Shown one piece after another: positions 1 through 52,473 of a DNA stretch of 52,473 nucleotides. The notes beneath the pieces were generated by a model. The model did no database searches, was not told the DNA's origin, and saw nothing but the letters and a program-made list of their open reading frames with translations. The translations under genes were made by a program, and so were the position numbers. How positions within the stretch are numbered: the first letter of the stretch is position 1; the number at the start of each line of letters is the position of its first letter. Source of the DNA: a virus (taxonomy: Duplodnaviria; Heunggongvirae; Uroviricota; Caudoviricetes); IMG/VR virus record IMGVR_UViG_2541047750_000003, positions 1 through 52,473 of that record; one strand, 5' to 3'.

Positions 1-231
1 TTATGTGTTATCTTTGGCTGACGTTAAACCAATCCGATCAAAGAACTGCATTACGTCCTGATAGCGGTACATAACGCCACGCCCGGTCCCAAGTACGTCA
101 ACCGGGTCGGGGAACGGAGTTCCGTTCCGTTCCCATTTTTTACGCCATAAGTAAAACGTTCCCCTGCTAATTCCCCCAAGCATCCGGCAGATGGCAGGGC
201 GACTAAGAAGGATTGTCCCGGTTTTATCCAT
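1..231 (-). CDS. AlpA/excisionase-like small DNA-binding protein (76 aa)
   Basis: Complete minus-strand ORF with its stop codon at window positions 1-3; basic segment RGTFYLWRKKWERNGTPFP resembles AlpA/Xis-family prophage regulators; last gene of the minus-strand operon. Confidence 0.45.
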   Translation of the reverse strand: MDKTGTILLSRPAICRMLGGISRGTFYLWRKKWERNGTPFPDPVDVLGTGRGVMYRYQDVMQFFDRIGLTSAKDNT

Positions 232-890
232 TATTTATCCCCCGTGTATTCAACGTGTCCGATACATCCGTCAATAATAGCTTGCGCCATGTTGCGATAA
301 TCGCACGAAAATTCGTTGTCGCGGTTAAAGTTAATCTCTTTCGCCGCATCTTCACCGATAACCTTAGTAGCCAGTGCGAAAGCAATTTCAGCAAGTGCCT
401 TTTCTTTCTGGTCAATGTGAATGCGATAAGAGTATTGTTTCCATGTAATTATCGTTTCCACATCTGATATTAATTTACTGTGAGCGATAGCCCAATTATC
501 ACCGAGATATAAAAACTTGACGACATCAAGAACCGTTCCGCTGGTCATACCTACACAATCAAGCCACACATTAACAGGAGGTTTATCACCTACGGCCCAT
601 TCCGTTTTTTCTGGTTGCGTTTCGCAATCATGCCGCTCATCTTCGATTAATTCATCAATGATCTCACTTTCTTTATTCATGCCGTCATCATCCTTATTAG
701 ATAAATTAGCGTATTTATCAAATTTCCAGCTTGCAGCCATAACCGAATAAGTGCCGCCATCCGCGCGAACACCCAATAAATAGTATGATCCAAAATTATA
801 TTCTGTGCGGCATGTTGTTACCTCAAACGATGGGTAACACTCAGGGTTAGTGCGATGGCTAATCACGCCAATTGCTTTAAGTTTATTCAT
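231..890 (-). CDS. hypothetical protein (219 aa)
   Basis: Long ORF, co-directional with neighbours, start overlaps the downstream gene stop; no motif recognised. Confidence 0.5.
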   Translation of the reverse strand: MNKLKAIGVISHRTNPECYPSFEVTTCRTEYNFGSYYLLGVRADGGTYSVMAASWKFDKYANLSNKDDDGMNKESEIIDELIEDERHDCETQPEKTEWAVGDKPPVNVWLDCVGMTSGTVLDVVKFLYLGDNWAIAHSKLISDVETIITWKQYSYRIHIDQKEKALAEIAFALATKVIGEDAAKEINFNRDNEFSCDYRNMAQAIIDGCIGHVEYTGDK

Positions 891-904
891 TTGCTTATCC
901 TCAA

Positions 905-1066
905 TTACGCCACAGTTACATTGTCAACTTTGATAAAATATTCAGGGTGATTTTCTATTTCGTGCTTAAAGTGCGCGTGACACAATCGCCAATCACGCAC
1001 CTGGTTGTGAAAGTAATAAACGTATTCGCCATCAATCTTATACAAAATGCCTGTAGGTTTAGCCAT
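905..1066 (-). CDS. small hypothetical protein (53 aa)
   Basis: ATG 14 nt downstream of the NinB stop fills the 190-nt gap; peptide MAKPTGILYKIDGEYVYYFHNQ...; weak RBS. Confidence 0.25.
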   Translation of the reverse strand: MAKPTGILYKIDGEYVYYFHNQVRDWRLCHAHFKHEIENHPEYFIKVDNVTVA

Positions 1067-1080
1067 GTAATAACGAGCCA

Positions 1081-1512
1081 TTATTGCCCCCAGCGTTTTA
1101 TGAATTCCTCGTTTAATTTCGTATCACCCGACCATTGAACATCATGTTCAGCACCGAACGAGTAAATTAATTCGATTAGTTCACTGAATTCTGATTTACT
1201 CATTCGACTTGTAGATGTTCCCAATACAACGAAGCCGGATTTATCCAGATTAGGCACGACGCCATATTTTTTAAGCCCGGCGGTGAATACCGCTTTCCAG
1301 TCTTCCGGCGACAGCTTCTTACCGTACCAATTAACCTGATCACTAATGTCGGTTAGCAACGCCCATAGAAGGCTATTTTGGCTTAGCGAGCGGGTTTTCT
1401 CCTGGATGGTAATTATCAGCGGGCTTTTGCTATCAGGCTGGATCTCTCTTATCTGCCTGATAGCGTTTTCTTTTACGGCGTCGTTTACTATTTCAAATCT
1501 AATTTGCCTCAT
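1081..1512 (-). CDS. ninB: NinB/Orf-family recombination protein
   Basis: 143 aa; IITIQEKTRSLSQNSLLWALL and VVPNLDKSGFVVLGTSTSRMSKSEFSELIELI closely match recalled lambda NinB (VVTIQERNRSLDQN...LW, VVPNLAGNGFVVIGQSTSRM). Confidence 0.85.
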   Translation of the reverse strand: MRQIRFEIVNDAVKENAIRQIREIQPDSKSPLIITIQEKTRSLSQNSLLWALLTDISDQVNWYGKKLSPEDWKAVFTAGLKKYGVVPNLDKSGFVVLGTSTSRMSKSEFSELIELIYSFGAEHDVQWSGDTKLNEEFIKRWGQ

Positions 1513-1706
1513 AATACACCGTTACTGTTTTTCCACTGCGCCCGCGCATACATGATCGCCTGCAAAGAAATTAGACGTGAGCTTGTCATGAAAGCGCTTT
1601 TTAAGTATCTCATATCAACCACAACAGGTTTATCAGGATCGTCACCGTGCATGTATTCCGCAATAGTGCTAAAGTCTTCAATGGTTAAATCTAACTCCTT
1701 ATTCAT
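1509..1706 (-). CDS. hypothetical protein (65 aa)
   Basis: ORF with start overlapping NinB (ATGA-type coupling); no motif recognised. Confidence 0.45.
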   Translation of the reverse strand: MNKELDLTIEDFSTIAEYMHGDDPDKPVVVDMRYLKSAFMTSSRLISLQAIMYARAQWKNSNGVL

Positions 1707-1715
1707 GATCGCCCC

Positions 1716-1922
1716 TCACACAATACGCATTGTGTTTCGTAATTCACCGCGCAGCACCCGCAGTGCATCACGCATTGGTACAAAAACCCGGTTAAATTTT
1801 ACGTGTTTATATTTCTGCATCAGTGGCGGTGTATACACCTTTGCGTCGTATACTTCCCACGGATAATAAACGCGCGTATCGTCAACAAACGTTTCAACTG
1901 AATAAAAGATTACCCGTATCAT
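1716..1922 (-). CDS. hypothetical protein (68 aa)
   Basis: ORF in operon context, start overlaps upstream gene stop. Confidence 0.45.
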   Translation of the reverse strand: MIRVIFYSVETFVDDTRVYYPWEVYDAKVYTPPLMQKYKHVKFNRVFVPMRDALRVLRGELRNTMRIV

Positions 1923-2512
1923 AATTCCAACCCCGTTTCACCGTTAAGTTTTTCGACCTCAAATACTGGTTTATCCGGCAGCAGGCCGTTATTTTTCCGG
2001 TATTCATTCAGGCGGCTGTCAAAATCAAACGCGAGATCATTAGCGTGACCGAAGCGCCCAGGTTTAAACAGTGAGTAAAAATTAAGGCCGTGCTTATTGG
2101 TGTCTATGCAAAGCGTTTCATCCAGTACCATTAAACGCAGCGTGCGCGACAGGTAATTCCACGGAATACCAGTTTCCGCGCTAATGTCACGCATACGCTT
2201 TTTAACGCTGTAGTCACTAAATAACGATGCCACACGATCGCGACGTTGTGCATACAAATATTTAATTCGATAGCCAAGCAACCTGCGGCGAGGTCCGAAA
2301 TATGTATATACACGCTCGACAATGCCAGTGTCGATTAAGTGTTTAATTGTCTCAGGCAAACATCCAGCTTCGTCATATTCCGCTGATAATCCTGTTTTCT
2401 GGCGTAACTGGTGCATTGTGTCGATGCCATCAAGTTCAAGGATATTGATAATTTTTGCTTCAAGTTCAATGCTCATTGTTTTTCGCCTCGTTTTAAGCGC
2501 GAAAACAGCCAC
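1919..2512 (-). CDS. hypothetical protein (197 aa)
   Basis: ORF immediately downstream of the helicase gene in the same operon; no motif recognised. Confidence 0.5.
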   Translation of the reverse strand: MAVFALKTRRKTMSIELEAKIINILELDGIDTMHQLRQKTGLSAEYDEAGCLPETIKHLIDTGIVERVYTYFGPRRRLLGYRIKYLYAQRRDRVASLFSDYSVKKRMRDISAETGIPWNYLSRTLRLMVLDETLCIDTNKHGLNFYSLFKPGRFGHANDLAFDFDSRLNEYRKNNGLLPDKPVFEVEKLNGETGLEL

Positions 2513-2555
2513 CAGAAAGCGGTCAACTTTCCGGTAAGCCGTTTGCTCAAGTTAA

Positions 2556-3977
2556 TTAAAAAGATGCGTTGCTCTGGCTGTTTCGTGGGGAGAATCGACT
2601 TGCCGCCGGACGTTGTTGCATTGACTGAATGCAAGCGGACGCCGCGCGGGCCTGGTCGCATGGGATGATGTTGCCGTTATCGTCAAACCGCTGGTAAACA
2701 GTCCCCGTTTTCCCGTGACGGTTTTTTGAAACGATGATCTCCATATATTCGCGGGCAACCGATTGTTCGTTGTAGTAGCCGTCGCGGTAGACCATGATGA
2801 TCCGGTCTGCGTCCTGTTCAAGATTACCGGAATCACGCAGATCAGAATTGTTCGGGCGCTTGTTCGGTCGTTCCTCAACGCGGCGAGATAATTGCGCCAG
2901 TGCCGCCACTGGCACGCGCAACTCTTTCGCCATCATTTTCAATGACCGCGACAATTGCCCTACGGCGAGATCATGACGTTCGGCCTTAGCCAGTTTCATT
3001 AACCCGATATAGTCAATCATCACCATCCCCAGGTTATGATGGTCCTGTTTCATCCGTTCGACGGTGGCGCGTATTTCCTCGACCGTTAACTGCGATGCGT
3101 CAACAATCCACACATCGAGATCGGCAAGGGCACTCATTCCCTGGGCGACGTGCGCCCAACCTTCGTCATCCAGTTTTACCGGATTACGTAGGCAATCCGT
3201 TGATAAGTTCCCAGCGCCAGCGATAGCACGTTCAGTCATCTGATCGAGCGACATTTCAAGCGTGAACAGCAAAACGCCGACCCGCTGACCTTCGCCTCCA
3301 GGGTATGGGCGTTCAGCCGCCGCGCGGGCAATTGCCAACGCCAACGCCGATTTACCAGACCCTGGGCGTCCGGCGATAAGCACCAGATCAGTAGCGTTAA
3401 TGCCGCCTAACATTTCGTCGAGTGGGTCAATCCCTGTTTTGATGTTGTCAGAGTTCACGCCACACTCCATGCGTTTACTTAACACTTCCGTGTATTCCTG
3501 GACCGCATCGCGCAACAGCACCGGGATAATTTGATCTTTTGTTACCTTTAATTTTGAATACCGGGAATCAAAATCTTTCATCGTCTCCCTGACGACTTCA
3601 AGCGTCCCTGTTTCCAGCTTGTAGCGAATGTCTTCCATTAGTTCCAGCATTTGCCGACGCTGGTGTTCTTCCTGTAGTAGTTGCGCATATCCTTTCAGGT
3701 TGGCAGCAGAAGGGCACGATCGTGCCGTTTGCATTAGCGGTACAAAGTTTTCATTGCCAATCTCATCGCCAACCAATAACGCGTCGATAAGATTTCTGTT
3801 TCTGGCTTGCGCCCGGATAACTTCAAACGCACGTTTATAAAGCGGGATCGTGAACACTTCAGGATCAAGTGTGGCGAGAACATCTTGCGCGTTAGGAGTA
3901 AGGCCACCTAACAGTAGCCCGCCGATAACTGACGCTTCACGTTCCTGCCGTAGTGAGTTTATTTGCTCAGTTACCAT
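2556..3977 (-). CDS. DnaB-like replicative DNA helicase
   Basis: 473 aa; Walker A GRPGSGKSALALAIA, DnaB-type N-terminal domain, RecA-like core; GGAGG RBS upstream of the ATG. Confidence 0.85.
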   Translation of the reverse strand: MVTEQINSLRQEREASVIGGLLLGGLTPNAQDVLATLDPEVFTIPLYKRAFEVIRAQARNRNLIDALLVGDEIGNENFVPLMQTARSCPSAANLKGYAQLLQEEHQRRQMLELMEDIRYKLETGTLEVVRETMKDFDSRYSKLKVTKDQIIPVLLRDAVQEYTEVLSKRMECGVNSDNIKTGIDPLDEMLGGINATDLVLIAGRPGSGKSALALAIARAAAERPYPGGEGQRVGVLLFTLEMSLDQMTERAIAGAGNLSTDCLRNPVKLDDEGWAHVAQGMSALADLDVWIVDASQLTVEEIRATVERMKQDHHNLGMVMIDYIGLMKLAKAERHDLAVGQLSRSLKMMAKELRVPVAALAQLSRRVEERPNKRPNNSDLRDSGNLEQDADRIIMVYRDGYYNEQSVAREYMEIIVSKNRHGKTGTVYQRFDDNGNIIPCDQARAASACIQSMQQRPAASRFSPRNSQSNASF

Positions 3978-3995
3978 TATGTTATTGCCTCCGGT

Positions 3996-5114
3996 TTACA
4001 AAATGGAATATTCAGAGTAATAAACAAAGCGCCCAATTTCCCCATGATCCGGGCTGTAAATAATCACCGCTGCCAGACGCCGCGACCGCCAGCCGCCATT
4101 AGTTGAATATGCGTCTTTGCCAGCTAATGTGCCGTGGTGCTCAACTATTCCAAGTGATGTTTCAACAACTGATTGATGGTGCAGATGTCCAGTGTGAGCG
4201 TAAACAGCCACAGACCTCCCGAAATCCTCCCGCCAGTCAGATACGCAAGCCGACAATAAATTTTCCGGCTTTTTGATAGTGTGCCCGTGGTGGTAAGCAA
4301 GGAATGTTTTGCCGTACTGTGTGTGGTGGACGATAGCAGGGGACACATCAACAGTTACGCGCGGTTCATCTTCGTAAAAAGCCGCCAGCGCCGCACGTAG
4401 CCAAATCATGCCAGACTGATCGTGATTGCCTGATAGTACCTGGATTTCAATATCCTTATGATTTAACAACATCTTTCCTACCGCCCGACGTACCGCTCGG
4501 ATCGCTACATAGACAAGTTTTGCATAGCGTGAATCGCAATCCAGTACGTGATTGCTTGATGGCGTAACTGGCAACAGCCCGTCAGTGTGAAGAACATCCC
4601 CACCGAGAAGCAAAACAGCTTTTTCAGACATCGGCGCAGCGCCCACCGCGTAGTCAAAGAATTCATTCAACACGCGTTCAGCGATCCCAGTGTCGTAGCT
4701 CTCGCCGCATTCAGCTTTATGAGCAAGCGCCCCGATATGCAGATCAAATACCGGATAAAGGGCCAGGCTTTTTTGAAAATCAATTTCAGGCACTGGCACG
4801 GCCTCCGCGCGTGGTATTTCTTCCGTGAATGCGTCGCGGGCAGCTTCCATTAGCCTTTCCATTTCATCACGGTCACGGGCAGTTTTAATCCAGCGCATGA
4901 CCGTATTACCAGCCTTATCGACAAGAACAGATTCACCAGTAACGCCAAAACCAGGCGCGCGACGCGTTGATATTAAACCGCGTTTCGCCAGTTTTGCGCC
5001 TAGCCGCTCGACGTTGCGTTTTGACATGCCATATTTTTCAGCGATCTGCTTGTACGTTAAACCGTTGTTATATTCAGCGATCAATTGCTCATCGCTGATT
5101 TTTCTTTGCGACAT
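3996..5114 (-). CDS. HTH domain fused to calcineurin-like metallophosphoesterase (372 aa)
   Basis: N-terminal HTH (LTYKQIAEKYGMSKRNVERL); ordered phosphoesterase motifs DLHIG, GGDVLH, GNHD, GHLHH; GAGGAA RBS; sits where a helicase loader or O/P-type protein would be. Confidence 0.6.
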   Translation of the reverse strand: MSQRKISDEQLIAEYNNGLTYKQIAEKYGMSKRNVERLGAKLAKRGLISTRRAPGFGVTGESVLVDKAGNTVMRWIKTARDRDEMERLMEAARDAFTEEIPRAEAVPVPEIDFQKSLALYPVFDLHIGALAHKAECGESYDTGIAERVLNEFFDYAVGAAPMSEKAVLLLGGDVLHTDGLLPVTPSSNHVLDCDSRYAKLVYVAIRAVRRAVGKMLLNHKDIEIQVLSGNHDQSGMIWLRAALAAFYEDEPRVTVDVSPAIVHHTQYGKTFLAYHHGHTIKKPENLLSACVSDWREDFGRSVAVYAHTGHLHHQSVVETSLGIVEHHGTLAGKDAYSTNGGWRSRRLAAVIIYSPDHGEIGRFVYYSEYSIL

Positions 5115-5147
5115 AATGTTATTTCCTCATGTTTACATTTTGTATAT

Positions 5148-6071
5148 TTATTGACAGCAAACAATCTCTTTATATGTTTCTTCTACCATGTCGAATACTT
5201 CCGGCCTGTAATAAAAAAATTCAGTGCTACCATCAAACTTAACAGGGAAGTTTATTTTATAGTCACTGAAAGCATCGTGCATTTTGCTTTCTATTTCCTG
5301 CATAATCTCAGTAGGCCCATTCCATGTTTTAACTACCTGTAAATCAGTCAGCCTTACACCTGCCTTACGAGCACTTTTAAATACTCTGTTCCTCCTTTCG
5401 TTCTCTTTTACGCTTACACCAATTTTCATTTGTGTAGGCACTTCAAGATCATCAACCATGATGTAAAGTTTTCCGTTGTAGTGTGATAAAAACCCGTATT
5501 TAGCGCATTTCGGGCAACCGCGCCCGCTCTTAATGTCTCTAGGTTTAGCCGACCACTCATGATCACAAACCTTGCAGCGGCATAATACTTTTGTACTGTT
5601 ATTAACTATTTCAACCAGCACTTCAATATCAGGATTAACCTTAGCAATAGCCGATATTTGTTCTTCATGCGATATTTTTTTGCCTTGCGCTCGTTTTAGC
5701 ACCGCACATTTCTGGCAACCGCTCCCGATCTTAAGGCTTTTAGGTGTAGAATACCACTCATGATCACAAACCTTGCAGCGGCATAATACTTTTATTTTGT
5801 CGCCGGTAATTTCCCCAAGCACTTCAATATCAGGATTAACCTTAGCAATAGCCGATATTTGTTCTTCATGCGATAACTTCATATTCCCAGCGCATTTCTG
5901 GCAACCACGTCCATATTTAATATTGCTAGGTGTAGCCGACCATTCATGGTTACAAACTTTGCAGCGACATAATACTTTTGTACTGTTATTAACAATTTCC
6001 CCTAACACTTCAACATCAGGATTAACTTTCGCGATAGCTGCAACTTGTTCTTCATGTGTTAACTTGCGCAT
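5148..6071 (-). CDS. protein with three tandem zinc-ribbon-like repeats and a C-terminal T5orf172/GIY-YIG-like domain (307 aa)
   Basis: Three ~65-aa repeats each with CRCKVC...GCQKCA (C-x-C-x2-C ... C-x2-C); C-terminal KLYIMVDD...KIG...EFFYY segment resembles T5orf172; AAGGAG RBS. Confidence 0.55.
   Translation of the reverse strand: MRKLTHEEQVAAIAKVNPDVEVLGEIVNNSTKVLCRCKVCNHEWSATPSNIKYGRGCQKCAGNMKLSHEEQISAIAKVNPDIEVLGEITGDKIKVLCRCKVCDHEWYSTPKSLKIGSGCQKCAVLKRAQGKKISHEEQISAIAKVNPDIEVLVEIVNNSTKVLCRCKVCDHEWSAKPRDIKSGRGCPKCAKYGFLSHYNGKLYIMVDDLEVPTQMKIGVSVKENERRNRVFKSARKAGVRLTDLQVVKTWNGPTEIMQEIESKMHDAFSDYKINFPVKFDGSTEFFYYRPEVFDMVEETYKEIVCCQ
5480..6070. repeat. three ~195-bp tandem direct repeats inside the CDS
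   Basis: Long near-identical blocks, e.g. cacttcaatatcaggattaaccttagcaatagccgatatttgttcttcatgcgata at ~5619 and ~5820, with a diverged third copy ~5940-6060. Confidence 0.7.
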
Positions 6072-6210
6072 CGCTCCAACTCCTTAAGAACATCATGCGC
6101 GCTACAACGCAAAAACCCACCGCGACACCCGTTTGCACAGGTTGCAGTGTCTTATTGCGTCAGAGACGCCATCAGGTGGCTAATTTTCGATTTACAGAAT
6201 GGTAGGTAGG

Positions 6211-6312
6211 TTATGGATTGATTAGCAGGTACAGACCGCCGAACAAGGCGACGTTAACAGCGATTGCCGCAGCGATGGCAAAAGCCAGGGCGAAAACGTG
6301 TTTACCGTCCAT
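6211..6312 (-). CDS. small hydrophobic protein (33 aa)
   Basis: MDGKHVFALAFAIAAAIAVNVALFGGLYLLINP with GAGAGG RBS, in the otherwise ORF-free 375-nt gap. Confidence 0.25.
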   Translation of the reverse strand: MDGKHVFALAFAIAAAIAVNVALFGGLYLLINP

Positions 6313-6445
6313 TTTAAAATCCTCTCTGTAACGCTCTATAACGAGCTAATCGCAAAAAGGTAAGCAAGTGTAGCACCACATGCGATTTAGCTCGCTGGTG
6401 AGGTTGTTTTGTGGGTAATTTTGGATTTTTGCGGATCGTGATTGG

Positions 6446-7498
6446 TCAAAGAACGCCAGCGCGCGTATCACGTAGCGTTTTTGGTTTAAGCAGGAAATCA
6501 AGTGTCGCGGTGAAGCCATCGCCGAAGTAAAAATCTGAAGCCGTGTTTTTGAACGTTTCGAAGTAGGCGACAAAGCCGTTAATGCTTTTGTCTTTCAGGT
6601 AGTCAGTGAACGCATAGATCTTGCGTTCAAGATCCCGATCCAGTTCGGCAGGTGGTAACAGGCCGTCAAACGTGCTGTTAAATGCTTCCACCACGTCGGC
6701 AGCGTTTACAGTGGCTGACAGTTTGCGCCATTGTTCAGCATCAGTCAGATACCCATCAAATTTAGTTACCCGGCAAATGTTGATAGGCTTAGGTACTCCA
6801 CCACGGCTACGCCATTGGGTTAAAGCCCACTCAATTACTAACGTGATCTCATTCTCCGTATACGCTTTACGTGTTTTTGTTTCTGTCAGTAGTTCTACGA
6901 ATGGCTTAGCATCACGACATTTGCATCCTGCCTTGTCGTTGTAGAAGGCAAGGCAACGCAATGCCGCTTCGTTTACGCCATCCTGATTGACCATTTTTTG
7001 TTCATTTTCGACAATACACGAAGTGTATATATCTTTTTCTCTTTCTTTTTCTACTTCTAATTCTAATTCATGACCCTTTCCTGACCCGGTCATGACCCTA
7101 TCATGACCTTTTTGTGTTGGATTGATTAACTTTTCTAATTTTAATTGCTCCTTCGCTGTGTTTATGGCGGCCCTGTAAGCGCTTTTAGAAGTCATTGATT
7201 GGTCCAGCCTTTTCAATAACTTTAAACAAGTTATGTGGCCTTGAGAACATTCAAACAAACCAATTTCGATGAAGTATTTCATCATTTCTTCTATACGTTT
7301 TTCAGTAGATCCGACGTTTCGAGCAATGATTCTCGCGTCATGTCGTAGGTCAAAAGTCAGATTGTGCTGATCTACGTCATAAGTTATTAGTTCGAGGCAA
7401 TACCAATAAAGCCCGTACCCTTCCAGGCCATAATCTAACAAAACGTTTTGAAGTTTTTCATCGCGGTTCGCATCGCTGTCATGCTTAAACCACTTCAT
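6446..7498 (-). CDS. replication initiator / replisome-organizer-like protein (350 aa)
   Basis: N-terminus MKWFKHDSDANRDEKL and C-terminal FYFGDGF...LLKPKTL region resemble conserved phage replication-protein termini as recalled; GGAGGG RBS; first large gene of the replication operon. Confidence 0.5.
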   Translation of the reverse strand: MKWFKHDSDANRDEKLQNVLLDYGLEGYGLYWYCLELITYDVDQHNLTFDLRHDARIIARNVGSTEKRIEEMMKYFIEIGLFECSQGHITCLKLLKRLDQSMTSKSAYRAAINTAKEQLKLEKLINPTQKGHDRVMTGSGKGHELELEVEKEREKDIYTSCIVENEQKMVNQDGVNEAALRCLAFYNDKAGCKCRDAKPFVELLTETKTRKAYTENEITLVIEWALTQWRSRGGVPKPINICRVTKFDGYLTDAEQWRKLSATVNAADVVEAFNSTFDGLLPPAELDRDLERKIYAFTDYLKDKSINGFVAYFETFKNTASDFYFGDGFTATLDFLLKPKTLRDTRAGVL

Positions 7499-7501
7499 AG
7501 A

Positions 7502-7759
7502 TCATCCCTCCGGCAACATCACTACATAGACATCACTGAATGCATCAAGACGACAAACAAATCCTTTATCCATTAACGCGGCGAAGGCATCATGTACCGT
7601 ATGAACAGGAAGTTCACACATTGCGGCTACTTCTTTGCGTGATGCATCATGTACCCGTCCTTTGTTATCTGCCTTTTCAGCCAGAGCCATTAAGACAAGT
7701 TTTTGAATCGGGCTATTAAGTTTTACGTTCCATGCTTTACTAATCATGTTTATACTCAT
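7502..7759 (-). CDS. Cro-position HTH DNA-binding protein (85 aa)
   Basis: Start refined to the ATG after the AGGAG RBS (track ORF 7502..7837); divergent from cI; KLVLMALAEKADNKG...HDASRKEVAAMCELPVHTV looks like a winged HTH. Confidence 0.5.
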   Translation of the reverse strand: MSINMISKAWNVKLNSPIQKLVLMALAEKADNKGRVHDASRKEVAAMCELPVHTVHDAFAALMDKGFVCRLDAFSDVYVVMLPEG

Positions 7760-8064
7760 CGCATTTTCTCCTATGGTTAGAGTGAACGCGCGGGCGGGCA
7801 TCCCATTAGCATTAGATAGCAGTGACTGACCGCTCAACAGATCCCGCCGTTGCGTGATATTTGTTTTTCGCTTCGCAGCGACACCGGATTTTTAAAGAGC
7901 ATAAGGTAAGTGCCTTTTTGTGCCTTCCGTTATCTTTTTCCTTGCGTCTTTGCAAGTATGGCCTTACCTTGTCTGCAAGTTTACAAAATGGAATTTTAAA
8001 ATCAAGGCTTAAAATACACGTTTTGTGACTTGCATCAAACTTTTTGAGGTTATAGGGTAGCGAC
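7760..8064. promoter_or_regulatory. divergent immunity control region between cI and the minus-strand early operon
   Basis: 305-nt gap between divergent genes; contains TTTACAAAATGGA (7980-7992) and inverted AAGGTAAG/CTTACCTT arms; promoters and operators not resolved. Confidence 0.45.
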
Positions 8065-8712
8065 ATGAAAACAAAATGGTATGACTTAGCAAAGCAGCTC
8101 ATGCGGGCGCAGGGCATGAGCCAGGATTCGCTCGCGGATCGTATGGGGATAACTAAAGGCGGCCTGTCACACTGGCTGAACGGTCGCCGAGAGCCAAATC
8201 TTGAAGATATTGCGCGGATTATGCGCGAGCTTGGTCGTCGGCAGTTTACTGTTACACATGATGGCATGGTCATTGATGATTCTGTTTCTAATACACTTCA
8301 GGCCGTGCCGCCGCGTGATTTAGGTAGTTACCCGGTTATTGACTGGAAGGACACAGTAAACAATATGGATGACGCAAGGCGTTCAGCATTACGACACGTT
8401 ACGACTAGCGTTATTTGTTCAGATGACAGTTACTGGCTGGTTGCCAAAGGTGAATCAATGAACGCGCCGCAGGGGTTGAGCATCCCGGCGGGGACGATGA
8501 TACTTGTGGACCCGCACGCGCCAGCTATTGACGGCAAACTGGTTATAGCCCAGCTTGAGGAAGGGCAGATACCGACGTTTAAACAGTTGATTATTGATGG
8601 AGGTCAAAGGCTTTTACGTTCGCTCAATCCGCTGTATCCGCCAATCCCTATGAATCCAGAATCAAAAATTATAGGCGTGGTGGTTGATGCGAAGATCGTA
8701 AACCTGCCATAA
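8065..8712 (+). CDS. cI: cI-type repressor (HTH plus LexA-like S24 peptidase domain)
   Basis: 215 aa; N-terminal HTH (QDSLADRMGITKGGLSHWLNGRR); C-terminal autocleavage domain with Ser in LVAKGESMNAP and Lys in PTFKQL. Confidence 0.85.
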   Translation: MKTKWYDLAKQLMRAQGMSQDSLADRMGITKGGLSHWLNGRREPNLEDIARIMRELGRRQFTVTHDGMVIDDSVSNTLQAVPPRDLGSYPVIDWKDTVNNMDDARRSALRHVTTSVICSDDSYWLVAKGESMNAPQGLSIPAGTMILVDPHAPAIDGKLVIAQLEEGQIPTFKQLIIDGGQRLLRSLNPLYPPIPMNPESKIIGVVVDAKIVNLP

Positions 8713-8717
8713 ACATT

Positions 8718-8742
8718 AGCCGCCGAATGGCGGCTTTTCTTT
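8718..8742 (+). terminator. intrinsic terminator after cI
   Basis: Hairpin agccgcc-gaat-ggcggct followed by TTTTCTTT. Confidence 0.45.
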
Positions 8743-8835
8743 GCCTGGAAAACACCAAAACGTAAACAGAAAACGTTATTTATTATTTAAATATCAATGG
8801 CATATAAAATATTTTAAAAAAGTATACAAAATGGA

Positions 8836-8864
8836 TTGACTCGATGTTTTACGGGGCGTATATT
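8836..8864 (+). promoter_or_regulatory. sigma70-like promoter (pL-equivalent)
   Basis: TTGACT, 17-nt spacer, TATATT; TACAAAATGGA motif abuts the -35. Confidence 0.5.
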
Positions 8865-9118
8865 GCGAGTCAAAGGAAGGGCGCAGGTAACAAAAGCAAC
8901 TTCCTGGCACTTTAAAAATCAGGCTTAACACCTTGTCAACCGTGGAGTAACTCCCCGATGGGGGACCGAAAGCGGCACTGATAACAAGGCGCATGGGGTG
9001 TTTAAAGCGTTACATCCCCCACGAAACCGCACGCAAGGCGACGAGTCAGCTTGCTTGGAGTGAGCAAGGTCACGCCGGGAACGGCGATGATTGCGGGATT
9101 AGTTGAAAGATGTTAAGC

Positions 9119-9156
9119 CGCTCATTAACAATCTGGTCAGCCGCTGGAAGTGCGGC
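9119..9156 (+). promoter_or_regulatory. candidate nutL (boxA-like plus boxB-like hairpin)
   Basis: CGCTCATTA (8/9 to boxA CGCTCTTTA) then 12 nt then hairpin GCCGC-TGGAAGT-GCGGC, 56 nt upstream of the N-like gene. Confidence 0.35.
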
Positions 9157-9212
9157 AATTAACGAAGATGATTTTTTATTAAGTATCATCAAGGATATAC
9201 GGAGATCAGATT

Positions 9213-9503
9213 ATGAGCGTTACAATTATATATGGTAAATGTGATAGCAAAATGAATGCCAGGGAACGCAGAAGGATAAAAAGAGAAAACGAAAGAAAAT
9301 CATCACCTGCAATCAATAAAACAGACAATGTGGATAAAGCTATTCGATTTGCAAACGAGGAAAGATGCAAACCAAATAGCATTAAAGAACGTCGCAAAGG
9401 ATCAGTAAAATGGTATACGGAAAATGAAAGCGGCAGCTACTACCACGCAACGCAACCACGCCATTTAGGGGAAAAACCCCTGGATAAAGTCCGCTACCAT
9501 TAA
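9213..9503 (+). CDS. N: N-type transcription antiterminator (arginine-rich motif)
   Basis: 96 aa; MSVTIIYGKCDSKMNARERRRIKRENERK resembles the recalled P22 N (gene 24) N-terminus and ARM; first gene after promoter and leader. Confidence 0.65.
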   Translation: MSVTIIYGKCDSKMNARERRRIKRENERKSSPAINKTDNVDKAIRFANEERCKPNSIKERRKGSVKWYTENESGSYYHATQPRHLGEKPLDKVRYH

Positions 9504-9649
9504 TACAAAATGTAAACATCCGGAGATGACATTATGGTTATTCAGGCGCTTCAATTCAAACTGGCAGTAGCGGAAATGCTTCACGATGCCGAAATGTGGA
9601 GCGCCGCGAATAAAGCCTTATACATAGTGTTAACAGCACGGGAGATTAA

Positions 9650-10294
9650 ATGGTGAAAACAGAGTTACATAAAAAGCTATGGACGATTCAGCAAACGCTG
9701 AACGCGCCGAAAAATCAGCGTAATAATTTTGGTGGATATAATTACAGGTCGGCGGAGGATATTTTAGAGGCGGTTAAACCACTGCTTCAAAATATCACGC
9801 TGACTGTTAGTGATGAAATTGTCCTGATCGGCAATCGCTATTATGTGAAAGCAACGGCGACGCTAAGCGACGGTGAAGACGTAATAGCGGTAACTGCTTA
9901 TGCCAGGGAGGAAGAAAACAAGAAGGGTATGGACGCCAGCCAGCTAACAGGAGCAACATCAAGTTACGCGCGTAAATATGCTTTGAACGGTTTATTCTGT
10001 ATAGATGATGCTCGCGATCCTGATACTGATGCTTACGCGAAGCAGACAGGCCAGCAGCCGCGACAACAGAAAAACCCACCAAAACAACAACCGCAGCAGA
10101 AGAAAGCGCCGCCAAATCCTGATGAAGTATTAGCACGTTTCTGTGATGCAGCAGCGAAAGCGCAGGACGCTAACAAGCTGCGTGAAATATTTGGCAAATG
10201 CTGGAAATTACTACCGGAAGGATCGGAACATCGAATCAAGGCAAAAGATGTTTATGACATCCGGGTCGCAGAGCTTAACGGGGAGATGGGTTAA
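9650..10294 (+). CDS. erf: ERF-family single-strand annealing protein
   Basis: 214 aa; LNAPKNQRNNFGGYNYRSAEDILEAVKPLL...IVLIGNRYYVKATATLSDGE...AREEENKKGMDASQLTGATSSYARKYALNGLF matches recalled P22 Erf. Confidence 0.9.
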   Translation: MVKTELHKKLWTIQQTLNAPKNQRNNFGGYNYRSAEDILEAVKPLLQNITLTVSDEIVLIGNRYYVKATATLSDGEDVIAVTAYAREEENKKGMDASQLTGATSSYARKYALNGLFCIDDARDPDTDAYAKQTGQQPRQQKNPPKQQPQQKKAPPNPDEVLARFCDAAAKAQDANKLREIFGKCWKLLPEGSEHRIKAKDVYDIRVAELNGEMG

Positions 10295-10713
10295 TGAGTT
10301 TGAATTCAATTACGCTGGGCGGGAATATCGGAAACGACATGGAAGTTCGCTACACGCAAAACGGTAAAGCGATTGGTAGTTTTCCGTTAGCTGTAACGAA
10401 TGGCTACGGTGATAACAAGCGGACAATGTGGATCACTTGCCTGGTATTTGGTGAGCGTGCGGAAAAATTAGCGCCACATATCCGCAAGGGTGGAAAAATA
10501 GTGGTAAGCGGTCGCCTGGATGTTCGGCAATATGACCGGAACGACGGCACGAAGGGGACTGCGGTAGAAGTGGCGGTTAATGAATTTGAATTCATGAATG
10601 TTAACCAACAAGGCCAGCAGCAAGGACAGCAGCAGAAAGCGCCGCCGCAGCAGCAGAATAATAACGGGAATAATCCGCCTCCGATGGACTTCGACGACGA
10701 TATTCCTTTTTAG
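10294..10713 (+). CDS. ssb: single-stranded DNA-binding protein
   Basis: 139 aa; OB-fold N-terminus, Gln/Pro-rich linker, acidic tail MDFDDDIPF. Confidence 0.9.
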   Translation: MSLNSITLGGNIGNDMEVRYTQNGKAIGSFPLAVTNGYGDNKRTMWITCLVFGERAEKLAPHIRKGGKIVVSGRLDVRQYDRNDGTKGTAVEVAVNEFEFMNVNQQGQQQGQQQKAPPQQQNNNGNNPPPMDFDDDIPF

Positions 10714-10729
10714 AATCAATGTGTTAGCG

Positions 10730-11008
10730 ATGAGTGATTATCTAAAACCGCCACCGCAACCACGAACAAAAGAGCAAGTATTAAAAGAAGCCCGCGATCA
10801 AATCGATCGCGGGCTTTTTTTATGCGGCACGGCAGCGGATCGAATGGCGAAAAGATTTAGTGACCTGTACGCGAAGCAAATCTGGTTTGACAACTGGCGA
10901 GCGAGTTCTTACCCGCTACAGAAAACTGATGATATGCAGTGGCCTGAATATGTTGATCCACGAATGCGCAAATATCGCGGGCGTATGGGCAAGGTTATTA
11001 ACGATTAA
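10730..11008 (+). CDS. hypothetical early protein (92 aa)
   Basis: Start refined to in-frame ATG (MSDYLKPP...) after the ssb stop; track ORF 10598..11008. Confidence 0.4.
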   Translation: MSDYLKPPPQPRTKEQVLKEARDQIDRGLFLCGTAADRMAKRFSDLYAKQIWFDNWRASSYPLQKTDDMQWPEYVDPRMRKYRGRMGKVIND

Positions 11009-11020
11009 TGAGGTATTACC

Positions 11021-11272
11021 ATGACAGCTACAACATTAAGCGAAAATAACGGGCGCGGTTTTCAGGGGACTGCGGAAACCTCAGACGATGGTGATGTATT
11101 TGTCGAATTCGGTGGCGGTAACTATGAATTCGAAACGTCGGCGGGCTGGCACGATAAATGGCCTTTCCCGACGCGCAAGGAATTAAGCGAACGTAAATCA
11201 TTTGGCGAAGATGCCGAACGGCTGGCTAATAACAAATGGCTTGATAAGTTCATTGCGGAGGGTGGCAAATGA
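11021..11272 (+). CDS. hypothetical early protein (83 aa)
   Basis: ORF in tightly packed co-directional array. Confidence 0.4.
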   Translation: MTATTLSENNGRGFQGTAETSDDGDVFVEFGGGNYEFETSAGWHDKWPFPTRKELSERKSFGEDAERLANNKWLDKFIAEGGK

Positions 11273-11376
11273 AAAAGATTGCAATGTTATCCGCCGCCGT
11301 TGCTGTGGCGGCTGTTTACCTTAGTGCGTCACTCTATATCACTGTGGCGATTGTTAAGCTGATTACTGACATGTGA
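11269..11376 (+). CDS. small membrane protein (35 aa)
   Basis: MKKIAMLSAAVAVAAVYLSASLYITVAIVKLITDM; ATGA overlap with upstream stop; below the track size cutoff. Confidence 0.4.
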   Translation: MKKIAMLSAAVAVAAVYLSASLYITVAIVKLITDM

Positions 11377-11383
11377 GGTTTAT

Positions 11384-11500
11384 ATGCGAGTCGACAAAAA
11401 TACTGTCAAGGCTGTTTTCTGTGTGGTCGCTTTCGTCTTCATGGTGGTAATAGCTGGCGCGACTGCGGCAATTATTAGCTATATCGGCGGGGTGATGTGA
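11384..11500 (+). CDS. small membrane protein (38 aa)
   Basis: MRVDKNTVKAVFCVVAFVFMVVIAGATAAIISYIGGVM; stop overlaps next start (ATGA). Confidence 0.4.
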   Translation: MRVDKNTVKAVFCVVAFVFMVVIAGATAAIISYIGGVM

Positions 11501-11772
11501 TGCCATTCATGAATATCAAAACGGGTGATCTGGTCGTGCTCCCGGAATACCGTAAAGACCCTGGTCTGGTTGTGCTGAATAAGACATATAACGATCTTGA
11601 GCGTCCGATCCTGGTTAAATATCTGGACGGAACAATTATAGAGCCGCGCTTCTTTGACAAGATCGAACTGAAGGCCCGTAATGTTCGCGTTAAGCCGTTC
11701 CGGGCTTATGTTGAAGACCACTGGCGGAAATTGTTCGCCGGACTGAATGGGATGTTCGGCGTATGGCTATAA
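11497..11772 (+). CDS. hypothetical early protein (91 aa)
   Basis: ORF with ATGA coupling. Confidence 0.4.
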   Translation: MMPFMNIKTGDLVVLPEYRKDPGLVVLNKTYNDLERPILVKYLDGTIIEPRFFDKIELKARNVRVKPFRAYVEDHWRKLFAGLNGMFGVWL

Positions 11773-11954
11773 AATTGGTAAAAGTTAAAGATTTAAAAGG
11801 CGGCGAAAAGATCCGTACGTGGTATGGGTATAAATTTATCATAGCTGCCTTTTCTTTTGGGCCTGGTGGTCAGGTAACATTATTTGACGAGGAAGATGAT
11901 GAGGTGGGTCAATGGCATCTTGAACAATATGTTGAGGTGTTAAATGAAAATTAA
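11763..11954 (+). CDS. hypothetical early protein (63 aa)
   Basis: ORF overlapping neighbours in operon. Confidence 0.35.
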   Translation: MAIKLVKVKDLKGGEKIRTWYGYKFIIAAFSFGPGGQVTLFDEEDDEVGQWHLEQYVEVLNEN

Positions 11955-12276
11955 ATTCCATAAAGCATATGATAGCGAAACAAACAAGCTATCACTATTT
12001 ATCGAATTCGAACGCCGGATCGTGGTTGTGCCCTGGGCGCGGCGCTTCAATGACGCTGGCGGACGTAGACAATTCGCGGTCGATATGCTGTTACGCGGCT
12101 GCGGCCTTATGCGTCCGCTATCTGATTTAAAACGAATGATGCCGGGATCGTTCGGTCAGATTGATGAAATAGAAATAAGCCCGGAAGAACTGAAACGGGA
12201 GCGTGATTTATTCCTTTCAAGCGAAGGAAACCCGTTTAATTCAGAAACTGAAATGAAATGGCATCACCCACTATAA
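11944..12276 (+). CDS. hypothetical early protein (110 aa)
   Basis: ORF in operon. Confidence 0.4.
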   Translation: MKIKFHKAYDSETNKLSLFIEFERRIVVVPWARRFNDAGGRRQFAVDMLLRGCGLMRPLSDLKRMMPGSFGQIDEIEISPEELKRERDLFLSSEGNPFNSETEMKWHHPL

Positions 12277-12289
12277 AAGGATAAATATC

Positions 12290-12910
12290 ATGAACGACAT
12301 CAAAACAGCTTACTCTCTCGGTAATGAAGGTATGTTGATCACTCGCTATACAGATGATGCAAACTTTCACGAAGTGGAAATTAAAGATTATCACGAAGTA
12401 TTGAAAGATATGGAAGCTGGCGCGTATGACGCTGATTTGAATCTGGCGCTACAGGTTGTTGATATTGTGATGGGTGCGTCAATCCGCGATTACGTGTCTT
12501 TAAGTATGGAAGAAAAAACATCGGTAGCGCGTTATGTATTCTCTCTTACTTTTGTGAAGCGCATGGAGGAAGAATTCGGACGCGTACCAGTGCCGGAAGA
12601 GGTTGATCCGCTCGCGTTCGGAAGTGCTGTCATTTTCCCGTTGAACAAGGAACAGCTTGGTAGTGTTTCACTGCATTCTATGCGCGGCCTGATGAAAAAT
12701 ATCTTTGAGGTTAAGATGTTGCAGAAATGCATTGAGGAAGGCCACAAAGAGGAAGAAGTAAAAGCGCTCATGCCATTGTTTTACGGTGAAATGGTTGGCA
12801 ATGATATGCGTGCAAATGATTTCGGCGTACAGGCGGCTATCGCTGTGCTTAATGACGCACGGAAAAACGCACAGCCGACGCCTGAACAGGGAAAACGTGT
12901 ACTGCATTAA
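12290..12910 (+). CDS. hypothetical early protein (206 aa)
   Basis: Long ORF, no motif recognised. Confidence 0.5.
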   Translation: MNDIKTAYSLGNEGMLITRYTDDANFHEVEIKDYHEVLKDMEAGAYDADLNLALQVVDIVMGASIRDYVSLSMEEKTSVARYVFSLTFVKRMEEEFGRVPVPEEVDPLAFGSAVIFPLNKEQLGSVSLHSMRGLMKNIFEVKMLQKCIEEGHKEEEVKALMPLFYGEMVGNDMRANDFGVQAAIAVLNDARKNAQPTPEQGKRVLH

Positions 12911-13009
12911 CCGAGTAATTCCGATCACATAAATATACATTTTGTATTGTGATTGTATATCCGTTTTGTAAGCCGAAATCAAAAGGTTTACGGTGCGGAG
13001 GAAGCAAAA

Positions 13010-13228
13010 ATGGAACGCGAATTGATGCTTTATTGCGTAGAAGGTGGCGTAGGTCACGATGCCTACGTCGCCGGGAAAGACTATCCAGCCGATGAAGTGC
13101 TTTCTAATATGCACTTCAGAGAAAATGAAAGCCAGGTGTCTGTGTGGAAACGGTGTATTGATGGTATTGAGGTTGTAAGTATCGAACGGTATTTAGGCAC
13201 GTTTGATTACGGTGTTATTGAGGCTTAA
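13010..13228 (+). CDS. hypothetical early protein (72 aa)
   Basis: Start refined to ATG after GGAGGAAG RBS (track ORF 12953..13228). Confidence 0.4.
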   Translation: MERELMLYCVEGGVGHDAYVAGKDYPADEVLSNMHFRENESQVSVWKRCIDGIEVVSIERYLGTFDYGVIEA

Positions 13229-13326
13229 TTATGGACGATACATTGTTTTATATGTGCTGTTTCTGGGGTTTTATTGCCTTATACCTGTTTATCAGGTGGT
13301 TTATTGAATACCATATGAGGTAATGT

Positions 13327-13521
13327 ATGGAACAAGAAACTGATTATCGAATACCTGATAGCCTAAAATTAGTTGGCATTGGTTTCGGGTGTAGATTTGT
13401 ATCTGACGCAAAAGGAGCGATTTATTTAATACGTCTTATTGATGGCGTTCAACATATAAGGAGATTAGGAATTTACATCAAAGCATTCAGAAGAGGTTAT
13501 TTAAAAACTCATGAAATTTAA
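13327..13521 (+). CDS. hypothetical early protein (64 aa)
   Basis: ORF in operon. Confidence 0.35.
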   Translation: MEQETDYRIPDSLKLVGIGFGCRFVSDAKGAIYLIRLIDGVQHIRRLGIYIKAFRRGYLKTHEI

Positions 13522-13714
13522 ACATTACATGGAATGGAAAATTCCAGAAGCAGCAACAAAGGCAGCGCCAGGAAATTTTTCTGGCGTTTATTTTTATATG
13601 GATGGCAAATGGTATTTCGGCAGCAGGCCGGATCACTACTATCAAGAAATATGCAAGCCTCACGTATGGGATATTAAAGAGCGCGTGAAAGGCGGGGTAA
13701 TTGAGGACGTTTAA
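13511..13714 (+). CDS. hypothetical early protein (67 aa)
   Basis: ORF in operon. Confidence 0.35.
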   Translation: MKFKHYMEWKIPEAATKAAPGNFSGVYFYMDGKWYFGSRPDHYYQEICKPHVWDIKERVKGGVIEDV

Positions 13715-13715
13715 A

Positions 13716-13952
13716 ATGCTTAAGAGCTTTTTTAACTGGTTGGGGGTGTGGCTTTTGGCTACGCTTTTTGTTTTCCTGGCGGCCCTGACTGTTATCGGTG
13801 TTATTATGCTGGGTGCTATGTTTATTACGTGGTCGCTTCCTGAATTTAACGACATTGGGAATATTCTTTTTGCAGCCCGCGCTTTATTGGCTGTTAGCGC
13901 ATTCATTGGTTTTTGCTGGACTGCCGCGCCGGATTGGACTGACACATGGTGA
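13716..13952 (+). CDS. two-helix membrane protein (78 aa)
   Basis: Start refined to MLKSFFNW...; two long hydrophobic stretches. Confidence 0.4.
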   Translation: MLKSFFNWLGVWLLATLFVFLAALTVIGVIMLGAMFITWSLPEFNDIGNILFAARALLAVSAFIGFCWTAAPDWTDTW

Positions 13953-13956
13953 TCCT

Positions 13957-14190
13957 ATGGCCTTATTCAATATGTCAGAGCCGCAATTTAACGCCGTAAA
14001 GACTGCCGCCCGCGCCGCGCTTTCGGCCTGCAAAGCGGAGGTAGAGAAGAACGGCTACAGCGATAAAGCCACGCGGCTGATATTAGATAAGCATTATCGC
14101 AAGGTCGCCCCGCTAATCAGTATTGAGCGTTTTGTGTGGTTGGTGGGGTATCTGAATAACCGCTGGGGAACAGATCAGGATTATTTCTAA
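13957..14190 (+). CDS. hypothetical early protein (77 aa)
   Basis: Start refined to MALFNMSEPQ (track ORF 13798..14190). Confidence 0.35.
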   Translation: MALFNMSEPQFNAVKTAARAALSACKAEVEKNGYSDKATRLILDKHYRKVAPLISIERFVWLVGYLNNRWGTDQDYF

Positions 14191-14199
14191 GGGGGCGTA

Positions 14200-14739
14200 A
14201 TGAAAAATGATTACGGCGGCAGCCATACGCCGAAAGAAATAAAGGACTTATGGCAAACGCCAAAACCCGTTTTTAGAGGAATGGATCGGGAATTCGAGTT
14301 CGTCGCGGATGTGGCGGCAAACAAGGAAAACGCATTAATCCCGAGATATATAACCGAAGAAATGGACACGCTCCATTATCCGTGGGGAGCGGTGGCGATG
14401 CCTGGTGAGTATGTCTGGATGAATCCGCCATATTCTAATCCGGGACCATTCGTTGATAAGGCGGCGCTTGAACATCAACGAAATCACATTGGCTGTGTAA
14501 TGCTATTGCCCGCTGACATTTCTGTTAGCTGGTTTATGAACGGCGTGGAGACGGCAAACGAATGCCGATTAATCACGCGCGGGCGGCTGGCGTTTATCAA
14601 TGCTGCAACAGGGAAACCAGTAAGCGGGAACAATAAGGGGAGCTTGTTCTTGATCTGGCATCCACGATGCAGACATGAATGTATTTTCACGCAGATAACA
14701 CGTAAAGAGCTATACGCGAGAGGCGCAAATAATGACTAA
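14200..14739 (+). CDS. phage Dam-like N6-adenine DNA methyltransferase
   Basis: 179 aa; catalytic motif WMNPPYS (DPPY/NPPY class); size and layout typical of phage Dam MTases. Confidence 0.6.
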   Translation: MKNDYGGSHTPKEIKDLWQTPKPVFRGMDREFEFVADVAANKENALIPRYITEEMDTLHYPWGAVAMPGEYVWMNPPYSNPGPFVDKAALEHQRNHIGCVMLLPADISVSWFMNGVETANECRLITRGRLAFINAATGKPVSGNNKGSLFLIWHPRCRHECIFTQITRKELYARGANND

Positions 14740-15244
14740 GGCAGCAGATTTATTAAGACTTGCAGCAGAAACCATAGAGCAAAGAGGTAAGCAAAACGGC
14801 TACGACAAAAAAGAGGAAAAATCAGCGCCAAAAATAGCCACTATTTACAACGCTAAGAAGGGGGCAGATTTAACCACGCTTGATGTATGGGATCTGCTAA
14901 TTTGTCTCAAGGAGGCGCGTTTAGAGGCTATTTTGAGCAATAACAGCGATCCGACAGACACACTAATTGATTTAATTAGCTATAACGCGCTAAAAGCTGA
15001 GCAAATATTAACGGAACGTGAGGAAGAACAAAGAAAGAAACAGGCTGTTTTTGATCTCCCTATCAGCGGAGGGATAAAACTTTACTCTGATATTTCAGTG
15101 CCTGACCCGTCGATTATTCCTGGGAAAATAATTCCTACTGTGAAGTTTAACGGTGAGGTCGCTAATTGGCTTGATTTGAAGTTTGACAGATCAGAATGTA
15201 TTCATGATAAGAGGTACGATCCAAATGGAAAGGGTGACAATTGA
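14732..15244 (+). CDS. hypothetical early protein (170 aa)
   Basis: ORF overlapping the MTase stop. Confidence 0.45.
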   Translation: MTKAADLLRLAAETIEQRGKQNGYDKKEEKSAPKIATIYNAKKGADLTTLDVWDLLICLKEARLEAILSNNSDPTDTLIDLISYNALKAEQILTEREEEQRKKQAVFDLPISGGIKLYSDISVPDPSIIPGKIIPTVKFNGEVANWLDLKFDRSECIHDKRYDPNGKGDN

Positions 15245-15728
15245 CAGGTTATTAGCCTGCGTTTATGTCGCCGTTTTCGTGATTATCAATCTTATTGTTA
15301 ACCATTGCGGCCCGTGGGTGATTCCGATCACCACGGTAGCCGCAGTGTGTGTCAATATGATGATCCGTGACTTTCTGTTATATGACGGCGGCCTGAAATG
15401 GTCGGCTACAACATGCGCCGCCGCTGGCGCAATCACGGTGCTGATAAATTACGACGCCGGAATGGTGGCGATCGCGTCATTCGTCGCGGTTGTTTCCGGT
15501 GCGCTTATTTCTGGCGGCGTTTACCGGGTTCTACCTGGTGATTTCGATTCCAAACGCTGGCCTGCAAATATAGCGTCCGCCATTGGCGATGCGTTAATTT
15601 TTCCCACGCTATCGTTTATGGCATTTATGCCGGAAATATCAGCTATTCAATTCATCTCAAAAATGGCAGCGGTAACGGTGATCACTATCATCATGCGCCG
15701 CTATTTCACGTTTGAGGGTAGAAAATGA
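15225..15728 (+). CDS. multi-pass integral membrane protein (~167 aa)
   Basis: Four to five hydrophobic helices; start uncertain (track ORF 15183..15728); family not assignable by eye. Confidence 0.4.
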   Translation: MERVTIDRLLACVYVAVFVIINLIVNHCGPWVIPITTVAAVCVNMMIRDFLLYDGGLKWSATTCAAAGAITVLINYDAGMVAIASFVAVVSGALISGGVYRVLPGDFDSKRWPANIASAIGDALIFPTLSFMAFMPEISAIQFISKMAAVTVITIIMRRYFTFEGRK

Positions 15729-16489
15729 GCGGGCTTAGAAATTGGGTTATCTGGTCGCTGTACGACGGAAGCGGGTACGCCGTTAAAGATTGGGCGGAAG
15801 CTGGTTATAAATGCTATTGCTTCAACTATGACGGCGCTAATCACGGGGATTATGACGGGGTAAAAATAATTCATCCAAATATTGAATATGTTAACGTATG
15901 GATTGACAGCCATTTCCTGGTAATGTTCTCCCCTGAATTGTCTGTTTATCCAGATCCTGACATTATCTTGGGCTTTCCTCCATGCGACAATCTCGCCGTT
16001 TCAGGCGCTCGCTGGTTCGCTGATAAACGGAAAAAAGACCCTGACTTCCAGGTGAAGGCGGCGCATAACGCAAAACTGGTAGAAAAACTGGCGAATATGC
16101 ATAACGTGCCGTGGATGGTGGAAAATCCGGTGGGCGCACTGTCAACGTTATGGCGTAAACCGGATTTTATCTTCAATCCGTGCGCTTACGGTGGCTACCT
16201 GCCGGAAGATGATAAGCATCCCGCTTTCCCGGAATACATTGCCGACCGCGACGCCTACACGAAGAAAACTTGTATTTGGTGCGGGAATGGATTTAAGCAG
16301 CCGCTATTCCGTCCTGTGCCGATGCCAGATGAATGGGAAGACAGTAAGCAGCACGCGAAGTTAGGCGGAAAATCAAAGCGAACAAAGATGATCCGCTCAC
16401 TAACGCCGCGTGGCTTCGCCCGTGCTGTATTCCTGGCTAACGACCGGGCCATCAATCGTACTACGCTCAACCGCGTTTTGCCGGACTGA
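15725..16489 (+). CDS. short C5-cytosine DNA methyltransferase-like protein (254 aa)
   Basis: Motif I-like SLYDGSGY, motif IV-like GFPPCDNLAVSGAR (compare GFPCQxFSxAG), motif VI-like VENPVGAL. Confidence 0.45.
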   Translation: MSGLRNWVIWSLYDGSGYAVKDWAEAGYKCYCFNYDGANHGDYDGVKIIHPNIEYVNVWIDSHFLVMFSPELSVYPDPDIILGFPPCDNLAVSGARWFADKRKKDPDFQVKAAHNAKLVEKLANMHNVPWMVENPVGALSTLWRKPDFIFNPCAYGGYLPEDDKHPAFPEYIADRDAYTKKTCIWCGNGFKQPLFRPVPMPDEWEDSKQHAKLGGKSKRTKMIRSLTPRGFARAVFLANDRAINRTTLNRVLPD

Positions 16490-16511
16490 AGTTTACAAAA
16501 TGGCGTCATTG

Positions 16512-16527
16512 TGTGATGAATGTCACA
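16512..16527. promoter_or_regulatory. CRP-consensus-like palindrome TGTGA-N6-TCACA
   Basis: tgtgatgaatgtcaca matches both CRP half-sites; lies between inverted TACAAAATGG motifs upstream of the NinG operon. Confidence 0.35.
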
Positions 16528-16648
16528 TAATGGCGCTTTGCACCTTGTTAGCACGTATCCATTTTGTATACTTCAAGCAAACAAAATGCTCTTTAAAAAT
16601 CCGGCAGCGCTGAAATGCGTAGAAATCACCTGAAAAGGAGAGAGCATT

Positions 16649-16825
16649 ATGCCTTTTGATAATTACCAATGGCATGACGACTATGAACGAGAAAGCGTTA
16701 TGCGTGCAATGTGCAATGTATGCAGCACGAAGAAAGGAGGCTGTAACGAGTGCAACGAATGCTTAGAACATTGGCTAAGGGCCGGACACGCCGAAAGGCT
16801 GAACGAAACAGAGAATCAAAAATAA
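16649..16825 (+). CDS. small Cys-rich (zinc-binding-like) protein (58 aa)
   Basis: MPFDNYQWHDDYERESVMRAMCNVCSTKKGGCNECNECLEHW...; AAAGGAGAG RBS; below track cutoff. Confidence 0.45.
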   Translation: MPFDNYQWHDDYERESVMRAMCNVCSTKKGGCNECNECLEHWLRAGHAERLNETENQK

Positions 16826-16839
16826 TCGGGGTGGTTTTT

Positions 16840-17445
16840 ATGCAAAACCCTAAAAAACCCATAAGACGCCGTTGCAAGTGCTGCGGCGTTTTTTTTGAGC
16901 CTAAATATCATAATCAAACGTGGTGCAGCGATGAATGTCTGGAAGAACTGAAGTTTGACCAGCTATGCCGCGACCGTGAAAAGGCTATGAAGGCTATGGA
17001 ACGGAAGAAACGCCGCGATAGCCAGCGGGAAGAACGCAACCGGAAGCGGAAACAGTTAAATCCGCGCAGCTACTGGATCAAGCAAGTTCAAAACGTATTC
17101 AACGCCTATATCCGCGAACGTGACGCGCGCTTGCCGTGTATATCCTGCGGGACTTACTACGGTGAGCAATGCGGGTGGGATGCGGGCCATTACAGGACGG
17201 TTGCCGCCGCAGGACACCTTCGCTTTAACGAGGATAATTGCCATAAACAATGCAGGCACTGCAACCAGACATTAGACGGAAACATAGGAGGGTATCGCCC
17301 GGCGCTAATTCGAAAAATTGGCCTCGCCATGGTGGTAGCTCTGGAGAACAACAACGATACGCATAAATGGACGATTGCAGAATGTAAGGAGCTAATAAAC
17401 ATCTATCAGGCGAAATTGGACGCCTTAAGGAGAAAGGTAGCATGA
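16840..17445 (+). CDS. ninG: NinG/Rap-like recombination protein
   Basis: Start refined from track ORF 16750; RRCKCCGVFF...WCSDEC and CISCG...GHYRTVAAAGHLRFNEDNCHKQCRHCN match the NinG Cys/His pattern. Confidence 0.7.
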   Translation: MQNPKKPIRRRCKCCGVFFEPKYHNQTWCSDECLEELKFDQLCRDREKAMKAMERKKRRDSQREERNRKRKQLNPRSYWIKQVQNVFNAYIRERDARLPCISCGTYYGEQCGWDAGHYRTVAAAGHLRFNEDNCHKQCRHCNQTLDGNIGGYRPALIRKIGLAMVVALENNNDTHKWTIAECKELINIYQAKLDALRRKVA

Positions 17446-18338
17446 ATAATTGGCATGATATATTTGAATACGACAACGGTTTTTTATATTGGAAGGGAAA
17501 GAAAGGAAAGTGTAACGCTGGTGATTTGGCTGGTTGCATCCATAAAAATAGTGGTTATTGGGTTGTTCGTGTTAACGATAAATTACATAAAGTACATAGA
17601 ATTATATGGGAAATGCATAACGGACCAATTCCGAAAGGATGCGAGATAGATCATATTTGGCACAACAGAAATGATAACAGGATAGAAAATTTACGCCTTG
17701 TTACTCATAAGCAAAACGGAAGAAATCAGGCAAAACCAAAAAATAATAAAAGTGGGCAGCCTGGGGTTCATAAACTTTCTAACGGATACTATAGAGCGGA
17801 AATATGTGTTAATGGTAAAAATGTGTATCTTGGTCAGTTTGATAATTTTGAAGATGCAGTGGATGTCAGAAAAAAAGGAGAAAAAAAATATTGTTTCCAT
17901 GAAAACAATGGTGTAAGCAAGGAGATTTTGATGCGTGAATTTGAATTCACGTTACCCTGGGCACCATCGGTTAATTCTTATTACGGCAACAATAAAAGGG
18001 GTAGTAAGTATGTAACAAACAAAGGCAAGGATTTCCAAAAAAAAGTCAAAGAAATAATAGAATCACTAAAACTTGATCTTAATATTGATTTTAATGTTTC
18101 CGTTTATATATATGTAGCGCCACCTACACTACGCCCACACGATATTGATAATTGCTTAAAAGCAATATTCGATAGTCTTACTTACGCTCATTTTTGGGTT
18201 GATGATAGGCAGGTTTTTAGTCTTAAGGTTGTAAAGTGCCATAAAATAAAAAACGGCCAGATATTCGTAAAAGTGAAAGAACATTCAGGGGTGTTACCTG
18301 ATATTAACGAATATATTCAGAATTATTGGGAGGTGTGA
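17442..18338 (+). CDS. HNH endonuclease (with AP2-like segment) fused in frame to RusA-like Holliday junction resolvase
   Basis: N-terminal half: HNH motif EIDHIWHNRNDNRIENLRLVTHKQN plus GVHKLSNGYYRAEICVNGKNVYLGQFDNFEDA; C-terminal half: RusA-like LPWAPSVNSYYG...HDIDNCLKAIFDSL...WVDDRQV; markedly AT-rich N-terminal half. Confidence 0.6.
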   Translation: MNNWHDIFEYDNGFLYWKGKKGKCNAGDLAGCIHKNSGYWVVRVNDKLHKVHRIIWEMHNGPIPKGCEIDHIWHNRNDNRIENLRLVTHKQNGRNQAKPKNNKSGQPGVHKLSNGYYRAEICVNGKNVYLGQFDNFEDAVDVRKKGEKKYCFHENNGVSKEILMREFEFTLPWAPSVNSYYGNNKRGSKYVTNKGKDFQKKVKEIIESLKLDLNIDFNVSVYIYVAPPTLRPHDIDNCLKAIFDSLTYAHFWVDDRQVFSLKVVKCHKIKNGQIFVKVKEHSGVLPDINEYIQNYWEV

Positions 18339-18340
18339 CA

Positions 18341-18526
18341 ATGAAAAATGAAGTTAAAGATCTGCAAATAGATATTCAGCGCGATGAGCATGATTTAGCT
18401 ACAGTCCGACAAATCCAGGCTTTTCATATGCGCGAATTGCTTGCATTGAAAGAGCTTGAGAAAAAGTTAGTCCAGTCTATTTCTGATCGTAAACAACTTA
18501 TTGCTCGTTACGGGGGGGGGGAATAA
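18341..18526 (+). CDS. hypothetical protein (61 aa)
   Basis: Start refined to ATG after GGGAGGTG RBS. Confidence 0.4.
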   Translation: MKNEVKDLQIDIQRDEHDLATVRQIQAFHMRELLALKELEKKLVQSISDRKQLIARYGGGE

Positions 18527-19248
18527 TGAATTTAGAATCCATTCTGAAATTCCACTTTCCCAAATCACCGCGATTATCAGACGAAAGCCGGGGCACATCC
18601 CCGGATGCGCTTAATACGACTGATGCGCTAACCGCTGCGGGTATGGCGCAATCGCGCGTAGAGCTTGGCTATAGTGCTTTTTTAGGGAAGATGGAGCTAT
18701 CGCAAGCCGAAAAACACAGGGCTGTAGTATTGCTTACAGAGCGTTTAAGAGCTATGGCGAAAGATTACGAATATGTGATGGAATTAAATGAAGAACAACG
18801 CAATGATCTTATTATTCTTGTTGCCGTTTTCGCGTTTCGGGATTATTGCCAAAGCGCCGCGACGGAAAAAACTTGTATGGAGTGCGGCGGATATAAATTT
18901 ACGTTTGACGACTACGGAGAAAAACATCTTTGCAAAAAATGCAAGGGGCATGGAAAGGTTCGCAATCATTGTAAACAATGCAAGGGGCGTGGCGAGATAC
19001 CGGATAAAACAGCCAGCGAAGCGGCGGAAATGCCAGTATTCAAAACGTGCCAGCACTGCGGCGGGCGAGGCTACTCGCGTTTCCCTGTAGATCTTGTCCG
19101 GCAGGCGGTTAATCAGCTTGTTTTTCCGGTAAGCCGATCAACATGGTGGAAGAAATACAGGGTTTTCTATGAAGACGCCATTGCTGAATTGTTCAAAGAA
19201 GAGGCGAGGGCTGATAACGAAATTAAACGAGTTACACGGGGTGAATAA
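18526..19248 (+). CDS. zinc-finger protein with four CxxCxGxG repeats (240 aa)
   Basis: CMECGGYK, CKKCKGHG, CKQCKGRG, CQHCGGRG resemble a DnaJ-type Cys-rich domain. Confidence 0.5.
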   Translation: MNLESILKFHFPKSPRLSDESRGTSPDALNTTDALTAAGMAQSRVELGYSAFLGKMELSQAEKHRAVVLLTERLRAMAKDYEYVMELNEEQRNDLIILVAVFAFRDYCQSAATEKTCMECGGYKFTFDDYGEKHLCKKCKGHGKVRNHCKQCKGRGEIPDKTASEAAEMPVFKTCQHCGGRGYSRFPVDLVRQAVNQLVFPVSRSTWWKKYRVFYEDAIAELFKEEARADNEIKRVTRGE

Positions 19249-19448
19249 TGGATAAGATGGAAATAAACGATCAGTTTGCCGTTATTTTGTTCGAAGATAA
19301 AACAGGCGGCGCATGGTGTAAGAAAGTCACTGGTGCAGAAGCGCGTTTGGTGTTGGGTATGGCAAGCGCGTTAAATGATGGTGAATTGCCAGCCGTGCCA
19401 ATTGAGCCAGTTCATATTTACGGACGGAGTAACGACAATGAAGCCTAA
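19248..19448 (+). CDS. hypothetical protein (66 aa)
   Basis: ORF, ATGA coupling. Confidence 0.35.
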   Translation: MDKMEINDQFAVILFEDKTGGAWCKKVTGAEARLVLGMASALNDGELPAVPIEPVHIYGRSNDNEA

Positions 19449-19707
19449 ATTAAAGGAACATATATTTGCAAAGCTGGTTAATGACCTGACATTATCTGCG
19501 CGGTTGTGTCGTGATACGCAACAATTAAGGGCGTGGATAGCAAGGGATTTAAGAAAATATATTGAACCAGGCAGGCCAGGCGGAGAAATCACGATGGACG
19601 AAGCCATCAAGCGCCGTTCGGCTGAATGGTCAGTAAGTAATACAGGATTAACCGGATACATCGAAGGCTATAACGACTGTTTACAGGATCATGGCGATGG
19701 CAAGTAA
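19438..19707 (+). CDS. hypothetical protein (89 aa)
   Basis: Start refined to MKPKLKEH (track ORF 19375..19707). Confidence 0.4.
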   Translation: MKPKLKEHIFAKLVNDLTLSARLCRDTQQLRAWIARDLRKYIEPGRPGGEITMDEAIKRRSAEWSVSNTGLTGYIEGYNDCLQDHGDGK

Positions 19708-20005
19708 AGATCTACATTTAAACCTGAAAGGAGAATACTTTTACGCCATCCGGGCGGGAAAGAAGGTGGAAGAATACAGGCTTTACAATGACTATTGGCG
19801 TAAACGCCTGGAAGGGCGGGAATATGAACGCCTGATCATTAAGCTGGGGTATCCAGCCAGCCACGAAGCGCACCGGATTATAAACCTGCCTTATTTCGGG
19901 TACGAAGTAAAAACTATCACGCATCCATTATTCGGCCCTGATCCTGTTAAGGTATTCGCAATTAAGTGTGATGTGAATTGGATGTTAAGGTGGGGTGAGC
20001 AATGA
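19691..20005 (+). CDS. hypothetical protein (104 aa)
   Basis: ORF in operon. Confidence 0.4.
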   Translation: MAMASKDLHLNLKGEYFYAIRAGKKVEEYRLYNDYWRKRLEGREYERLIIKLGYPASHEAHRIINLPYFGYEVKTITHPLFGPDPVKVFAIKCDVNWMLRWGEQ

Positions 20006-20211
20006 AAAAAGCTGGCCTGTCAATTAGCCGTGTATTGTGCGGCGACGAAAACGAGATCCGCATAGAAATTAAATTTAGCATGGGTAAAGAGATAATTCTT
20101 TACACGACACCTGAAAACATGACGCTGGCGCTTACTGGTAAATCTGAAACGCCGTGCGACGTCCGGTTACGCAATATTGAAATTAAGGAATTAAGGAAGG
20201 GTGAAAAATGA
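20002..20211 (+). CDS. hypothetical protein (69 aa)
   Basis: ATGA coupling. Confidence 0.4.
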   Translation: MKKAGLSISRVLCGDENEIRIEIKFSMGKEIILYTTPENMTLALTGKSETPCDVRLRNIEIKELRKGEK

Positions 20212-20423
20212 AAAGTAACCGTAAACGCCTGGTAAGGGCGTATGATAAAGCATTAAAGGCTTTTGACGACCTGCGACACAATAAGCGCCAGCGCCGCAAA
20301 TGGGCGCGTATGCTTGTTTATGAGTGGCATTATTCTGATGCTTTTATGGAAAGTGCGCCGCTATTAACACAAGAACAAGCCGACGAAGTAGCTAACGATA
20401 ACGTTTATTATATGATGTGGTGA
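20208..20423 (+). CDS. hypothetical protein (71 aa)
   Basis: ATGA coupling. Confidence 0.4.
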   Translation: MKSNRKRLVRAYDKALKAFDDLRHNKRQRRKWARMLVYEWHYSDAFMESAPLLTQEQADEVANDNVYYMMW

Positions 20424-20427
20424 TAAT

Positions 20428-20793
20428 ATGCAAATAATCATTGATTACCTTTGCCACGCTGCAAATACGCTTTTCGGTTTTTATCAGCAACCATTCCTGA
20501 AAGAATGGGACGAAATGCTTAATGACATCCTCGACAAAGGATTAATAATGGAATTCGGGGAGCTAACAATCAAATTTAATTACGAAGGCAAAGAATATGA
20601 CATATGGGTAGGCAACAGATGGTATTCATACGGGCATATTTATTCAATTGGCGGTAAATACATTAAACGAAGTCAGGAATTTAGACCGCGCTTCCGCACA
20701 ATGCGACGACTGCATGACCTGCATATGAAGATATTTGGAGATCAGGAAGCACGGGAATTATTCAAAATTTACGGGGATAAATCATGGAGCTAA
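20428..20793 (+). CDS. hypothetical protein (121 aa)
   Basis: ORF in operon. Confidence 0.4.
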   Translation: MQIIIDYLCHAANTLFGFYQQPFLKEWDEMLNDILDKGLIMEFGELTIKFNYEGKEYDIWVGNRWYSYGHIYSIGGKYIKRSQEFRPRFRTMRRLHDLHMKIFGDQEARELFKIYGDKSWS

Positions 20794-21014
20794 AAATCTG
20801 GCAGACTATCGACGTAGTTGATAATGAATTAACAATGTTTGCCACTGACGGAAAACGCGTGGTGATCGCTACATGGACGCACAACCATGATGATATTGTT
20901 TTTCGTCGCAAAGCTGCGGAATGGCTTTTCTCTGATGAAGGCTACACGATGAACATTGCACAGCTTGCAAGAATGAAGGATGAAAAGCTGGTAGACAGCT
21001 ACACAACTGCATAA
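20784..21014 (+). CDS. hypothetical protein (76 aa)
   Basis: ORF in operon. Confidence 0.4.
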   Translation: MELKIWQTIDVVDNELTMFATDGKRVVIATWTHNHDDIVFRRKAAEWLFSDEGYTMNIAQLARMKDEKLVDSYTTA

Positions 21015-21024
21015 CGGGGTAAAT

Positions 21025-21258
21025 ATGCGTATTTATGAACACAAGCGGGATAAAACCCGCTTTTTTGTTCGTGCTGGCGTTGCATACCAGTATCACGAAT
21101 GCGGATACATTGAGGCGCTTGCTTACGATCTGGATTTCGAGCAGGAAAAAGAATGGTTCGATTTCAAAATATACCGCAAGCGTAAACCAACGCGCTACGA
21201 GCGCCACGCTATCCGGGACTTTTTAATCAGCATTGAGCGCTGGGGGACAGAAGAATGA
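21025..21258 (+). CDS. hypothetical protein (77 aa)
   Basis: ORF in operon. Confidence 0.4.
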   Translation: MRIYEHKRDKTRFFVRAGVAYQYHECGYIEALAYDLDFEQEKEWFDFKIYRKRKPTRYERHAIRDFLISIERWGTEE

Positions 21259-21533
21259 GAACAAAGAAAACAGCAGATCAGAAAGCGTTAGTTATCGCTA
21301 CAACGGATGTATCGTTATTCACGAAGGGTGAAGAGATAGATCTTAAATTGCTTTTTGGAATGTTTGAGCCACACGAAAAGCCGTGGTTCGTACATGAAGA
21401 TAAACAAGGCAATATGCGCGTAGTAGTGCCTGACAGTAAAAGCGATATATTTTTTGGTATTCCAGATCCGTTACATGACGGTGAGATGTTGGCGGTGTTG
21501 TTGATCTCTGATGCTGTTACTTATAAGGGGTAA
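21255..21533 (+). CDS. hypothetical protein (92 aa)
   Basis: ATGA coupling. Confidence 0.4.
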   Translation: MRTKKTADQKALVIATTDVSLFTKGEEIDLKLLFGMFEPHEKPWFVHEDKQGNMRVVVPDSKSDIFFGIPDPLHDGEMLAVLLISDAVTYKG

Positions 21534-21535
21534 AG

Positions 21536-21763
21536 ATGAAAGTCAAATTCTTGCACGATCACGGTTATCCGTCATTGAAACAGGTTGTTGGTAAGGTCGT
21601 TAATGTCGTTCATAGCGATGATGTCACTTGCATGATTAACGGTGCTGATTTAATCGCCGCTGGCGCTGATGATCATTACATCAATCCGGCGTGGTCGTAT
21701 ACGTTCAGCCTGGGTGACTTCGTTGGCGACAAGGGGCGCGGGCTGCAAGTGGTCGAGGGTTAA
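21536..21763 (+). CDS. hypothetical protein (75 aa)
   Basis: ORF in operon. Confidence 0.4.
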   Translation: MKVKFLHDHGYPSLKQVVGKVVNVVHSDDVTCMINGADLIAAGADDHYINPAWSYTFSLGDFVGDKGRGLQVVEG

Positions 21764-21767
21764 TATC

Positions 21768-22016
21768 ATGGACGTTTACGAAGATCTATACCTTCAGACG
21801 AATACCCACACTTTTTATTTTTTGAAAAACGGCGTTGTATATCGCAGCGACGACGGGATGGTAATGAAGGAGTGGTTATTTAAGCGTAAAGACCTACTCG
21901 ACGATCTGGTTTTTGCCGGGATATTTCGTAAACGTCCGGCTAACCTGGAAGAAGAAATGTTGATTGAGGTAATTAAAAATGAAAATCAGGGTAAGTTATT
22001 TCCGGGCGAAAGATAA
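21768..22016 (+). CDS. hypothetical protein (82 aa)
   Basis: Start refined to MDVYEDLY (track ORF 21669..22016). Confidence 0.4.
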   Translation: MDVYEDLYLQTNTHTFYFLKNGVVYRSDDGMVMKEWLFKRKDLLDDLVFAGIFRKRPANLEEEMLIEVIKNENQGKLFPGER

Positions 22017-22230
22017 GGCAACAGGAAAGCAGATGGCGATCCTGGTTAACGAGGCCAATTATATGTTTGTACTTCAGCCGTGGTGCATAGCTGACTATAA
22101 CGATGATTATCGTCGTCACGGTGCGCGGAGTGCGGTAGGCATGAAAGGCTGGCAACCGCGCGACATGGAAAACTATTGTGAATGGAAATTAGTAGCAAAA
22201 TACACTGTCGATTATAAAGGTGTTTTCTGA
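21979..22230 (+). CDS. hypothetical protein (83 aa)
   Basis: ORF in operon. Confidence 0.4.
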   Translation: MKIRVSYFRAKDKATGKQMAILVNEANYMFVLQPWCIADYNDDYRRHGARSAVGMKGWQPRDMENYCEWKLVAKYTVDYKGVF

Positions 22231-22302
22231 TTAATGTTACTTTCACGGAAGATATGCGAACCAGTGGGGCAAATGACCCCATCAAGCCAGAAGGGTTTAA
22301 TC

Positions 22303-22602
22303 ATGAAAAGCGATAAATTCATTGCGTGCTGTTTTGTTGAAGTGCCTAAAGGTGATGCCTTCTGCGATTATGAATTTAAAGACAGTTGGGGAAAATCTCA
22401 TGTTGTAGTTGGCAAGCGCGGAGACTGGTTATACATAACAGACGACGACATGATTTTTACTGCAAACCAGTTATTCAAAATTAAGTCAGAAAATAGTGAA
22501 ACGCCACTTTGCAGCATGTTTAACATGCATTATCACTCACTATTATTGTTAAAACAAGATGTTATAAATAAAGCGCGTAGCTTACCTGGTGCTGAATTTT
22601 AA
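22303..22602 (+). CDS. hypothetical protein (99 aa)
   Basis: Start refined to MKSDKFIACC (track ORF 22234..22602). Confidence 0.4.
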   Translation: MKSDKFIACCFVEVPKGDAFCDYEFKDSWGKSHVVVGKRGDWLYITDDDMIFTANQLFKIKSENSETPLCSMFNMHYHSLLLLKQDVINKARSLPGAEF

Positions 22603-22625
22603 TTTATTACTAAGGAGAATAAGCA

Positions 22626-22949
22626 ATGTACAAATTTATCAGCGTTAAAGTTTTTCGTGGCACTTTACCGAGCAAGGAAACATTAGGGCAATTCGCCGGA
22701 CAACCTGGCGCATGTTTCCGTGTAGCCACTGAAGACGACGCGCACGTTAAATGCTTCCATGTAACTGAACCGCCTTTTAATGCAGACCATCTTGAAGACC
22801 TGAATAGAATTAAAAGCCTTATTTTTGCTTATCTGGCGTTCCCTGGAATGGGTGATACTGATGTTGAATTGCTTGGTGCTGAACTGTTTGCGGAATACAA
22901 AATGACTGAAGGTGTAACAGGGGGAATTGACATTGAGCGCATTAAGTAA
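22626..22949 (+). CDS. hypothetical protein (107 aa)
   Basis: AAGGAG RBS. Confidence 0.45.
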   Translation: MYKFISVKVFRGTLPSKETLGQFAGQPGACFRVATEDDAHVKCFHVTEPPFNADHLEDLNRIKSLIFAYLAFPGMGDTDVELLGAELFAEYKMTEGVTGGIDIERIK

Positions 22950-23187
22950 GCTATACAAGATCAGGTGTAAAGGCGAATACCCTGGCTTTACTACTGGATG
23001 CGAATACCTGGGCCATATTGGGTATGGATCTTTCGGTGAATTAGGGATGAATACGCTTGACGACGACGGCGACAGCAGGACGCTTGATCTTGATTCTGAT
23101 GATTTCGAATACATCCCGCCAGTGACTTCCCGCGTAGTTGATGAGTTCCTGGCTGAACATGAAGATGATGAGGATGATTATGATTGA
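22927..23187 (+). CDS. acidic hypothetical protein (86 aa)
   Basis: Track ORF begins at a TTG; start uncertain; Asp/Glu-rich C-terminus. Confidence 0.3.
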   Translation: MTLSALSKLYKIRCKGEYPGFTTGCEYLGHIGYGSFGELGMNTLDDDGDSRTLDLDSDDFEYIPPVTSRVVDEFLAEHEDDEDDYD

Positions 23188-23374
23188 ATGCCTTATTGCT
23201 GTGATTGTTTTGCTTTATATCGCTGGCGCGATCCTGATGTCATGTTTTATTAAGTATAGCGGCGCTGAACCTGGTGGCCTTGAGATTCCTTTATGGCCTG
23301 TAGTGATGTTTCTCGCTTTCTTTGATGCTACGGTAGTGCAGATCAAGCGAGCTATTAAGGAGCGCAAGAAATGA
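23180..23374 (+). CDS. small membrane protein (64 aa)
   Basis: Start refined to MIECLIAVIVLLYIAGAILM; two hydrophobic helices. Confidence 0.4.
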   Translation: MIECLIAVIVLLYIAGAILMSCFIKYSGAEPGGLEIPLWPVVMFLAFFDATVVQIKRAIKERKK

Positions 23375-23553
23375 TTGAAGACGGTATCTATGGTGTAAAC
23401 CTGATGGAGAACGTTTTTTACATGGTGGACGGCGATACTGTAACAATCAGCTTCGATGGTGGGGAATATGCAGAGCCATTCTTCAAAACAACAAGGGAAG
23501 ACATTAAGCACGGCGTTGATAACGGCGTACTGTTTAAGGTTGGCGAGTTATGA
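23371..23553 (+). CDS. hypothetical protein (60 aa)
   Basis: ATGA coupling; N-terminus MIEDGIYG paralogous to the next ORF. Confidence 0.4.
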   Translation: MIEDGIYGVNLMENVFYMVDGDTVTISFDGGEYAEPFFKTTREDIKHGVDNGVLFKVGEL

Positions 23554-23726
23554 ACGAGATCGAAGACGGTATCTATTTGCACATGTTATTTAATATCGCC
23601 TATTTGGTTAAAGGTGATAAGGTGATGACACAAAGCGCTGGCAATAAATATTGGGAATCAAGCGGAATGGATCGGTGGCATATGCAGATGTTGCTTGATA
23701 ATGGCCTGATATACAGGAAGCAGTAA
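23550..23726 (+). CDS. hypothetical protein (58 aa)
   Basis: MNEIEDGIYLHMLF...; stop TAA begins the first copy of an 18-nt direct repeat. Confidence 0.35.
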   Translation: MNEIEDGIYLHMLFNIAYLVKGDKVMTQSAGNKYWESSGMDRWHMQMLLDNGLIYRKQ

Positions 23727-23991
23727 AGCCGTATTTGTGGGGGGCAGTATGGAAGAAATGATTTTGCTGTCATTAATATGGCATCGGTTCGGGAGTGAAA
23801 AAGGTTACTCGCCTGCTTGCTGGCTGGATAGTAAAAGTGGGAAGGGGTATCAAAACGAATGCGAATTTAGAAGGGAGTGGCGAGGCGGTAAGGAAGTGCA
23901 AGGATATTTTGCACCGAAACACGTCGCCGCCAAATACAAAGAATGGCTTGTTCGTTTGCTTGGCCCTTATCGTTAAAGCCGTATTTGTGGG
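23724..23991. repeat. 18-nt direct repeat TAAAGCCGTATTTGTGGG (two copies, 23724-23741 and 23974-23991)
   Basis: Exact identity read from sequence; each copy starts with the stop codon of a small ORF. Confidence 0.8.
23749..23976 (+). CDS. hypothetical protein (75 aa)
   Basis: Start refined to MEEMILLS; flanked by the two copies of the 18-nt repeat. Confidence 0.4.
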   Translation: MEEMILLSLIWHRFGSEKGYSPACWLDSKSGKGYQNECEFRREWRGGKEVQGYFAPKHVAAKYKEWLVRLLGPYR

Positions 23992-24013
23992 TCGAAAACA
24001 AACAGATTAAAAT
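23985..24013 (+). promoter_or_regulatory. candidate late promoter (pR-prime-like)
   Basis: TTGTGG, 17-nt spacer, TAAAAT, about 30 nt upstream of a terminator hairpin and 70 nt upstream of the holin ATG. Confidence 0.3.
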
Positions 24014-24040
24014 ATTACCTAACAATGCGAAACTGTAACT

Positions 24041-24070
24041 ACCCGGCCCCGTGCCGGGTTTTTGCTTTGT
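24041..24070 (+). terminator. intrinsic terminator-like hairpin just upstream of the lysis cassette (tR-prime-like)
   Basis: acccggc-cccgt-gccgggt followed by TTTTTGCTTTGTT, directly before the holin RBS GGAGG. Confidence 0.5.
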
Positions 24071-24083
24071 TGGAGGTAAATCT

Positions 24084-24284
24084 ATGTTCGACAGAATACG
24101 GGAGGCATGTGCGTATGTGACTGGGGCCGTAACTGCTTTTTTCGGCGCGATAACCATCAATGATATTGCCGTCTTTGTGGGTATCTTATCAACCGTAGGC
24201 ACATTTGCCGTTAATTATTACTTCAAATCACAGGAGAACAAGCGAGCGCAAGAGGAACACGACGCGCGAATGGGGAATAAGTAA
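24084..24284 (+). CDS. class II holin / pinholin (phage 21 S-like)
   Basis: 66 aa from the ATG after the GGAGG RBS; two TM helices, charged C-terminal tail; immediately precedes the SAR endolysin. Confidence 0.65.
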
Positions 24285-24285
24285 C

Positions 24286-24777
24286 ATGATTAGCCAATCG
24301 CTGAAAAATAAGATTATTGCGGCGGCGGCTGGTGGGGCGATCGCTATTGCGGGGATGATGATAAAAGATCTTGAAGGCGTTGAGTATAAGCCGTACAGAG
24401 ATGTCATCGGTGTTTACACGATATGTTATGGACACGTCGGAAAAGACATCATGCTTGGTAAGACTTACACGCAATCAGAATGCGATGCTTTGTTAAATAA
24501 AGATCTACACAAGACCGCAAAAGCGATTAACCCATATATCAAAGTCGAAATATCAGATTTTACCCGCGCTGCACTTTATTCCTTCGCCTATAACGTAGGC
24601 GCTACCAACTTCAAAACATCAACCTTACTAAAACTACTCAATGACGGCAAGAAATCAGAAGCGTGCGCACAGCTTAAGCGCTGGGTATACGCTGGCGGTA
24701 AGAAGTGGCAAGGCCTGGTAAACCGCCGTGATGTTGAATATGCCGTTTGCGAATGGGGGGAAACGTGGACAAGGTGA
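24286..24777 (+). CDS. SAR endolysin (GH24 lysozyme)
   Basis: N-terminal signal-anchor-release-like segment [20 protein letters not shown], then lysozyme signature [21 protein letters not shown]. Confidence 0.8.
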
Positions 24778-25235
24778 AGGCGTTAATTATCGCCGCTGTT
24801 GTTTGCATTATTGCCGGACTAACCGCCGTAACGTGTTATTACCAGGGTGAGGCGACAAGGTTACAGGAAGAAGTCACGGTGACGAAAGGCGCACTGAAGA
24901 CAGCAAGTAACACTATTCAGCAGATGAAGGAGCGAAACGCCGAACTGTCAAAACTTGATAAGAGGTATCACGATGAGATTAAAGCTATCAGATCTGACAT
25001 TGCCGATCTGCGCACTGGCATTGATAACGGTACTATCCGGTTGCGCGTCAACGCCGTGCCAATGCGAACAGACAGTAATACCGGAACCTCCAGCCGCATT
25101 GATGGAGCCACCTGCGAACCTACTGCCGACGCTAAATCGGCTTATCTATCCCTCAGAGAACAACTAAAAATAAAAGACGCACAGATCACTGGCCTACAGG
25201 ACTACATCAAAACTCAGTGTTTACGCAAAGAATAG
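24747..25235 (+). CDS. i-spanin (Rz-like)
   Basis: N-terminal TM helix, coiled-coil periplasmic region, overlaps the endolysin 3-prime end. Confidence 0.65.
24973..25167 (+). CDS. o-spanin (Rz1-like lipoprotein) embedded in the Rz gene
   Basis: +1 frame inside Rz; [24 protein letters not shown] lipobox, Pro-rich mature part. Confidence 0.6.
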   Translation: MRLKLSDLTLPICALALITVLSGCASTPCQCEQTVIPEPPAALMEPPANLLPTLNRLIYPSENN

Positions 25236-25573
25236 CAGCGCGTTGACGTGTCGCCGTTTCTGTCAGCCAGCCATAACCGGGCCAATCCTTCCCGCGAGCG
25301 ACGGCGGAATAGTCAAAAACACGTAATACCGGGTAAACAACCTCATTAACAGGTACGGCGCTACCTGGGTAGAAGAAAGCGCCATTTACTCACCTGCCAC
25401 GCGTAGGACGAGCGCCCGGATCTGTTTATCAGAGATGTTAAGCAGGTCCAGTTTTATAAAATTCTGCAAACGGTACTCACTAAGCGCCGTTTTCAGTGTT
25501 TTATATCTGTTTTCACTCCCTGCGGTGTCCAGTTTTGCGGGGGTTATATTTTTCAGGATAGAGGAATATTCTG

Positions 25574-26158
25574 ATGGCTAAGGGTAAAGGCATTAAGTTG
25601 CCTCAATTCAAAGTCCCGCTCTTCGAGCATACAACAGTTTTCTTCTGCCCGACTCGTGACATGTTCTATGAATTTTGCGAAAAGGCAGGGATCCCAATCG
25701 AACCTGATTTTGAACTGGCAGGAGGTTTAACACTTACTTGCACTGGCGAGAAAGGCGGTAACTTCTACGTGATCGCAGTATTCGATAATGAGCTTGGTAC
25801 GCTGGTACATGAAGCGGCTCACACTACATTCCACGTTTTAAGTGATGTCGGTGTCGTAGCGACTACAGAACCAAGCCATCCGGCAAACGAGACATATGCT
25901 TACATGGTGGGCCGCATCTTTGATGCATTCTTCCCGATCCTGGCTGAATCTAACGAAGCACAGTTGGCAGCTATGCAGGCCGCTGAAGTCGTTGAGCAGG
26001 CATTGGAGCAGGCGGAAAAGGCGACTGATGCAGCAGAACAGGCAGTAGAGCAGGCAGAGGAGCCGAAAGAAGAGAAAAAACCAGCCAAGAAAGGCAAACG
26101 TAAGCCTAAAGCAAAAGAGGCGCTTGTACCGCGTGTAATGAGCTTTAAACGAGGCTGA
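25574..26158 (+). CDS. hypothetical protein with HExxH motif (194 aa)
   Basis: LVHEAAHTTFHV (possible zinc-binding HExxH); low-complexity acidic-then-basic C-terminus. Confidence 0.45.
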   Translation: MAKGKGIKLPQFKVPLFEHTTVFFCPTRDMFYEFCEKAGIPIEPDFELAGGLTLTCTGEKGGNFYVIAVFDNELGTLVHEAAHTTFHVLSDVGVVATTEPSHPANETYAYMVGRIFDAFFPILAESNEAQLAAMQAAEVVEQALEQAEKATDAAEQAVEQAEEPKEEKKPAKKGKRKPKAKEALVPRVMSFKRG

Positions 26159-26160
26159 TT

Positions 26161-26223
26161 ATGGACGCTTATTTATTTATCGGAATGGCGGCGGCTGTAA
26201 TATTGTTTTTGTTGTGGAAGTAA
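26161..26223 (+). CDS. micro-ORF 1 of array, single-TM peptide (20 aa)
   Basis: MDAYLFIGMAAAVILFLLWK; GAGG SD 10 nt upstream; stop overlaps next start (TAATG). Confidence 0.45.
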   Translation: MDAYLFIGMAAAVILFLLWK

Positions 26224-26333
26224 TGATTATGGCCGCTTACATCATTGCCGTATTAATCGGCGTTTCTGTGTTTCTTGCTGGTTCTATTATAGTTGCGCTG
26301 ATAAACGTATATATCAAGTATTTGGTGGGGTGA
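26223..26333 (+). CDS. micro-ORF 2, hydrophobic peptide (36 aa)
   Basis: MIMAAYIIAVLIGVSVFLAGSIIVALINVYIKYLVG. Confidence 0.45.
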   Translation: MIMAAYIIAVLIGVSVFLAGSIIVALINVYIKYLVG

Positions 26334-35478: not shown

Positions 35479-35943
35479 ATGCCTATCAAGGGGGTTAAAC
35501 GCGTCCGTGAGAGATTAAAGCAGGAACTAAAGGAAATCACCGATAAAAAGACGCACGAAGTTTTATGGCGCGTCGGTATGCTGGCTGGTGGCTTCGCGGC
35601 TAATATGACGCCAGTCGATACGGGCTTCTTAATTAACAGTCAGTTCCAGTACATAGGGAACACGGCGGACGGTATGCAATTACGCCTGGGATATACGGCC
35701 CGCTACGCTGAATGGGTGCACAATATGCCGGGTACATTAAAAGGCCAGCCGCGCGAAGATTTCGGCAAAACGAATAACCTTTCAGATTTCGGACCGAAAC
35801 AGGTAATTAGTTTTGGTGGTGGTACTGGAAAGGGTAATTATTGGGATCCAAATGCGGAGCCTGGATTCTTGCGTAAGGCATTCGAAGATCCTAACCACGC
35901 CGATGATATTTATAAAGAAATTGTAGAAGGTTACAAAGTATGA
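35479..35943 (+). CDS. head completion / neck protein (positional, 154 aa)
   Basis: ORF in structural operon. Confidence 0.4.
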   Translation: MPIKGVKRVRERLKQELKEITDKKTHEVLWRVGMLAGGFAANMTPVDTGFLINSQFQYIGNTADGMQLRLGYTARYAEWVHNMPGTLKGQPREDFGKTNNLSDFGPKQVISFGGGTGKGNYWDPNAEPGFLRKAFEDPNHADDIYKEIVEGYKV

Positions 35944-36326
35944 AACGCAGCGAAGTTTACGACGAAATAAGGGATTGGATTCAATCCCACGGATACGATG
36001 AAGGCTATATTTTGCAGGCCCGTTTCTGGAATGAGCGAAGTAATTCGAATAATGACAGATACATCGTGATCCAGCAAAACGGCGGCGCGGCTGGTGAGGA
36101 AGCAATAACCCGTGATTATTTCCGCATCCTGGTTATTTCAGCGCGTAATGATGCAAATATCAGTGAGGTGGAAGACCTTGCCGATGCCATCCGTCAAAGT
36201 ATGTTAACAGAATATAAAACTGATAAAATTACACACATGAAGCCAGTTGGCGCTATTCCTGCAATACAGACAAGAGAAGGGCGCTTTATTTTTACCGTAG
36301 CCTTTCAAACCATCATATCAAGATAA
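35940..36326 (+). CDS. tail completion protein (positional, 128 aa)
   Basis: ORF in structural operon. Confidence 0.4.
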   Translation: MKRSEVYDEIRDWIQSHGYDEGYILQARFWNERSNSNNDRYIVIQQNGGAAGEEAITRDYFRILVISARNDANISEVEDLADAIRQSMLTEYKTDKITHMKPVGAIPAIQTREGRFIFTVAFQTIISR

Positions 36327-36339
36327 GAGGTAAATTAAC

Positions 36340-36816
36340 ATGTCTCAGACTTGCGAAAAAGGCACGTTTACAGGCCGTGACGTTGCTGTATTCTTCGCTA
36401 TCGCTTGTCCAAATGCGAAGCCGGAAGCTGGAGCGTACAAAGCGTTAGGCATGATGCGTGGTAAAACACTTTCCGTTGAATGGGAAACCGCTGACGCCAC
36501 CGCCGATAAATCAGCCGATTACACGAAAGAATCAATGGTTACTTACAAATCCGTTTCTTTCTCCGGCGACGGTGTGTCCCGCACTGAAGAAATCCATAAT
36601 CAGAAAGCGCTGAAACGCCACGTAATTACGCCAGGTGAAACCACCGGATCACAACCTTATGTATGGCTGAAGATCGTTTCTCCTGTAGACGTAACTGAAG
36701 GCCCATTCCTTTGCACTTCCTTTAAAGAAGAAGATCCGCATGATGATGTTTCCACCTGGTCTATTGAGTGCGAAAGCGCTGGCAAGGTAACGGTAGGCGA
36801 CGTTCCGCCAGCATAA
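36340..36816 (+). CDS. major tail (tube) protein
   Basis: 158 aa; strong RBS, followed by terminator, upstream of chaperone and tape measure genes. Confidence 0.55.
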   Translation: MSQTCEKGTFTGRDVAVFFAIACPNAKPEAGAYKALGMMRGKTLSVEWETADATADKSADYTKESMVTYKSVSFSGDGVSRTEEIHNQKALKRHVITPGETTGSQPYVWLKIVSPVDVTEGPFLCTSFKEEDPHDDVSTWSIECESAGKVTVGDVPPA

Positions 36817-36834
36817 CAGCCAATATTAACAATC

Positions 36835-36859
36835 GGGGCCATTTGGCCCCTTTTCTTTT
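36835..36859 (+). terminator. intrinsic terminator after major tail gene
   Basis: ggggcc-attt-ggcccc followed by TTTTCTTTT. Confidence 0.65.
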
Positions 36860-36871
36860 AAGGTGAATACT

Positions 36872-37552
36872 ATGATCCATGTTCGTACAGGACAATTTGC
36901 TGCTGTGGTGAACGGTAAGCGCTATGAGTTTAATCCTTGCTTTGCTGCGATGGCTAAAATCGGCAACGATAGTGAGCTTGTCGAATATTTCGCACTTATC
37001 CACGGCAGCAAATACCCTTCACGATTACCTACAGATCCAGACCTCCGCAATCGCATTATGGCACGGTGTTATGGTGAGATAGTGCAAACGTCAATGCGCA
37101 TCCTGAAATGTTGCTCAGACGACGAAACAGGCCCGTTATTGGGCAAATGTAGGTTTACTCCTTCTGGTAAATTGAGACTAAAACCCGGACTGATGCCTAC
37201 AAGTGATGTTATCACGCTGGCGCAACATTGCATGTACCACGGTTTAATTGGTGACGGGCCGGAAGAAGACACGGGCGCGATCCAGGAAGGCGAGTACAAG
37301 CCGACATTTGACGTACTTGAGTTTGTTTATTCTGCCGTTGCTCACCTGGGATTGTCAGAATCAGAAGCATGGAATATGACAATGACCGGATACAGGGCCG
37401 CAGTGCGCGCTAAAACGCCGCCAGACGAAAGAAACAAACAAAAACGACCAAATGTATTGCTTGATAAAAAGGCTTATGACGATGGAATGAGGGAGGCTAT
37501 GGAGATATTAAAAAGAATGGAAAATAGCGAGCAAGAAAAAGCCCGGGATTAG
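36872..37552 (+). CDS. tail assembly chaperone-like protein (226 aa)
   Basis: Position between major tail and tape measure genes; start refined to ATG (track ORF begins at GTG 36863). Confidence 0.4.
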   Translation: MIHVRTGQFAAVVNGKRYEFNPCFAAMAKIGNDSELVEYFALIHGSKYPSRLPTDPDLRNRIMARCYGEIVQTSMRILKCCSDDETGPLLGKCRFTPSGKLRLKPGLMPTSDVITLAQHCMYHGLIGDGPEEDTGAIQEGEYKPTFDVLEFVYSAVAHLGLSESEAWNMTMTGYRAAVRAKTPPDERNKQKRPNVLLDKKAYDDGMREAMEILKRMENSEQEKARD

Positions 37553-37568
37553 CCGGGCCTTTTTTTTA
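37541..37568. terminator. bidirectional terminator between convergent genes
   Basis: gcccgg-gattag-ccgggc flanked by A-run and T-run. Confidence 0.6.
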
Positions 37569-38063
37569 ATAACCTATATAATATTCGTGGTGTTTATCTA
37601 TTACTTTTTTATACATGTTAGCGCCTTCTTTGATGCACATGTTTTTGAAGTCAATTCTTACCCTATCTAATGCCATCCCGTCGGCAGCGGCATAAGCGTT
37701 ATTGTCGTGATCCTTTATCGCCCGTTCGGCAGCCATGATGGCAAGTCCGGCGACAAAGTTTTTAAATTCATTGTCATTTTCTTTGTTTTCAATAACAGCC
37801 ATCATGTGAGCGAAACTTTCACTGTGCGCTTTTATCATTTTAGCGTCACTCTTTTTGGTCCTGCTATCTTTATTTAAGATGAAATACTCCCAGTTAACGC
37901 CGTGCCTACCAATTGAAAAAAAGTTTACATTTGCCATTGTATATGCTTTTTCGTAGGCTGGATAAATAGCGTCGCACATCTTGCTGACTTCATTACTTGC
38001 ATTTGCATTGACCGCGAATATTGCCATGACCGCAGCTACCGCGACTTTTACTAACCGTTTCAT
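37566..38063 (-). CDS. secreted moron protein (165 aa)
   Basis: Signal peptide MKRLVKVAVAAVMAIFAVNANA; opposite strand to tail genes; GAGG RBS. Confidence 0.55.
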   Translation of the reverse strand: MKRLVKVAVAAVMAIFAVNANASNEVSKMCDAIYPAYEKAYTMANVNFFSIGRHGVNWEYFILNKDSRTKKSDAKMIKAHSESFAHMMAVIENKENDNEFKNFVAGLAIMAAERAIKDHDNNAYAAADGMALDRVRIDFKNMCIKEGANMYKKVIDKHHEYYIGY

Positions 38064-38075
38064 AACCCGCCTCGA

Positions 38076-38165
38076 TTAATTTTTGTTTTTAAGTGCTTTT
38101 AACATTTCTTCTATGAAGTCCGCATAGCGTTCATGTTCGTTGGGACGATAGTTTACGTTTTTCAT
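38076..38165 (-). CDS. small protein (29 aa) upstream of the secreted moron
   Basis: MKNVNYRPNEHERYADFIEEMLKALKNKN; stop 12 nt before downstream start. Confidence 0.25.
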   Translation of the reverse strand: MKNVNYRPNEHERYADFIEEMLKALKNKN

Positions 38166-38244
38166 TTTCTTATCCTCTTTTGCTTCCTCCGGTTTATCCG
38201 GTCCTTTCAAACCCCTTTACTCTATCCCTTTCCTTTAGTCTCTT

Positions 38245-38307
38245 TATACAAAATGGAGTCGTTGTAGCAAAGACATTTTGTATAAAATAGATACACAGAT
38301 CACAAAA
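38245..38307. promoter_or_regulatory. divergent regulatory region with inverted TATACAAAATG/CATTTTGTATA and the 14-mer CACAGATCACAAAA
   Basis: 11-bp inverted repeat arms at 38245-38255 and 38274-38284; 14-mer at 38294-38307 identical to 50344-50357. Confidence 0.5.
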
Positions 38308-38321
38308 GTGGAGTAACAATC

Positions 38322-40535
38322 ATGACAATAAATGTAGGCACGATTGAGTATACCGTTGACGCAAAAACCGAGCGGTTACTCGTAGCTCAACGCAAGGCGG
38401 AAGACTCGTTTGATAAAATCGAGCAAAGCGCTAAACGTACCGATAAATCAGTGCAGTCACTTAACACCACGATAAGTAATTTATCCAAAGCTGTGAACAT
38501 TGGAATGATGCTCATGGCTGCAAAAAAATTCCTGGAGATCGCAGATAACGTGAATCTGCTACGCGCCAGGGTGACGCGGCTATCAAGCGGCATTGCTGAC
38601 GCAAAATCGAATTTTGACGGGATTATTCAGATATCGAATCGCACAGGGATGAGTGTTCAAAGCACCGGGAAGCTGTGGGAAAGCCTAAAGGCCAGCCTGC
38701 AGGATACCAGCGCGACCAGTCAGCAGGTATTGCAGCTTACCGACTCACTCCAAAAAATAGGGCGTATCGGTGGAAGCTCTTCGGATGAAATGTCAAACGC
38801 GTTGCGCCAGTTAGGGCAGTCACTGACTGGCGGCATTGTTCGCGCGGAAGAATACAACTCTGTACTTGAAAATATGCCAGAAGTATGGCGACGCGTCGCT
38901 AAACAAATGGGGATCTCGATGGGTGAACTTCGCGCAAGAATGCTTGATGGTAAGCTCACCGCCGAGGATGTTACTAATTCAATTCTTGCTGGCGCAGAAG
39001 ACATAGAGAAGGATTTCGCAAAGCTGCCAACAACAACAGATCAGGCATTTAACGAGCTAAAAAACAACTTCGATCTGTTAATTGACACGCTAAACCAAAC
39101 GCTTGGAGTGTCTGATTTGGTGGTTACTGGTATACAGGCTGTTTCTAGTGAAGTTCAGATGTTATCCGGTTGGTTTAAGTCCCTGGCGAGCGATAGCACG
39201 TCATTAACTGATAAATTGTGGCTATTGGCTGGGGCGTTTGAGGGTATAGTGCCTGGGCTTAGTTTGTTTCGCGCTCAAGCGAAACAGGTTGGATGGTTTG
39301 ATGGCGGAGAACAGCCATTTGTTTCCACTCTCCCCACGGGGCAAGCTGGTGTAAGTCGCATAACATTTAAGCCTCAACCTGGTGGCAAGGGTAAGAAAGG
39401 CAAAGGTAAAAAATCCGGCAAATCAGAAGCCGAGCGCCTTGCGGAACAGGGTGTGCGCATTTCAGATGCATACAACGAAGATTCAGCAGCAATGCGCAAA
39501 GCGCTTGAATCACAAAAAGCCATAGATGCAGCCTTTAAAGCCGGGAAAATAACCATGCTTGAATACAAAGGTGCAATGAAGGGAATTGGTGATGAATTGC
39601 GCGAAACTCTGGCAGAAATTAACGACCCGATCAATAGGCTGCAAGAAAAATGGGACAAAATGATTCCATCACTGGATCAGAAGCGCGGCGAGCTGGACCC
39701 AATACAGCAGGCGCAAAATGAATGGACCATACGCAAGCAAATGCTGGAAGATCTTGGCGCTACCGAGCAATACATGAAGGAGCAAGAAAGAGCGCACGCA
39801 CAAGAAATGCTCTCCCTTGAATGGGAGCGATATAAAGCACAGTCAATGAGCTACAAACTATTGGGCGATACCGTTGATGCAATGGGAGGATCTGCAACAA
39901 ATGCGCTTGTGGGCCTGGTTAACGGCACTCAAAGTTGGCAGCAGGCGCTGGCTAACATTGGCAATACAATCCTTTCCTCCGTTATCGGTACACTTGTTCA
40001 AATGGGGGCTGAATGGGTTAAACAGCAATTGATCGGTGAGGCCGCCAGCGCAGCCGCAACAGCTAAAGCATTGGCAGAGGCTACCGCTTTGGGATCTGCG
40101 TGGGCCACTCCTGCATACCTGGCAAACGTTGCCACGATGGGCGGAGCGGCGACCGTGGGGGGAACGAGTCTTGCCACTGGTGTGGCTGGGGCTAAGGCGC
40201 TTGGCCTGGCTGGCGCTCGTTATAACGGCGGTGCGGTGGCTGCGGGCAGCCTCTATAAGGTCGGCGAACACGGTAAACCGGAGATCTTTCAGGCGAGCAA
40301 TGGGAGTCAGTACATGATTCCGGGTGACAACGGCAGGGTAATACCAAATCGCGACATTGGCGGTGCTGGTGGTGGTAGCGTTAGTATAAACGCGCCGATT
40401 AGTGTTTACCCCCAAAATGGATGGAGCGATGAGGATGCCAAAAAGCTACAACAGGACATGGAAAGGATCTGCATGGGCCTGATGCACCGCGAATCATCCA
40501 GACCAGGCGGAATGTTGCAACCTCGCAGGAAATAA
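38322..40535 (+). CDS. tail tape measure protein
   Basis: 737 aa; helical/coiled-coil N-terminal two-thirds, Gly/Ala-rich region (GGAATVGG...), position upstream of M-L-K-I-J-like genes. Confidence 0.75.
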   Translation: MTINVGTIEYTVDAKTERLLVAQRKAEDSFDKIEQSAKRTDKSVQSLNTTISNLSKAVNIGMMLMAAKKFLEIADNVNLLRARVTRLSSGIADAKSNFDGIIQISNRTGMSVQSTGKLWESLKASLQDTSATSQQVLQLTDSLQKIGRIGGSSSDEMSNALRQLGQSLTGGIVRAEEYNSVLENMPEVWRRVAKQMGISMGELRARMLDGKLTAEDVTNSILAGAEDIEKDFAKLPTTTDQAFNELKNNFDLLIDTLNQTLGVSDLVVTGIQAVSSEVQMLSGWFKSLASDSTSLTDKLWLLAGAFEGIVPGLSLFRAQAKQVGWFDGGEQPFVSTLPTGQAGVSRITFKPQPGGKGKKGKGKKSGKSEAERLAEQGVRISDAYNEDSAAMRKALESQKAIDAAFKAGKITMLEYKGAMKGIGDELRETLAEINDPINRLQEKWDKMIPSLDQKRGELDPIQQAQNEWTIRKQMLEDLGATEQYMKEQERAHAQEMLSLEWERYKAQSMSYKLLGDTVDAMGGSATNALVGLVNGTQSWQQALANIGNTILSSVIGTLVQMGAEWVKQQLIGEAASAAATAKALAEATALGSAWATPAYLANVATMGGAATVGGTSLATGVAGAKALGLAGARYNGGAVAAGSLYKVGEHGKPEIFQASNGSQYMIPGDNGRVIPNRDIGGAGGGSVSINAPISVYPQNGWSDEDAKKLQQDMERICMGLMHRESSRPGGMLQPRRK

Positions 40536-40676
40536 ACAAAACCCCGGCACAATGCCGGGGCTATTTTCGTATTTATAAACGACCATTTCGCGCGATACAC
40601 ACTCATCCGAAATTACCTGCCAAATATTCCAGATCTCCCGCAAGGTGAATTTATCGTCCTCCATATCCAGCCTCAC
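40494..40676 (-). CDS. questionable small ORF (60 aa)
   Basis: Track ORF overlapping the terminator and the 3-prime end of the tape measure gene; could be the third gene of the minus-strand cassette. Confidence 0.2.
   Translation of the reverse strand: MRLDMEDDKFTLREIWNIWQVISDECVSREMVVYKYENSPGIVPGFCLFPARLQHSAWSG
40542..40574. terminator. intrinsic terminator after tape measure gene
   Basis: ccccggc-acaat-gccgggg followed by T-rich tract. Confidence 0.6.
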
Positions 40677-40927
40677 TTATGCGCACCCTTCACCCCGCAT
40701 AACTTGTTGTAAGCGTGGTGCTCAACAATTAACCACACCTTCAAATCTTCACTGAACAGCCTCCAGTCGAGATTGATATCCATTTTGTAGCCATACCCAT
40801 CGCGTAACTTTTTGGGGCGCACCTCTTTATTTAAAAATGCTTTAAGCAGTTCCTTACCTTTCTTGATAATCCGGTCCTGTGCGTTTTTCTGTACTTTCAG
40901 GTTTTTGTCAATCGCCACCAGTTTCAT
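40673..40927 (-). CDS. RelE/ParE/YoeB-fold toxin-like protein (84 aa)
   Basis: Basic small protein; C-terminal YKMDINLDWRLFSEDLKVWLIVEHHAY resembles the toxin core strands; assignment tentative. Confidence 0.35.
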   Translation of the reverse strand: MKLVAIDKNLKVQKNAQDRIIKKGKELLKAFLNKEVRPKKLRDGYGYKMDINLDWRLFSEDLKVWLIVEHHAYNKLCGVKGAHK

Positions 40928-40944
40928 ATCTCACCCCATCATCC

Positions 40945-41100
40945 TTAGTTAAGTGCCTTCAGGAAGAAATCCCGGTATTCATCTTCCTTCGCATTCATCA
41001 TGAATTGACCGTATTTGAATGCGTCATCGAAACCCTTAACGATTGCTATTTCCACTTGTTCGAATGCGTTGTTCAGCATTACAACCACATAGCGTTTCAT
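40945..41100 (-). CDS. small protein (51 aa), possible partner of the toxin-like gene
   Basis: MKRYVVVMLNNAFEQVEIAIVKGFDDAFKYGQFMMNAKEDEYRDFFLKALN; GGAGG RBS; ends 17 nt before downstream start. Confidence 0.4.
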   Translation of the reverse strand: MKRYVVVMLNNAFEQVEIAIVKGFDDAFKYGQFMMNAKEDEYRDFFLKALN

Positions 41101-41213
41101 TTTGGGCCTCCTTCGTTGGTACTGCTTTTCTTCTTGCTTTCTATATACACCTTGTTACACCATGCATGAAGCCATATTGTAAACTAGCTATAATTATTGT
41201 GACTAATATCTCG

Positions 41214-41237
41214 TTTTTCGCGTAGAAGCGCGTAAAG
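41214..41237 (+). promoter_or_regulatory. conserved element TTTTTCGCGTAGAAGCGCGTAAAG (copy 2)
   Basis: 22 of 24 nt identical to 29393-29416; 32 nt upstream of M-like gene. Confidence 0.45.
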
Positions 41238-41268
41238 ATATATACAATATGTAACTTATGGAGGGCTT

Positions 41269-41622
41269 ATGCCGGAAGTATTCAGGTGGACGCCGCAAAG
41301 AAGCTACAGCGTGACCAGGGAGCCGGACATATCCGTTGTTAAGCTGGGCGATGGTTATGAGCAAAGACAGGTAAAAGGCATCAATCCATTGCTTGATAGT
41401 TACACCCTGGTTTTTAAAGGCAGTAGTGCGGGATGCGGTGATGATGGGAATGTAGCGATCCAGGCTGAAGCATTTTTGAGGGCGCGCGGCGCTGTCGAGG
41501 CTTTCTACTGGACGCCGTCGATGGATGGAGTGCAAAGGCTTTTCGTTTGCCGTAGCTGGAGTATGACCAAAGACGGGCCTATGTACACGCTAAACGCAAC
41601 GTTTGAACAAGTTGTTGGCTAA
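41269..41622 (+). CDS. minor tail protein M-like
   Basis: 117 aa; FRWTPQ...GDGYEQRQ...FEQVVG matches recalled lambda M (FRWKVKP...GDGYSQR...FEQVVN). Confidence 0.75.
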   Translation: MPEVFRWTPQRSYSVTREPDISVVKLGDGYEQRQVKGINPLLDSYTLVFKGSSAGCGDDGNVAIQAEAFLRARGAVEAFYWTPSMDGVQRLFVCRSWSMTKDGPMYTLNATFEQVVG

Positions 41623-41633
41623 TGGAGGTTGTT

Positions 41634-41819
41634 ATGTACGGCACTTGTATAGTTGATGAGGCTGACGCTTTTACATTGTATGACGACTATGAGATCAACG
41701 ACCTTGCTGTAAAGGCTGACAACGGCGATATATGGTATCTTCACGACGTTGGTGATGGGTACGTGGGGTGTAGATCCTGGGAAGGGAAGGAGGTTTTATT
41801 TTTGGTTGATGGCGTATAA
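41634..41819 (+). CDS. hypothetical protein (61 aa)
   Basis: Start refined to ATG after GGAGGT; extra gene between M-like and L-like. Confidence 0.35.
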   Translation: MYGTCIVDEADAFTLYDDYEINDLAVKADNGDIWYLHDVGDGYVGCRSWEGKEVLFLVDGV

Positions 41820-41825
41820 ACACGA

Positions 41826-41852
41826 CCCCGCGCGAAGCGGGGTTATTATTAT
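41826..41852. terminator. terminator hairpin at convergent junction
   Basis: ccccgc-gcgaa-gcgggg followed by TTATTATTATT. Confidence 0.5.
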
Positions 41853-41965
41853 TCCATTTCCATTAATGCTATATTTTCCGCTATCGTTTTCCAGTCCAGA
41901 TCTACAGCATGAACACCAAATACTATCAATCCCATTGCGATTAGTGCTAAAACTTCGATTTTCAT
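41849..41965 (-). CDS. small hydrophobic-N-terminus protein (38 aa), last gene of minus-strand island
   Basis: MKIEVLALIAMGLIVFGVHAVDLDWKTIAENIALMEME; GTGAGG RBS. Confidence 0.35.
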   Translation of the reverse strand: MKIEVLALIAMGLIVFGVHAVDLDWKTIAENIALMEME

Positions 41966-42056
41966 AATCAACCTCACTTAATTAAGAAAGGCATAAACGA
42001 TGGCAATCGCGCCAGCCACTACCAAAACATTTCGATCACTTCGTCTACTTTATTGA

Positions 42057-42260
42057 TTAAGGTAACTCCACTTCGTTAAATGTAACAAGCACCCCTTGAT
42101 TTTCTTTATTTATAATTATGAAGGCATTAATTGAAGGCAGACATCTTTCCACGTGGTAAACGTCACCAATATCTAAACTGTAATATTCTGTTAATTCTCT
42201 ATTGTTCCCTTTAGCAAAACCCGTAAACCTAACCTTTTTTTGACCGTCGTACTTTAACAT
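42057..42260 (-). CDS. hypothetical moron protein (67 aa)
   Basis: Track ORF in minus-strand island. Confidence 0.4.
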   Translation of the reverse strand: MLKYDGQKKVRFTGFAKGNNRELTEYYSLDIGDVYHVERCLPSINAFIIINKENQGVLVTFNEVELP

Positions 42261-42268
42261 ATACAGTC

Positions 42269-42517
42269 CTATAGGTTATCACGCAGATAATTAACGCCTT
42301 TGTCAGTGACGAATGAGTGATTAACCTGGTTTTCATCCGTCATGATGATGAATAACTTTTCCTGTAGGTATTTCGCTTTAGGGTACAGCGTTAAGCAGAC
42401 CTGGTACAGTATCCCGCGCTCAATCAGCAAATCAATAAATTCGTGTTCATGATAACCGATAAGGCGGGCGGCCTGTTTCAACGTGTACACATAATCCCCG
42501 TGATTACGCCGCGCCAT
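42269..42517 (-). CDS. hypothetical moron protein, possible HTH (82 aa)
   Basis: AAGGTGGA RBS; YTLKQAARLIGYHEHEFIDLLIERGIL is HTH-like. Confidence 0.45.
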   Translation of the reverse strand: MARRNHGDYVYTLKQAARLIGYHEHEFIDLLIERGILYQVCLTLYPKAKYLQEKLFIIMTDENQVNHSFVTDKGVNYLRDNL

Positions 42518-42526
42518 ACTTCCACC

Positions 42527-42877
42527 TTATTTATCGAAAGCAGATAGATTGTCTATACAGAAATCTTTTGCCGCTTTTTCGTATTCGTGTTTTGCTTCTG
42601 GATCGTCTGCCGGGAAACCTTTTGCGTGTATTTCACCAGGGCAAGACTGATCCATAGAATCAGCAAATTCAACATTGACGTTAAAGTTAATATCTTTCGG
42701 GTTCATCTCTTCCACCTTATCCGGTACATGGACCGGAGTAATATCAAAATCACGAGCGTTAGACCAACAGCGAAGTAATTCACAACCTTCATCACGCGCC
42801 GCAGCATATGTGTCAAATAGGCCCATGCGCTCCCATTCGCATTTATCAGTCCACACTTCTAAACTGTATTTTTGCAT
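42527..42877 (-). CDS. hypothetical moron protein (116 aa)
   Basis: GGGAGG RBS; acidic, Cys-containing. Confidence 0.45.
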   Translation of the reverse strand: MQKYSLEVWTDKCEWERMGLFDTYAAARDEGCELLRCWSNARDFDITPVHVPDKVEEMNPKDINFNVNVEFADSMDQSCPGEIHAKGFPADDPEAKHEYEKAAKDFCIDNLSAFDK

Positions 42878-43056
42878 TTTTTGTTAACCTCCCATTTGTC
42901 CCATTTGACAGGTTCGATCCGGTATCCCAAAAGGCGGTCATCCTCAGCAAGTAAAAGCGCGTCAACCAATGCTTCCCCCTCGTCGTCATACAGGGCGATA
43001 ACCTTTTCCCTACCGTCTGTCATGAATACCGTCAACTTCCATAGCTTTTCAGTCAT
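42859..43056 (-). CDS. hypothetical moron protein (65 aa)
   Basis: Start refined to MTEKLWKL after GGAGGTG RBS (track ORF 42859..43176). Confidence 0.4.
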   Translation of the reverse strand: MTEKLWKLTVFMTDGREKVIALYDDEGEALVDALLLAEDDRLLGYRIEPVKWDKWEVNKKCKNTV

Positions 43057-43132
43057 AACGCACCTCCGCGCCATTTTGTTAACTATGCTTCCGTTTGAGT
43101 AAAATATACATATTGTAAAAACCGCGATCAAT

Positions 43133-43167
43133 CCATTTTGGTATGATTTAGCGTGACGCAGATCACA
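43133..43167. promoter_or_regulatory. divergent regulatory region with CCATTTTGGTA and CAGATCACA elements
   Basis: Partial copies of the motifs seen at 38274-38307 and 50317-50357, ~20 nt upstream of the L-like ATG. Confidence 0.4.
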
Positions 43168-43185
43168 GAATGACAAGGTGAGAAA

Positions 43186-43890
43186 ATGCGCAATATTCCG
43201 AGAGAAATGATTATTGATTCCGTCGATGCCGGAGTCGGCGCGGTAATTGACTTGTTTGAATTAGACCTCACGCCCCTGGGTGGCGAGGTTATCCGCTTCC
43301 ATTCCGGCGTGAATGGCTATTACGGCCCGGTTATCTGGAAGGGGGTGGCTTACAACAGCTACCCTATCGAGGCCACAGGCTTCGAAATGAAAAACGAGGG
43401 TGTCTATTCACGCCCGCAAATGGTTGTAGCAAACATTGGCGGCCTAATCACCGGGATGAATAACGATTTCAACGACCTGCGAGGAATGAAAGTTACACGC
43501 CGCCAGGTGGAAGTAAAATACCTGGACGCCATCAACTTCCCCAACGGCAACCCGGATGCAGATCCGTCTATCGAGGCGGTGTCTTTTTACGTCGTTGAGG
43601 CGATGAGCGAAGAAACAGCCGACCAGGTGCAATATGAGCTGTCAACGCCAATTGATGCTGACAAGGCGGTTATCCCAGGGCGCACAATCCTTGCTGACGT
43701 TTGCCAATGGCAATATCGCGGCGACAGTTGCGGATACAGTGGCGGCCCTGTAGCTACTGATAAAGACGAATCGACCAGCGATCCAAAGCTGGATAAATGC
43801 AGCCACCGCCTGAGCGGTTGCCGTTTACGTTTCCCGCGCCCGAATCCGTTACCAATTTCATGTTTCCCAGGATCGAGCAAGGTGGGTTGA
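43186..43890 (+). CDS. minor tail protein L-like
   Basis: 234 aa; QWQYRGDSCGYSG and DKCSHRLSGCRLRF match recalled lambda L (TWTYRGDECGYSG, DKCSKCLSGCKFRN). Confidence 0.8.
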   Translation: MRNIPREMIIDSVDAGVGAVIDLFELDLTPLGGEVIRFHSGVNGYYGPVIWKGVAYNSYPIEATGFEMKNEGVYSRPQMVVANIGGLITGMNNDFNDLRGMKVTRRQVEVKYLDAINFPNGNPDADPSIEAVSFYVVEAMSEETADQVQYELSTPIDADKAVIPGRTILADVCQWQYRGDSCGYSGGPVATDKDESTSDPKLDKCSHRLSGCRLRFPRPNPLPISCFPGSSKVG

Positions 43891-43892
43891 TT

Positions 43893-52473: not shown

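Follow-up and report, generated by a model that had tools for sequence, protein, structure and literature searches.

A probable late antiterminator of the Qlambda family with four cysteine knuckles in an mEp021-like temperate coliphage

Introduction

Phage Q proteins are assigned in Pfam to the Qlambda family (PF03589), the Q21 family (PF06530), and the Q82 family (PF06323) (Yin et al. 2022, PMC9388147). In lambda Q, the N-terminus is disordered, and residues 1-44 refold together with NusA to form a torus, by which the RNA-exit channel of RNA polymerase is narrowed (PMC9388147). The remainder of the protein consists of a four-helix body with a helix-turn-helix (HTH; residues 61-113 and 153-207), which reads positions 1-4 of the 13-bp binding element, and of a zinc-ribbon arm (residues 114-152), which reads positions 11-13 of that element and touches both the beta' zinc-binding domain and the repositioned region 4 of sigma (PMC9388147). 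For phage phi80, the sequence record JX871397 annotates gp17 as a late antiterminator with its own pR' promoter and Q-binding site.

The mEp phages were isolated as Nus-dependent, and those of the mEpimmI group are Nus-dependent phages said to need an N-like protein (Gp17) as well as 'Qlambda-like' proteins (PMC11893012). Our literature search on CxxCxGxG repeats in Q proteins and on the Q of mEp phages returned only a passing 'Qlambda-like' mention, and no experiments were found in it on the Q protein described below or on its orthologues.

Results

Identification of the Q gene

The window (i.e. the whole stretch of DNA that was analyzed, 52,473 nucleotides of IMG/VR virus record IMGVR_UViG_2541047750_000003) belongs to an mEp021-like (mEpimmI) temperate coliphage, and its region studied here is 88-90% identical to mEp554, mEp044, mEp013, mEp010, mEp021, mEp515, and MagusPhagus. 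An ORF on the + strand (18526-19248) starts with ATG and encodes a product of 240 amino acids, hereafter window Q. When compared with Pfam, this protein matched PF03589, 'Antitermination protein Q', at 102.3 bits (E=1.6e-29), well above the cut-off of 26.7 bits, and membership of the Q21 (PF06530) and Q82 (PF06323) families was rejected, as neither gave a Pfam match at E<=1. PHROG 127, 'anti-termination protein Q-like', matched it over the full length (E=2.7e-78), and the best match among PDB sequences was lambda Q (7ubm_Q; phmmer, E=6.9e-38), with residues 1-114 and 148-238 aligned. An AlphaFold2 (AF2) model built on 23 sequences reached a pLDDT of 79.6. The comparison of this model with the PDB using Foldseek returned Qlambda chains as all of the top eight matches (from 7ubn_Q at E=2e-14 to 4e-7), with target-normalised TM-scores of 0.65-0.74 for the predicted structure, while no significant match other than Qlambda was present, the next unrelated entry having E>1. 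As modeled, the protein has the Qlambda fold.

The sequence-only reading of this DNA had proposed the zinc-knuckle protein as a weak candidate for a late regulator, which the PF03589 match supports, and had also stated that there was no recognizable lambda-type Q gene next to the lysis cassette. The latter statement does not stand, since the product of the ORF is a Q of the lambda type, which aligns collinearly with lambda Q (PDB 4MO1, 7UBJ-7UBN; PF03589) from residue 1 to the C-terminus at about 34% identity. On the basis of the Pfam, PHROG, PDB-sequence, and Foldseek matches, together with the annotation of the orthologue in mEp021 (gene 37) as 'putative late gene regulator Q', it is very likely that the ORF encodes the late antiterminator of this phage, a member of the Qlambda family.

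The finding is an ordinary one and was already known in the sense that Q is named as such in close relatives. Apart from mEp021, the MagusPhagus orthologue is annotated as 'anti-termination protein Q-like', a 97%-identical cluster of 981 sequences bears the NCBI name 'antitermination protein', and the gene is present under that name in 35 of the 5426 complete E. coli genomes. Within the phage collection, the Q nearest to that of the window is the one of mEp013 (95.8% identical). In this phage, as well as in mEp554, mEp044, and mEp010, the orthologue is annotated as 'hypothetical protein', and the practical value of the finding lies in the annotation of such entries.

Domain organization compared with lambda Q

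Residues 1-44 of window Q (18526-18657, + strand) correspond by homology to the disordered N-terminal segment of lambda Q that forms the NusA-dependent nozzle on the RNA-exit channel, the two segments aligning gap-free with 25 of 44 positions identical. In the AF2 model, the pLDDT is below 50 at residues 1-29, as is expected for a disordered segment, and G39 is invariant in the family, as is T237 (T206 of lambda) close to the C-terminus. Residues 45-113 (18658-18864, + strand) make up the first half of the helical body; they match lambda Q 45-113 collinearly, with 25 of 69 residues identical, and contain helices at 46-55, 60-78, and 89-109 in the model (pLDDT 77-96). The second half of the body, residues 184-240 (19075-19245, + strand), comprises the HTH and the C-terminal helix; it aligns with lambda Q 153-207 and is modeled with helices at 188-198 and 204-237 (pLDDT 84-94). 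Since the residues of the recognition helix differ between window Q and lambda Q, the DNA specificity of the two proteins should differ as well.

The lambda-type zinc-ribbon arm with its tip helix corresponds to residues 149-183 (18970-19074, + strand). It aligns gap-free with lambda Q 118-152, the spacing between its knuckles is 22 residues in both proteins, and the model shows a strand-helix-strand arrangement (157-159, 161-167, and 172-174, respectively). The ligands of the arm, C149, C152, C175, and C178, are the counterparts of C118, C121, C144, and C147 in lambda and are invariant in 23 homologues. Thus, the N-terminus that forms the nozzle in lambda, the helical body with the HTH, and the zinc-ribbon arm are common to both proteins, whereas window Q differs from lambda Q in an insertion of 31 residues at the body-arm junction that brings in two more cysteine knuckles and, with them, a predicted second zinc site. 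This insertion, seen as a 31-residue gap in lambda Q at knuckles 1 and 2 of the alignment, falls within residues 114-148 (18865-18969, + strand), a putative extra two-knuckle zinc ribbon with C117, C120, C136, and C139 that is absent from lambda Q. Its position in window Q is the one at which lambda Q touches the beta' zinc-binding domain.

Conservation, pairing, and alleles of the cysteine knuckles

The four cysteine pairs of window Q are C117/C120 (CMECGGYK), C136/C139 (CKKCKGHG), C149/C152 (CKQCKGRG), and C175/C178 (CQHCGGRG). They had been read from the sequence as a fourfold CxxCxGxG repeat, which is accurate for the last three, while the first one is CxxCxGxK and, hence, not a strict copy of the motif. 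In an alignment of 23 homologues, with identities down to 35%, all eight cysteines as well as G141, G154, G180, and G182 were invariant, and the knuckle pattern is therefore a conserved feature and not a product of chance.

When 1.8 billion cluster representatives were searched exhaustively, 176 proteins matched window Q at E<=0.001. Among the 51 listed matches with a length of 195-300 residues, three or four CxxC pairs were found in 32, and two pairs, as in lambda, in eight; several of the proteins counted as having three CxxC pairs carry a CxC variant of knuckle 3. Judged from these sequences, the four-knuckle layout is not unusual in the Qlambda family. Precomputed Pfam architectures of the homologues combine PF27659, PF03589, and PF00684. 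Knuckles 1 and 2 are separated by a loop whose length differs within the family (about 11-58 residues), that of window Q being among the shortest, whereas the spacings between knuckles 2 and 3 and between knuckles 3 and 4 are constant (13 and 26 residues, respectively).

In the extra module, strands at 113-116, 125-127, 133-135, and 144-147 were predicted both in the full-length model and in a separate model of residues 111-148, in keeping with a zinc ribbon that folds on its own. As an isolated fragment, these 38 residues formed four beta strands with a pLDDT of 82.8 in the best model, only one of the five models being confident. This fragment model resembled zinc units of the DnaJ type (DnaJA2, DnaJA3, and BSD2), of anti-TRAP, and of the Qlambda arm with non-significant E-values in Foldseek, and a weak NCBIfam match to anti-TRAP covered residues 114-145 of window Q. 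The pairing of the knuckles was read from the DSSP strings of the AF2 models. Based on the modeled strand pattern, the homology of motifs 3 and 4 to the lambda arm, and the variable loop between knuckles 1 and 2, we infer that the knuckles form two consecutive zinc ribbons (1+2 and 3+4) and are not nested as in the cysteine-rich domain of DnaJ, in which one zinc center is formed by motifs 1 and 4 and the other by motifs 2 and 3.

The Q proteins of the mEpimmI phages are 85-96% identical, and residues 1-63 as well as the HTH region are 100% identical in seven of these phages. Within these otherwise near-identical proteins, residues 116-147 occur as two divergent alleles: a type A module in the window, mEp013, mEp554, mEp044, and mEp021, and a type B module, two residues longer and with one extra cysteine, in MagusPhagus and mEp010. 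Compared with window Q, the other mEpimmI Q proteins have the same synteny and the same element upstream of the holin, and only the extra zinc module is markedly different. No correlation was found between the module allele and the -35 or upstream sequence of the late promoter proposed below, though only two genomes are of type B: the upstream sequence of mEp010 is that of the type A phages, and MagusPhagus is the only one of the seven that differs in this region.

Gene neighborhood

The order NinG-RusA-orf61-Q ... holin is kept in the seven phages and in the metagenomic relative L009, whose Q is 49% identical to window Q. In lambda and in the window alike, the Q gene has NinG/Rus-type genes upstream and the lysis cassette downstream. 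Directly upstream of Q, a 61-residue ORF (18341-18526, + strand; PHROG 18514, function unknown) overlaps the Q start with its stop codon (TAATG), and it precedes Q at the same position in mEp013, mEp554, mEp044, mEp010, MagusPhagus, and L009. The holin gene is located at 24084-24284 (+ strand), as identified by PHROG 20 (E=3.7e-20), and its orthologues are annotated as holin or class II holin. The holin ATG (24084) lies 4835 nt beyond the Q stop, in agreement with the approximately 4.8 kb given in the sequence-only reading.

The order and orientation of Q and the lysis genes are kept, but Q is not immediately upstream of the holin, either here or in any of the relatives, because an array of about 20 packed, small, co-oriented ORFs (19248-23976, + strand) intervenes. 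A Q gene adjoining pR' and the lysis genes is typical of the Qlambda family but does not strictly define it. The length of this array ranges from 2.0 to 6.1 kb among relatives. Nine small ORFs (the one upstream of Q and eight of the array) were compared with Pfam and PHROG, which assigned no function to any of them; there was no Pfam match, and the eight ORFs sampled from the array hit only PHROGs of unknown function. The array does not belong to the Q machinery. ORFs follow one another without a gap all the way from the Q start to 23976, and the 107 bp before the holin represent the only sizeable non-coding stretch. The window differs from the other mEpimmI phages by a longer G-run before the start codon and by an extra ORF before the promoter.

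A candidate late promoter, pause element, and terminator before the holin

In the non-coding stretch, a candidate pR' is predicted at 23985-24013 (+ strand), composed of a weak -35 hexamer, TTGTGG (23985-23990), which is not conserved in MagusPhagus, a 17-bp spacer (GTCGAAAACAAACAGAT), and the -10 hexamer TAAAAT (24008-24013). The spacer, the conserved stretch of which is AAAACAAACAGAT, is the expected location of a Q-binding element, though the element itself is not definable from the sequence. A promoter consensus scan with a 9-of-12 threshold did not flag the candidate site. Seven nucleotides (ATTACCT) after the -10 hexamer there is a -10-like sequence, AACAAT (24021-24026, + strand), which may serve as a sigma-dependent pause element and is invariant in the seven phages; an exact match to TAAAAT-N7-AACAAT occurs only once in the window.

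These elements are followed by an intrinsic terminator (24041-24064, + strand), tR'-like and equivalent to t5 of mEp021, in which a GC-rich 7-bp stem (ACCCGGC/GCCGGGT, 24041-24059) with a 5-nt loop precedes the T-run TTTTTGCTTTG. The predicted fold has an energy of -21.8 kcal/mol (z = -2.7), and the same terminator is annotated in mEp021, mEp013, mEp010, and mEp044. At the sequence level, the terminator that had earlier been noted ahead of the holin is thus real, and t5 is among the experimentally demonstrated terminators (PMC11893012). The sequence from 23997 to the holin ATG is nearly invariant in the seven mEpimmI phages, whereas the preceding coding DNA varies.

In its layout, this stretch agrees with a Q-dependent late promoter that has a sigma70-dependent pause element. 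The order of the candidate elements is the same as in lambda pR', in which TTGACT-N17-TAAATT is followed by TGACTC and by AACGAT 6 nt after the -10 hexamer. In phi80, pR' consists of TTGCAT-N17-TAGATT, after which come CATCTCT, AACGCT at a distance of 7 nt from the -10 hexamer, and a terminator some 50 nt further downstream; its annotated Q-binding site immediately follows the -35 hexamer (JX871397). Likewise, L009 has TATAAT at the same relative position, then TCCCTC, AATAAT (6 nt after the -10 hexamer), and a hairpin with a T-run. Considering these sequences, the assignment of promoter, pause element, and terminator before the holin is probably correct, its weak points being the poor -35 hexamer, the undefined Q-binding element, and the negative promoter scan.

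The candidate switch differs from that of lambda in its dimensions. The predicted terminated leader RNA would be about 45 nt long, in comparison with 194 nt in lambda, and the Q gene lies 4.8 kb from its presumed target, compared with about 80 bp in lambda. The terminator would begin only about 20 nt after the predicted transcript start, much nearer than in lambda, which counts against the proposed switch. An Rfam scan of the whole window revealed no family at the gathering score and, hence, no known RNA element at the leader. A short leader combined with a remote Q might represent a distinct, 'split' layout of the late switch, which, if true, would mean that a hypervariable array of accessory genes is tolerated between the regulator and its target.

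Proposed mode of action

We propose that window Q would be produced from an early rightward operon (NinG, HNH-RusA, orf61, and Q) with overlapping stop and start codons, and would bind a predicted site at the late promoter within the 107 bp that precede the holin gene, where it would capture RNA polymerase held at the putative sigma70-dependent promoter-proximal pause AACAAT (24021-24026). [quoted passage not shown] In this process, knuckles 3 and 4 would act as the lambda-type arm, while knuckles 1 and 2 would provide an additional ribbon at the body-arm junction.

Discussion

The proposed switch has to be weighed against the possibility that Q is genuine but dispensable, and that the late genes are transcribed mainly as part of early transcripts rendered termination-resistant by the N-like Gp17/nut system. 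The mEp021 phage does possess such an N-like system with three nut sites, nutR2 lying downstream of the gp32 gene (PMC11893012), which in mEp021 is itself located upstream of NinG and Q. Furthermore, the genes between Q and 23976 adjoin without intergenic gaps, the lysis genes form one co-oriented block with Q and the small ORFs, and the -35 hexamer of the candidate pR' is weak. The same co-orientation is, however, found in lambda, where Q is nevertheless essential. Window Q and its orthologues are also under strong purifying selection, with the identity of residues 1-63 and of the HTH maintained in seven phages whose neighboring genes vary, and the cassette of -10 hexamer, pause-like element, and terminator is conserved directly before the holin in all of them and in a distant relative; without a factor acting on it, such a cassette would be pointless. 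For this reason, we consider a dispensable Q improbable, while read-through by the Gp17 system from the early promoter could still contribute to late expression.

Another reading has Q act right behind its own gene, as in lambda. The sequence TAAGAT-N7-AACGAT (19253-19271), a match with two mismatches to the promoter-pause pattern, starts 5 nt downstream of the Q stop and includes the exact AACGAT of lambda; a promoter at this position, just 3' of the Q gene, would place the small-ORF array in the late operon. Yet, 16 such matches are present in the window, whereas 12.7 are expected by chance, and the site falls within the ORF that follows Q and whose start codon shares one base with the Q stop (TAATG). 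Moreover, four relatives have TAAGCT here, mEp021 and mEp044, with different genes at this place, lack the sequence, and no terminator-like hairpin was flagged on the + strand in the following 1.6 kb. A lambda-like pR' at 19253-19271 was therefore rejected as a chance-level match, and we regard it as very improbable that Q acts there.

Hardly any credence can be given to the view that the protein is a DnaJ-like zinc-finger protein that has no part in transcription and serves as a chaperone or protein-binding module, for, while its four CxxCxGxG-type motifs recall the central domain of DnaJ, its PF00684 match has E=9.6e-6, DnaJ NCBIfam models match it weakly, and the isolated extra module resembles the DnaJ-type and anti-TRAP zinc units named above, the PF00684 score of 26.2 bits is below the cut-off of 32.7 and covers residues 136-183 only, no J domain or G/F region was detected with Pfam or NCBIfam, the DnaJ equivalog models reach 10-23 bits where the cut-offs are 338-548, the other approximately 190 residues are collinear with lambda Q, the whole model matches Qlambda only, and the knuckle spacing fits consecutive ribbons and not nested ones. 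Consequently, the profile searches do not leave a DnaJ-like domain as the sole match, as the sequence-only reading had envisaged for the case that its candidate was wrong. Besides, lambda Q itself carries two such motifs in the arm that binds DNA and RNA polymerase (PMC9388147).

The preferred reading is thus that a standard Q switch of the lambda family is present in this phage, and a new late regulator need not be invoked. It also allows a cassette of late promoter, pause element, and terminator before the holin to be proposed for the whole mEpimmI group. Of minor novelty is the variable array of accessory genes that separates Q from its predicted site.

The other minor novelty is the putative second zinc ribbon, with its two alleles, at the hinge that contacts RNA polymerase. 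All structural work on the Qlambda family was performed with the single-ribbon lambda Q, whereas most of the surveyed representatives carry a second ribbon. The extra module could either mark a site at which insertions are tolerated or act as an exchangeable adaptor. Since its loop length varies (about 11-58 residues) and two divergent alleles exist, we may tentatively entertain the idea that the inserted ribbon is an exchangeable adaptor of the body-arm hinge and not a passive decoration, though on this limited basis it seems rather unlikely. If it were true, the ribbon could give the arm a new reach or geometry and the Q-binding element, in turn, a new spacing or sequence, or it could alter the contacts with RNA polymerase, sigma region 4, or NusA.

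Among known proteins with a comparable set of knuckles, phi80 Q (gp17, 269 residues; JX871397) belongs to the same family and displays four of them in the order C-x2-C, long loop, CxxCxGxG, CxCxGxG, and CxxCxGxG. It differs from window Q in that its loop from knuckle 1 to knuckle 2 has about 50 additional residues and in that its gene adjoins its promoter. With DnaJ (PF00684) and Bacillus subtilis anti-TRAP, window Q has the CxxCxGxG knuckle in common, and its extra module would be similar to a single anti-TRAP-like zinc unit of two knuckles; unlike in DnaJ or anti-TRAP, however, the context of these knuckles in window Q is that of an antiterminator predicted, by its homology with lambda Q, to bind DNA and RNA polymerase.

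Variable gene content between Q and the holin

The late-gene antiterminator gene Q (18526-19248, + strand) and the holin gene (ATG at 24084) are separated in the window by an array of small co-oriented ORFs (19248-23976), which we compared with the corresponding regions of the relatives L001-L006 (mEpimmI phages) and L009 (a metagenomic relative). Both content and length of this array turned out to be hypervariable, the latter being 2.0 kb in mEp021, 4.8 kb in the window and 6.1 kb in MagusPhagus, and nearly all of its ORFs have no assigned function. The array may be read as an accessory or anti-defence gene island 5' of the late promoter. The consecutive ORFs at 23371 and 23551 have a common 'EDGIY' N-terminus, which suggests that they are paralogues.

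At the holin-proximal end, an 18-bp exact direct repeat, TAAAGCCGTATTTGTGGG, occurs at 23724-23741 and 23974-23991 (250 bp apart), and an extra ORF of 75 aa (23749-23976; PHROG 23715, unknown function) is bracketed by the two copies. Within the repeat lie both the candidate -35 element of the predicted late promoter and the codon at which the preceding ORF stops. In the aligned stretch upstream of the holin, mEp013, mEp010, mEp021, mEp044 and mEp554 have a single copy or near-copy, directly 5' of the promoter spacer, and MagusPhagus has none. Judged from this arrangement, the 75-aa ORF looks like a gene cassette that would have been brought in by recombination at TAAAGCCGTATTTGTGGG.

As to existing annotations, the Q orthologue is labelled only 'hypothetical protein' in four published mEpimmI genomes (mEp013, mEp554, mEp044 and mEp010), and that of mEp044 lacks a holin call, giving instead an ORF of 108 nt and a lysozyme ORF that is too long.

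Comparison of Q-proximal features with related phages

A run of ten G (18512-18521) directly precedes the Q start codon, and the 61-aa ORF upstream of Q has its final codons (GGGE) there. This run is likely the Q ribosome-binding site, and it could be prone to slippage or stem from an error in the assembly; the relatives have GGGGG(C/T)AAATA before Q, 3 nt shorter than this stretch.

Further upstream, two domains share a single 298-aa ORF (17442-18338, + strand): HNH_3 endonuclease at residues 50-94 (73.9 bits) and RusA Holliday-junction resolvase at residues 173-278. At this position the relatives encode RusA alone (~135 aa). The arrangement in the window looks like a homing-type HNH endonuclease gene put in frame ahead of rusA, and translation of RusA from an internal Met ('MREFEF') may still be possible.

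Downstream of Q, in the middle of the array and within a predicted ORF (21025-21258), lies a strong terminator-like hairpin (21043-21062, + strand; AAGCGGG-ATAAAA-CCCGCTT followed by TTTTTG), and at the corresponding place mEp554 has an annotated terminator, T9.

What the first reader, a model, noticed from the sequence alone, without database searches (positions are those of the whole stretch)
23724..24070. Late-promoter-like region with 18-nt direct repeats and a terminator abutting the holin RBS
Seen in sequence: TAAAGCCGTATTTGTGGG occurs twice (23724-23741, 23974-23991), each copy beginning with the stop codon of a small ORF; the second copy overlaps a TTGTGG-N17-TAAAAT promoter-like sequence, followed ~30 nt later by hairpin acccggc/gccgggt plus T-tract and then the holin SD. 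This resembles a lambda pR-prime/tR-prime arrangement that would need an antiterminator. The repeats may mark a recombinational insertion of the 75-aa gene.
Basis: partly seen in the sequence, partly recalled or inferred. Interest (0 to 1): 0.5.

Follow-up and report, generated by a model that had tools for sequence, protein, structure and literature searches.

The report
Late promoter and terminator before holin
The 108-base gap in front of this temperate coliphage's lysis genes looks like a lambda-style late-gene switch (promoter, pause signal and terminator that the phage's Q protein would override), and the 18-base repeat marks a 250-base gene cassette inserted just upstream; it is a well-known kind of control element not yet described for this phage group.

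Summary
TAAAGCCGTATTTGTGGG occurs exactly twice (23724-41, 23974-91). Each copy starts with a stop codon, and a strong hairpin plus T-tract (24041-24064) abuts the holin ribosome-binding site.

The window is an mEp021-group (mEpimmI) coliphage with a lambda-family Q gene (PF03589) 4.76 kb upstream. The gap before the holin matches the lambda/P22 PR'-qut-tR' layout:
- a -10 element, TAAAAT;
- 7 nt later a -10-like pause element, AACAAT, at the predicted +1..+6;
- T+14 and Y+16;
- a terminator starting at +21;
- then the lysis, terminase and structural genes.

Five independent Q-lambda cassettes share this geometry. So does a distant relative of this phage group (Q 49% identical) whose sequence there is otherwise different.

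Among 46 relatives the -10 block and the pause block never vary, while the hairpin loop and half of the holin third-codon positions do. The -35-like TTGTGG inside the repeat is weak and is absent from many relatives.

The repeat flanks an exact 250-bp indel carrying a 75-aa ORFan gene, present in about a quarter of relatives.

No transcript data exist here, so promoter function remains inferred. Unusual points are the 3-6.7 kb between Q and its presumed site, and the weak or missing -35.

The parts
18526..19248 (+). Q-lambda-family antiterminator gene (240 aa). It has a 31-aa insertion carrying two extra CxxC pairs in the zinc-ribbon arm.
   Evidence: Pfam PF03589, E 1.6e-29. 34% identity to lambda Q over its full length. 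phrog_127 'anti-termination protein Q-like'. Homologue of mEp021 gp37 'putative late gene regulator Q'.
23550..23726 (+). 58-aa gene (phrog_15318, function unknown). Its TAA stop is the first 3 nt of repeat copy 1. It is a tandem paralogue of the 60-aa gene at 23371-23553.
   Evidence: In relatives without the cassette this gene directly abuts the promoter module.
23724..23741 (.). 18-nt direct repeat, copy 1 (TAAAGCCGTATTTGTGGG).
23742..23991 (.). 250-bp indel relative to mEp554, mEp044 and mEp021. It contains the 75-aa gene plus repeat copy 2. The indel could equally be drawn as 23724-23973.
   Evidence: Alignment A1. The two-copy state is present in 10 of 43 IMG/VR relatives.
23749..23976 (+). 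75-aa gene (phrog_23715), an ORFan restricted to this phage group.
   Evidence: Only two clusters in 5.8 billion proteins. No tblastn hit in 50,697 phage records. Variable sites by codon position are 2/5/15, consistent with a real coding gene.
23974..23991 (.). 18-nt direct repeat, copy 2. Homology to mEp021, mEp010, mEp013 and mEp515 begins exactly here.
23985..23990 (+). Weak -35-like hexamer TTGTGG (3/6), 17 nt upstream of the -10. Not conserved in the group.
23996..24007 (+). Conserved spacer block AAACAAACAGAT. It is invariant except at 24003/24004, with one rare variant at 24002. Candidate Q-binding element (inferred).
   Evidence: Variation profile of 46 sequences. The mosaic breakpoint of variant-B relatives lies at 23995. 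AAACAA is also present in the L114 and L117 spacers.
24008..24013 (+). -10 element TAAAAT (5/6; T-12, A-11 and T-7 present).
   Evidence: Invariant in 46 relatives, within the 10-nt invariant block GATTAAAATA. The distant relative L114 has TATAAT at this position.
24021..24026 (+). Predicted transcription start (A24021) and sigma70-dependent pause element AACAAT at +1..+6.
   Evidence: Same geometry as lambda AACGAT, P22 AACGAT, ES18 AACAGT, Citrobacter AATGAT, L053 AATAAT and L114 AATAAT. Lies in a 14-nt invariant block.
24034..24037 (+). TGTA at +14..+17, the predicted pause position (T+14, Y+16; A instead of G at +17, as in P22 TGCA).
   Evidence: Consensus T+14 N Y+16 G+17 from PMC9191641. 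T24034 and T24036 are invariant in 29 haplotypes.
24041..24064 (+). Intrinsic terminator: 7-bp stem ACCCGGC/GCCGGGT, 5-nt loop, then TTTTT. It begins at predicted +21. Equals mEp021 TERM_5.
   Evidence: The six GC pairs of the stem never vary and the closing A-U pair becomes G-U in one haplotype, while the loop takes at least 8 forms. L114 has a different hairpin at the same place.
24072..24076 (+). Holin Shine-Dalgarno sequence GGAGG, 8 nt after the T-tract.
   Evidence: Annotated RBS in mEp021.
24084..24284 (+). Class II holin (66 aa), the first gene of the presumed late operon.
   Evidence: PF16080, E 1.6e-14.
24286..25235 (+). Endolysin (24286-24777) and Rz spanin (24747-25235), with an embedded Rz1-like lipoprotein ORF (24955-25167).
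   Evidence: PF00959 and PF03245. ORF list.

Best explanation
The gap 23977-24083 is the late-operon control cassette of an mEp021-group phage, built on the lambda/P22 plan. On this reading it works as follows.

1. Host sigma70 RNA polymerase starts at about A24021 from a promoter whose essential element is the -10 TAAAAT. The -35 is weak.
2. Sigma region 2 re-binds the -10-like AACAAT at +1..+6 and holds the complex at about +16.
3. Without Q, polymerase then terminates at the hairpin plus T-tract, giving a roughly 44-46-nt RNA.
4. Once the early operon has made the Q-lambda-family protein encoded 4.76 kb upstream, Q binds the conserved AAACAAA..GAT block between -35 and -10 and loads onto the paused complex.
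5. The Q-loaded complex reads through this terminator and later ones into holin, endolysin, spanin, terminase and the structural genes.

The 18-nt direct repeat is not a regulatory element. It is the duplicated gene-boundary sequence left when a 250-bp cassette carrying a 75-aa ORFan gene was recombined in between the 58-aa gene and the promoter module.

Shown: the sequence elements, their geometry, their conservation, the indel, the Q family assignment and the stability of the terminator fold. Inferred: initiation at this site, the pause, Q binding and Q-dependent read-through.
For: Q family: the Q gene belongs to PF03589 and has a lambda-like N-terminal region.

Position: this is the only intergenic gap longer than about 25 nt between Q and the lysis genes, and the ORF after Q overlaps the Q stop codon.

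Shared geometry: -10, then 6-7 nt, then AAYRRT, then T+14/Y+16, then a nearby terminator. This matches lambda, P22 with its annotated Plate/qut/t-late, ES18, a Citrobacter prophage and L053. Definitions of the cassette and of the pause consensus come from PMC9388147 and PMC9191641.

Chance: the [-10]-N6-7-AAYRRT pattern is expected about 0.003 times in a 108-nt stretch.

Purifying selection: in 46 relatives GATTAAAATA and CTAACAATGCGAAA are invariant, while 35 of 67 holin third-codon positions and the hairpin loop vary.

Independent re-occurrence: contigs whose Q is 49% identical have TATAAT-6-AATAAT-GGC, an unrelated terminator hairpin, an SD and a holin in the same place, with the same synteny.

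Distribution: the core motif is single-copy, always just 5' of the holin, and found only in this group among 2.9 million viral contigs.

Terminator: the hairpin equals the GenBank TERM_5 of mEp021. The group's 2025 paper lists t5 among experimentally demonstrated terminators.

Indel: an exact 250-bp difference from three sequenced relatives. In every carrier the cassette follows the 58-aa gene plus boundary sequence.
Against: There are no transcription-start, pause or termination data for this site in anything I could read.

The -35 is only 3/6, there is no extended -10, and the hexamer pair alone is one of 25 equally good matches in the 4.8 kb upstream. Variant-B relatives, L117 and L114 have no recognisable -35 at all, unlike the five classical cassettes. 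A -10-only promoter may be weak.

Q is not adjacent to the site (3.0-6.7 kb away in relatives), whereas the textbook cassette has them adjacent.

No similarity to the lambda Q-binding element could be shown.

AACAATGCGAAA can also pair with the U-tract and UUGUU flank of the terminator, which could by itself explain its conservation within the close group.

The N-like Gp17 system of this group could read through the same terminator from upstream.
Confidence: 0.68

Rival explanations
1. The site is only an operon-end terminator with no promoter. On this reading the hairpin (t5) closes the delayed-early operon, and the lysis and late genes are reached by polymerase from the early promoter. That polymerase has been made termination-resistant by the N-like Gp17/Nus complex loaded at nutR2. 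The conserved bases upstream of the hairpin would serve RNA-level roles, such as an A-tract pairing with the U-tract or control of holin translation.
For: mEp021-group phages have a proven N-like antiterminator with three nut sites. Transcripts downstream of terminators appear only with Gp17 (PMC11893012). A boxA/boxB-like nutR2 is visible at 16585-16640. GCGAAA/UUUUGC and AACAA/UUGUU pairings extend the terminator helix in the MFE fold. The -35 is weak or absent.
Against: It does not explain why a Q-lambda-family gene is conserved in every member. Gp17 dependence is equally expected if Gp17 is merely needed to express Q.

It does not explain a -10 element followed at the canonical distance by a -10-like element and T+14/Y+16.

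It does not explain why L114 keeps TATAAT-6-AATAAT while its hairpin and flanks are different.

No helix showed covariation.
Confidence: 0.2
2. The 18-nt repeats are functional protein-binding sites, for example operators or looping sites for a late regulator, rather than a recombination scar.
For: There are two exact copies plus a 15/18 third copy in the holin gene, spaced 250 and 190 nt apart. This is statistically unexpected.
Against: Most relatives have a single copy. Variant-B relatives have none upstream of the holin, yet they keep the rest of the module. The second copy exists only where the 75-aa cassette is present. In other carriers the two copies differ from each other by up to 3 nt.
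Confidence: 0.03
3. The 250-bp segment is a small mobile element and the 18-nt repeat is its target-site duplication.
For: An exact direct repeat flanks a presence/absence polymorphism.
Against: The segment has no terminal inverted repeats and no transposase, integrase or homing-endonuclease domain. The ORF has no Pfam match. The cassette occurs at this one locus only and nowhere outside the group. Both flanking genes use the TAA inside the repeat as their stop codon, which fits exchange at a shared gene-boundary sequence.
Confidence: 0.05

Closest known systems
Phage lambda PR'-qut-tR' late cassette with Q (Pfam PF03589)
   Same: Both have the same Q protein family (34% identity, conserved N-terminal region). 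Both have a 17-nt spacer, a near-consensus -10 (TAAATT in lambda, TAAAAT here) and a -10-like pause element at +1..+6 (AACGAT in lambda, AACAAT here). Both have T+14/Y+16, an intrinsic terminator before the late genes, and lysis genes first in the operon.
   Different: Lambda's PR' lies directly after Q, whereas here it is 4.76 kb away, beyond about 20 small ORFs. Lambda has a strong -35 (TTGACT) and a -35-like TTGACT next to the pause element; both are missing here. Lambda's tR' is at about +194, whereas here the hairpin starts at +21 and touches the holin SD. The Q here has a 31-aa zinc-ribbon insertion.
Salmonella phage P22 Plate / gene 23 / t-late (annotated in BK000583)
   Same: Both have a short leader. 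In P22 the terminator hairpin starts at about +28 and gives a roughly 60-nt RNA. P22 has TGCA at +14..+17, compared with TGTA here.
   Different: In P22 the site is adjacent to gene 23, the -35 is strong, and about 300 nt separate the terminator from the holin gene.
ES18 and Citrobacter-prophage Q cassettes (Q subfamily of about 253 aa)
   Same: These are the nearest Q relatives outside the group (35-40% identity). Their layouts are TAATAT-7-AACAGT and TAATCT-6-AATGAT-GGA, each followed by a terminator. The 7-nt interval in ES18 matches the window.
   Different: They are placed directly after Q and have a TTTACA -35. Their spacer sequences are unrelated.
mEp021 N-like Gp17 / nutL-nutR1-nutR2 early antitermination (PMC11893012; Valencia-Toxqui 2023, not readable here)
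   Same: It is the same phage group. The hairpin studied here is mEp021 TERM_5, probably the paper's t5.
   Different: That system acts through RNA boxA/boxB sites. The region here has no GCTCTT boxA and no A-rich boxB loop. The paper's main text does not mention qut and never uses the phrases 'late promoter', 'late gene' or 'Q-like'.
Mosaic gene-boundary exchange in temperate phages (modular evolution; recalled from the lambdoid literature)
   Same: Different upstream genes all end at the same junction sequence. A gene cassette is present or absent exactly at that junction.
   Different: Here the junction sequence itself was duplicated (18 nt), giving a clean direct repeat.

Membership tests
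Q-lambda-type Q-dependent late regulatory cassette | Antiterminator of the Q-lambda family (PF03589) encoded by the phage | tested here: met
   PF03589, E 1.6e-29, 102 bits against a cutoff of 26.7. BLASTP against lambda Q gives E 9e-47.
Q-lambda-type Q-dependent late regulatory cassette | Promoter unit lies immediately downstream of the Q gene | tested here: not met
   The Q stop is at 19248 and the next ORF overlaps it. The -10 is at 24008, so the distance is 4.76 kb. In 43 relatives the distance is 3.0-6.7 kb.
Q-lambda-type Q-dependent late regulatory cassette | Sigma70 promoter (-35 and -10 elements) | tested here: inconclusive
   The -10 TAAAAT is 5/6 and invariant. The -35 TTGTGG is 3/6 and is absent in variant B, L117 and L114. 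The hexamer score is not above background.
Q-lambda-type Q-dependent late regulatory cassette | Sigma-dependent pause element (-10-like) at about +1..+6, with T+14 N Y+16 G+17 downstream | tested here: met
   AACAAT lies 7 nt after the -10. TGTA is at +14..+17 (G+17 is replaced by A, as in P22). All are invariant. The chance of the pattern in this gap is about 0.003.
Q-lambda-type Q-dependent late regulatory cassette | Q-binding element between -35 and -10 | not testable with these tools
   The specificity of this Q is unknown. A conserved AAACAAA..GAT block, variable mainly at its 8th and 9th positions, is a candidate only.
Q-lambda-type Q-dependent late regulatory cassette | Intrinsic terminator between the promoter and the late genes | tested here: met
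   Annotated as TERM_5 in mEp021. L114 has a different hairpin at the same place.
Q-lambda-type Q-dependent late regulatory cassette | Late genes (lysis, packaging, structural) downstream on the same strand | tested here: met
   Holin, lysozyme and Rz. Terminase and portal follow in mEp021 and L114.
Q-lambda-type Q-dependent late regulatory cassette | Q-dependent read-through of the terminator | not testable with these tools
   This needs in vitro transcription or reporter assays.
N/nut-type antitermination site | boxA (GCTCTT...) followed by a boxB hairpin with an A-rich loop | tested here: not met
   There is no GCTCTT. The only hairpin has a C/G-rich variable loop and a T-tract. A genuine nutR2-like site is at 16585-16640.
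Transposable element with target-site duplication | Terminal inverted repeats and a transposase or integrase; copies at several loci | tested here: not met

The most novel reading that the evidence does not exclude
In the mEp021 group the Q switch has been rebuilt in two ways. The Q gene and its utilisation site are uncoupled by a 3-7 kb hypervariable array of small accessory genes. The late promoter has also lost its -35, so that initiation or loading depends on this Q subfamily's enlarged zinc-ribbon arm, making Q both activator and antiterminator. In many members, read-through RNA from the early operon additionally hides the holin ribosome-binding site, so that only PR'-initiated transcripts trigger lysis.
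Probability: 0.1. Interest if true: 0.6.

Novelty: new member of a known kind. Interest (0 to 1): 0.35.

Why it matters
mEpimmI phages are reported to be as common in human gut samples as lambdoid phages. Their N-like early antitermination has been studied, but the main text of the paper I could read names no late promoter or Q-utilisation site.

Pinning that site to a 90-nt module gives exact coordinates for mutagenesis and reporter work in mEp021:
- -10 at 24262-24267;
- predicted +1 at 24275;
- terminator at 24295-24313.

It also shows that a Q-lambda-type switch can work, or at least be maintained, with its Q gene kilobases away and with little or no -35.

Finally, it identifies the stretch between Q and the switch as a cassette-exchange zone. 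The 250-bp insertion with its 18-nt duplicated junction is a clean example.

Tried and rejected
1. Anti-SD idea. The whole-gap RNA fold pairs UUACCU (just upstream of the predicted +1) with the holin SD. L114 does this much more strongly. However, the central pair is broken in 18 of 29 haplotypes and covariation is no better than shuffles. Partition-function tests are inconsistent: in the window the SD is 0.39 unpaired in read-through RNA against 0.20 in PR'-start RNA, while ten other haplotypes (including L114 and L117) show strong sequestration. Not supported for this window.

2. Co-variation of Q subtype (240 or 242 aa) with the upstream variant (A or B): none, with counts 15/5 against 17/6.

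3. A promoter directly after Q: there is no intergenic space.

4. Other hits of the -10/pause pattern. Those at 10657, 17233 and 32479 lie inside coding regions. The one at 25457 is in the next gap but has only a weak hairpin.

5. A nut-like reading of CTAACAAT, which resembles the end of rrn boxA. It lacks GCTCTT, so I rejected it.

6. Rfam: only a sub-threshold hit, rnk_pseudo at 23.4 bits against a cutoff of 55.

7. Origin of the 75-aa gene: no homologue outside the group.

8. More distant holin relatives (L049-L064) belong to other phage types and were uninformative, except that L053 gave one more classical Q cassette.

9. The 2023 Archives of Virology paper on Gp17 could not be read. The equation of the paper's t5 with GenBank TERM_5 therefore rests on matching order and number only.

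Full report
**What is in the sequence**

The 18-mer TAAAGCCGTATTTGTGGG is present exactly at 23724-23741 and 23974-23991 (expected 0.02 matches, 0/100 shuffles). Copy 1 starts with the TAA stop of a 58-aa ORF (23550-23726). Copy 2 starts with the TAA stop of a 75-aa ORF (23749-23976).

Copy 2 contains TTGTGG (23985-90). Seventeen nt later comes TAAAAT (24008-13). A 7-bp, 6-GC hairpin (24041-24059) with TTTTT follows. It is the best terminator-like site in 20-28 kb and folds at -16.9 kcal/mol, z -3.2. The holin SD GGAGG (24072-76) and ATG (24084) come directly after.

**Context**

The window is a member of the mEp021 (mEpimmI) group of temperate coliphages. Over 23300-24400 it is 90-96% identical to mEp554, mEp044, mEp013, mEp010, mEp021 and mEp515. 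This group is described as Nus-dependent and non-lambdoid, with an N-like antiterminator Gp17 and 'Q-lambda-like' proteins (PMC11893012).

The genes after the gap are a class II holin (PF16080), a lysozyme (PF00959) and an Rz spanin (PF03245).

At 18526-19248 lies a 240-aa protein of the Q-lambda family (PF03589, E 1.6e-29; 34% identical to lambda Q, with a well-conserved N-terminal 60 residues and a 31-aa CxxC-rich insertion in the zinc-ribbon arm). The ORF after Q overlaps its stop codon. From there to the holin the small ORFs are packed end to end. The 108-nt gap under study is the only sizeable intergenic space.

In mEp021 the homologous hairpin is annotated TERM_5 (24296-24312; window coordinate + 254). 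It is the fifth of five terminators in the early-to-lysis region. The 2025 paper states that t1, t2 and t5 were experimentally demonstrated. I could not read the 2023 paper to confirm that t5 is this hairpin. The main text of the 2025 paper does not mention qut and never uses the phrases 'late promoter', 'late gene' or 'Q-like'.

**The promoter question**

As a bare hexamer match the site is unremarkable. It scores 8/12 and is one of 25 such sites on the + strand between Q and the holin. The consensus scan did not list it.

What distinguishes it is the architecture. The Q-dependent cassette is defined as Q gene, PR' promoter, Q-binding element, sigma-dependent pause element (SDPE), terminator and late genes (PMC9388147). 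The scrunched paused complex prefers T+14 N Y+16 G+17 (PMC9191641).

Read from the sequences, the cassettes compare as follows.

| Source | -35 | -10 | Interval | Pause element | +14..+17 |
|---|---|---|---|---|---|
| lambda | TTGACT | TAAATT | 6 nt | AACGAT | TTCG |
| P22 (annotated Plate, qut, +1, t-late) | TTGACT | TAAATT | 6 nt | AACGAT | TGCA |
| ES18 (Q 35% identical to the window's) | TTTACA | TAATAT | 7 nt | AACAGT | not matched |
| Citrobacter prophage (Q 40%) | TTTACA | TAATCT | 6 nt | AATGAT | TGCA |
| Contig L053 (Q 37%) | TTGACA | TAAATT | about 6 nt | AATAAT | TCTG |
| Window | TTGTGG | TAAAAT | 7 nt | AACAAT | TGTA |

In P22 the terminator hairpin starts at about +28. In the window the hairpin starts at +21.

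A [-10 of at least 5/6]-N6-7-AAYRRT pattern is expected about 3 times in the whole window on both strands. That is about 0.003 times in a 108-nt stretch on one strand. The other four hits in the window are inside genes or lack a convincing terminator.

**Conservation**

In 43 IMG/VR relatives taken by holin position, not by motif, every genome has the module immediately 5' of the holin. With the window, mEp021 and mEp554 added this makes 46 sequences.

- The 10 nt GATTAAAATA and the 14 nt CTAACAATGCGAAA never vary.
- T+14 and T+16 never vary.
- The six GC pairs of the stem never vary, and the closing A-U pair becomes G-U in one haplotype.
- The 5-nt loop takes at least 8 forms.
- The three bases between the -10 and CT vary.
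- 35 of 67 holin third-codon positions vary.

At a per-site variable fraction of about 0.52, runs of 14 and 10 invariant columns would be about 3e-5 and 6e-4. This is rough arithmetic that ignores shared ancestry.

The core motif is single-copy per genome. It lies 3.0-6.7 kb downstream of the Q stop and occurs in no other of 2.9 million viral contigs (46 contigs, all of this group).

The strongest evidence comes from Logan contigs of a more distant relative (Q 49% identical) with the same ERF-SSB-...-NinG-RusA-Q-small ORFs-holin-lysozyme-Rz-terminase synteny. These have a 111-nt gap reading AAGCGC-17-TATAAT-6-AATAAT-GGC...AAGGCUGGAA/UUCCGGCCUU-U7-GGGAGG-ATG. The plan is the same, the sequence is different, and the terminator hairpin is unrelated. 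A 76%-Q relative (L117) has TAAAAT-6-AACAAT and TGTA at +14.

**What does not fit the textbook**

1. Q and the site are not adjacent.
2. The -35 is weak in the window and is replaced by TCGCGC (variant B, about a quarter of genomes), GCGCGT (L117) or AAGCGC (L114). All five classical cassettes have 5-6/6.

The homology breakpoints in E. coli prophages fall at 23974 (start of repeat copy 2) or at 23995. The conserved module therefore begins at AAACAAA, downstream of the -35.

The conserved spacer block (AAACAAA, two variable bases, GAT) is compatible with a bipartite 13-bp Q site such as the one lambda Q uses. That is inference only.

A rival reading is a terminator-only site read through by the N-like system. 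It cannot be excluded without transcript mapping. It leaves unexplained the conserved Q gene, the SDPE geometry and its re-occurrence in L114. I give it about 0.2.

**The repeat**

Alignment with mEp554, mEp044 and mEp021 shows an exact 250-bp insertion in the window, bounded by the 18-mer. Those phages have one copy, with the 58-aa gene abutting the module (A1).

Ten of 43 IMG/VR relatives and 10 of 27 E. coli prophages carry the cassette. In all carriers it follows the 58-aa gene plus boundary sequence. In several carriers the two boundary copies differ by up to 3 nt, so the event is old and has spread.

The 75-aa product is phrog_23715, of unknown function. It has no homologue outside the group and shows third-position-biased variation (2/5/15), so it is likely a real gene.

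Different upstream genes in different relatives all stop at the same junction position. This fits cassette exchange at a shared gene boundary. There are no inverted termini, no recombinase and no other insertion sites, which argues against a transposon.

**Verdict**

This is a real feature and very probably the PR'/qut/tR' module of the mEpimmI late operon (confidence about 0.68). The terminator itself is close to certain. The 18-nt repeat is an insertion scar.

It is a new member of a known kind. Its two modestly unusual traits are the kilobase separation of Q from the site and the weak or absent -35. Interest 0.35.

Noticed in passing
window 24164-24181: There is a third, 15/18 copy of the 18-mer (TATTGCCGTCTTTGTGGG) inside the holin coding sequence, 190 nt after copy 2. 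It is present in most relatives as CATTGCCGTCTTTGTGGG. With up to 3 mismatches only 0.02 matches are expected. No indel is associated with it.
   Followed up: partly
window 16585-16640: A nut-like site sits downstream of the cytosine methyltransferase gene. It has a boxA-like TGCTCTTTAAAAAT followed by a boxB-like CACCTGAAAAGGAG. This presumably corresponds to nutR2 of the mEp021 papers.
   Followed up: partly
window 21043-21062: A strong terminator-like hairpin, AAGCGGG-ATAAAA-CCCGCTT followed by TTTTGTT, lies on the + strand. It starts 18 nt inside the ORF 21025-21258, in the middle of the Q-to-holin gene array. mEp554 and mEp044 carry ARNold-predicted terminators in the same general stretch between Q and the holin; I did not check whether they are homologous.
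   Followed up: no
window 25236-25573: A 338-nt gap separates Rz from the 194-aa ORF that precedes the terminase. It holds a second TAAAAT-N6-AACGGT pattern at 25457 and a weak AACGG/CCGTT hairpin with a T-run. The hairpin is probably mEp021 TERM_6. The function of the gap is unknown.
   Followed up: partly
window 23371-23726: The two small genes just upstream (60 aa and 58 aa) are tandem paralogues. They are 35% identical, both belong to phrog_15318, and they share a 19-nt near-identical 5' stretch GATyGAAGACGGTATCTAT.
   Followed up: yes
window 17442-18338: A single 298-aa ORF fuses an HNH_3 endonuclease domain (residues 50-94) to a RusA Holliday-junction resolvase domain (173-278). In mEp021 the resolvase gene is only 408 nt.
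   Followed up: partly
window 18526-19248: This Q protein has a 31-residue insertion with two additional CxxC pairs (DnaJ-type CxxCxGxG) in the zinc-ribbon arm relative to lambda Q. The group splits into 240-aa and 242-aa subtypes, the 242-aa subtype being 84-89% identical to the window's 240-aa Q.
   Followed up: partly
L114 12736-12849 (Logan SRR23253395 contig): In this distant relative the RNA of the whole pre-holin gap folds at -38.3 kcal/mol (z -4.4). A 5' arm that overlaps the -10 pairs with the holin SD and start codon. Only transcripts reading in from upstream would contain that arm.
   Followed up: partly
window 24955-25167: An Rz1-like ORF with a lipoprotein signal (..LSGC..) is embedded in the +1 frame of the Rz gene. 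This is the usual embedded spanin arrangement.
   Followed up: no

Follow-up and report, generated by a model that had tools for sequence, protein, structure and literature searches.

Between the gene at the tail-assembly-chaperone position and the tape measure gene of the window (the whole stretch of viral DNA that was analysed, 52,473 nt), the region 37566-38165 is a self-contained moron cassette, inserted backwards in the tail gene cluster of a temperate E. coli phage. The source phage is a temperate coliphage of the mEpimmI type, a group described in PMC11893012, with DNA matches to mEp515, mEp554, mEp010, mEp044, mEp013 and MagusPhagus, and its map is collinear with an E. coli M15 prophage. 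The hosts are gut E. coli, and in human faecal samples mEpimmI phages are reportedly as common as lambdoid phages. The locus contains the following features, given by position in the window and strand:

36863-37552, plus strand: DUF6246 gene at the tail-assembly-chaperone position, the left flank (Pfam PF19759, E 3.9e-54)
37528-37565, both strands: two-way intrinsic terminator, stem at 37541-37558 (GCCCGG-N6-CCGGGC, flanked by an A-run and a T-run, one on each side)
37566-38063, minus strand: 165-aa ORF, the cargo gene, whose product begins MKRLVKVAVAAVMAIFAVNANA followed by SNE
37566-37997, minus strand: mature part of the cargo, 143 aa plus stop, hydrophilic, a predicted helical bundle of an orphan family
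37998-38063, minus strand: signal peptide codons of the cargo gene, with a predicted signal peptidase I cut after ANA (ANA22)
38070-38073, minus strand: GAGG, the cargo Shine-Dalgarno sequence, 6 nt upstream of the ATG
38076-38165, minus strand: 29-aa small ORF (MKNVNYRPNEHERYADFIEEMLKALKNKN), hydrophilic and without a signal peptide
38166-38236, minus strand: predicted purine-rich 5' leader, with a small hairpin (CCGG-AUAAA-CCGG) at 38189-38201
38243-38287: divergent control core with a 13-bp inverted repeat (CATTTTGTATAAA), arms at 38243-38255 (minus) and 38274-38286 (plus)
38298-38304, minus strand: TGTGATC box, CRP half-site-like and containing GATC, found in 44 of 45 unique relatives
38322-40535, plus strand: tape measure protein gene, the right flank (Pfam TMP_3, E 6.8e-52)

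A preliminary description of this DNA had reported a minus-strand insert between the chaperone-position and tape measure genes, and its coordinates and sequences were reproduced here, as were the ribosome-binding site of the 165-aa gene, the bidirectional terminator, the divergent regulatory region and the sequence features of a signal peptide. The terminator has folding energies of -17.1 kcal/mol on one strand and -17.5 kcal/mol on the other, its hairpin takes in the final codons and the stop codon of the DUF6246 gene (a gene whose homologue is annotated in RefSeq as a DUF6246 family protein), and the annotations of mEp515 and mEp010 show ARNold terminators at this position. A gpT-like frameshift extension within the insert space was considered and rejected, with no suitable plus-strand ORF being found there.

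Functionally, the cargo gene is predicted to encode an exported protein. Its n-region (MKRLVK) has a charge of +3, its hydrophobic core (VAVAAVMAIFAV) spans 12 residues, and the predicted cleavage site falls after the last A of N-A-N-A and before S, with A at both -3 and -1; the signal peptide call rests on sequence rules, i.e., n-region, core, small -3/-1 residues and no Cys at +1. The precursor has a single hydrophobic segment and no lipobox, its first Cys being residue 30, and its mature part is hydrophilic (GRAVY -0.51). The predicted fold is helical and of moderate quality (pLDDT 70), without an informative structural match. Searches of Pfam, PHROG, NCBIfam and PADLOC gave no significant match to the cargo protein, a PDB sequence-profile search and BFVD gave none either, and no sequence or fold relative with an assigned function was found. 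Its homologues number 6 among 5.8 billion clusters, and a profile search of 1.84 billion representative proteins retrieved 2 representatives, both from its own family. In all, the family comprises about 7 related sequences in billions of proteins; all copies whose genomic context was read occupy the site between DUF6246 and tape measure genes. These searches place the predicted 165-aa precursor in an orphan E. coli phage family.

Evolutionarily, cargo homologues at 39-99% identity retain full length, the signal peptide and both of two invariant Cys (C30 and C143, precursor numbering), with 68 invariant columns, the Cys pair included, and dN/dS of 0.13-0.42. The columns and the dN/dS values indicate that the ORF is more than chance. 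The opposite view, that it arose by chance or is what remains of a decaying pseudogene, could draw on a database annotation that goes no further than 'hypothetical protein', but we consider it extremely improbable, given the conserved length, columns, Cys pair and signal peptide, the dN/dS range, and a good ribosome-binding site and a terminator on the gene.

Upstream of the cargo gene, the 29-aa ORF has its own Shine-Dalgarno sequence (GAGGA at 38173-38177, minus strand, 7 nt before the ATG). It varies at 5, 2 and 16 sites of codon positions 1, 2 and 3, respectively, with a pN/pS of 0.06, which argues that this ORF too is more than chance. Of 58 loci, 34 have it, alongside every cargo type, and 24 lack it; its taxonomic range is the mEpimmI phages only. 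Searches for the peptide used tblastn and degenerate DNA patterns: the pattern scan gave no match in 185,579 species representative genomes, and each of the 18 IMG/VR contigs that carry the ORF has this same site. Both the mEp515 annotation and the Logan gene caller treat it as a CDS, and PADLOC returned no match for it. This pattern indicates a genuine small gene, conserved independently of the cargo, and we suggest that its product may be a separate cytoplasmic small protein, co-transcribed with the cargo.

This departs in part from the preliminary description, in which the ORF stood upstream of the secreted protein: its existence and coordinates hold, and it behaves like an independent gene conserved at the peptide level, not like a simple leader. 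One might still take it for a mere regulatory leader peptide (uORF) that steers translation or transcription of the cargo and whose product has no role of its own, as in the window it lies 12 nt upstream of the cargo ATG, with its stop just 5' of the cargo Shine-Dalgarno sequence, a proximity that makes translational coupling possible. Against such a role, purifying selection acts on the peptide along the entire ORF, the ORF accompanies all cargo types, membrane proteins and lipoproteins included, and 27-aa variants stand ~66 nt from the cargo start; moreover, the 24 loci without the small ORF have the same cargo families, and the C-terminal end and stop context of the ORF are variable, unlike those of arrest peptides. 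A role as leader peptide alone thus strikes us as unlikely.

The leader and small ORF together (38075-38225) form an optional module that is missing in some relatives, e.g., L013. A 7-sequence alignment had hinted at a hyper-conserved RNA element in the leader, an idea that was dropped because leader diversity in 29 unique sequences (0.17) is near that of small-ORF third codon positions (0.23). Rfam gave no match to the leader. CsrA sites were also considered, the 7 GGA motifs in this purine-rich 71 nt being not clearly above what composition would give.

The divergent control core is conserved in 45 of 45 unique relatives, and both arms of its inverted repeat contain a TATAAA -10-like hexamer. 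The predicted moron promoter, TTTGCT (38266-38271) and TATAAA (38243-38248) at a spacing of 17, is a weak consensus match, and its register agrees with a TTGACT-17-TATATT site at 8820-8866. A consensus promoter scan called no site in the divergent region because its rule demands a T at -7. The 13-bp palindrome is common to this predicted promoter and a possible back-to-back rightward tape measure promoter, and its exact pattern had no match in 185,579 species representative genomes. The inverted repeat folds at -14 kcal/mol, and an RNA hairpin was examined as its role and set aside, the substitutions in relatives being not decisive (one compensatory double change, in L008, two wobble-compatible and two disruptive); were the -10 in the right arm, the hairpin would fall outside the moron transcript. 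A motif of the control region, CATTTTGTATA, recurs at early/regulatory junctions of the same genome, where one copy adjoins the strong TTGACT-17-TATATT promoter-like site near the repressor gene. Exact matches to CAGATCACA number only three in the window, each at a different junction of this sort. Class I promoters dependent on CRP have TGTGA-N6-TCACA centred near -61.5. The TGTGATC box keeps a fixed 56-nt offset to the -10 and has its centre at about -60.5 relative to the predicted moron start site; its left half-site, TGTGA(TC), is present and its right half matches at just 1-3 of 5 positions. Better CRP-like sites (9-10 of 10 positions) lie at other junctions, at 16512, 43152 and 50339.

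Among close relatives, a backwards cassette fills the site between the DUF6246 and tape measure genes in 58 of 58 loci, with an insert of 625-1315 nt, whereas in most of the distant DUF6246 relatives the tape measure gene follows 34 nt downstream with no insert. GC content, followed across 37400-38450, is 39-40% in the insert versus 46-51% in the flanks. The terminator is the common left breakpoint for all cassette types, homology to each other cargo type ending at 37560-37569, and the right breakpoints are sharp as well (37997, 38041, 38058, 38065 or 38241), with DNA homology to mEp010 stopping at 37997. At least eight unrelated cargo families occupy the site, nearly all of them with a signal peptide, a lipobox or a membrane segment. 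The interpretation of the insert as a moron, put forward in the preliminary description, is strong because of these comparative data: the lower GC, the absence in most of the distant relatives, the replacement by unrelated cargo in close ones and the sharp breakpoints. The aligned loci indicate that the site is a recombination hotspot of the mEpimmI clade at which unrelated cargo is swapped, and that its conserved anchors are the terminator on one side and promoter, small-ORF and signal-peptide modules on the other.

Three unrelated secreted cargo families have the signal peptide alone in common: hhalign of the 165-aa family against the 137-aa and 119-aa families found homology only over residues 1-34 and 1-28, respectively. 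Sister cargo families bear this signal peptide too, or a version with a lipobox, as the VasI-like and 124-aa families have. Alternative cargo includes a lipoprotein of the VasI/TagO family, which is associated with T6SS (Pfam VasI, E 1.7e-15; also NCBIfam), and a lipoprotein weakly like BamE/OsmE; PADLOC returned no match for six sister cargo proteins. Co-variation of cargo with receptor or tape measure type was examined, and no consistent pattern emerged. A 138-aa cargo family occurs in both OmpA-using mEp021 and LamB-using mEp010 (receptors per PMC11893012), and the same tape measure type is seen beside different cargo. The three subfamilies of the 165-aa family each adjoin a different tape measure type, a pairing that may be mere linkage. 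As cargo follows neither receptor nor tape measure type, there is no comparative signal linking it to a particular phage target.

Taking these observations together, we tentatively propose that the cassette is a moron transcription unit with a Sec-exported periplasmic cargo, which would be expressed from the prophage and protect the lysogen by superinfection exclusion. The unit consists, in order, of the conserved divergent region with the predicted promoter, the optional leader and 29-aa gene, the cargo gene and the two-way terminator. The cargo precursor is predicted to be a Sec substrate that signal peptidase I cleaves after ANA22; the mature 143-aa product would be a soluble, helical protein of the periplasm, probably with a disulfide bond. 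In the lysogen, the cassette would be transcribed from its own weak sigma-70-type promoter, and during lytic growth opposing antiterminated late transcription would silence it. Once a superinfecting phage has adsorbed, the periplasmic cargo could then hinder it in the periplasm or during DNA entry. A further-reaching model, to which we give a rather slim chance, sees the site as an exchange platform on which a fixed control module of palindromic back-to-back promoters and a CRP-like box, the 29-aa protein and the export signal would be kept while recombination swaps unrelated mature domains, with the 165-aa family as a new class of soluble periplasmic exclusion protein directed at the tail or tape measure of the incoming phage during DNA entry, and the 29-aa protein as a new regulator or cofactor of the cassette.

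Two other functions were weighed beside superinfection exclusion. The cargo could be a lysogenic-conversion or host-fitness factor apart from phage defence, acting on tolerance of envelope stress, resistance to serum or bile, or colonisation, or, in a variant of this idea, an orphan immunity protein against a periplasm-acting toxin such as a T6SS effector, a colicin or lysozyme. A small, soluble, helical periplasmic protein with a probable disulfide, as predicted here, would suit such roles, as would the gut E. coli hosts, the VasI/TagO-family and weakly BamE/OsmE-like lipoproteins among the cargo at the same site, and the precedent of the lambda morons lom and bor, which serve host fitness (PMC3594210). 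The cargo protein itself, however, resembled no immunity, inhibitor or virulence family in the searches, and turnover as extreme as this at a single site is seen more often at arms-race (defence) loci, so that we regard the fitness and immunity versions, taken jointly, as somewhat unlikely. Alternatively, the cassette may work in the lytic cycle, for instance through a product made soon after infection or induction that changes the envelope and so blocks adsorption or injection by sibling virions, or shields progeny from debris. T5 Llp is a precedent for envelope protection of this kind. The recurrence of CATTTTGTATA at early/regulatory junctions, once by a strong promoter-like site near the repressor gene, would be in keeping with a lytic role, as it may place the cassette promoter in a regulon under phage control, and so would the palindrome held in common with the possible tape measure promoter. 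But the cassette lies antisense to the strongly transcribed late operon and is insulated from it by the two-way terminator, a layout that suits expression while the late genes are silent; a lytic function thus seems improbable to us.

Morons are a main route by which prophages change their hosts, and most of their products are uncharacterised. The comparison places one such hypothetical gene in context, in a single tail-operon hotspot whose cargo is nearly always exported or membrane-bound, and it yields at least eight candidate envelope-acting families ready for exclusion and defence screens with the existing plasmid assay of this phage group. It also brings to notice a strongly conserved 29-aa gene, previously unannotated apart from the CDS calls in mEp515 and Logan, and a signal peptide common to unrelated mature domains, an example of how modular exchange can yield new exported proteins. 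Should it be true that the periplasmic cargo blocks DNA entry, a soluble-protein mechanism would join a field of mostly membrane proteins and lipoproteins.

Several known systems resemble the cassette in part. The mEpimmI phages encode the exclusion lipoproteins Lpp021 and Lpp010, for which exclusion was shown by experiment (PMC11893012). Like these, phi80/N15 Cor and T5 Llp, the 165-aa protein is a small, predicted exported phage protein encoded backwards in the tail cluster, but Lpp, Cor and Llp are lipobox lipoproteins whose type matches the outer-membrane receptor used, whereas the 165-aa protein has no lipobox and cargo at the moron site does not track the receptor. Receptor-level exclusion would already be provided elsewhere in this genome, by the window's own lipoprotein candidate, an 82-aa gene at 49974-50222 after the tail-fibre gene. 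The closest counterparts at the same site, the hypothetical proteins mEp021 gp63, mEp515 gp83 and mEp010 gp97, come with the same promoter core, small ORF and MKRL...NANA-type signal peptide, yet hhalign shows no relation between their mature domains and the 165-aa family. As hotspots, the P2/P4 systems, described as defence and accessory-gene hotspots of temperate phages and satellites in the work of Rousset et al. 2022 as cited in PMC10884400, likewise have conserved flanks around interchangeable, unrelated cargo at a fixed position. Unlike there, cargo here is nearly all envelope-targeted and matched no known defence model in PADLOC, and the conserved anchor here extends to a promoter palindrome, a small ORF and a signal peptide.

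The nearest positional parallel is gene 15 of HK97, a prophage-expressed moron that is flanked by the tail assembly chaperone gene and the tape measure gene and whose product blocks genome entry (PMC3594210). Both cassettes hold the same position in a temperate E. coli siphophage, as independent transcription units with an envelope-targeted product (both as predicted here). The entry block by HK97 gp15 depends on the tail or tape measure protein. HK97 gp15 is a small inner-membrane relative of YebO with one inner-membrane helix, while the cargo here, in which Pfam and NCBIfam detected no YebO similarity, has a cleavage motif in its N-terminal segment and a hydrophilic mature part, and is predicted to be a cleaved, soluble, helical periplasmic protein of 143 aa. 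Our best guess is that the cargo is a prophage-expressed factor of periplasmic protection or exclusion and a positional analogue of the HK97 gp15 moron, from which the mEpimmI site differs in being a multi-family hotspot with an extra conserved small gene.

Structurally, the insert is a backwards unit between two plus-strand tail genes, and its 165-aa and 29-aa ORFs are real genes.

36863-37552, plus strand: DUF6246 gene (Pfam E 3.9e-54), left flank, next after the tail tube gene
37541-37558: stem of a G+C-rich hairpin directly past the 165-aa stop codon, flanked by an A-run to one side and a T-run to the other
37566-38063, minus strand: 165-aa ORF, the cargo gene, Shine-Dalgarno GAGG 6 nt before the ATG
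38076-38165, minus strand: 29-aa ORF, 5' of the 165-aa ORF, Shine-Dalgarno GAGGA 7 nt before the ATG
38322-40535, plus strand: tape measure gene (TMP_3 E 6.8e-52), right flank

The preliminary description had read this stretch as a minus-strand ORF pair with its own ribosome-binding site between the chaperone and tape measure genes, and every structural detail of it is correct. DUF6246 is the sole gene in the window's tail-assembly-chaperone position (36863-37552) and has no obvious -1 frameshift partner ORF. The bidirectional terminator proposed there corresponds to the hairpin at 37541-37558, which folds with about -17 kcal/mol on either strand and holds the DUF6246 stop codon inside its loop. 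The moron interpretation is also supported: the insert is lower in G+C than its flanks (0.39-0.40 versus 0.46-0.51), is missing from most distant relatives, and has its cargo exchanged in close ones.

The window's phage is one of the mEpimmI phages, a group of temperate coliphages, Nus-dependent and non-lambdoid, that was described in 2025 (PMC11893012). The region matches few E. coli phages (mEp515, mEp554, mEp010, mEp044, mEp013, and MagusPhagus). Of 5,426 complete E. coli genomes, 28 have matching prophages; among these, strain M15 alone shares the cargo gene, and its prophage is collinear with the window, in the order LexA-family repressor, ERF/SSB, Q-like antiterminator, lysis genes, head genes, tail genes. 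The chaperone/tape-measure site is not discussed in PMC11893012; in the archetype, mEp021, its counterpart gene product, gp63, is listed only as hypothetical, while no annotation covers the small ORF in that record. Separately, the M15 prophage homologue (L089 30297-31667) of the head-region gene at 29417-30808 is named "anti-CBASS protein Acb1 family protein" in RefSeq; the position of this gene suggests a portal or head gene, so that the name may stem from misannotation or reflect a fused domain.

We gathered 76 IMG/VR loci via DUF6246, plus phage and genome loci, located the DUF6246 and tape measure genes in each, and defined cargo families by clustering. In all 58 relatives with DUF6246 identity of at least 68%, a gap of 625-1315 nt holds minus-strand ORFs. 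Where DUF6246 identity is 41% or less, there is usually no insert, and just 34 nt separate DUF6246 from the start of the tape measure gene (e.g., loci L062-L067); one such locus, L060, has a 1485-nt gap in which there are no convincing ORFs.

Cargo families at the site between the DUF6246 and tape measure genes
219-aa lipoprotein with a T6SS-associated VasI/TagO domain: 18 loci, the commonest alternative cargo (Pfam VasI E 1.7e-15; phrog_1848; e.g., L003 2361-3020, E. coli MLI107)
137-139-aa secreted protein: 17 loci, including mEp021 gp63
124-aa lipoprotein (phrog_18614; weak BamE/OsmE-like matches): 12 loci, often following VasI/TagO cargo
100-107-aa membrane protein: 10 loci, with a 35-aa partner in 9 of the 10
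160-167-aa family, that of the 165-aa protein: 7 loci
106-aa protein: 7 loci, the sole family without an obvious export signal
116-119-aa secreted protein: 6 loci
Singletons, e.g., a 245-aa lipoprotein

Cargo can be stacked, as in one locus with 160-, 106-, and 124-aa genes. The cassette is a genuine, mobile, self-contained unit with an exported-type product, and it occupies a hotspot at which nearly all alternative products are also envelope-targeted.

When the window was compared by pairwise blastn with loci that carry other cargo, they had a common left breakpoint at 37560-37569, at the cargo stop codon immediately beyond the terminator, and right breakpoints that coincide with module edges.

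38241, mEp013: no leader or small ORF
38065, mEp554, membrane cargo: at the cargo ATG
38058 or 38041, mEp515 and VasI-type loci: a few codons inside the signal peptide
37997, mEp010: exact end of the 22-codon signal peptide

Profile-profile comparison found the 165-, 137-, and 119-aa families to be homologous only across the signal peptide (residues 1-28 or 1-34, E 1e-6 to 2e-9), with nothing in common past it. Lipoprotein cargo has the same MKRLAKVA... beginning, but its signal peptide ends in a lipobox. At the cleavage region, two relatives whose cargo belongs to different families (the cargo protein P0003, L092 3001-3504, and that of locus L024) have NANA expanded to NANANA, consistent with slippage on an AATGCA AATGCA repeat.

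Evolutionarily, relatives of the 165-aa protein are very few: 5.8 billion protein clusters contain just six, each of them from E. coli, with identities of 87-99% for three and ~50% for the others, and a profile search of 1.84 billion representatives added one further relative at ~39%. Across the family alignment, length is preserved in full, 68 columns are invariant, and both cysteines are kept, and all members with readable context occupy this site. Among unsaturated pairs dN/dS is 0.13-0.42, the highest value being that of the window against the 93%-identical M15 copy, where amino-acid differences concentrate in one predicted helix (residues about 73-95, window 37780-37850; SDAKMIKAHSESFAHMMAVIENKEN versus GDAEMIKAHGESFAFVMAAAENKQN in M15) that may form a variable interaction surface. 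Rule-based inspection bore out the signal peptide noted in the preliminary description, with an n-region of MKRLVK (charge +3), a 12-residue hydrophobic core (VAVAAVMAIFAV), and a c-region of NANA with Ala at -3 and -1, and detected neither a lipobox nor a second hydrophobic segment; the 143-aa mature part is hydrophilic (GRAVY -0.51, pI ~7). These rules, together with the sister proteins at the same site, point to export. AlphaFold2, run on the shallow seven-sequence alignment, gave a four-to-five-helix bundle (mean pLDDT 70, pTM 0.74), for which Foldseek against PDB and BFVD returned no meaningful match, as did searches of the protein against PDB sequence profiles, Pfam, PHROGs, NCBIfam, and PADLOC.

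The small ORF occurs in a 27-29-aa version in 34 of 58 related loci, and its variable sites (5/2/16 at codon positions 1/2/3) and pN/pS of 0.06 (pS 0.45) show selection on the peptide itself. It is confined to mEpimmI phages in the phage collection searched; a degenerate DNA pattern for it had 0 matches in representative genomes of 185,579 species and matched 18 IMG/VR contigs, every one already recovered through DUF6246. Leader and small ORF form an optional 151-nt segment, since VasI-type loci without the small ORF retain only 38226-38304 (promoter core) and 38041-38074 (Shine-Dalgarno and first codons). The leader (38166-38236) is purine-rich, with seven GGA motifs and a hairpin, CCGG-AUAAA-CCGG (38189-38201), whose stem is invariant and loop variable; it had no match in Rfam, and a part in translational control, for instance through CsrA, is a speculative reading.

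The divergent regulatory region anticipated in the preliminary description is a core of ~75 bp (TGTGATC-N7-CTATTTTATACAAAATG-N17-CATTTTGTATAA) kept in 45 of 45 unique sequences, irrespective of cargo or tape measure type.

38243-38255 and 38274-38286: arms of a 13-bp inverted repeat, with a TATAAA hexamer in each
38289-38304: CRP-like site of the control region
8024-8039, 16512-16527 (perfect), 43152-43167, 50339-50354: CRP-consensus-like sites, at most one mismatch
1039, 5136, 7980, 8823, 9502, 12938, 16492, 16560, 38245, 38274, 50288, 50319: window positions of the 11-nt motif CATTTTGTATA or its reverse

The promoter and CRP-like assignments here are predictions from sequence. Leftward, the core can be read as TTTGCT-17-TATAAA, which places the predicted start near 38236; rightward, a putative mirror-image -10 with a poor -35 would lie upstream of the tape measure gene; a consensus promoter scanner made no call in this region. 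The same register (TATACAAAATG + 2 nt + 6-mer + 17 + hexamer) is found at 8820-8866, where the motif directly adjoins a strong promoter-like site, TTGACT-17-TATATT, that lies downstream of the repressor gene; a boxA-like repeat follows that site (8905-8928) and is also present at 7989-8012, and these areas are probably the nutR1 and nutL regions. The 11-nt motif CATTTTGTATA (reverse TATACAAAATG) recurs at intergenic or regulatory junctions, the 13-mer motif is enriched in the window (11 matches versus 3.5 expected), and CATTTTGTATA may be a phage-specific promoter/UP element or a regulator binding site. The TGTGATC box, present in 44 of 45 relatives and including a Dam GATC site, lies at a fixed 56-nt offset from the -10 and is thus centred at ~-60.5 relative to the predicted start, as a class I CRP site would be; as a CRP-like site it has a weak right half (1-3 of 5 positions matched). 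The window has just three exact copies of CAGATCACA (38296, 43159, 50346), each a short way upstream of a plus-strand tail gene that comes after a minus-strand island, and the latter two copies form near-consensus TGTGA-N6-TCACA sites. The CRP-consensus-like sites all lie in regulatory gaps adjoining the CATTTTGTATA motif.

Three further minus-strand islands break the plus-strand tail operon.

40673-41100, minus strand: 84-aa ParE_like gene and 51-aa ORF, past the tape measure gene
42057-43176, minus strand: KilAC-type antirepressor-like cluster
49974-50222, minus strand: 82-aa lipoprotein (MKNMLKVVLFAAAVALTGC...), past the tail-fibre gene, probably the Lpp/Cor-like exclusion lipoprotein reported from mEpimmI phages

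Functionally, a cassette that runs antisense to the late operon, with a two-way terminator as insulation, would be transcribed independently while the late genes are silent, and its product would act in the periplasm of the lysogen. We are highly confident in calling the element a moron whose product is exported, and only tentatively suggest that this product serves in superinfection exclusion or defence; a different fitness or immunity role at the envelope seems somewhat less likely. Receptor-level exclusion in mEpimmI phages has been credited to Lpp lipoproteins whose genes lie in other parts of the tail cluster (PMC11893012), for which the window holds a candidate (49974-50222), and cargo type does not track the receptor, the 138-aa family being found in both OmpA-using mEp021 and LamB-using mEp010. 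This independence argues against a receptor blocker; the options that remain are a step after adsorption or in the periplasm, or a function unrelated to phage.

Tail-operon morons at the HK97 gp15 position are an already known kind of element. What is new is the orphan 165-aa family, very rare and faithful to its site; the recognition of that site as an mEpimmI-clade hotspot of almost exclusively envelope cargo; the conserved, unannotated 29-aa gene; and one signal peptide common to unrelated mature domains. The cassette provides testable leads and overturns no expectations. Its closest precedent is HK97 gene 15, the original moron, which lies in the same position between chaperone and tape measure genes; the prophage expresses it, and it prevents genome entry (PMC3594210). 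At the sequence level, the 165-aa protein has none of the defining features of the gp15/YebO family or of the lipoprotein exclusion families, and we therefore file it as an analogue of these systems rather than a member.

Follow-up and report, generated by a model that had tools for sequence, protein, structure and literature searches.

A moron-like cassette between tail genes of an mEp021-like coliphage encodes a protein with a predicted RelE/ParE fold and is unlikely to be a classical toxin-antitoxin pair

The 52,473-nucleotide stretch of DNA analyzed here (the window; positions 1 to 52,473 of IMG/VR record IMGVR_UViG_2541047750_000003) belongs to an mEp021-like temperate coliphage of the mEpimmI group. 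On its minus strand, between the tape-measure gene and the M-like tail genes, lies a short cassette formed by a gene for a 51-residue protein (40945..41100), a spacer of 17 nt (40944-40928), a gene for an 84-residue protein (40673..40927) and a third open reading frame (40494..40676). All of these elements were found where an initial annotation, made from the letters alone, had placed them, and its description of a minus-strand insertion in the tail operon is borne out, the cassette being a self-contained unit. An AAGGAGG Shine-Dalgarno sequence (41107..41113, minus strand) precedes the 51-aa gene, 6 nt upstream of its ATG at position 41100. RefSeq PGAP makes the same two gene calls, for the 51-aa and 84-aa proteins, with identical starts; PHROG families exist for both (phrog_29810 and phrog_1525, respectively), the 84-aa protein is also a member of Pfam family PF24732 (ParE_like), and pN/pS, calculated over about 60 related loci, is low for both genes (0.06 and 0.18, respectively). 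Thus, the two ORFs are genuine genes and not chance reading frames. The cassette is not discussed in the mEpimmI genome paper, and none of seven cassette proteins matched a model of PADLOC-DB 2.0 at E ≤ 1.

Because the cassette genes are antisense within a late operon, a promoter of their own would logically be required. A candidate σ70 promoter, located by consensus scanning and by conservation, is found at 41176..41205 on the minus strand; it has a −35 element read as TAGTCA or GTCACA, a spacer of 16-18 nt and the −10 element TACAAT, and agrees with the consensus at 9 of 12 positions. Promoter-like sites are no more numerous in the region than in shuffled sequences; both TCACA and the −10 block are conserved among relatives. 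A scan of the promoter region for operator-like palindromes found none. At the other end, a strong bidirectional intrinsic terminator (40528..40567, both strands) separates the cassette from the convergent tape-measure gene; its hairpin (stem at 40540-40562) has a 10-bp stem with seven G-C pairs and a 3-nt loop, with T-runs on both strands, and it is conserved in relatives with long and short cassettes alike. Searches against Rfam returned sub-threshold matches only, caused by this hairpin, and so did not point to an antisense RNA or to a type I or type III toxin-antitoxin (TA) system. The genes downstream of the 84-aa gene differ among otherwise syntenic relatives.

A possible third gene of 60 codons, overlapping the terminator, had also been proposed. 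The reading frame is present: counted from a GTG at 40676, where it overlaps the stop codon (TGA) of the 84-aa gene, it has 60 codons, and counted from an ATG at 40664 it has 56. It does cross the terminator hairpin, beyond which its final 42 nt are antisense to the end of the tape-measure gene, whose stop is at 40535. However, homologous coding sequence is limited to 40611-40664, that is, to the first 18 codons (40664-40611), which are homologous to a 30-aa gene conserved among relatives (pN/pS of 0.07 over the homologous part). The intact form of that gene, M[ED]DDKFTWREIWNIWQV..ARNGRL, is found in contigs L030, L010 and L043. In the window, the frame is shifted by the loss of 1 nt from a T-run at about 40610, and the ancestral frame has acquired a TGA by substitution; most of the 30-aa gene is deleted in the closest relatives, a large deletion is present in L018, and L047 and L037 carry indels. 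No family match was found for the third ORF in Pfam or PHROG. By comparison with these relatives, the ORF is a pseudogene, a frameshifted remnant that is non-functional as it stands. The 30-aa gene was considered as an alternative antitoxin gene and rejected, because many loci that keep the 84-aa gene, the window among them, lack it or carry it in decayed form. We saw no locus lacking both the 51-aa and the 30-aa genes; about one would be expected, and the observation is therefore little informative.

The 51-aa protein is mildly acidic (pI 5.1) and matches phrog_29810 with E = 9e-40. Its relatives are all at least 76% identical and were found in mEp021-like Escherichia coli phages and prophages only. 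It has no match in Pfam, NCBIfam or PADLOC and no sequence similarity to entries in the PDB, including any solved antitoxin; an antitoxin or DNA-binding signature was thus not seen in searches of these four resources. The caveat of the initial annotation, that the putative partner lacks an obvious DNA-binding fold, therefore holds at the level of sequence searches; a cryptic fold of the ribbon-helix-helix (RHH) type is conceivable.

The 84-aa protein is basic (pI 9.9, net charge of about +10). Its match to PF24732 scores 47.3 bits against a gathering threshold of 24.4 bits (E = 2.1e-12) and spans residues 19-75, aligned to positions 2-67 of the 67-position model. All 24 relatives tested matched PF24732 alone (best E = 6e-19); in a lenient Pfam scan of 24 members, neither PF05016 nor any other toxin family was matched even at E ≤ 10, and the toxin-antitoxin models of PADLOC and NCBIfam did not match the 84-aa protein. 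In RefSeq, homologues that occupy this same position in prophages are named 'ParE family toxin-like protein' (e.g. WP_053886672.1). A HMMER search of 1.84 billion representative proteins gave only nine matches, so that the close family is a narrow one, and no homologues were found in GTDB species-representative genomes or in PLSDB plasmids. Arg56, His70, Tyr73 and Asn74 are conserved in the family down to 26-30% identity. The 84-aa protein is, then, an uncharacterized member of an already catalogued family; PF24732 is defined by sequence alone, and we found no mention of it in the literature and no characterized member.

The fold of the 84-aa protein was evaluated in AlphaFold2 (AF2) models. 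A model built on a shallow alignment, of relatives at least 71% identical, reached a pLDDT of only 61 and gave meaningless Foldseek matches; it was dropped, and the alignment was replaced by a deeper one, from which a model with a pLDDT of 86.9 was obtained. The RelE/ParE superfamily fold was taken to be a compact α/β arrangement with one or more N-terminal helices packed on a three- to four-stranded antiparallel β-sheet. The model shows an α/β fold with an N-terminal helix on an antiparallel β-sheet, and its structural neighbors belong to the superfamily. The earlier suggestion that this protein has a RelE/ParE-type fold is thus confirmed by the PF24732 match, by the model and by its neighbors, and the protein is predicted to have the RelE/ParE toxin fold. 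RNase-type toxins outrank ParE structures in both structure searches, in which ParE2 (5czf) is also among the matches. For a family member of a jumbo phage, the GenBank annotator reported YafQ (4MMG_B) as the HHpred match, at 97.7%. The structure searches and the annotator's HHpred result together point slightly more to RNase-type relatives (YafQ, YoeB, RelE and HigB). A profile of the 84-aa family found nothing relevant among PDB sequences, and hhalign of the family to E. coli YoeB and RelE gave short, insignificant alignments with a probability of about 1%. Catalytic residues in YoeB are E46, R65, H83 and Y84, and in RelE K52, K54, R61, R81 and Y87; the conserved His, Arg and Tyr of the 84-aa family may fall where RelE/YoeB/YafQ-type enzymes keep such residues.

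The initial annotation had further proposed that the two proteins form a TA or abortive infection module. As in type II TA systems, a small gene adjoins the 84-aa gene on the same strand, and in about 61 of 64 related contigs (~95%) the 51-aa gene lies 17-24 nt upstream of it. The linkage is not obligate, however: three diverged related phages (L069, L071 and L100) have an intact 84-aa gene and no 51-aa gene, and share a common junction at which the 84-aa gene, with its own ribosome-binding site, directly follows the conserved promoter region. In this lineage, 7-24 synonymous versus two non-synonymous codon changes were counted in the 84-aa gene (20-24 synonymous in the two larger comparisons), a pattern that indicates purifying selection. 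The predicted −10 element of the lineage is weaker (TTCAAA versus TACAAA or TACAAT), which could be a compensation for toxicity. The two proteins do not covary (r = 0.06); identical 51-aa proteins adjoin 84-aa proteins that diverge by up to 40%, and conservation is higher for the 51-aa protein than for the 84-aa protein (pN/pS as given above). Several independent frameshifts of the 84-aa gene occur beside an intact 51-aa gene and would fit a costly gene; we have given them less weight as evidence for toxicity because truncated variants, found in 10 of 55 protein clusters, make up only about 2% of the member sequences. Neither a recognizable antitoxin or DNA-binding domain nor an operator was found in the sequence searches and in the palindrome scan of the promoter region.

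More distant members of PF24732 are found in about 70 jumbo myophages, in arrays of small genes that might hold host-takeover or anti-defense genes. In phage Muenster the gene lies inside the predicted terminal repeat, and in two phages of the genus Sortsnevirus, which have no annotated integrase, PF24732 proteins that are 75% identical have non-homologous upstream neighbors. Distant members are thus unpaired, or next to non-homologous genes, in apparently virulent phages, and the family appears from its occurrence in sequence collections to be restricted to phages. A TA pair with the 51-aa protein as partner is not supported as it was first stated, given the lineage without the 51-aa gene, the lack of covariation and the slower evolution of the 51-aa protein; the unpaired distant members and the lack of a PADLOC model for either protein also count against it. 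The findings speak neither for nor against a role in abortive infection. Comparison with relatives suggests that the 84-aa protein works without an obligatory antitoxin. Thus, the cassette is probably not a classical TA pair.

The reading that we favor, if tentatively, is that of a moron cassette built around a phage-type effector, RelE/YafQ-like and probably an RNase, that stands alone, with a small, separately selected companion protein. An atypical type II TA (or Abi-like) pair, in which the acidic 51-aa protein would bind and neutralize the 84-aa toxin and the module would stabilize the prophage or abort superinfection once the labile antidote is lost, seems to us somewhat unlikely. It would account for the canonical gene order, sizes, 17-nt spacing and charge pattern (pI 5.1 and 9.9), for the co-occurrence of the two genes in ~95% of related loci, for purifying selection on both, for the predicted toxin fold, for the retention of the 51-aa gene beside frameshifted 84-aa genes and for the weaker predicted −10 of the lineage lacking it; to our knowledge, nearly all characterized RelE/ParE-fold proteins are TA toxins, and PaaA2-ParE2 is a precedent for a small antitoxin without a DNA-binding domain. 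It is countered by three diverged contigs in which an intact, selected 84-aa gene has no 51-aa gene beside it, by the absence of covariation and the far greater conservation of the presumed antitoxin than of the toxin, by the lack of antitoxin or DNA-binding signatures, of an operator-like palindrome and of matches to PADLOC or NCBIfam TA models, and by the family members in apparently virulent phages that have no conserved partner.

Whether paired or alone, the 84-aa protein could act as a ParE-type poison of DNA gyrase, as the 'ParE-like' names given by Pfam and PGAP would have it. ParE toxins need their C-terminal region for gyrase inhibition, and at 84 residues there is little C-terminal extension; since, in addition, RNase-type toxins rank above ParE in both structure searches, the HHpred match of a family member is to YafQ and the conserved His, Arg and Tyr seem to occupy the catalytic places of RelE, YoeB and YafQ, we consider gyrase poisoning unlikely, whether or not the 51-aa protein serves as an antidote. 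The protein might instead be a catalytically inert binder or decoy that sequesters host antitoxins, ribosome factors or defense components and is harmless without an antidote. This would fit the tolerance of the 84-aa gene without the 51-aa gene, the cautious 'toxin-like' wording of PGAP and the presence of members among the small genes that jumbo phages carry in arrays, a setting in which takeover or anti-defense genes might be expected; the invariance of the Arg, His, Tyr and Asn residues over 26-100% identity suits an active site better than a binding surface, and we regard an inert protein as very improbable.

Under the favored reading of a stand-alone effector with a companion, the cassette would be an independently transcribed accessory ('moron') unit with two live genes and a dead one, and the 84-aa protein its constant core, a phage-lineage member of the RelE/YafQ/YoeB/ParE fold. 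This protein would most likely act alone, as a small translation- or RNA-directed effector, and as a ribosome-associated mRNA endonuclease of the RelE/YafQ type rather than as a gyrase poison; it may serve to fend off incoming phages while the host is a lysogen, or to slow host translation at an early stage of infection or induction. For its part, the 51-aa protein would be under selection of its own, as a companion that may modulate the 84-aa protein and would not be an obligatory antidote.

In its layout, the cassette resembles the morons of lambdoid and HK97-like phages, in that it lies antisense between conserved tail genes, has a terminator of its own and varies in gene content; its promoter is a consensus-level prediction, and the unit may be expressed in the lysogen. 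From the RelE, YoeB, YafQ and HigB endonuclease toxins the 84-aa protein differs in having no significant sequence or profile similarity to them, in the one long helix that takes the place of their usual helical hairpin in the model, in an extra short N-terminal strand predicted there, in the lack of an obligatory adjacent antitoxin and in its restriction to phages. The name of PF24732 implies a ParE-type function, whereas the structural evidence on the 84-aa protein leans slightly to the RNase type. PaaA2-ParE2, found with PaaR2 in a cryptic prophage of E. coli O157:H7, is like the cassette in that a prophage-borne toxin of this fold follows a very small gene whose product lacks a recognizable DNA-binding domain; unlike that system, the cassette has no third, regulatory gene, and a natural lineage does without its 51-aa gene. 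T4 RegB is an early phage protein with a RelE/YoeB fold; it inactivates mRNAs, and no antitoxin is known for it (PMC3014915). By analogy, a similar logic can be proposed for PF24732 proteins, many of whose genes belong to early-type arrays in apparently virulent phages. It is conceivable, though somewhat unlikely, that PF24732 as a whole is a phage-restricted clade of antitoxin-free RelE/YafQ-fold effectors, a widespread RegB analogue present in virulent jumbo phages as early genes of their terminal repeats, in Sortsnevirus podophages and, as morons, in temperate mEp021-like phages, with the 51-aa protein as a new, minimal modulator devoid of a DNA-binding domain.

The immediate significance of the cassette is modest, as its 84-aa gene is an uncharacterized member of a catalogued family. 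If the two proteins did form a TA pair, the 51-aa protein would represent a new and very small type of antitoxin. If, on the other hand, the 84-aa protein is an active nuclease of the RelE/YafQ type that needs no antidote, this fold could no longer be viewed as essentially one of toxin-antitoxin systems, since a broad class of phage effectors would have to be added, and the family would offer a way to study how temperate and jumbo phages interfere with translation or shut out competitors.

The window is the nearly complete genome (52.5 kb) of an mEp021-like temperate coliphage; Escherichia phages mEp010, mEp044, mEp554, mEp515 and MagusPhagus match its region 40612-41300 at 82-84% identity, and of 5426 complete E. 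coli genomes, 33 carry this region as a prophage. The mEp021-like phages, which are temperate, Nus-dependent and non-lambdoid, make up the "mEpimmI" group, and the paper on the group makes no mention of the cassette (PMC11893012). The plus-strand tail operon is broken by three separate minus-strand islands: a 165-aa gene with no Pfam match (37566-38063), upstream of the tape-measure gene (38322-40535, plus strand); the cassette with the 51-aa and 84-aa genes (40494-41100); and four genes (42057-43176) coding for proteins of 67 aa, 82 aa (KilAC/ANT-like; PF03374), 116 aa (phrog_38567) and about 62 aa (phrog_29559). The last island lies between the plus-strand genes for the M-like minor tail protein (41269-41622; PF05939) and a 65-aa protein, on one side, and the L-like gene (43186-43890, plus strand). 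The 65-aa ORF (41622-41819, plus strand; phrog_3249), which starts at the M-like stop codon (ATGA overlap) and is annotated as a hypothetical protein in relatives, looks like a small late gene that is conserved but has no assigned function.

All the cassette elements described in the initial annotation are present on the minus strand at 40494-41100. The 51-aa ORF (41100..40945; pI 5.1), with AAGGAGG 6 nt upstream, is separated by 17 nt from the basic 84-aa ORF (40927..40673; pI 9.9), and a third ORF, running from GTG 40676 or ATG 40664 to 40494, continues through the terminator into the tape-measure gene, whose end it overlaps in antisense. The 51-aa and 84-aa ORFs are both genuine coding genes, since their pN/pS values are 0.06 and 0.18, respectively, across about 64 distinct related contigs (from 45 IMG/VR and 22 metagenome contigs); PGAP calls both with identical boundaries. 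A candidate σ70-like site (41205-41176, minus strand; TAGTCA/GTCACA, then TACAAT) is kept in relatives; it matches the consensus at only 9 of 12 positions, and shuffled sequence yields such sites at least as often. A direct repeat, TACGCG-N4-TACGCG (41219-41234; 10 nt start to start), lies shortly before the predicted -35 and, on the other strand, in the M-like gene leader; nearly invariant among aligned relatives, it may bind a regulator. Two related contigs (L111, 682-1155; L112, 74-547) and mEp515 (H42) have a 157-aa HNH_3 homing-endonuclease gene inserted between the cassette, on its promoter side, and the M-like gene. At the other end, a strong bidirectional terminator (40528-40567; 10-bp stem at 40540-40562 with seven G-C pairs, T-runs on either strand) sits inside the late tail operon, directly after the tape-measure stop codon, so that late transcription must pass through it; such read-through fits the Nus-dependent, antitermination-type biology of the group (PMC11893012).

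The third ORF of the window is a pseudogene. Its counterpart in relatives is a conserved 30-aa gene (M[ED]DDKFTWREIWNIWQV[MI]F[AG]R[SG]Y[IV]ARNGRL; pN/pS 0.07 over the first 17 codons), of which the window keeps 18 codons (40664-40611), followed by a 1-nt deletion in a T-run that shifts the frame through the terminator and by a substitution making TGA in the old frame; moreover, the gene is mostly deleted in the closest relatives (L018 type) and carries indels in L047 and L037. In other related contigs (L010, L012, L040, L046, L048 and others) the promoter-distal part is made up of tiny genes in a varying array, coding for 49 aa (MRWRELHSYG..), 30 aa, 56-58 aa (MKNPANKSNVKR..), an acidic 59-61 aa (MIIHETEECRR..) and a hydrophobic, probably membrane, protein of 95 aa, none with a Pfam match. 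In one relative (L026/L058, about 3460-4190), some 700 bp, bearing a hairpin terminator of their own, are inserted between the 84-aa and tape-measure genes.

The suggestion that the 84-aa protein has a RelE/ParE fold is borne out by several lines of evidence. Pfam assigns it to PF24732, "ParE-like toxin domain" (47.3 bits against a cut-off of 24.4; E = 2e-12), and it also matches phrog_1525. Only the mEp021-like group contains close relatives (68-99% identity), and a HMMER search of 1.84 billion representative proteins gave nine matches only; profile search recovered distant members (26-52% identity), all PF24732. An AlphaFold model built on an alignment including the latter is confident (pLDDT 86.9, pTM 0.75), with β3-7, β10-13, α18-32, β47-50, β55-59, β65-69 and α70-81; Foldseek placed YoeB at the top (probability 0.97), albeit with a TM no higher than about 0.48 and E = 0.08. 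In Klebsiella phage Muenster, independent annotation by HHpred gave YafQ (4MMG_B, 97.7%) for a PF24732 member. Compared by sequence and by profile with PDB chains, YoeB and RelE, the 84-aa protein showed no significant similarity, and the kinship with YoeB/RelE is thus at the fold level. Within PF24732, K40, L41, R56 and N74 are invariant, G44 and H70 almost so, and Y73 is kept in most members; with an Arg in the central strand and a His/Tyr where the C-terminal helix begins, the putative active site recalls those of the RNase type. The protein is somewhat more likely to be RNase-type than ParE-type; a gyrase-poison activity seems unlikely, and an inert decoy more improbable still.

The initial annotation had tentatively read the cassette as a toxin-antitoxin (TA)-like or abortive-infection module, and the layout suits a TA pair: gene order, spacing, sizes and charges are classical for TA, and about 61 of the 64 related contigs have the two genes side by side. 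A PaaA2-like pair with a minimal antitoxin is a serious, though less likely, rival to the reading favoured below; several findings count against a TA pair. At a junction common to three mutually diverged contigs (L069, L071 and L100) the 51-aa gene is absent and the 84-aa gene, preceded by a AAGGGGGA RBS of its own, lies directly behind the conserved promoter region, whose predicted -10 is weaker there (TTCAAA), a caveat to this evidence; with 7-24 synonymous versus only 2 non-synonymous codon changes, the 84-aa gene is maintained by selection without the 51-aa gene. Pairwise divergences of the two proteins are uncorrelated (r = 0.06), and identical 51-aa proteins stand next to 84-aa proteins up to 40% divergent. 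The putative antitoxin is far more conserved than the putative toxin, the reverse of the usual TA pattern. Moreover, the 51-aa protein has no match, antitoxin-type or other, in Pfam, NCBIfam, PADLOC or PDB, no palindrome was found in the promoter region, distant PF24732 genes lie without a conserved partner in long same-strand small-gene arrays, and plasmids lack homologues. Independent frameshifts occur in 84-aa gene copies, each beside an intact 51-aa gene, but at about 2% of member sequences they are too rare to be more than a weak sign of cost.

The distant PF24732 genes that lack a conserved partner include those of Sortsnevirus podophages, for which no integrase is annotated, and of some 70 jumbo myophages, such as phAPEC6, K64-1, Muenster and GAP32; the PF24732 proteins of Sortsne and IME279 are 75% identical, yet their upstream neighbours are non-homologous. 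The Muenster gene lies within a predicted 20-kb terminal repeat. One or two genes downstream of the jumbo-phage PF24732 gene is a small putative protein-kinase gene (L003, 3257-3853; Muenster, 2933-3517, also inside the repeat), with a weak Pfam Pkinase match in L003 and 99.9% by HHpred according to the Muenster annotators.

The reading we tentatively favour, at somewhat under even odds, is that the cassette is a moron, an accessory transcription unit in the late operon, with a stand-alone, phage-type RelE/YafQ-like effector at its core, the activity, timing and role of which we infer. Like T4 RegB, which shares this fold and for which no antitoxin is known (PMC3014915), the effector would probably act on translating mRNA, and the 51-aa protein may be a companion or modulator, selected independently. 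The 84-aa gene is an uncharacterised member of an already catalogued family, its prophage copies being labelled "ParE family toxin-like protein" in RefSeq; what is new is that the 51-aa gene can be dispensed with, that the third ORF is recognised as a pseudogene, and that there is evidence for PF24732 as a phage-restricted family not bound to an antitoxin. The significance is modest now, and would be greater if a class of antitoxin-free RNase effectors were demonstrated.

Follow-up and report, generated by a model that had tools for sequence, protein, structure and literature searches.

What does a block of five small genes, read antisense to the late operon from within it, do for the phage that carries it? 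The question is raised by a stretch of 52,473 nucleotides (the window, meaning the whole of the DNA that was analysed), in which such an island lies between tail genes M and L. The window phage is an mEp021-group (mEpimmI) coliphage, with 85-93% nucleotide identity to mEp515, mEp013, mEp021 and others, and also to prophages in 40 E. coli chromosomes. Phages of this group are as common as lambdoid phages among human faecal isolates, and their lysogens show no UV induction, with a repressor that has no canonical cleavage site (PMC11893012). Q-like late antitermination was inferred by the same authors, in whose paper a KilAC-like protein figures solely as a near-core gene and the antisense operon, CRP and cAMP are not mentioned (PMC11893012). 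The CI-type repressor of the group, Rep021, is single and highly conserved. A preliminary description of the window had read the island as an insertion into an otherwise conserved block of tail genes, without assignable function and at a typical site for lysogenic-conversion or defence cargo.

Organization of the island and its flanks

The features on which the analysis is based are the following.

41269-41622, plus strand: tail gene M (Pfam Phage_min_tail, E = 2e-28)
41824-41844, both strands: bidirectional intrinsic terminator, a G+C-rich hairpin with a T-rich tail
41965-41849, minus strand: gene E, 38 aa, RBS GAGG
42260-42057, minus strand: gene D, 67 aa, weak RBS AGGA
42517-42269, minus strand: gene C, 82 aa, RBS GGTGGA
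42877-42527, minus strand: gene B, 116 aa, RBS GGGAGG
43056-42859, minus strand: gene A, 65 aa, RBS GGAGGTG, PHROG 29559
43186-43890: tail gene L (Phage_tail_L, E = 1e-71)

The five co-directional minus-strand ORFs (41849-43056) were recovered with the lengths and positions given in the preliminary description, and an RBS was predicted ahead of each of them, that of D being weak, in agreement with its statement that most are good. The flanks that it had called M- and L-like were supported by the Pfam matches, and K, I and J come after L. The hairpin that it had seen at the island end has predicted energies of -16.3 kcal/mol on the island strand and -16.1 kcal/mol on the other, and both strands score as a terminator. 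This terminator is common to the island (minus strand) and to late genes M and X (plus strand), is kept in relatives and is annotated as such in mEp021 and mEp515. The G+C content is 36-47% within 41700-43100, whereas the genes for the tape-measure protein, M, L and K have 46-59%. With a predicted promoter of its own (see below), a terminator and this lower G+C, the island fits the earlier view of an independent minus-strand unit inside the tail operon. An Rfam scan of 40400-43300 returned no RNA family.

Conservation and coding status

Comparison was made with 55 related loci having both flanks (M and L). The island fills the M-L slot in all 55, and the slot is also island-occupied in three loci from divergent lineages. 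Because the island itself is conserved to this extent, its reading as a recent insertion was rejected. Gene order in the relatives is A-B-[F or HNH]-C-[D]-[E]-[H]; all 55 loci have C, and A was found in 54/55 and B in about 54/55. NG86 dN/dS over these loci, computed from 10-45 distinct sequences per island gene, was 0.25 for A, 0.21 for B, 0.08 for C, 0.31 for D and 0.18 for E, compared with 0.07 and 0.04 for tail genes M and L. Judged by these ratios, all five island genes are under purifying selection. The dN of C (0.021) was lower than those of L (0.030) and M (0.050), indicating that its amino-acid divergence is below that of both tail proteins. Loss of coding conservation in relatives had been named beforehand as an observation that would speak against the island, and the ORFs were found to be conserved as coding throughout. 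By this comparison, the mEpimmI coliphages share the island as a conserved antisense operon that is self-contained; D alone behaves as swappable cargo, and A, B and C are near-universal.

Database searches gave PHROG matches at E of 1e-21 or better for A, B and C and a weak one for D (5.5e-6). None of the five island proteins matched a PADLOC-DB 2.0 defence profile at E of 1 or lower or an NCBIfam family; C alone matched in Pfam. Searches of solved structures by sequence and profile with A, B, C and D gave nothing significant, and no similarity to characterised anti-defence proteins was found. The suggestion of cargo could be retained in part, for the swappable D cassette (11/55 loci), and is not supported for the near-universal A, B and C.

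A predicted promoter paralogous to the early rightward promoter, with an upstream CRP-type site

Three control elements were located between A and L.

43057-43095, minus strand: conserved leader, with the block GTTAACAAAATGG at 43083-43071 and the RBS GGAGGTG at 43067-43061
43103-43131, minus strand: predicted sigma-70-type promoter from a consensus scan, TTGATC at 43131-43126, 17-bp spacer, TATATT at 43108-43103
43152-43167, minus strand: putative CRP-type site TGTGATCTGCGTCACG (TGTGA-N6-TCACG), with its centre some 62-63 bp ahead of the predicted start

Transcription of the island is predicted to start near 43096. Of 41 distinct relatives, 40 retain both promoter hexamers and their 17-bp spacing, and in an alignment of 41 distinct upstream sequences the GTTAACAAAATGG block is nearly invariant. 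The segment 43145-43066 aligned with the phage's early rightward promoter (8838-8866) with a score of 39, compared with 13.4 +/- 2.1 over 2000 shuffles, none of which reached 39; this was also the best non-self match of the island promoter region in the window. The similarity extends to the -35-proximal upstream box and to the leader, where the early promoter carries GGTAACAAAA, similar to the GTTAACAAAATGG block. On the strength of this alignment, the predicted island promoter is a paralogue of the early rightward promoter.

The sequence TGTGATCTGCGTCACG agrees with the CRP core (TGTGA-N6-TCACA) at 9/10 positions, with 1.39 such matches expected in the whole window. Both half-sites are retained in 39/41 distinct upstream sequences, and the spacer between them varies (13 forms). 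Given a start assumed 7 nt past the -10 element, the site is centred at -63.5 in the window and at -62.5 or -63.5 in relatives, for most of them a shift of 1-2 bp from the canonical -61.5. The divergent L063 lineage (73% identity in C) keeps both promoter and CRP-type site, the latter in a perfect 10/10 form, TGTGATCTGCATCACA, centred at -61.5 from its predicted start. Counted from the predicted start, the placement would be close to that of class I CRP-dependent promoters, whose sites are centred near -61.5 or one or more helical turns farther out. A further sequence, the TACAAAATG box, occurs phage-wide in 18 copies.

Other modes of control were also considered. An 8-2-8 palindrome, TACAATAT-GT-ATATTGTA, spans the -10 element in many relatives; it is imperfect in the window, has no second copy elsewhere in it and is missing from the L063 lineage, and it was demoted as a candidate prophage-repressor operator on account of its single copy and its loss in L063. 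A search for ACAA-N8-TTGT found nothing relevant. LexA control was rejected on direct reading of 43057-43185, which contains no CTGT-N8-ACAG box.

Gene C encodes a KilAC domain alone

Although the preliminary description had found no function to assign in the island, C scored 29.9 bits against Pfam PF03374 (ANT/KilAC), above the gathering cut-off of 25.3 (E = 7e-7, profile positions 23-105/108). It is 90-100% identical across the 55/55 relatives. Its closest outside relatives are the C-terminal domains of 220-235-aa Ant/Rha proteins (32-38% identity), which carry about 145 extra N-terminal residues; the two-domain layout of antirepressors (Bro-N, AntA/B, KilA-N or Rha followed by KilAC) is not found in C. 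By profile match and divergence, C is an ANT/KilAC-domain-only protein that is as conserved as tail proteins. When overexpressed in Listeria, a KilAC domain alone suppressed the SOS response (PMC9043618).

Genes A and B encode related acidic proteins

A is an acidic soluble protein (pI 4.9) that lacks membrane segments and matches no family in Pfam, NCBIfam or PADLOC. Its AF2 model (mean pLDDT 78) has the order beta-beta-alpha-beta (E4-12, E17-23, H26-37, E42-51). The RefSeq name 'transporter' for A was set aside as an annotation artefact, given an acidic, soluble protein without membrane segment or family match. B is very acidic (pI 4.5), and its reading frame overlaps that of A by 19 nt, which suggests coupled translation. 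Residues 1-50 of B form a variable beta-beta-alpha-beta domain (AF2 pLDDT about 94) with the order of elements seen in A, and a C-terminal module of high conservation spans residues 71-116; dN/dS was 0.24 over the N-terminal part, compared with 0.08 over the C-terminal one. A and B are thus paralogous small acidic beta-beta-alpha-beta proteins, B with an added C-terminal module, and in L063 and L064 B and an A-like domain form one fused protein. Both A and the B N-terminal domain vary in sequence and are mosaic, and their fold is seen in many uncharacterised phage proteins of 50-70 aa.

The B family is restricted to the mEp021 phage group (56 clusters; 15 hits among 1.84 billion representative proteins), and an exhaustive profile search with B returned its own family alone. 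Long OmpA-like repeat proteins appeared as possible relatives of B through weak multi-stretch hits sharing 'GHAKGQPADDNEAK' and were judged spurious.

An optional cassette and a membrane peptide at the 3' end

41977-42266, minus strand: optional 290-bp cassette with gene D, a weak hairpin (42014-42001) and a mini-ORF remnant

In the alignment the cassette is a clean insertion right behind the stop codon of C. D was found in 11/55 relatives and in 3/5426 complete E. coli genomes, in the M-L slot every time, and it had no match among 50,697 phage records. The cassette has the lowest G+C of the region (36%), and its mini-ORF (23-26 aa, hydrophobic), intact in relatives, is frameshifted in the window. 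E, found in 40/55 relatives, is a tiny membrane peptide whose single hydrophobic helix (residues 4-20) is accompanied by an acidic tail. Of the 15 loci without E, 13 encode a different 24-aa hydrophobic peptide at its position, and a tiny hydrophobic peptide of one of two unrelated types thus lies at the island 3' end in 53/55 loci. A, B, C and D have no signal peptides or membrane segments.

What the operon may do

We tentatively infer that the island is a CRP-gated regulatory or host-modulating operon, a reading that we favour while rating it somewhat short of an even chance. The island would be transcribed leftward from the sigma-70-type promoter adjoining L and end at the shared bidirectional terminator. 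Under carbon limitation, cAMP-CRP of the host would activate the operon while late transcription is silent, in a lysogen or early in infection; Q-type antiterminated late transcription would later pass the terminator, collide with the operon and turn it off. C and the B tail may contact a conserved partner, likeliest the group's CI-type repressor or the RecA/SOS machinery, and by this contact the choice between lysis and lysogeny would be tuned in phages that are not induced by UV, with the variable domains of A and B facing variable host or competitor targets. Against this reading, the promoter and its start site are predictions, as is the dependence on CRP; KilAC has no established mechanism, and the characterised antirepressors have an N-terminal domain that is absent from C; and the SOS effect of the AriS KilAC domain was seen on overexpression only and in a Gram-positive host. 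Moreover, a role in lysogenic conversion or exclusion would suit several features comparably well, namely the low G+C, the small membrane peptide, the variability of A and B and the nearby exclusion gene with its similar upstream site; and, given the likeness to the early promoter, the operon could be held silent in lysogens by the prophage repressor.

A possible but doubtful account is a classical moron that a repressed prophage expresses to help its lysogen, be it by lysogenic conversion, by exclusion of superinfecting phages or by defence against phages. E, perhaps with D, would block incoming phages, and variation in A and B would track competitor phages. The predicted own promoter, the terminator and a G+C below that of the flanks are defining moron traits (PMC3594210). 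Further points in favour are the resemblance of the hydrophobic 3'-end peptide to HK97 gp15, the rarity of the D cassette, the mosaic and variable character of A and of the B N-terminal domain, and a similar CRP-type site with a TACAAAATG box ahead of a minus-strand lipoprotein exclusion gene. However, A, B and C are fixed group-wide, with C as conserved as essential tail proteins, which is unusual for optional host-benefit cargo. The lack of a defence match in PADLOC, Pfam and NCBIfam, the absence of signal peptides and membrane segments from A to D and a promoter paralogous to an early lytic one argue in the same direction.

That same promoter paralogy, extending to upstream box and leader, would be expected if the island were an early lytic host-takeover or anti-defence operon, whose A and B would inhibit host defences or nucleases right after infection or induction until head-on late transcription silences it. 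Small, acidic, lineage-restricted and mosaic, A and B have traits typical of phage inhibitors, and their fold is common to many uncharacterised phage proteins of similar size. We nevertheless consider such an operon unlikely, since neither protein was found to resemble a characterised anti-defence protein, CRP gating is not predicted by an anti-defence role, and the most conserved gene, C, is left unexplained.

The CRP-gated reading can also be extended, in a form that we regard as quite unlikely, to a nutrient-sensing second control region. CRP would turn on C, which would work with the B tail and target RecA/SOS or the non-cleavable repressor Rep021, and prophage maintenance or induction would be tied to carbon status; the CRP-type site and the 18 TACAAAATG boxes would join all four tail-region antisense units and the immunity region in one regulon. 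If true, this would explain why mEpimmI lysogens ignore UV.

An improbable alternative is a region like immI of P22, in which C would be an antirepressor inactivating Rep021 and a dedicated small repressor would bind the -10 palindrome in lysogens. KilAC is the signature domain of Ant-type proteins, and antirepressor genes are commonly found outside the immunity region (PMC3121763). The high conservation of Rep021, its lack of a cleavage site and the absence of UV induction from its lysogens also fit, as does the 8-2-8 palindrome of many relatives. However, that palindrome is unique in the window, imperfect there and absent in L063, and a pair of divergent -10 hexamers that overlap could account for it. 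Among the five island proteins, Pfam gave no match to a ribbon-helix-helix or other repressor family, A and the N-terminal domain of B being predicted as acidic beta-beta-alpha-beta folds; there is no LexA box upstream, and C is without the N-terminal domain of characterised Ant proteins.

Finally, it could be supposed that the ORFs arose by chance in non-coding spacer DNA or are the remains of a decayed element, for which one could cite their shortness and the four of five without a family of known function. This view is refuted by the substitution pattern (dN/dS 0.08-0.31), with conserved RBSs, the A/B overlap, confident AF2 domain models and the PHROG matches of A, B and C also against it, and has a negligible likelihood.

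Comparison with known systems

The immI region of P22 (mnt-arc-ant) is a second immunity region embedded among late genes. The island resembles it as a putative regulatory operon with an Ant-family gene amid late or tail genes, distant from the main immunity region and with a strong promoter of its own; it differs in having no Arc/Mnt-type ribbon-helix-helix repressors, in encoding an 82-aa KilAC-only protein instead of a full-length Ant, and in carrying a CRP-type site in place of Mnt/Arc operators. With the LexA-controlled antirepressors of Gifsy phages, Tum of 186 and AntC of N15 (PMC3121763), the likeness would be that small proteins encoded outside the immunity region control induction in phages whose repressors stay uncleaved; by contrast, the island has no LexA box, its predicted input is cAMP-CRP and there is no sequence relationship. 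A conserved and probably CRP-gated operon with a KilAC-only protein is a testable candidate for the missing control input of mEpimmI lysogens.

AriS of Listeria phage phi10403S is a two-domain protein of 259 aa, and overexpression of its KilAC domain alone suppressed prophage induction as well as SOS (PMC9043618). What it shares with C is membership in Pfam ANT/KilAC; AriS comes from a phage of Gram-positive bacteria, and C is naturally stand-alone. C may serve as a natural system for what the widespread, mechanistically obscure KilAC domain does alone.

A closer neighbour lies in the same tail region.

49974-50222, minus strand: lipoprotein exclusion gene with a bidirectional terminator

Like the island, this gene is read from the minus strand and has a bidirectional terminator and a similar CRP-type site upstream, TTGTGATCTGTGTTACA, of which the TGTGA half is conserved in four phages. 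The upstream layout runs from the CRP-type site (TTGTGATCTG...) to a TACAAAATGTAT box; the site is centred at about -41.5 (class II geometry) and its right half-site is weaker. Lipoproteins of this kind (gp81 of mEp021, gp116 of mEp010) exclude phages (PMC11893012). Unlike the island, the locus encodes a single secreted lipoprotein with demonstrated exclusion, occurs as four types and is absent in 17% of relatives.

The gene 15 moron of HK97 (PMC3594210) is likewise an independent unit in a tail or late operon, with its own promoter and terminator and a deviating G+C, and encodes a small inner-membrane peptide. The island has five genes instead of one and runs antisense to the late operon. By comparison with lambda-type tail modules, where M and L lie side by side, all of the island is an extra, but within its own group it is not extra in some relatives only, as a moron would be: its core of A, B and C is fixed in every examined relative, and the D cassette alone is moron-like. 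The island thus indicates that moron-looking antisense units of tail operons may be fixed modules of the core that have a defined slot for cargo, and such units should accordingly not be assumed to be defence islands.

Anatomy of the island between tail genes M and L

The island region shares 85-93% nucleotide identity with mEp515, mEp013, mEp044, mEp010, mEp021, mEp554 and MagusPhagus, and prophages in 40 of 5426 complete E. coli genomes match it as well. The mEpimmI phages have been described as a single common immunity group, non-lambdoid and Nus-dependent (PMC11893012), and, judged by sequence, the phage of the window belongs to them. A preliminary description had reported five minus-strand ORFs, mostly with good ribosome-binding sites, running to a terminator hairpin within the M-L-K-I-J block. 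Their positions and lengths were exactly reproduced, a Shine-Dalgarno sequence was found at all five (that of D being weak), the run does end at such a hairpin (about −16 kcal/mol on each strand), and the island is bordered by M (Phage_min_tail) and L (Phage_tail_L), with K, I and J following. The reading frames of A and B share 19 nt.

Features of the island
43167-43152, minus strand, CRP-type site TGTGATCTGCGTCACG, upstream of the island promoter
43131-43126 and 43108-43103, minus strand, predicted island promoter (TTGATC, 17-bp spacer, TATATT), an arrangement shared by 40 of 41 distinct sequences
43056-42859, minus strand, gene A, 65 aa, Shine-Dalgarno present
42877-42527, minus strand, gene B, 116 aa, Shine-Dalgarno present
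42517-42269, minus strand, gene C, 82 aa, Shine-Dalgarno present
42260-42057, minus strand, gene D, 67 aa, weak Shine-Dalgarno
41965-41849, minus strand, gene E, 38 aa, Shine-Dalgarno present
41824-41844, both strands, G+C-rich hairpin with a terminator score each way

Directly 3' of M on the late strand lies X (41622-41819, plus strand), a very acidic 65-aa ORF (pI 4.05, PHROG 3249, dN/dS 0.10) that is kept in all relatives and ends at the terminator common to the island.

Conservation and the cargo slot

The preliminary description took the island for an insertion into the tail block and a typical site for lysogenic-conversion or defence cargo. However, across 12 annotated loci and 43 IMG/VR loci the island (1009-1695 bp) lies between M-X and L in 55/55 loci having both flanks, with the gene order A-B-(F or HNH endonuclease)-C-(D)-(E)-(H), F and H being optional genes of relatives. 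C was present at every locus (55/55) and A (54/55) and B (about 54/55) at nearly every one, with E (40/55) and D (11/55) less widespread. By the Nei-Gojobori method, dN/dS was 0.25 for A, 0.21 for B, 0.08 for C, 0.31 for D and 0.18 for E, against baselines of 0.066 for M, 0.039 for L and 0.097 for X, and the amino-acid divergence of C (dN 0.021) was lower than that of L (0.030) and M (0.050). Because of this constant presence, the gene counts, the dN/dS ratios and the low dN of C, we conclude from sequence comparison that all five ORFs are real genes and that A, B and C form a core fixed in the mEpimmI group, not an insertion. The dS of C (0.31) is less than half that of M and L (~0.76) and of B (0.93), which suggests that the gene either is under extra constraint at the nucleotide level or has recently been homogenised across the group.

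By its distribution, D is the only island gene behaving as cargo. Its cassette is a clean 290-bp insertion (41977-42266) directly after the C stop codon, within the lowest-G+C stretch of the region (36%); D was found in 3 of 5426 E. coli genomes, every time in the slot after C, and had no match in 50,697 phage records. The cargo claim thus holds for D alone and is not supported for the fixed core. None of the five island proteins matches a PADLOC defence model. In relatives, the 3' part of the cassette holds a hydrophobic mini-ORF of 23-26 aa (MDEVIENVLVVAGAIAIVYAFLN), intact in loci L004, L005 and L020 and broken by a 1-nt deletion in the window (41990-42056). HNH homing-endonuclease genes occupy variable tail-region slots of some relatives, lying inside the island between B and C in locus L053 and separating I from J in mEp021 (L002) and mEp515 (L001); the window has none, and J directly follows I.

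The control region of the island

Conservation is higher in the 130 bp separating L from A than in gene A. At TGTGATCTGCGTCACG, 39 of 41 distinct sequences retain the two half-sites, and the spacer occurs in 13 forms; because the half-sites are kept while the spacer varies, this is the signature expected of a dimeric CRP-type site. Matches of its quality are expected 1.39 times in the 52-kb window and about 0.003 times in the L-A interval. If the start is placed 7 nt beyond the −10 element, the centre of the site falls at −62.5 or −63.5; in the divergent lineage L063 a perfect TGTGATCTGCATCACA has its centre at −61.5, upstream of TTGATT-17-TATATT. Relative to the predicted start, the control region would thus have the geometry of a class I CRP-dependent promoter. 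An 8-2-8 palindrome, which may represent overlapping divergent −10 hexamers, covers the −10 element in many relatives; the window's copy is imperfect and unique in the window, and the palindrome is absent from the L063 lineage.

The best non-self match of the island promoter region in the window is the early rightward promoter at 8838-8866, which precedes an N-like protein (alignment score 39 against 13.4 ± 2.1 in shuffles, with 0/2000 reaching 39). Judged by this alignment, the island promoter and the early rightward promoter are paralogous over the stretch that runs from the −35-proximal box as far as the leader block GTTAACAAAA.

Proteins encoded by the island

C passes the Pfam ANT/KilAC model (29.9 bits, gathering score 25.3), and nothing but this domain is present in its 82 aa. 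Outside the group, the sequences closest to it are the C-terminal domains of Ant/Rha-type proteins of 220-235 aa (32-38% identity) from phages of Vibrio, Cronobacter and Hafnia; a sequence search for a solved structure detected none. In AriS of Listeria phage phi10403S, the overexpressed KilAC domain alone suppresses the SOS response (PMC9043618).

Residues 1-50 of B are variable and mosaic (dN/dS 0.24) and are modelled by AF2 as a beta-beta-alpha-beta unit (pLDDT ~94), while residues 71-116 are highly conserved (dN/dS 0.08) and predicted to form a disordered stretch and then a helix. The B family is confined to the mEpimmI group (56 clusters at 90% identity), with only 15 matches in 1.84 billion representative proteins. 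Where C is most divergent (73% identity), the lineage has a single 172-aa protein in place of A and B, in which residues 58-171 are a B homologue (hhalign E = 2e-40) and residues 3-50 align in register to A as a weak match (E = 0.026). That the two are naturally fused in this lineage argues for their acting together. Both are acidic (pI 4.9 and 4.5), and Foldseek matched the fold of A and of the B N-terminal domain to many uncharacterised 50-70-aa phage proteins, with no informative PDB neighbour. The RefSeq label 'transporter' for A was rejected, as nothing supports it. E is a predicted one-helix membrane peptide, and 13 of the 15 loci without it carry an unrelated 24-aa hydrophobic peptide at the same place. 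The long repeat proteins P0095 and P0097 (693-866 aa) contain a repeated motif, CEGHAKGQPADDNEAKRKLS, whose resemblance to the conserved EIHAKGFPADDPEAKREYE of B was judged a chance likeness to an OmpA-like repeat.

Sister antisense units and common motifs

The tail region holds three further minus-strand units, and a TACAAWATG 9-mer recurs through the window.

Sister units and TACAAWATG copies
37566-38210, minus strand, antisense unit upstream of the tape-measure gene, following the DUF6246 tail gene
40673-41100, minus strand, antisense unit between the tape-measure gene and M, ParE-like protein, terminator at 40540-40562
49974-50222, minus strand, lipoprotein gene, lipobox LTGC, bidirectional terminator at 49948-49968
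1041, 3997, 5144, 7982, 8825, 9504, 12946, 16494, 16568, first nine of 18 TACAAWATG copies
22896, 30623, 38247, 38282, 40789, 41181, 41243, 43117, 50327, last nine of 18 TACAAWATG copies

The lipoprotein gene corresponds to the Lpp genes of PMC11893012, a type that confers superinfection exclusion (PMC11893012). It and the 40673-41100 unit, the two scanned, end at a bidirectional terminator, as does the island. Upstream of it lie a CRP-type site, TTGTGATCTGTGTTACA (50339-50355), and then TACAAAATGTAT; on geometry only, TTGTGATCTGTGTTACA would sit at about −41.5 relative to a TATTTA −10 element, and its TGTGA half is conserved in four phages, mEp010, mEp021 and MagusPhagus included. TACAAWATG occurs 18 times against ~1.2 expected, 15 copies being intergenic, and its extended consensus is TwTACAAAATG(G/T)At (9 matches to the 16-mer version against 0.59 in shuffles). 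Copies stand at the control regions of all four antisense units, at the early promoter and in the immunity region, upstream of the CI-like repressor gene.

The 37566-38210 unit encodes a 44-aa ORF and a 165-aa protein that matches no Pfam family and carries a signal-peptide-like sequence at its N terminus; upstream of it lie an inverted TACAAAATG pair (38247, 38282) and a TTGTGATCTGTGT half-site (38289-38305). In the 40673-41100 unit, a 51-aa ORF (PHROG 29810) precedes an 84-aa protein in which a ParE-like toxin domain is recognised (PF24732, E = 2e-12), and the two may form a toxin-antitoxin pair inside the tail operon; the unit is kept in relatives, where RefSeq names the protein 'ParE family toxin-like protein'. 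Elsewhere, a perfect CRP-type palindrome, TGTGATGAATGTCACA (16512-16527), lies between inverted TACAAAATGG boxes (16494-16568) and adjoins GCTCTTTAAAAATCC, an element that resembles boxA; this is probably the nutR2 region of PMC11893012. A further CRP-like site (8024-8039) precedes the start codon of the repressor by 26 bp.

Proposed working of the operon

Taken together, these comparisons show that the island is a conserved operon in antisense orientation. A predicted sigma-70 promoter and a CRP-type site lie ahead of it, a common bidirectional terminator closes it, and it has a cargo slot; its predicted products are small cytoplasmic proteins and one membrane peptide. In mEpimmI phages, Q-like late antitermination has been inferred, and the lysogens are not UV-inducible, with a repressor lacking the canonical cleavage site (PMC11893012). 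We propose that cAMP-CRP would switch the operon on while late transcription is off, and that antiterminated late transcription would pass through the terminator and counter the operon in the late phase. A conserved partner, either Rep021 (the CI-type repressor of the group) or RecA/SOS, could be the target of C and the conserved B tail, which would so tune the lysis-lysogeny switch; the variable N-terminal domains of A and B would face variable targets. The architecture is very probably correct and CRP control has a little better than an even chance; a lysogeny or SOS function is doubtful, and the reading as a whole, a CRP-gated antisense operon tuning lysis-lysogeny, is tentative, though the likeliest of those weighed.

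The operon might instead be a classical moron benefiting the lysogen by exclusion or conversion, which we consider rather unlikely. An early operon for anti-defence or host takeover is somewhat less likely again, and a strict P22 immI-like antirepressor region is improbable. Conservation as coding in relatives, the check set by the preliminary description, was found for all five ORFs (dN/dS 0.08-0.31), and a non-coding island has practically no chance.

An independent unit inside a tail operon is an already known kind of element. In the literature searched, none of the following features is described: a fixed antisense operon of five genes, a KilAC protein standing alone, an early-type promoter that is duplicated and bears a class I CRP-type site, a defined slot for cargo, and motifs that the island has in common with three sister units. 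The island offers a good experimental entry to KilAC function and to the control of non-SOS prophages.
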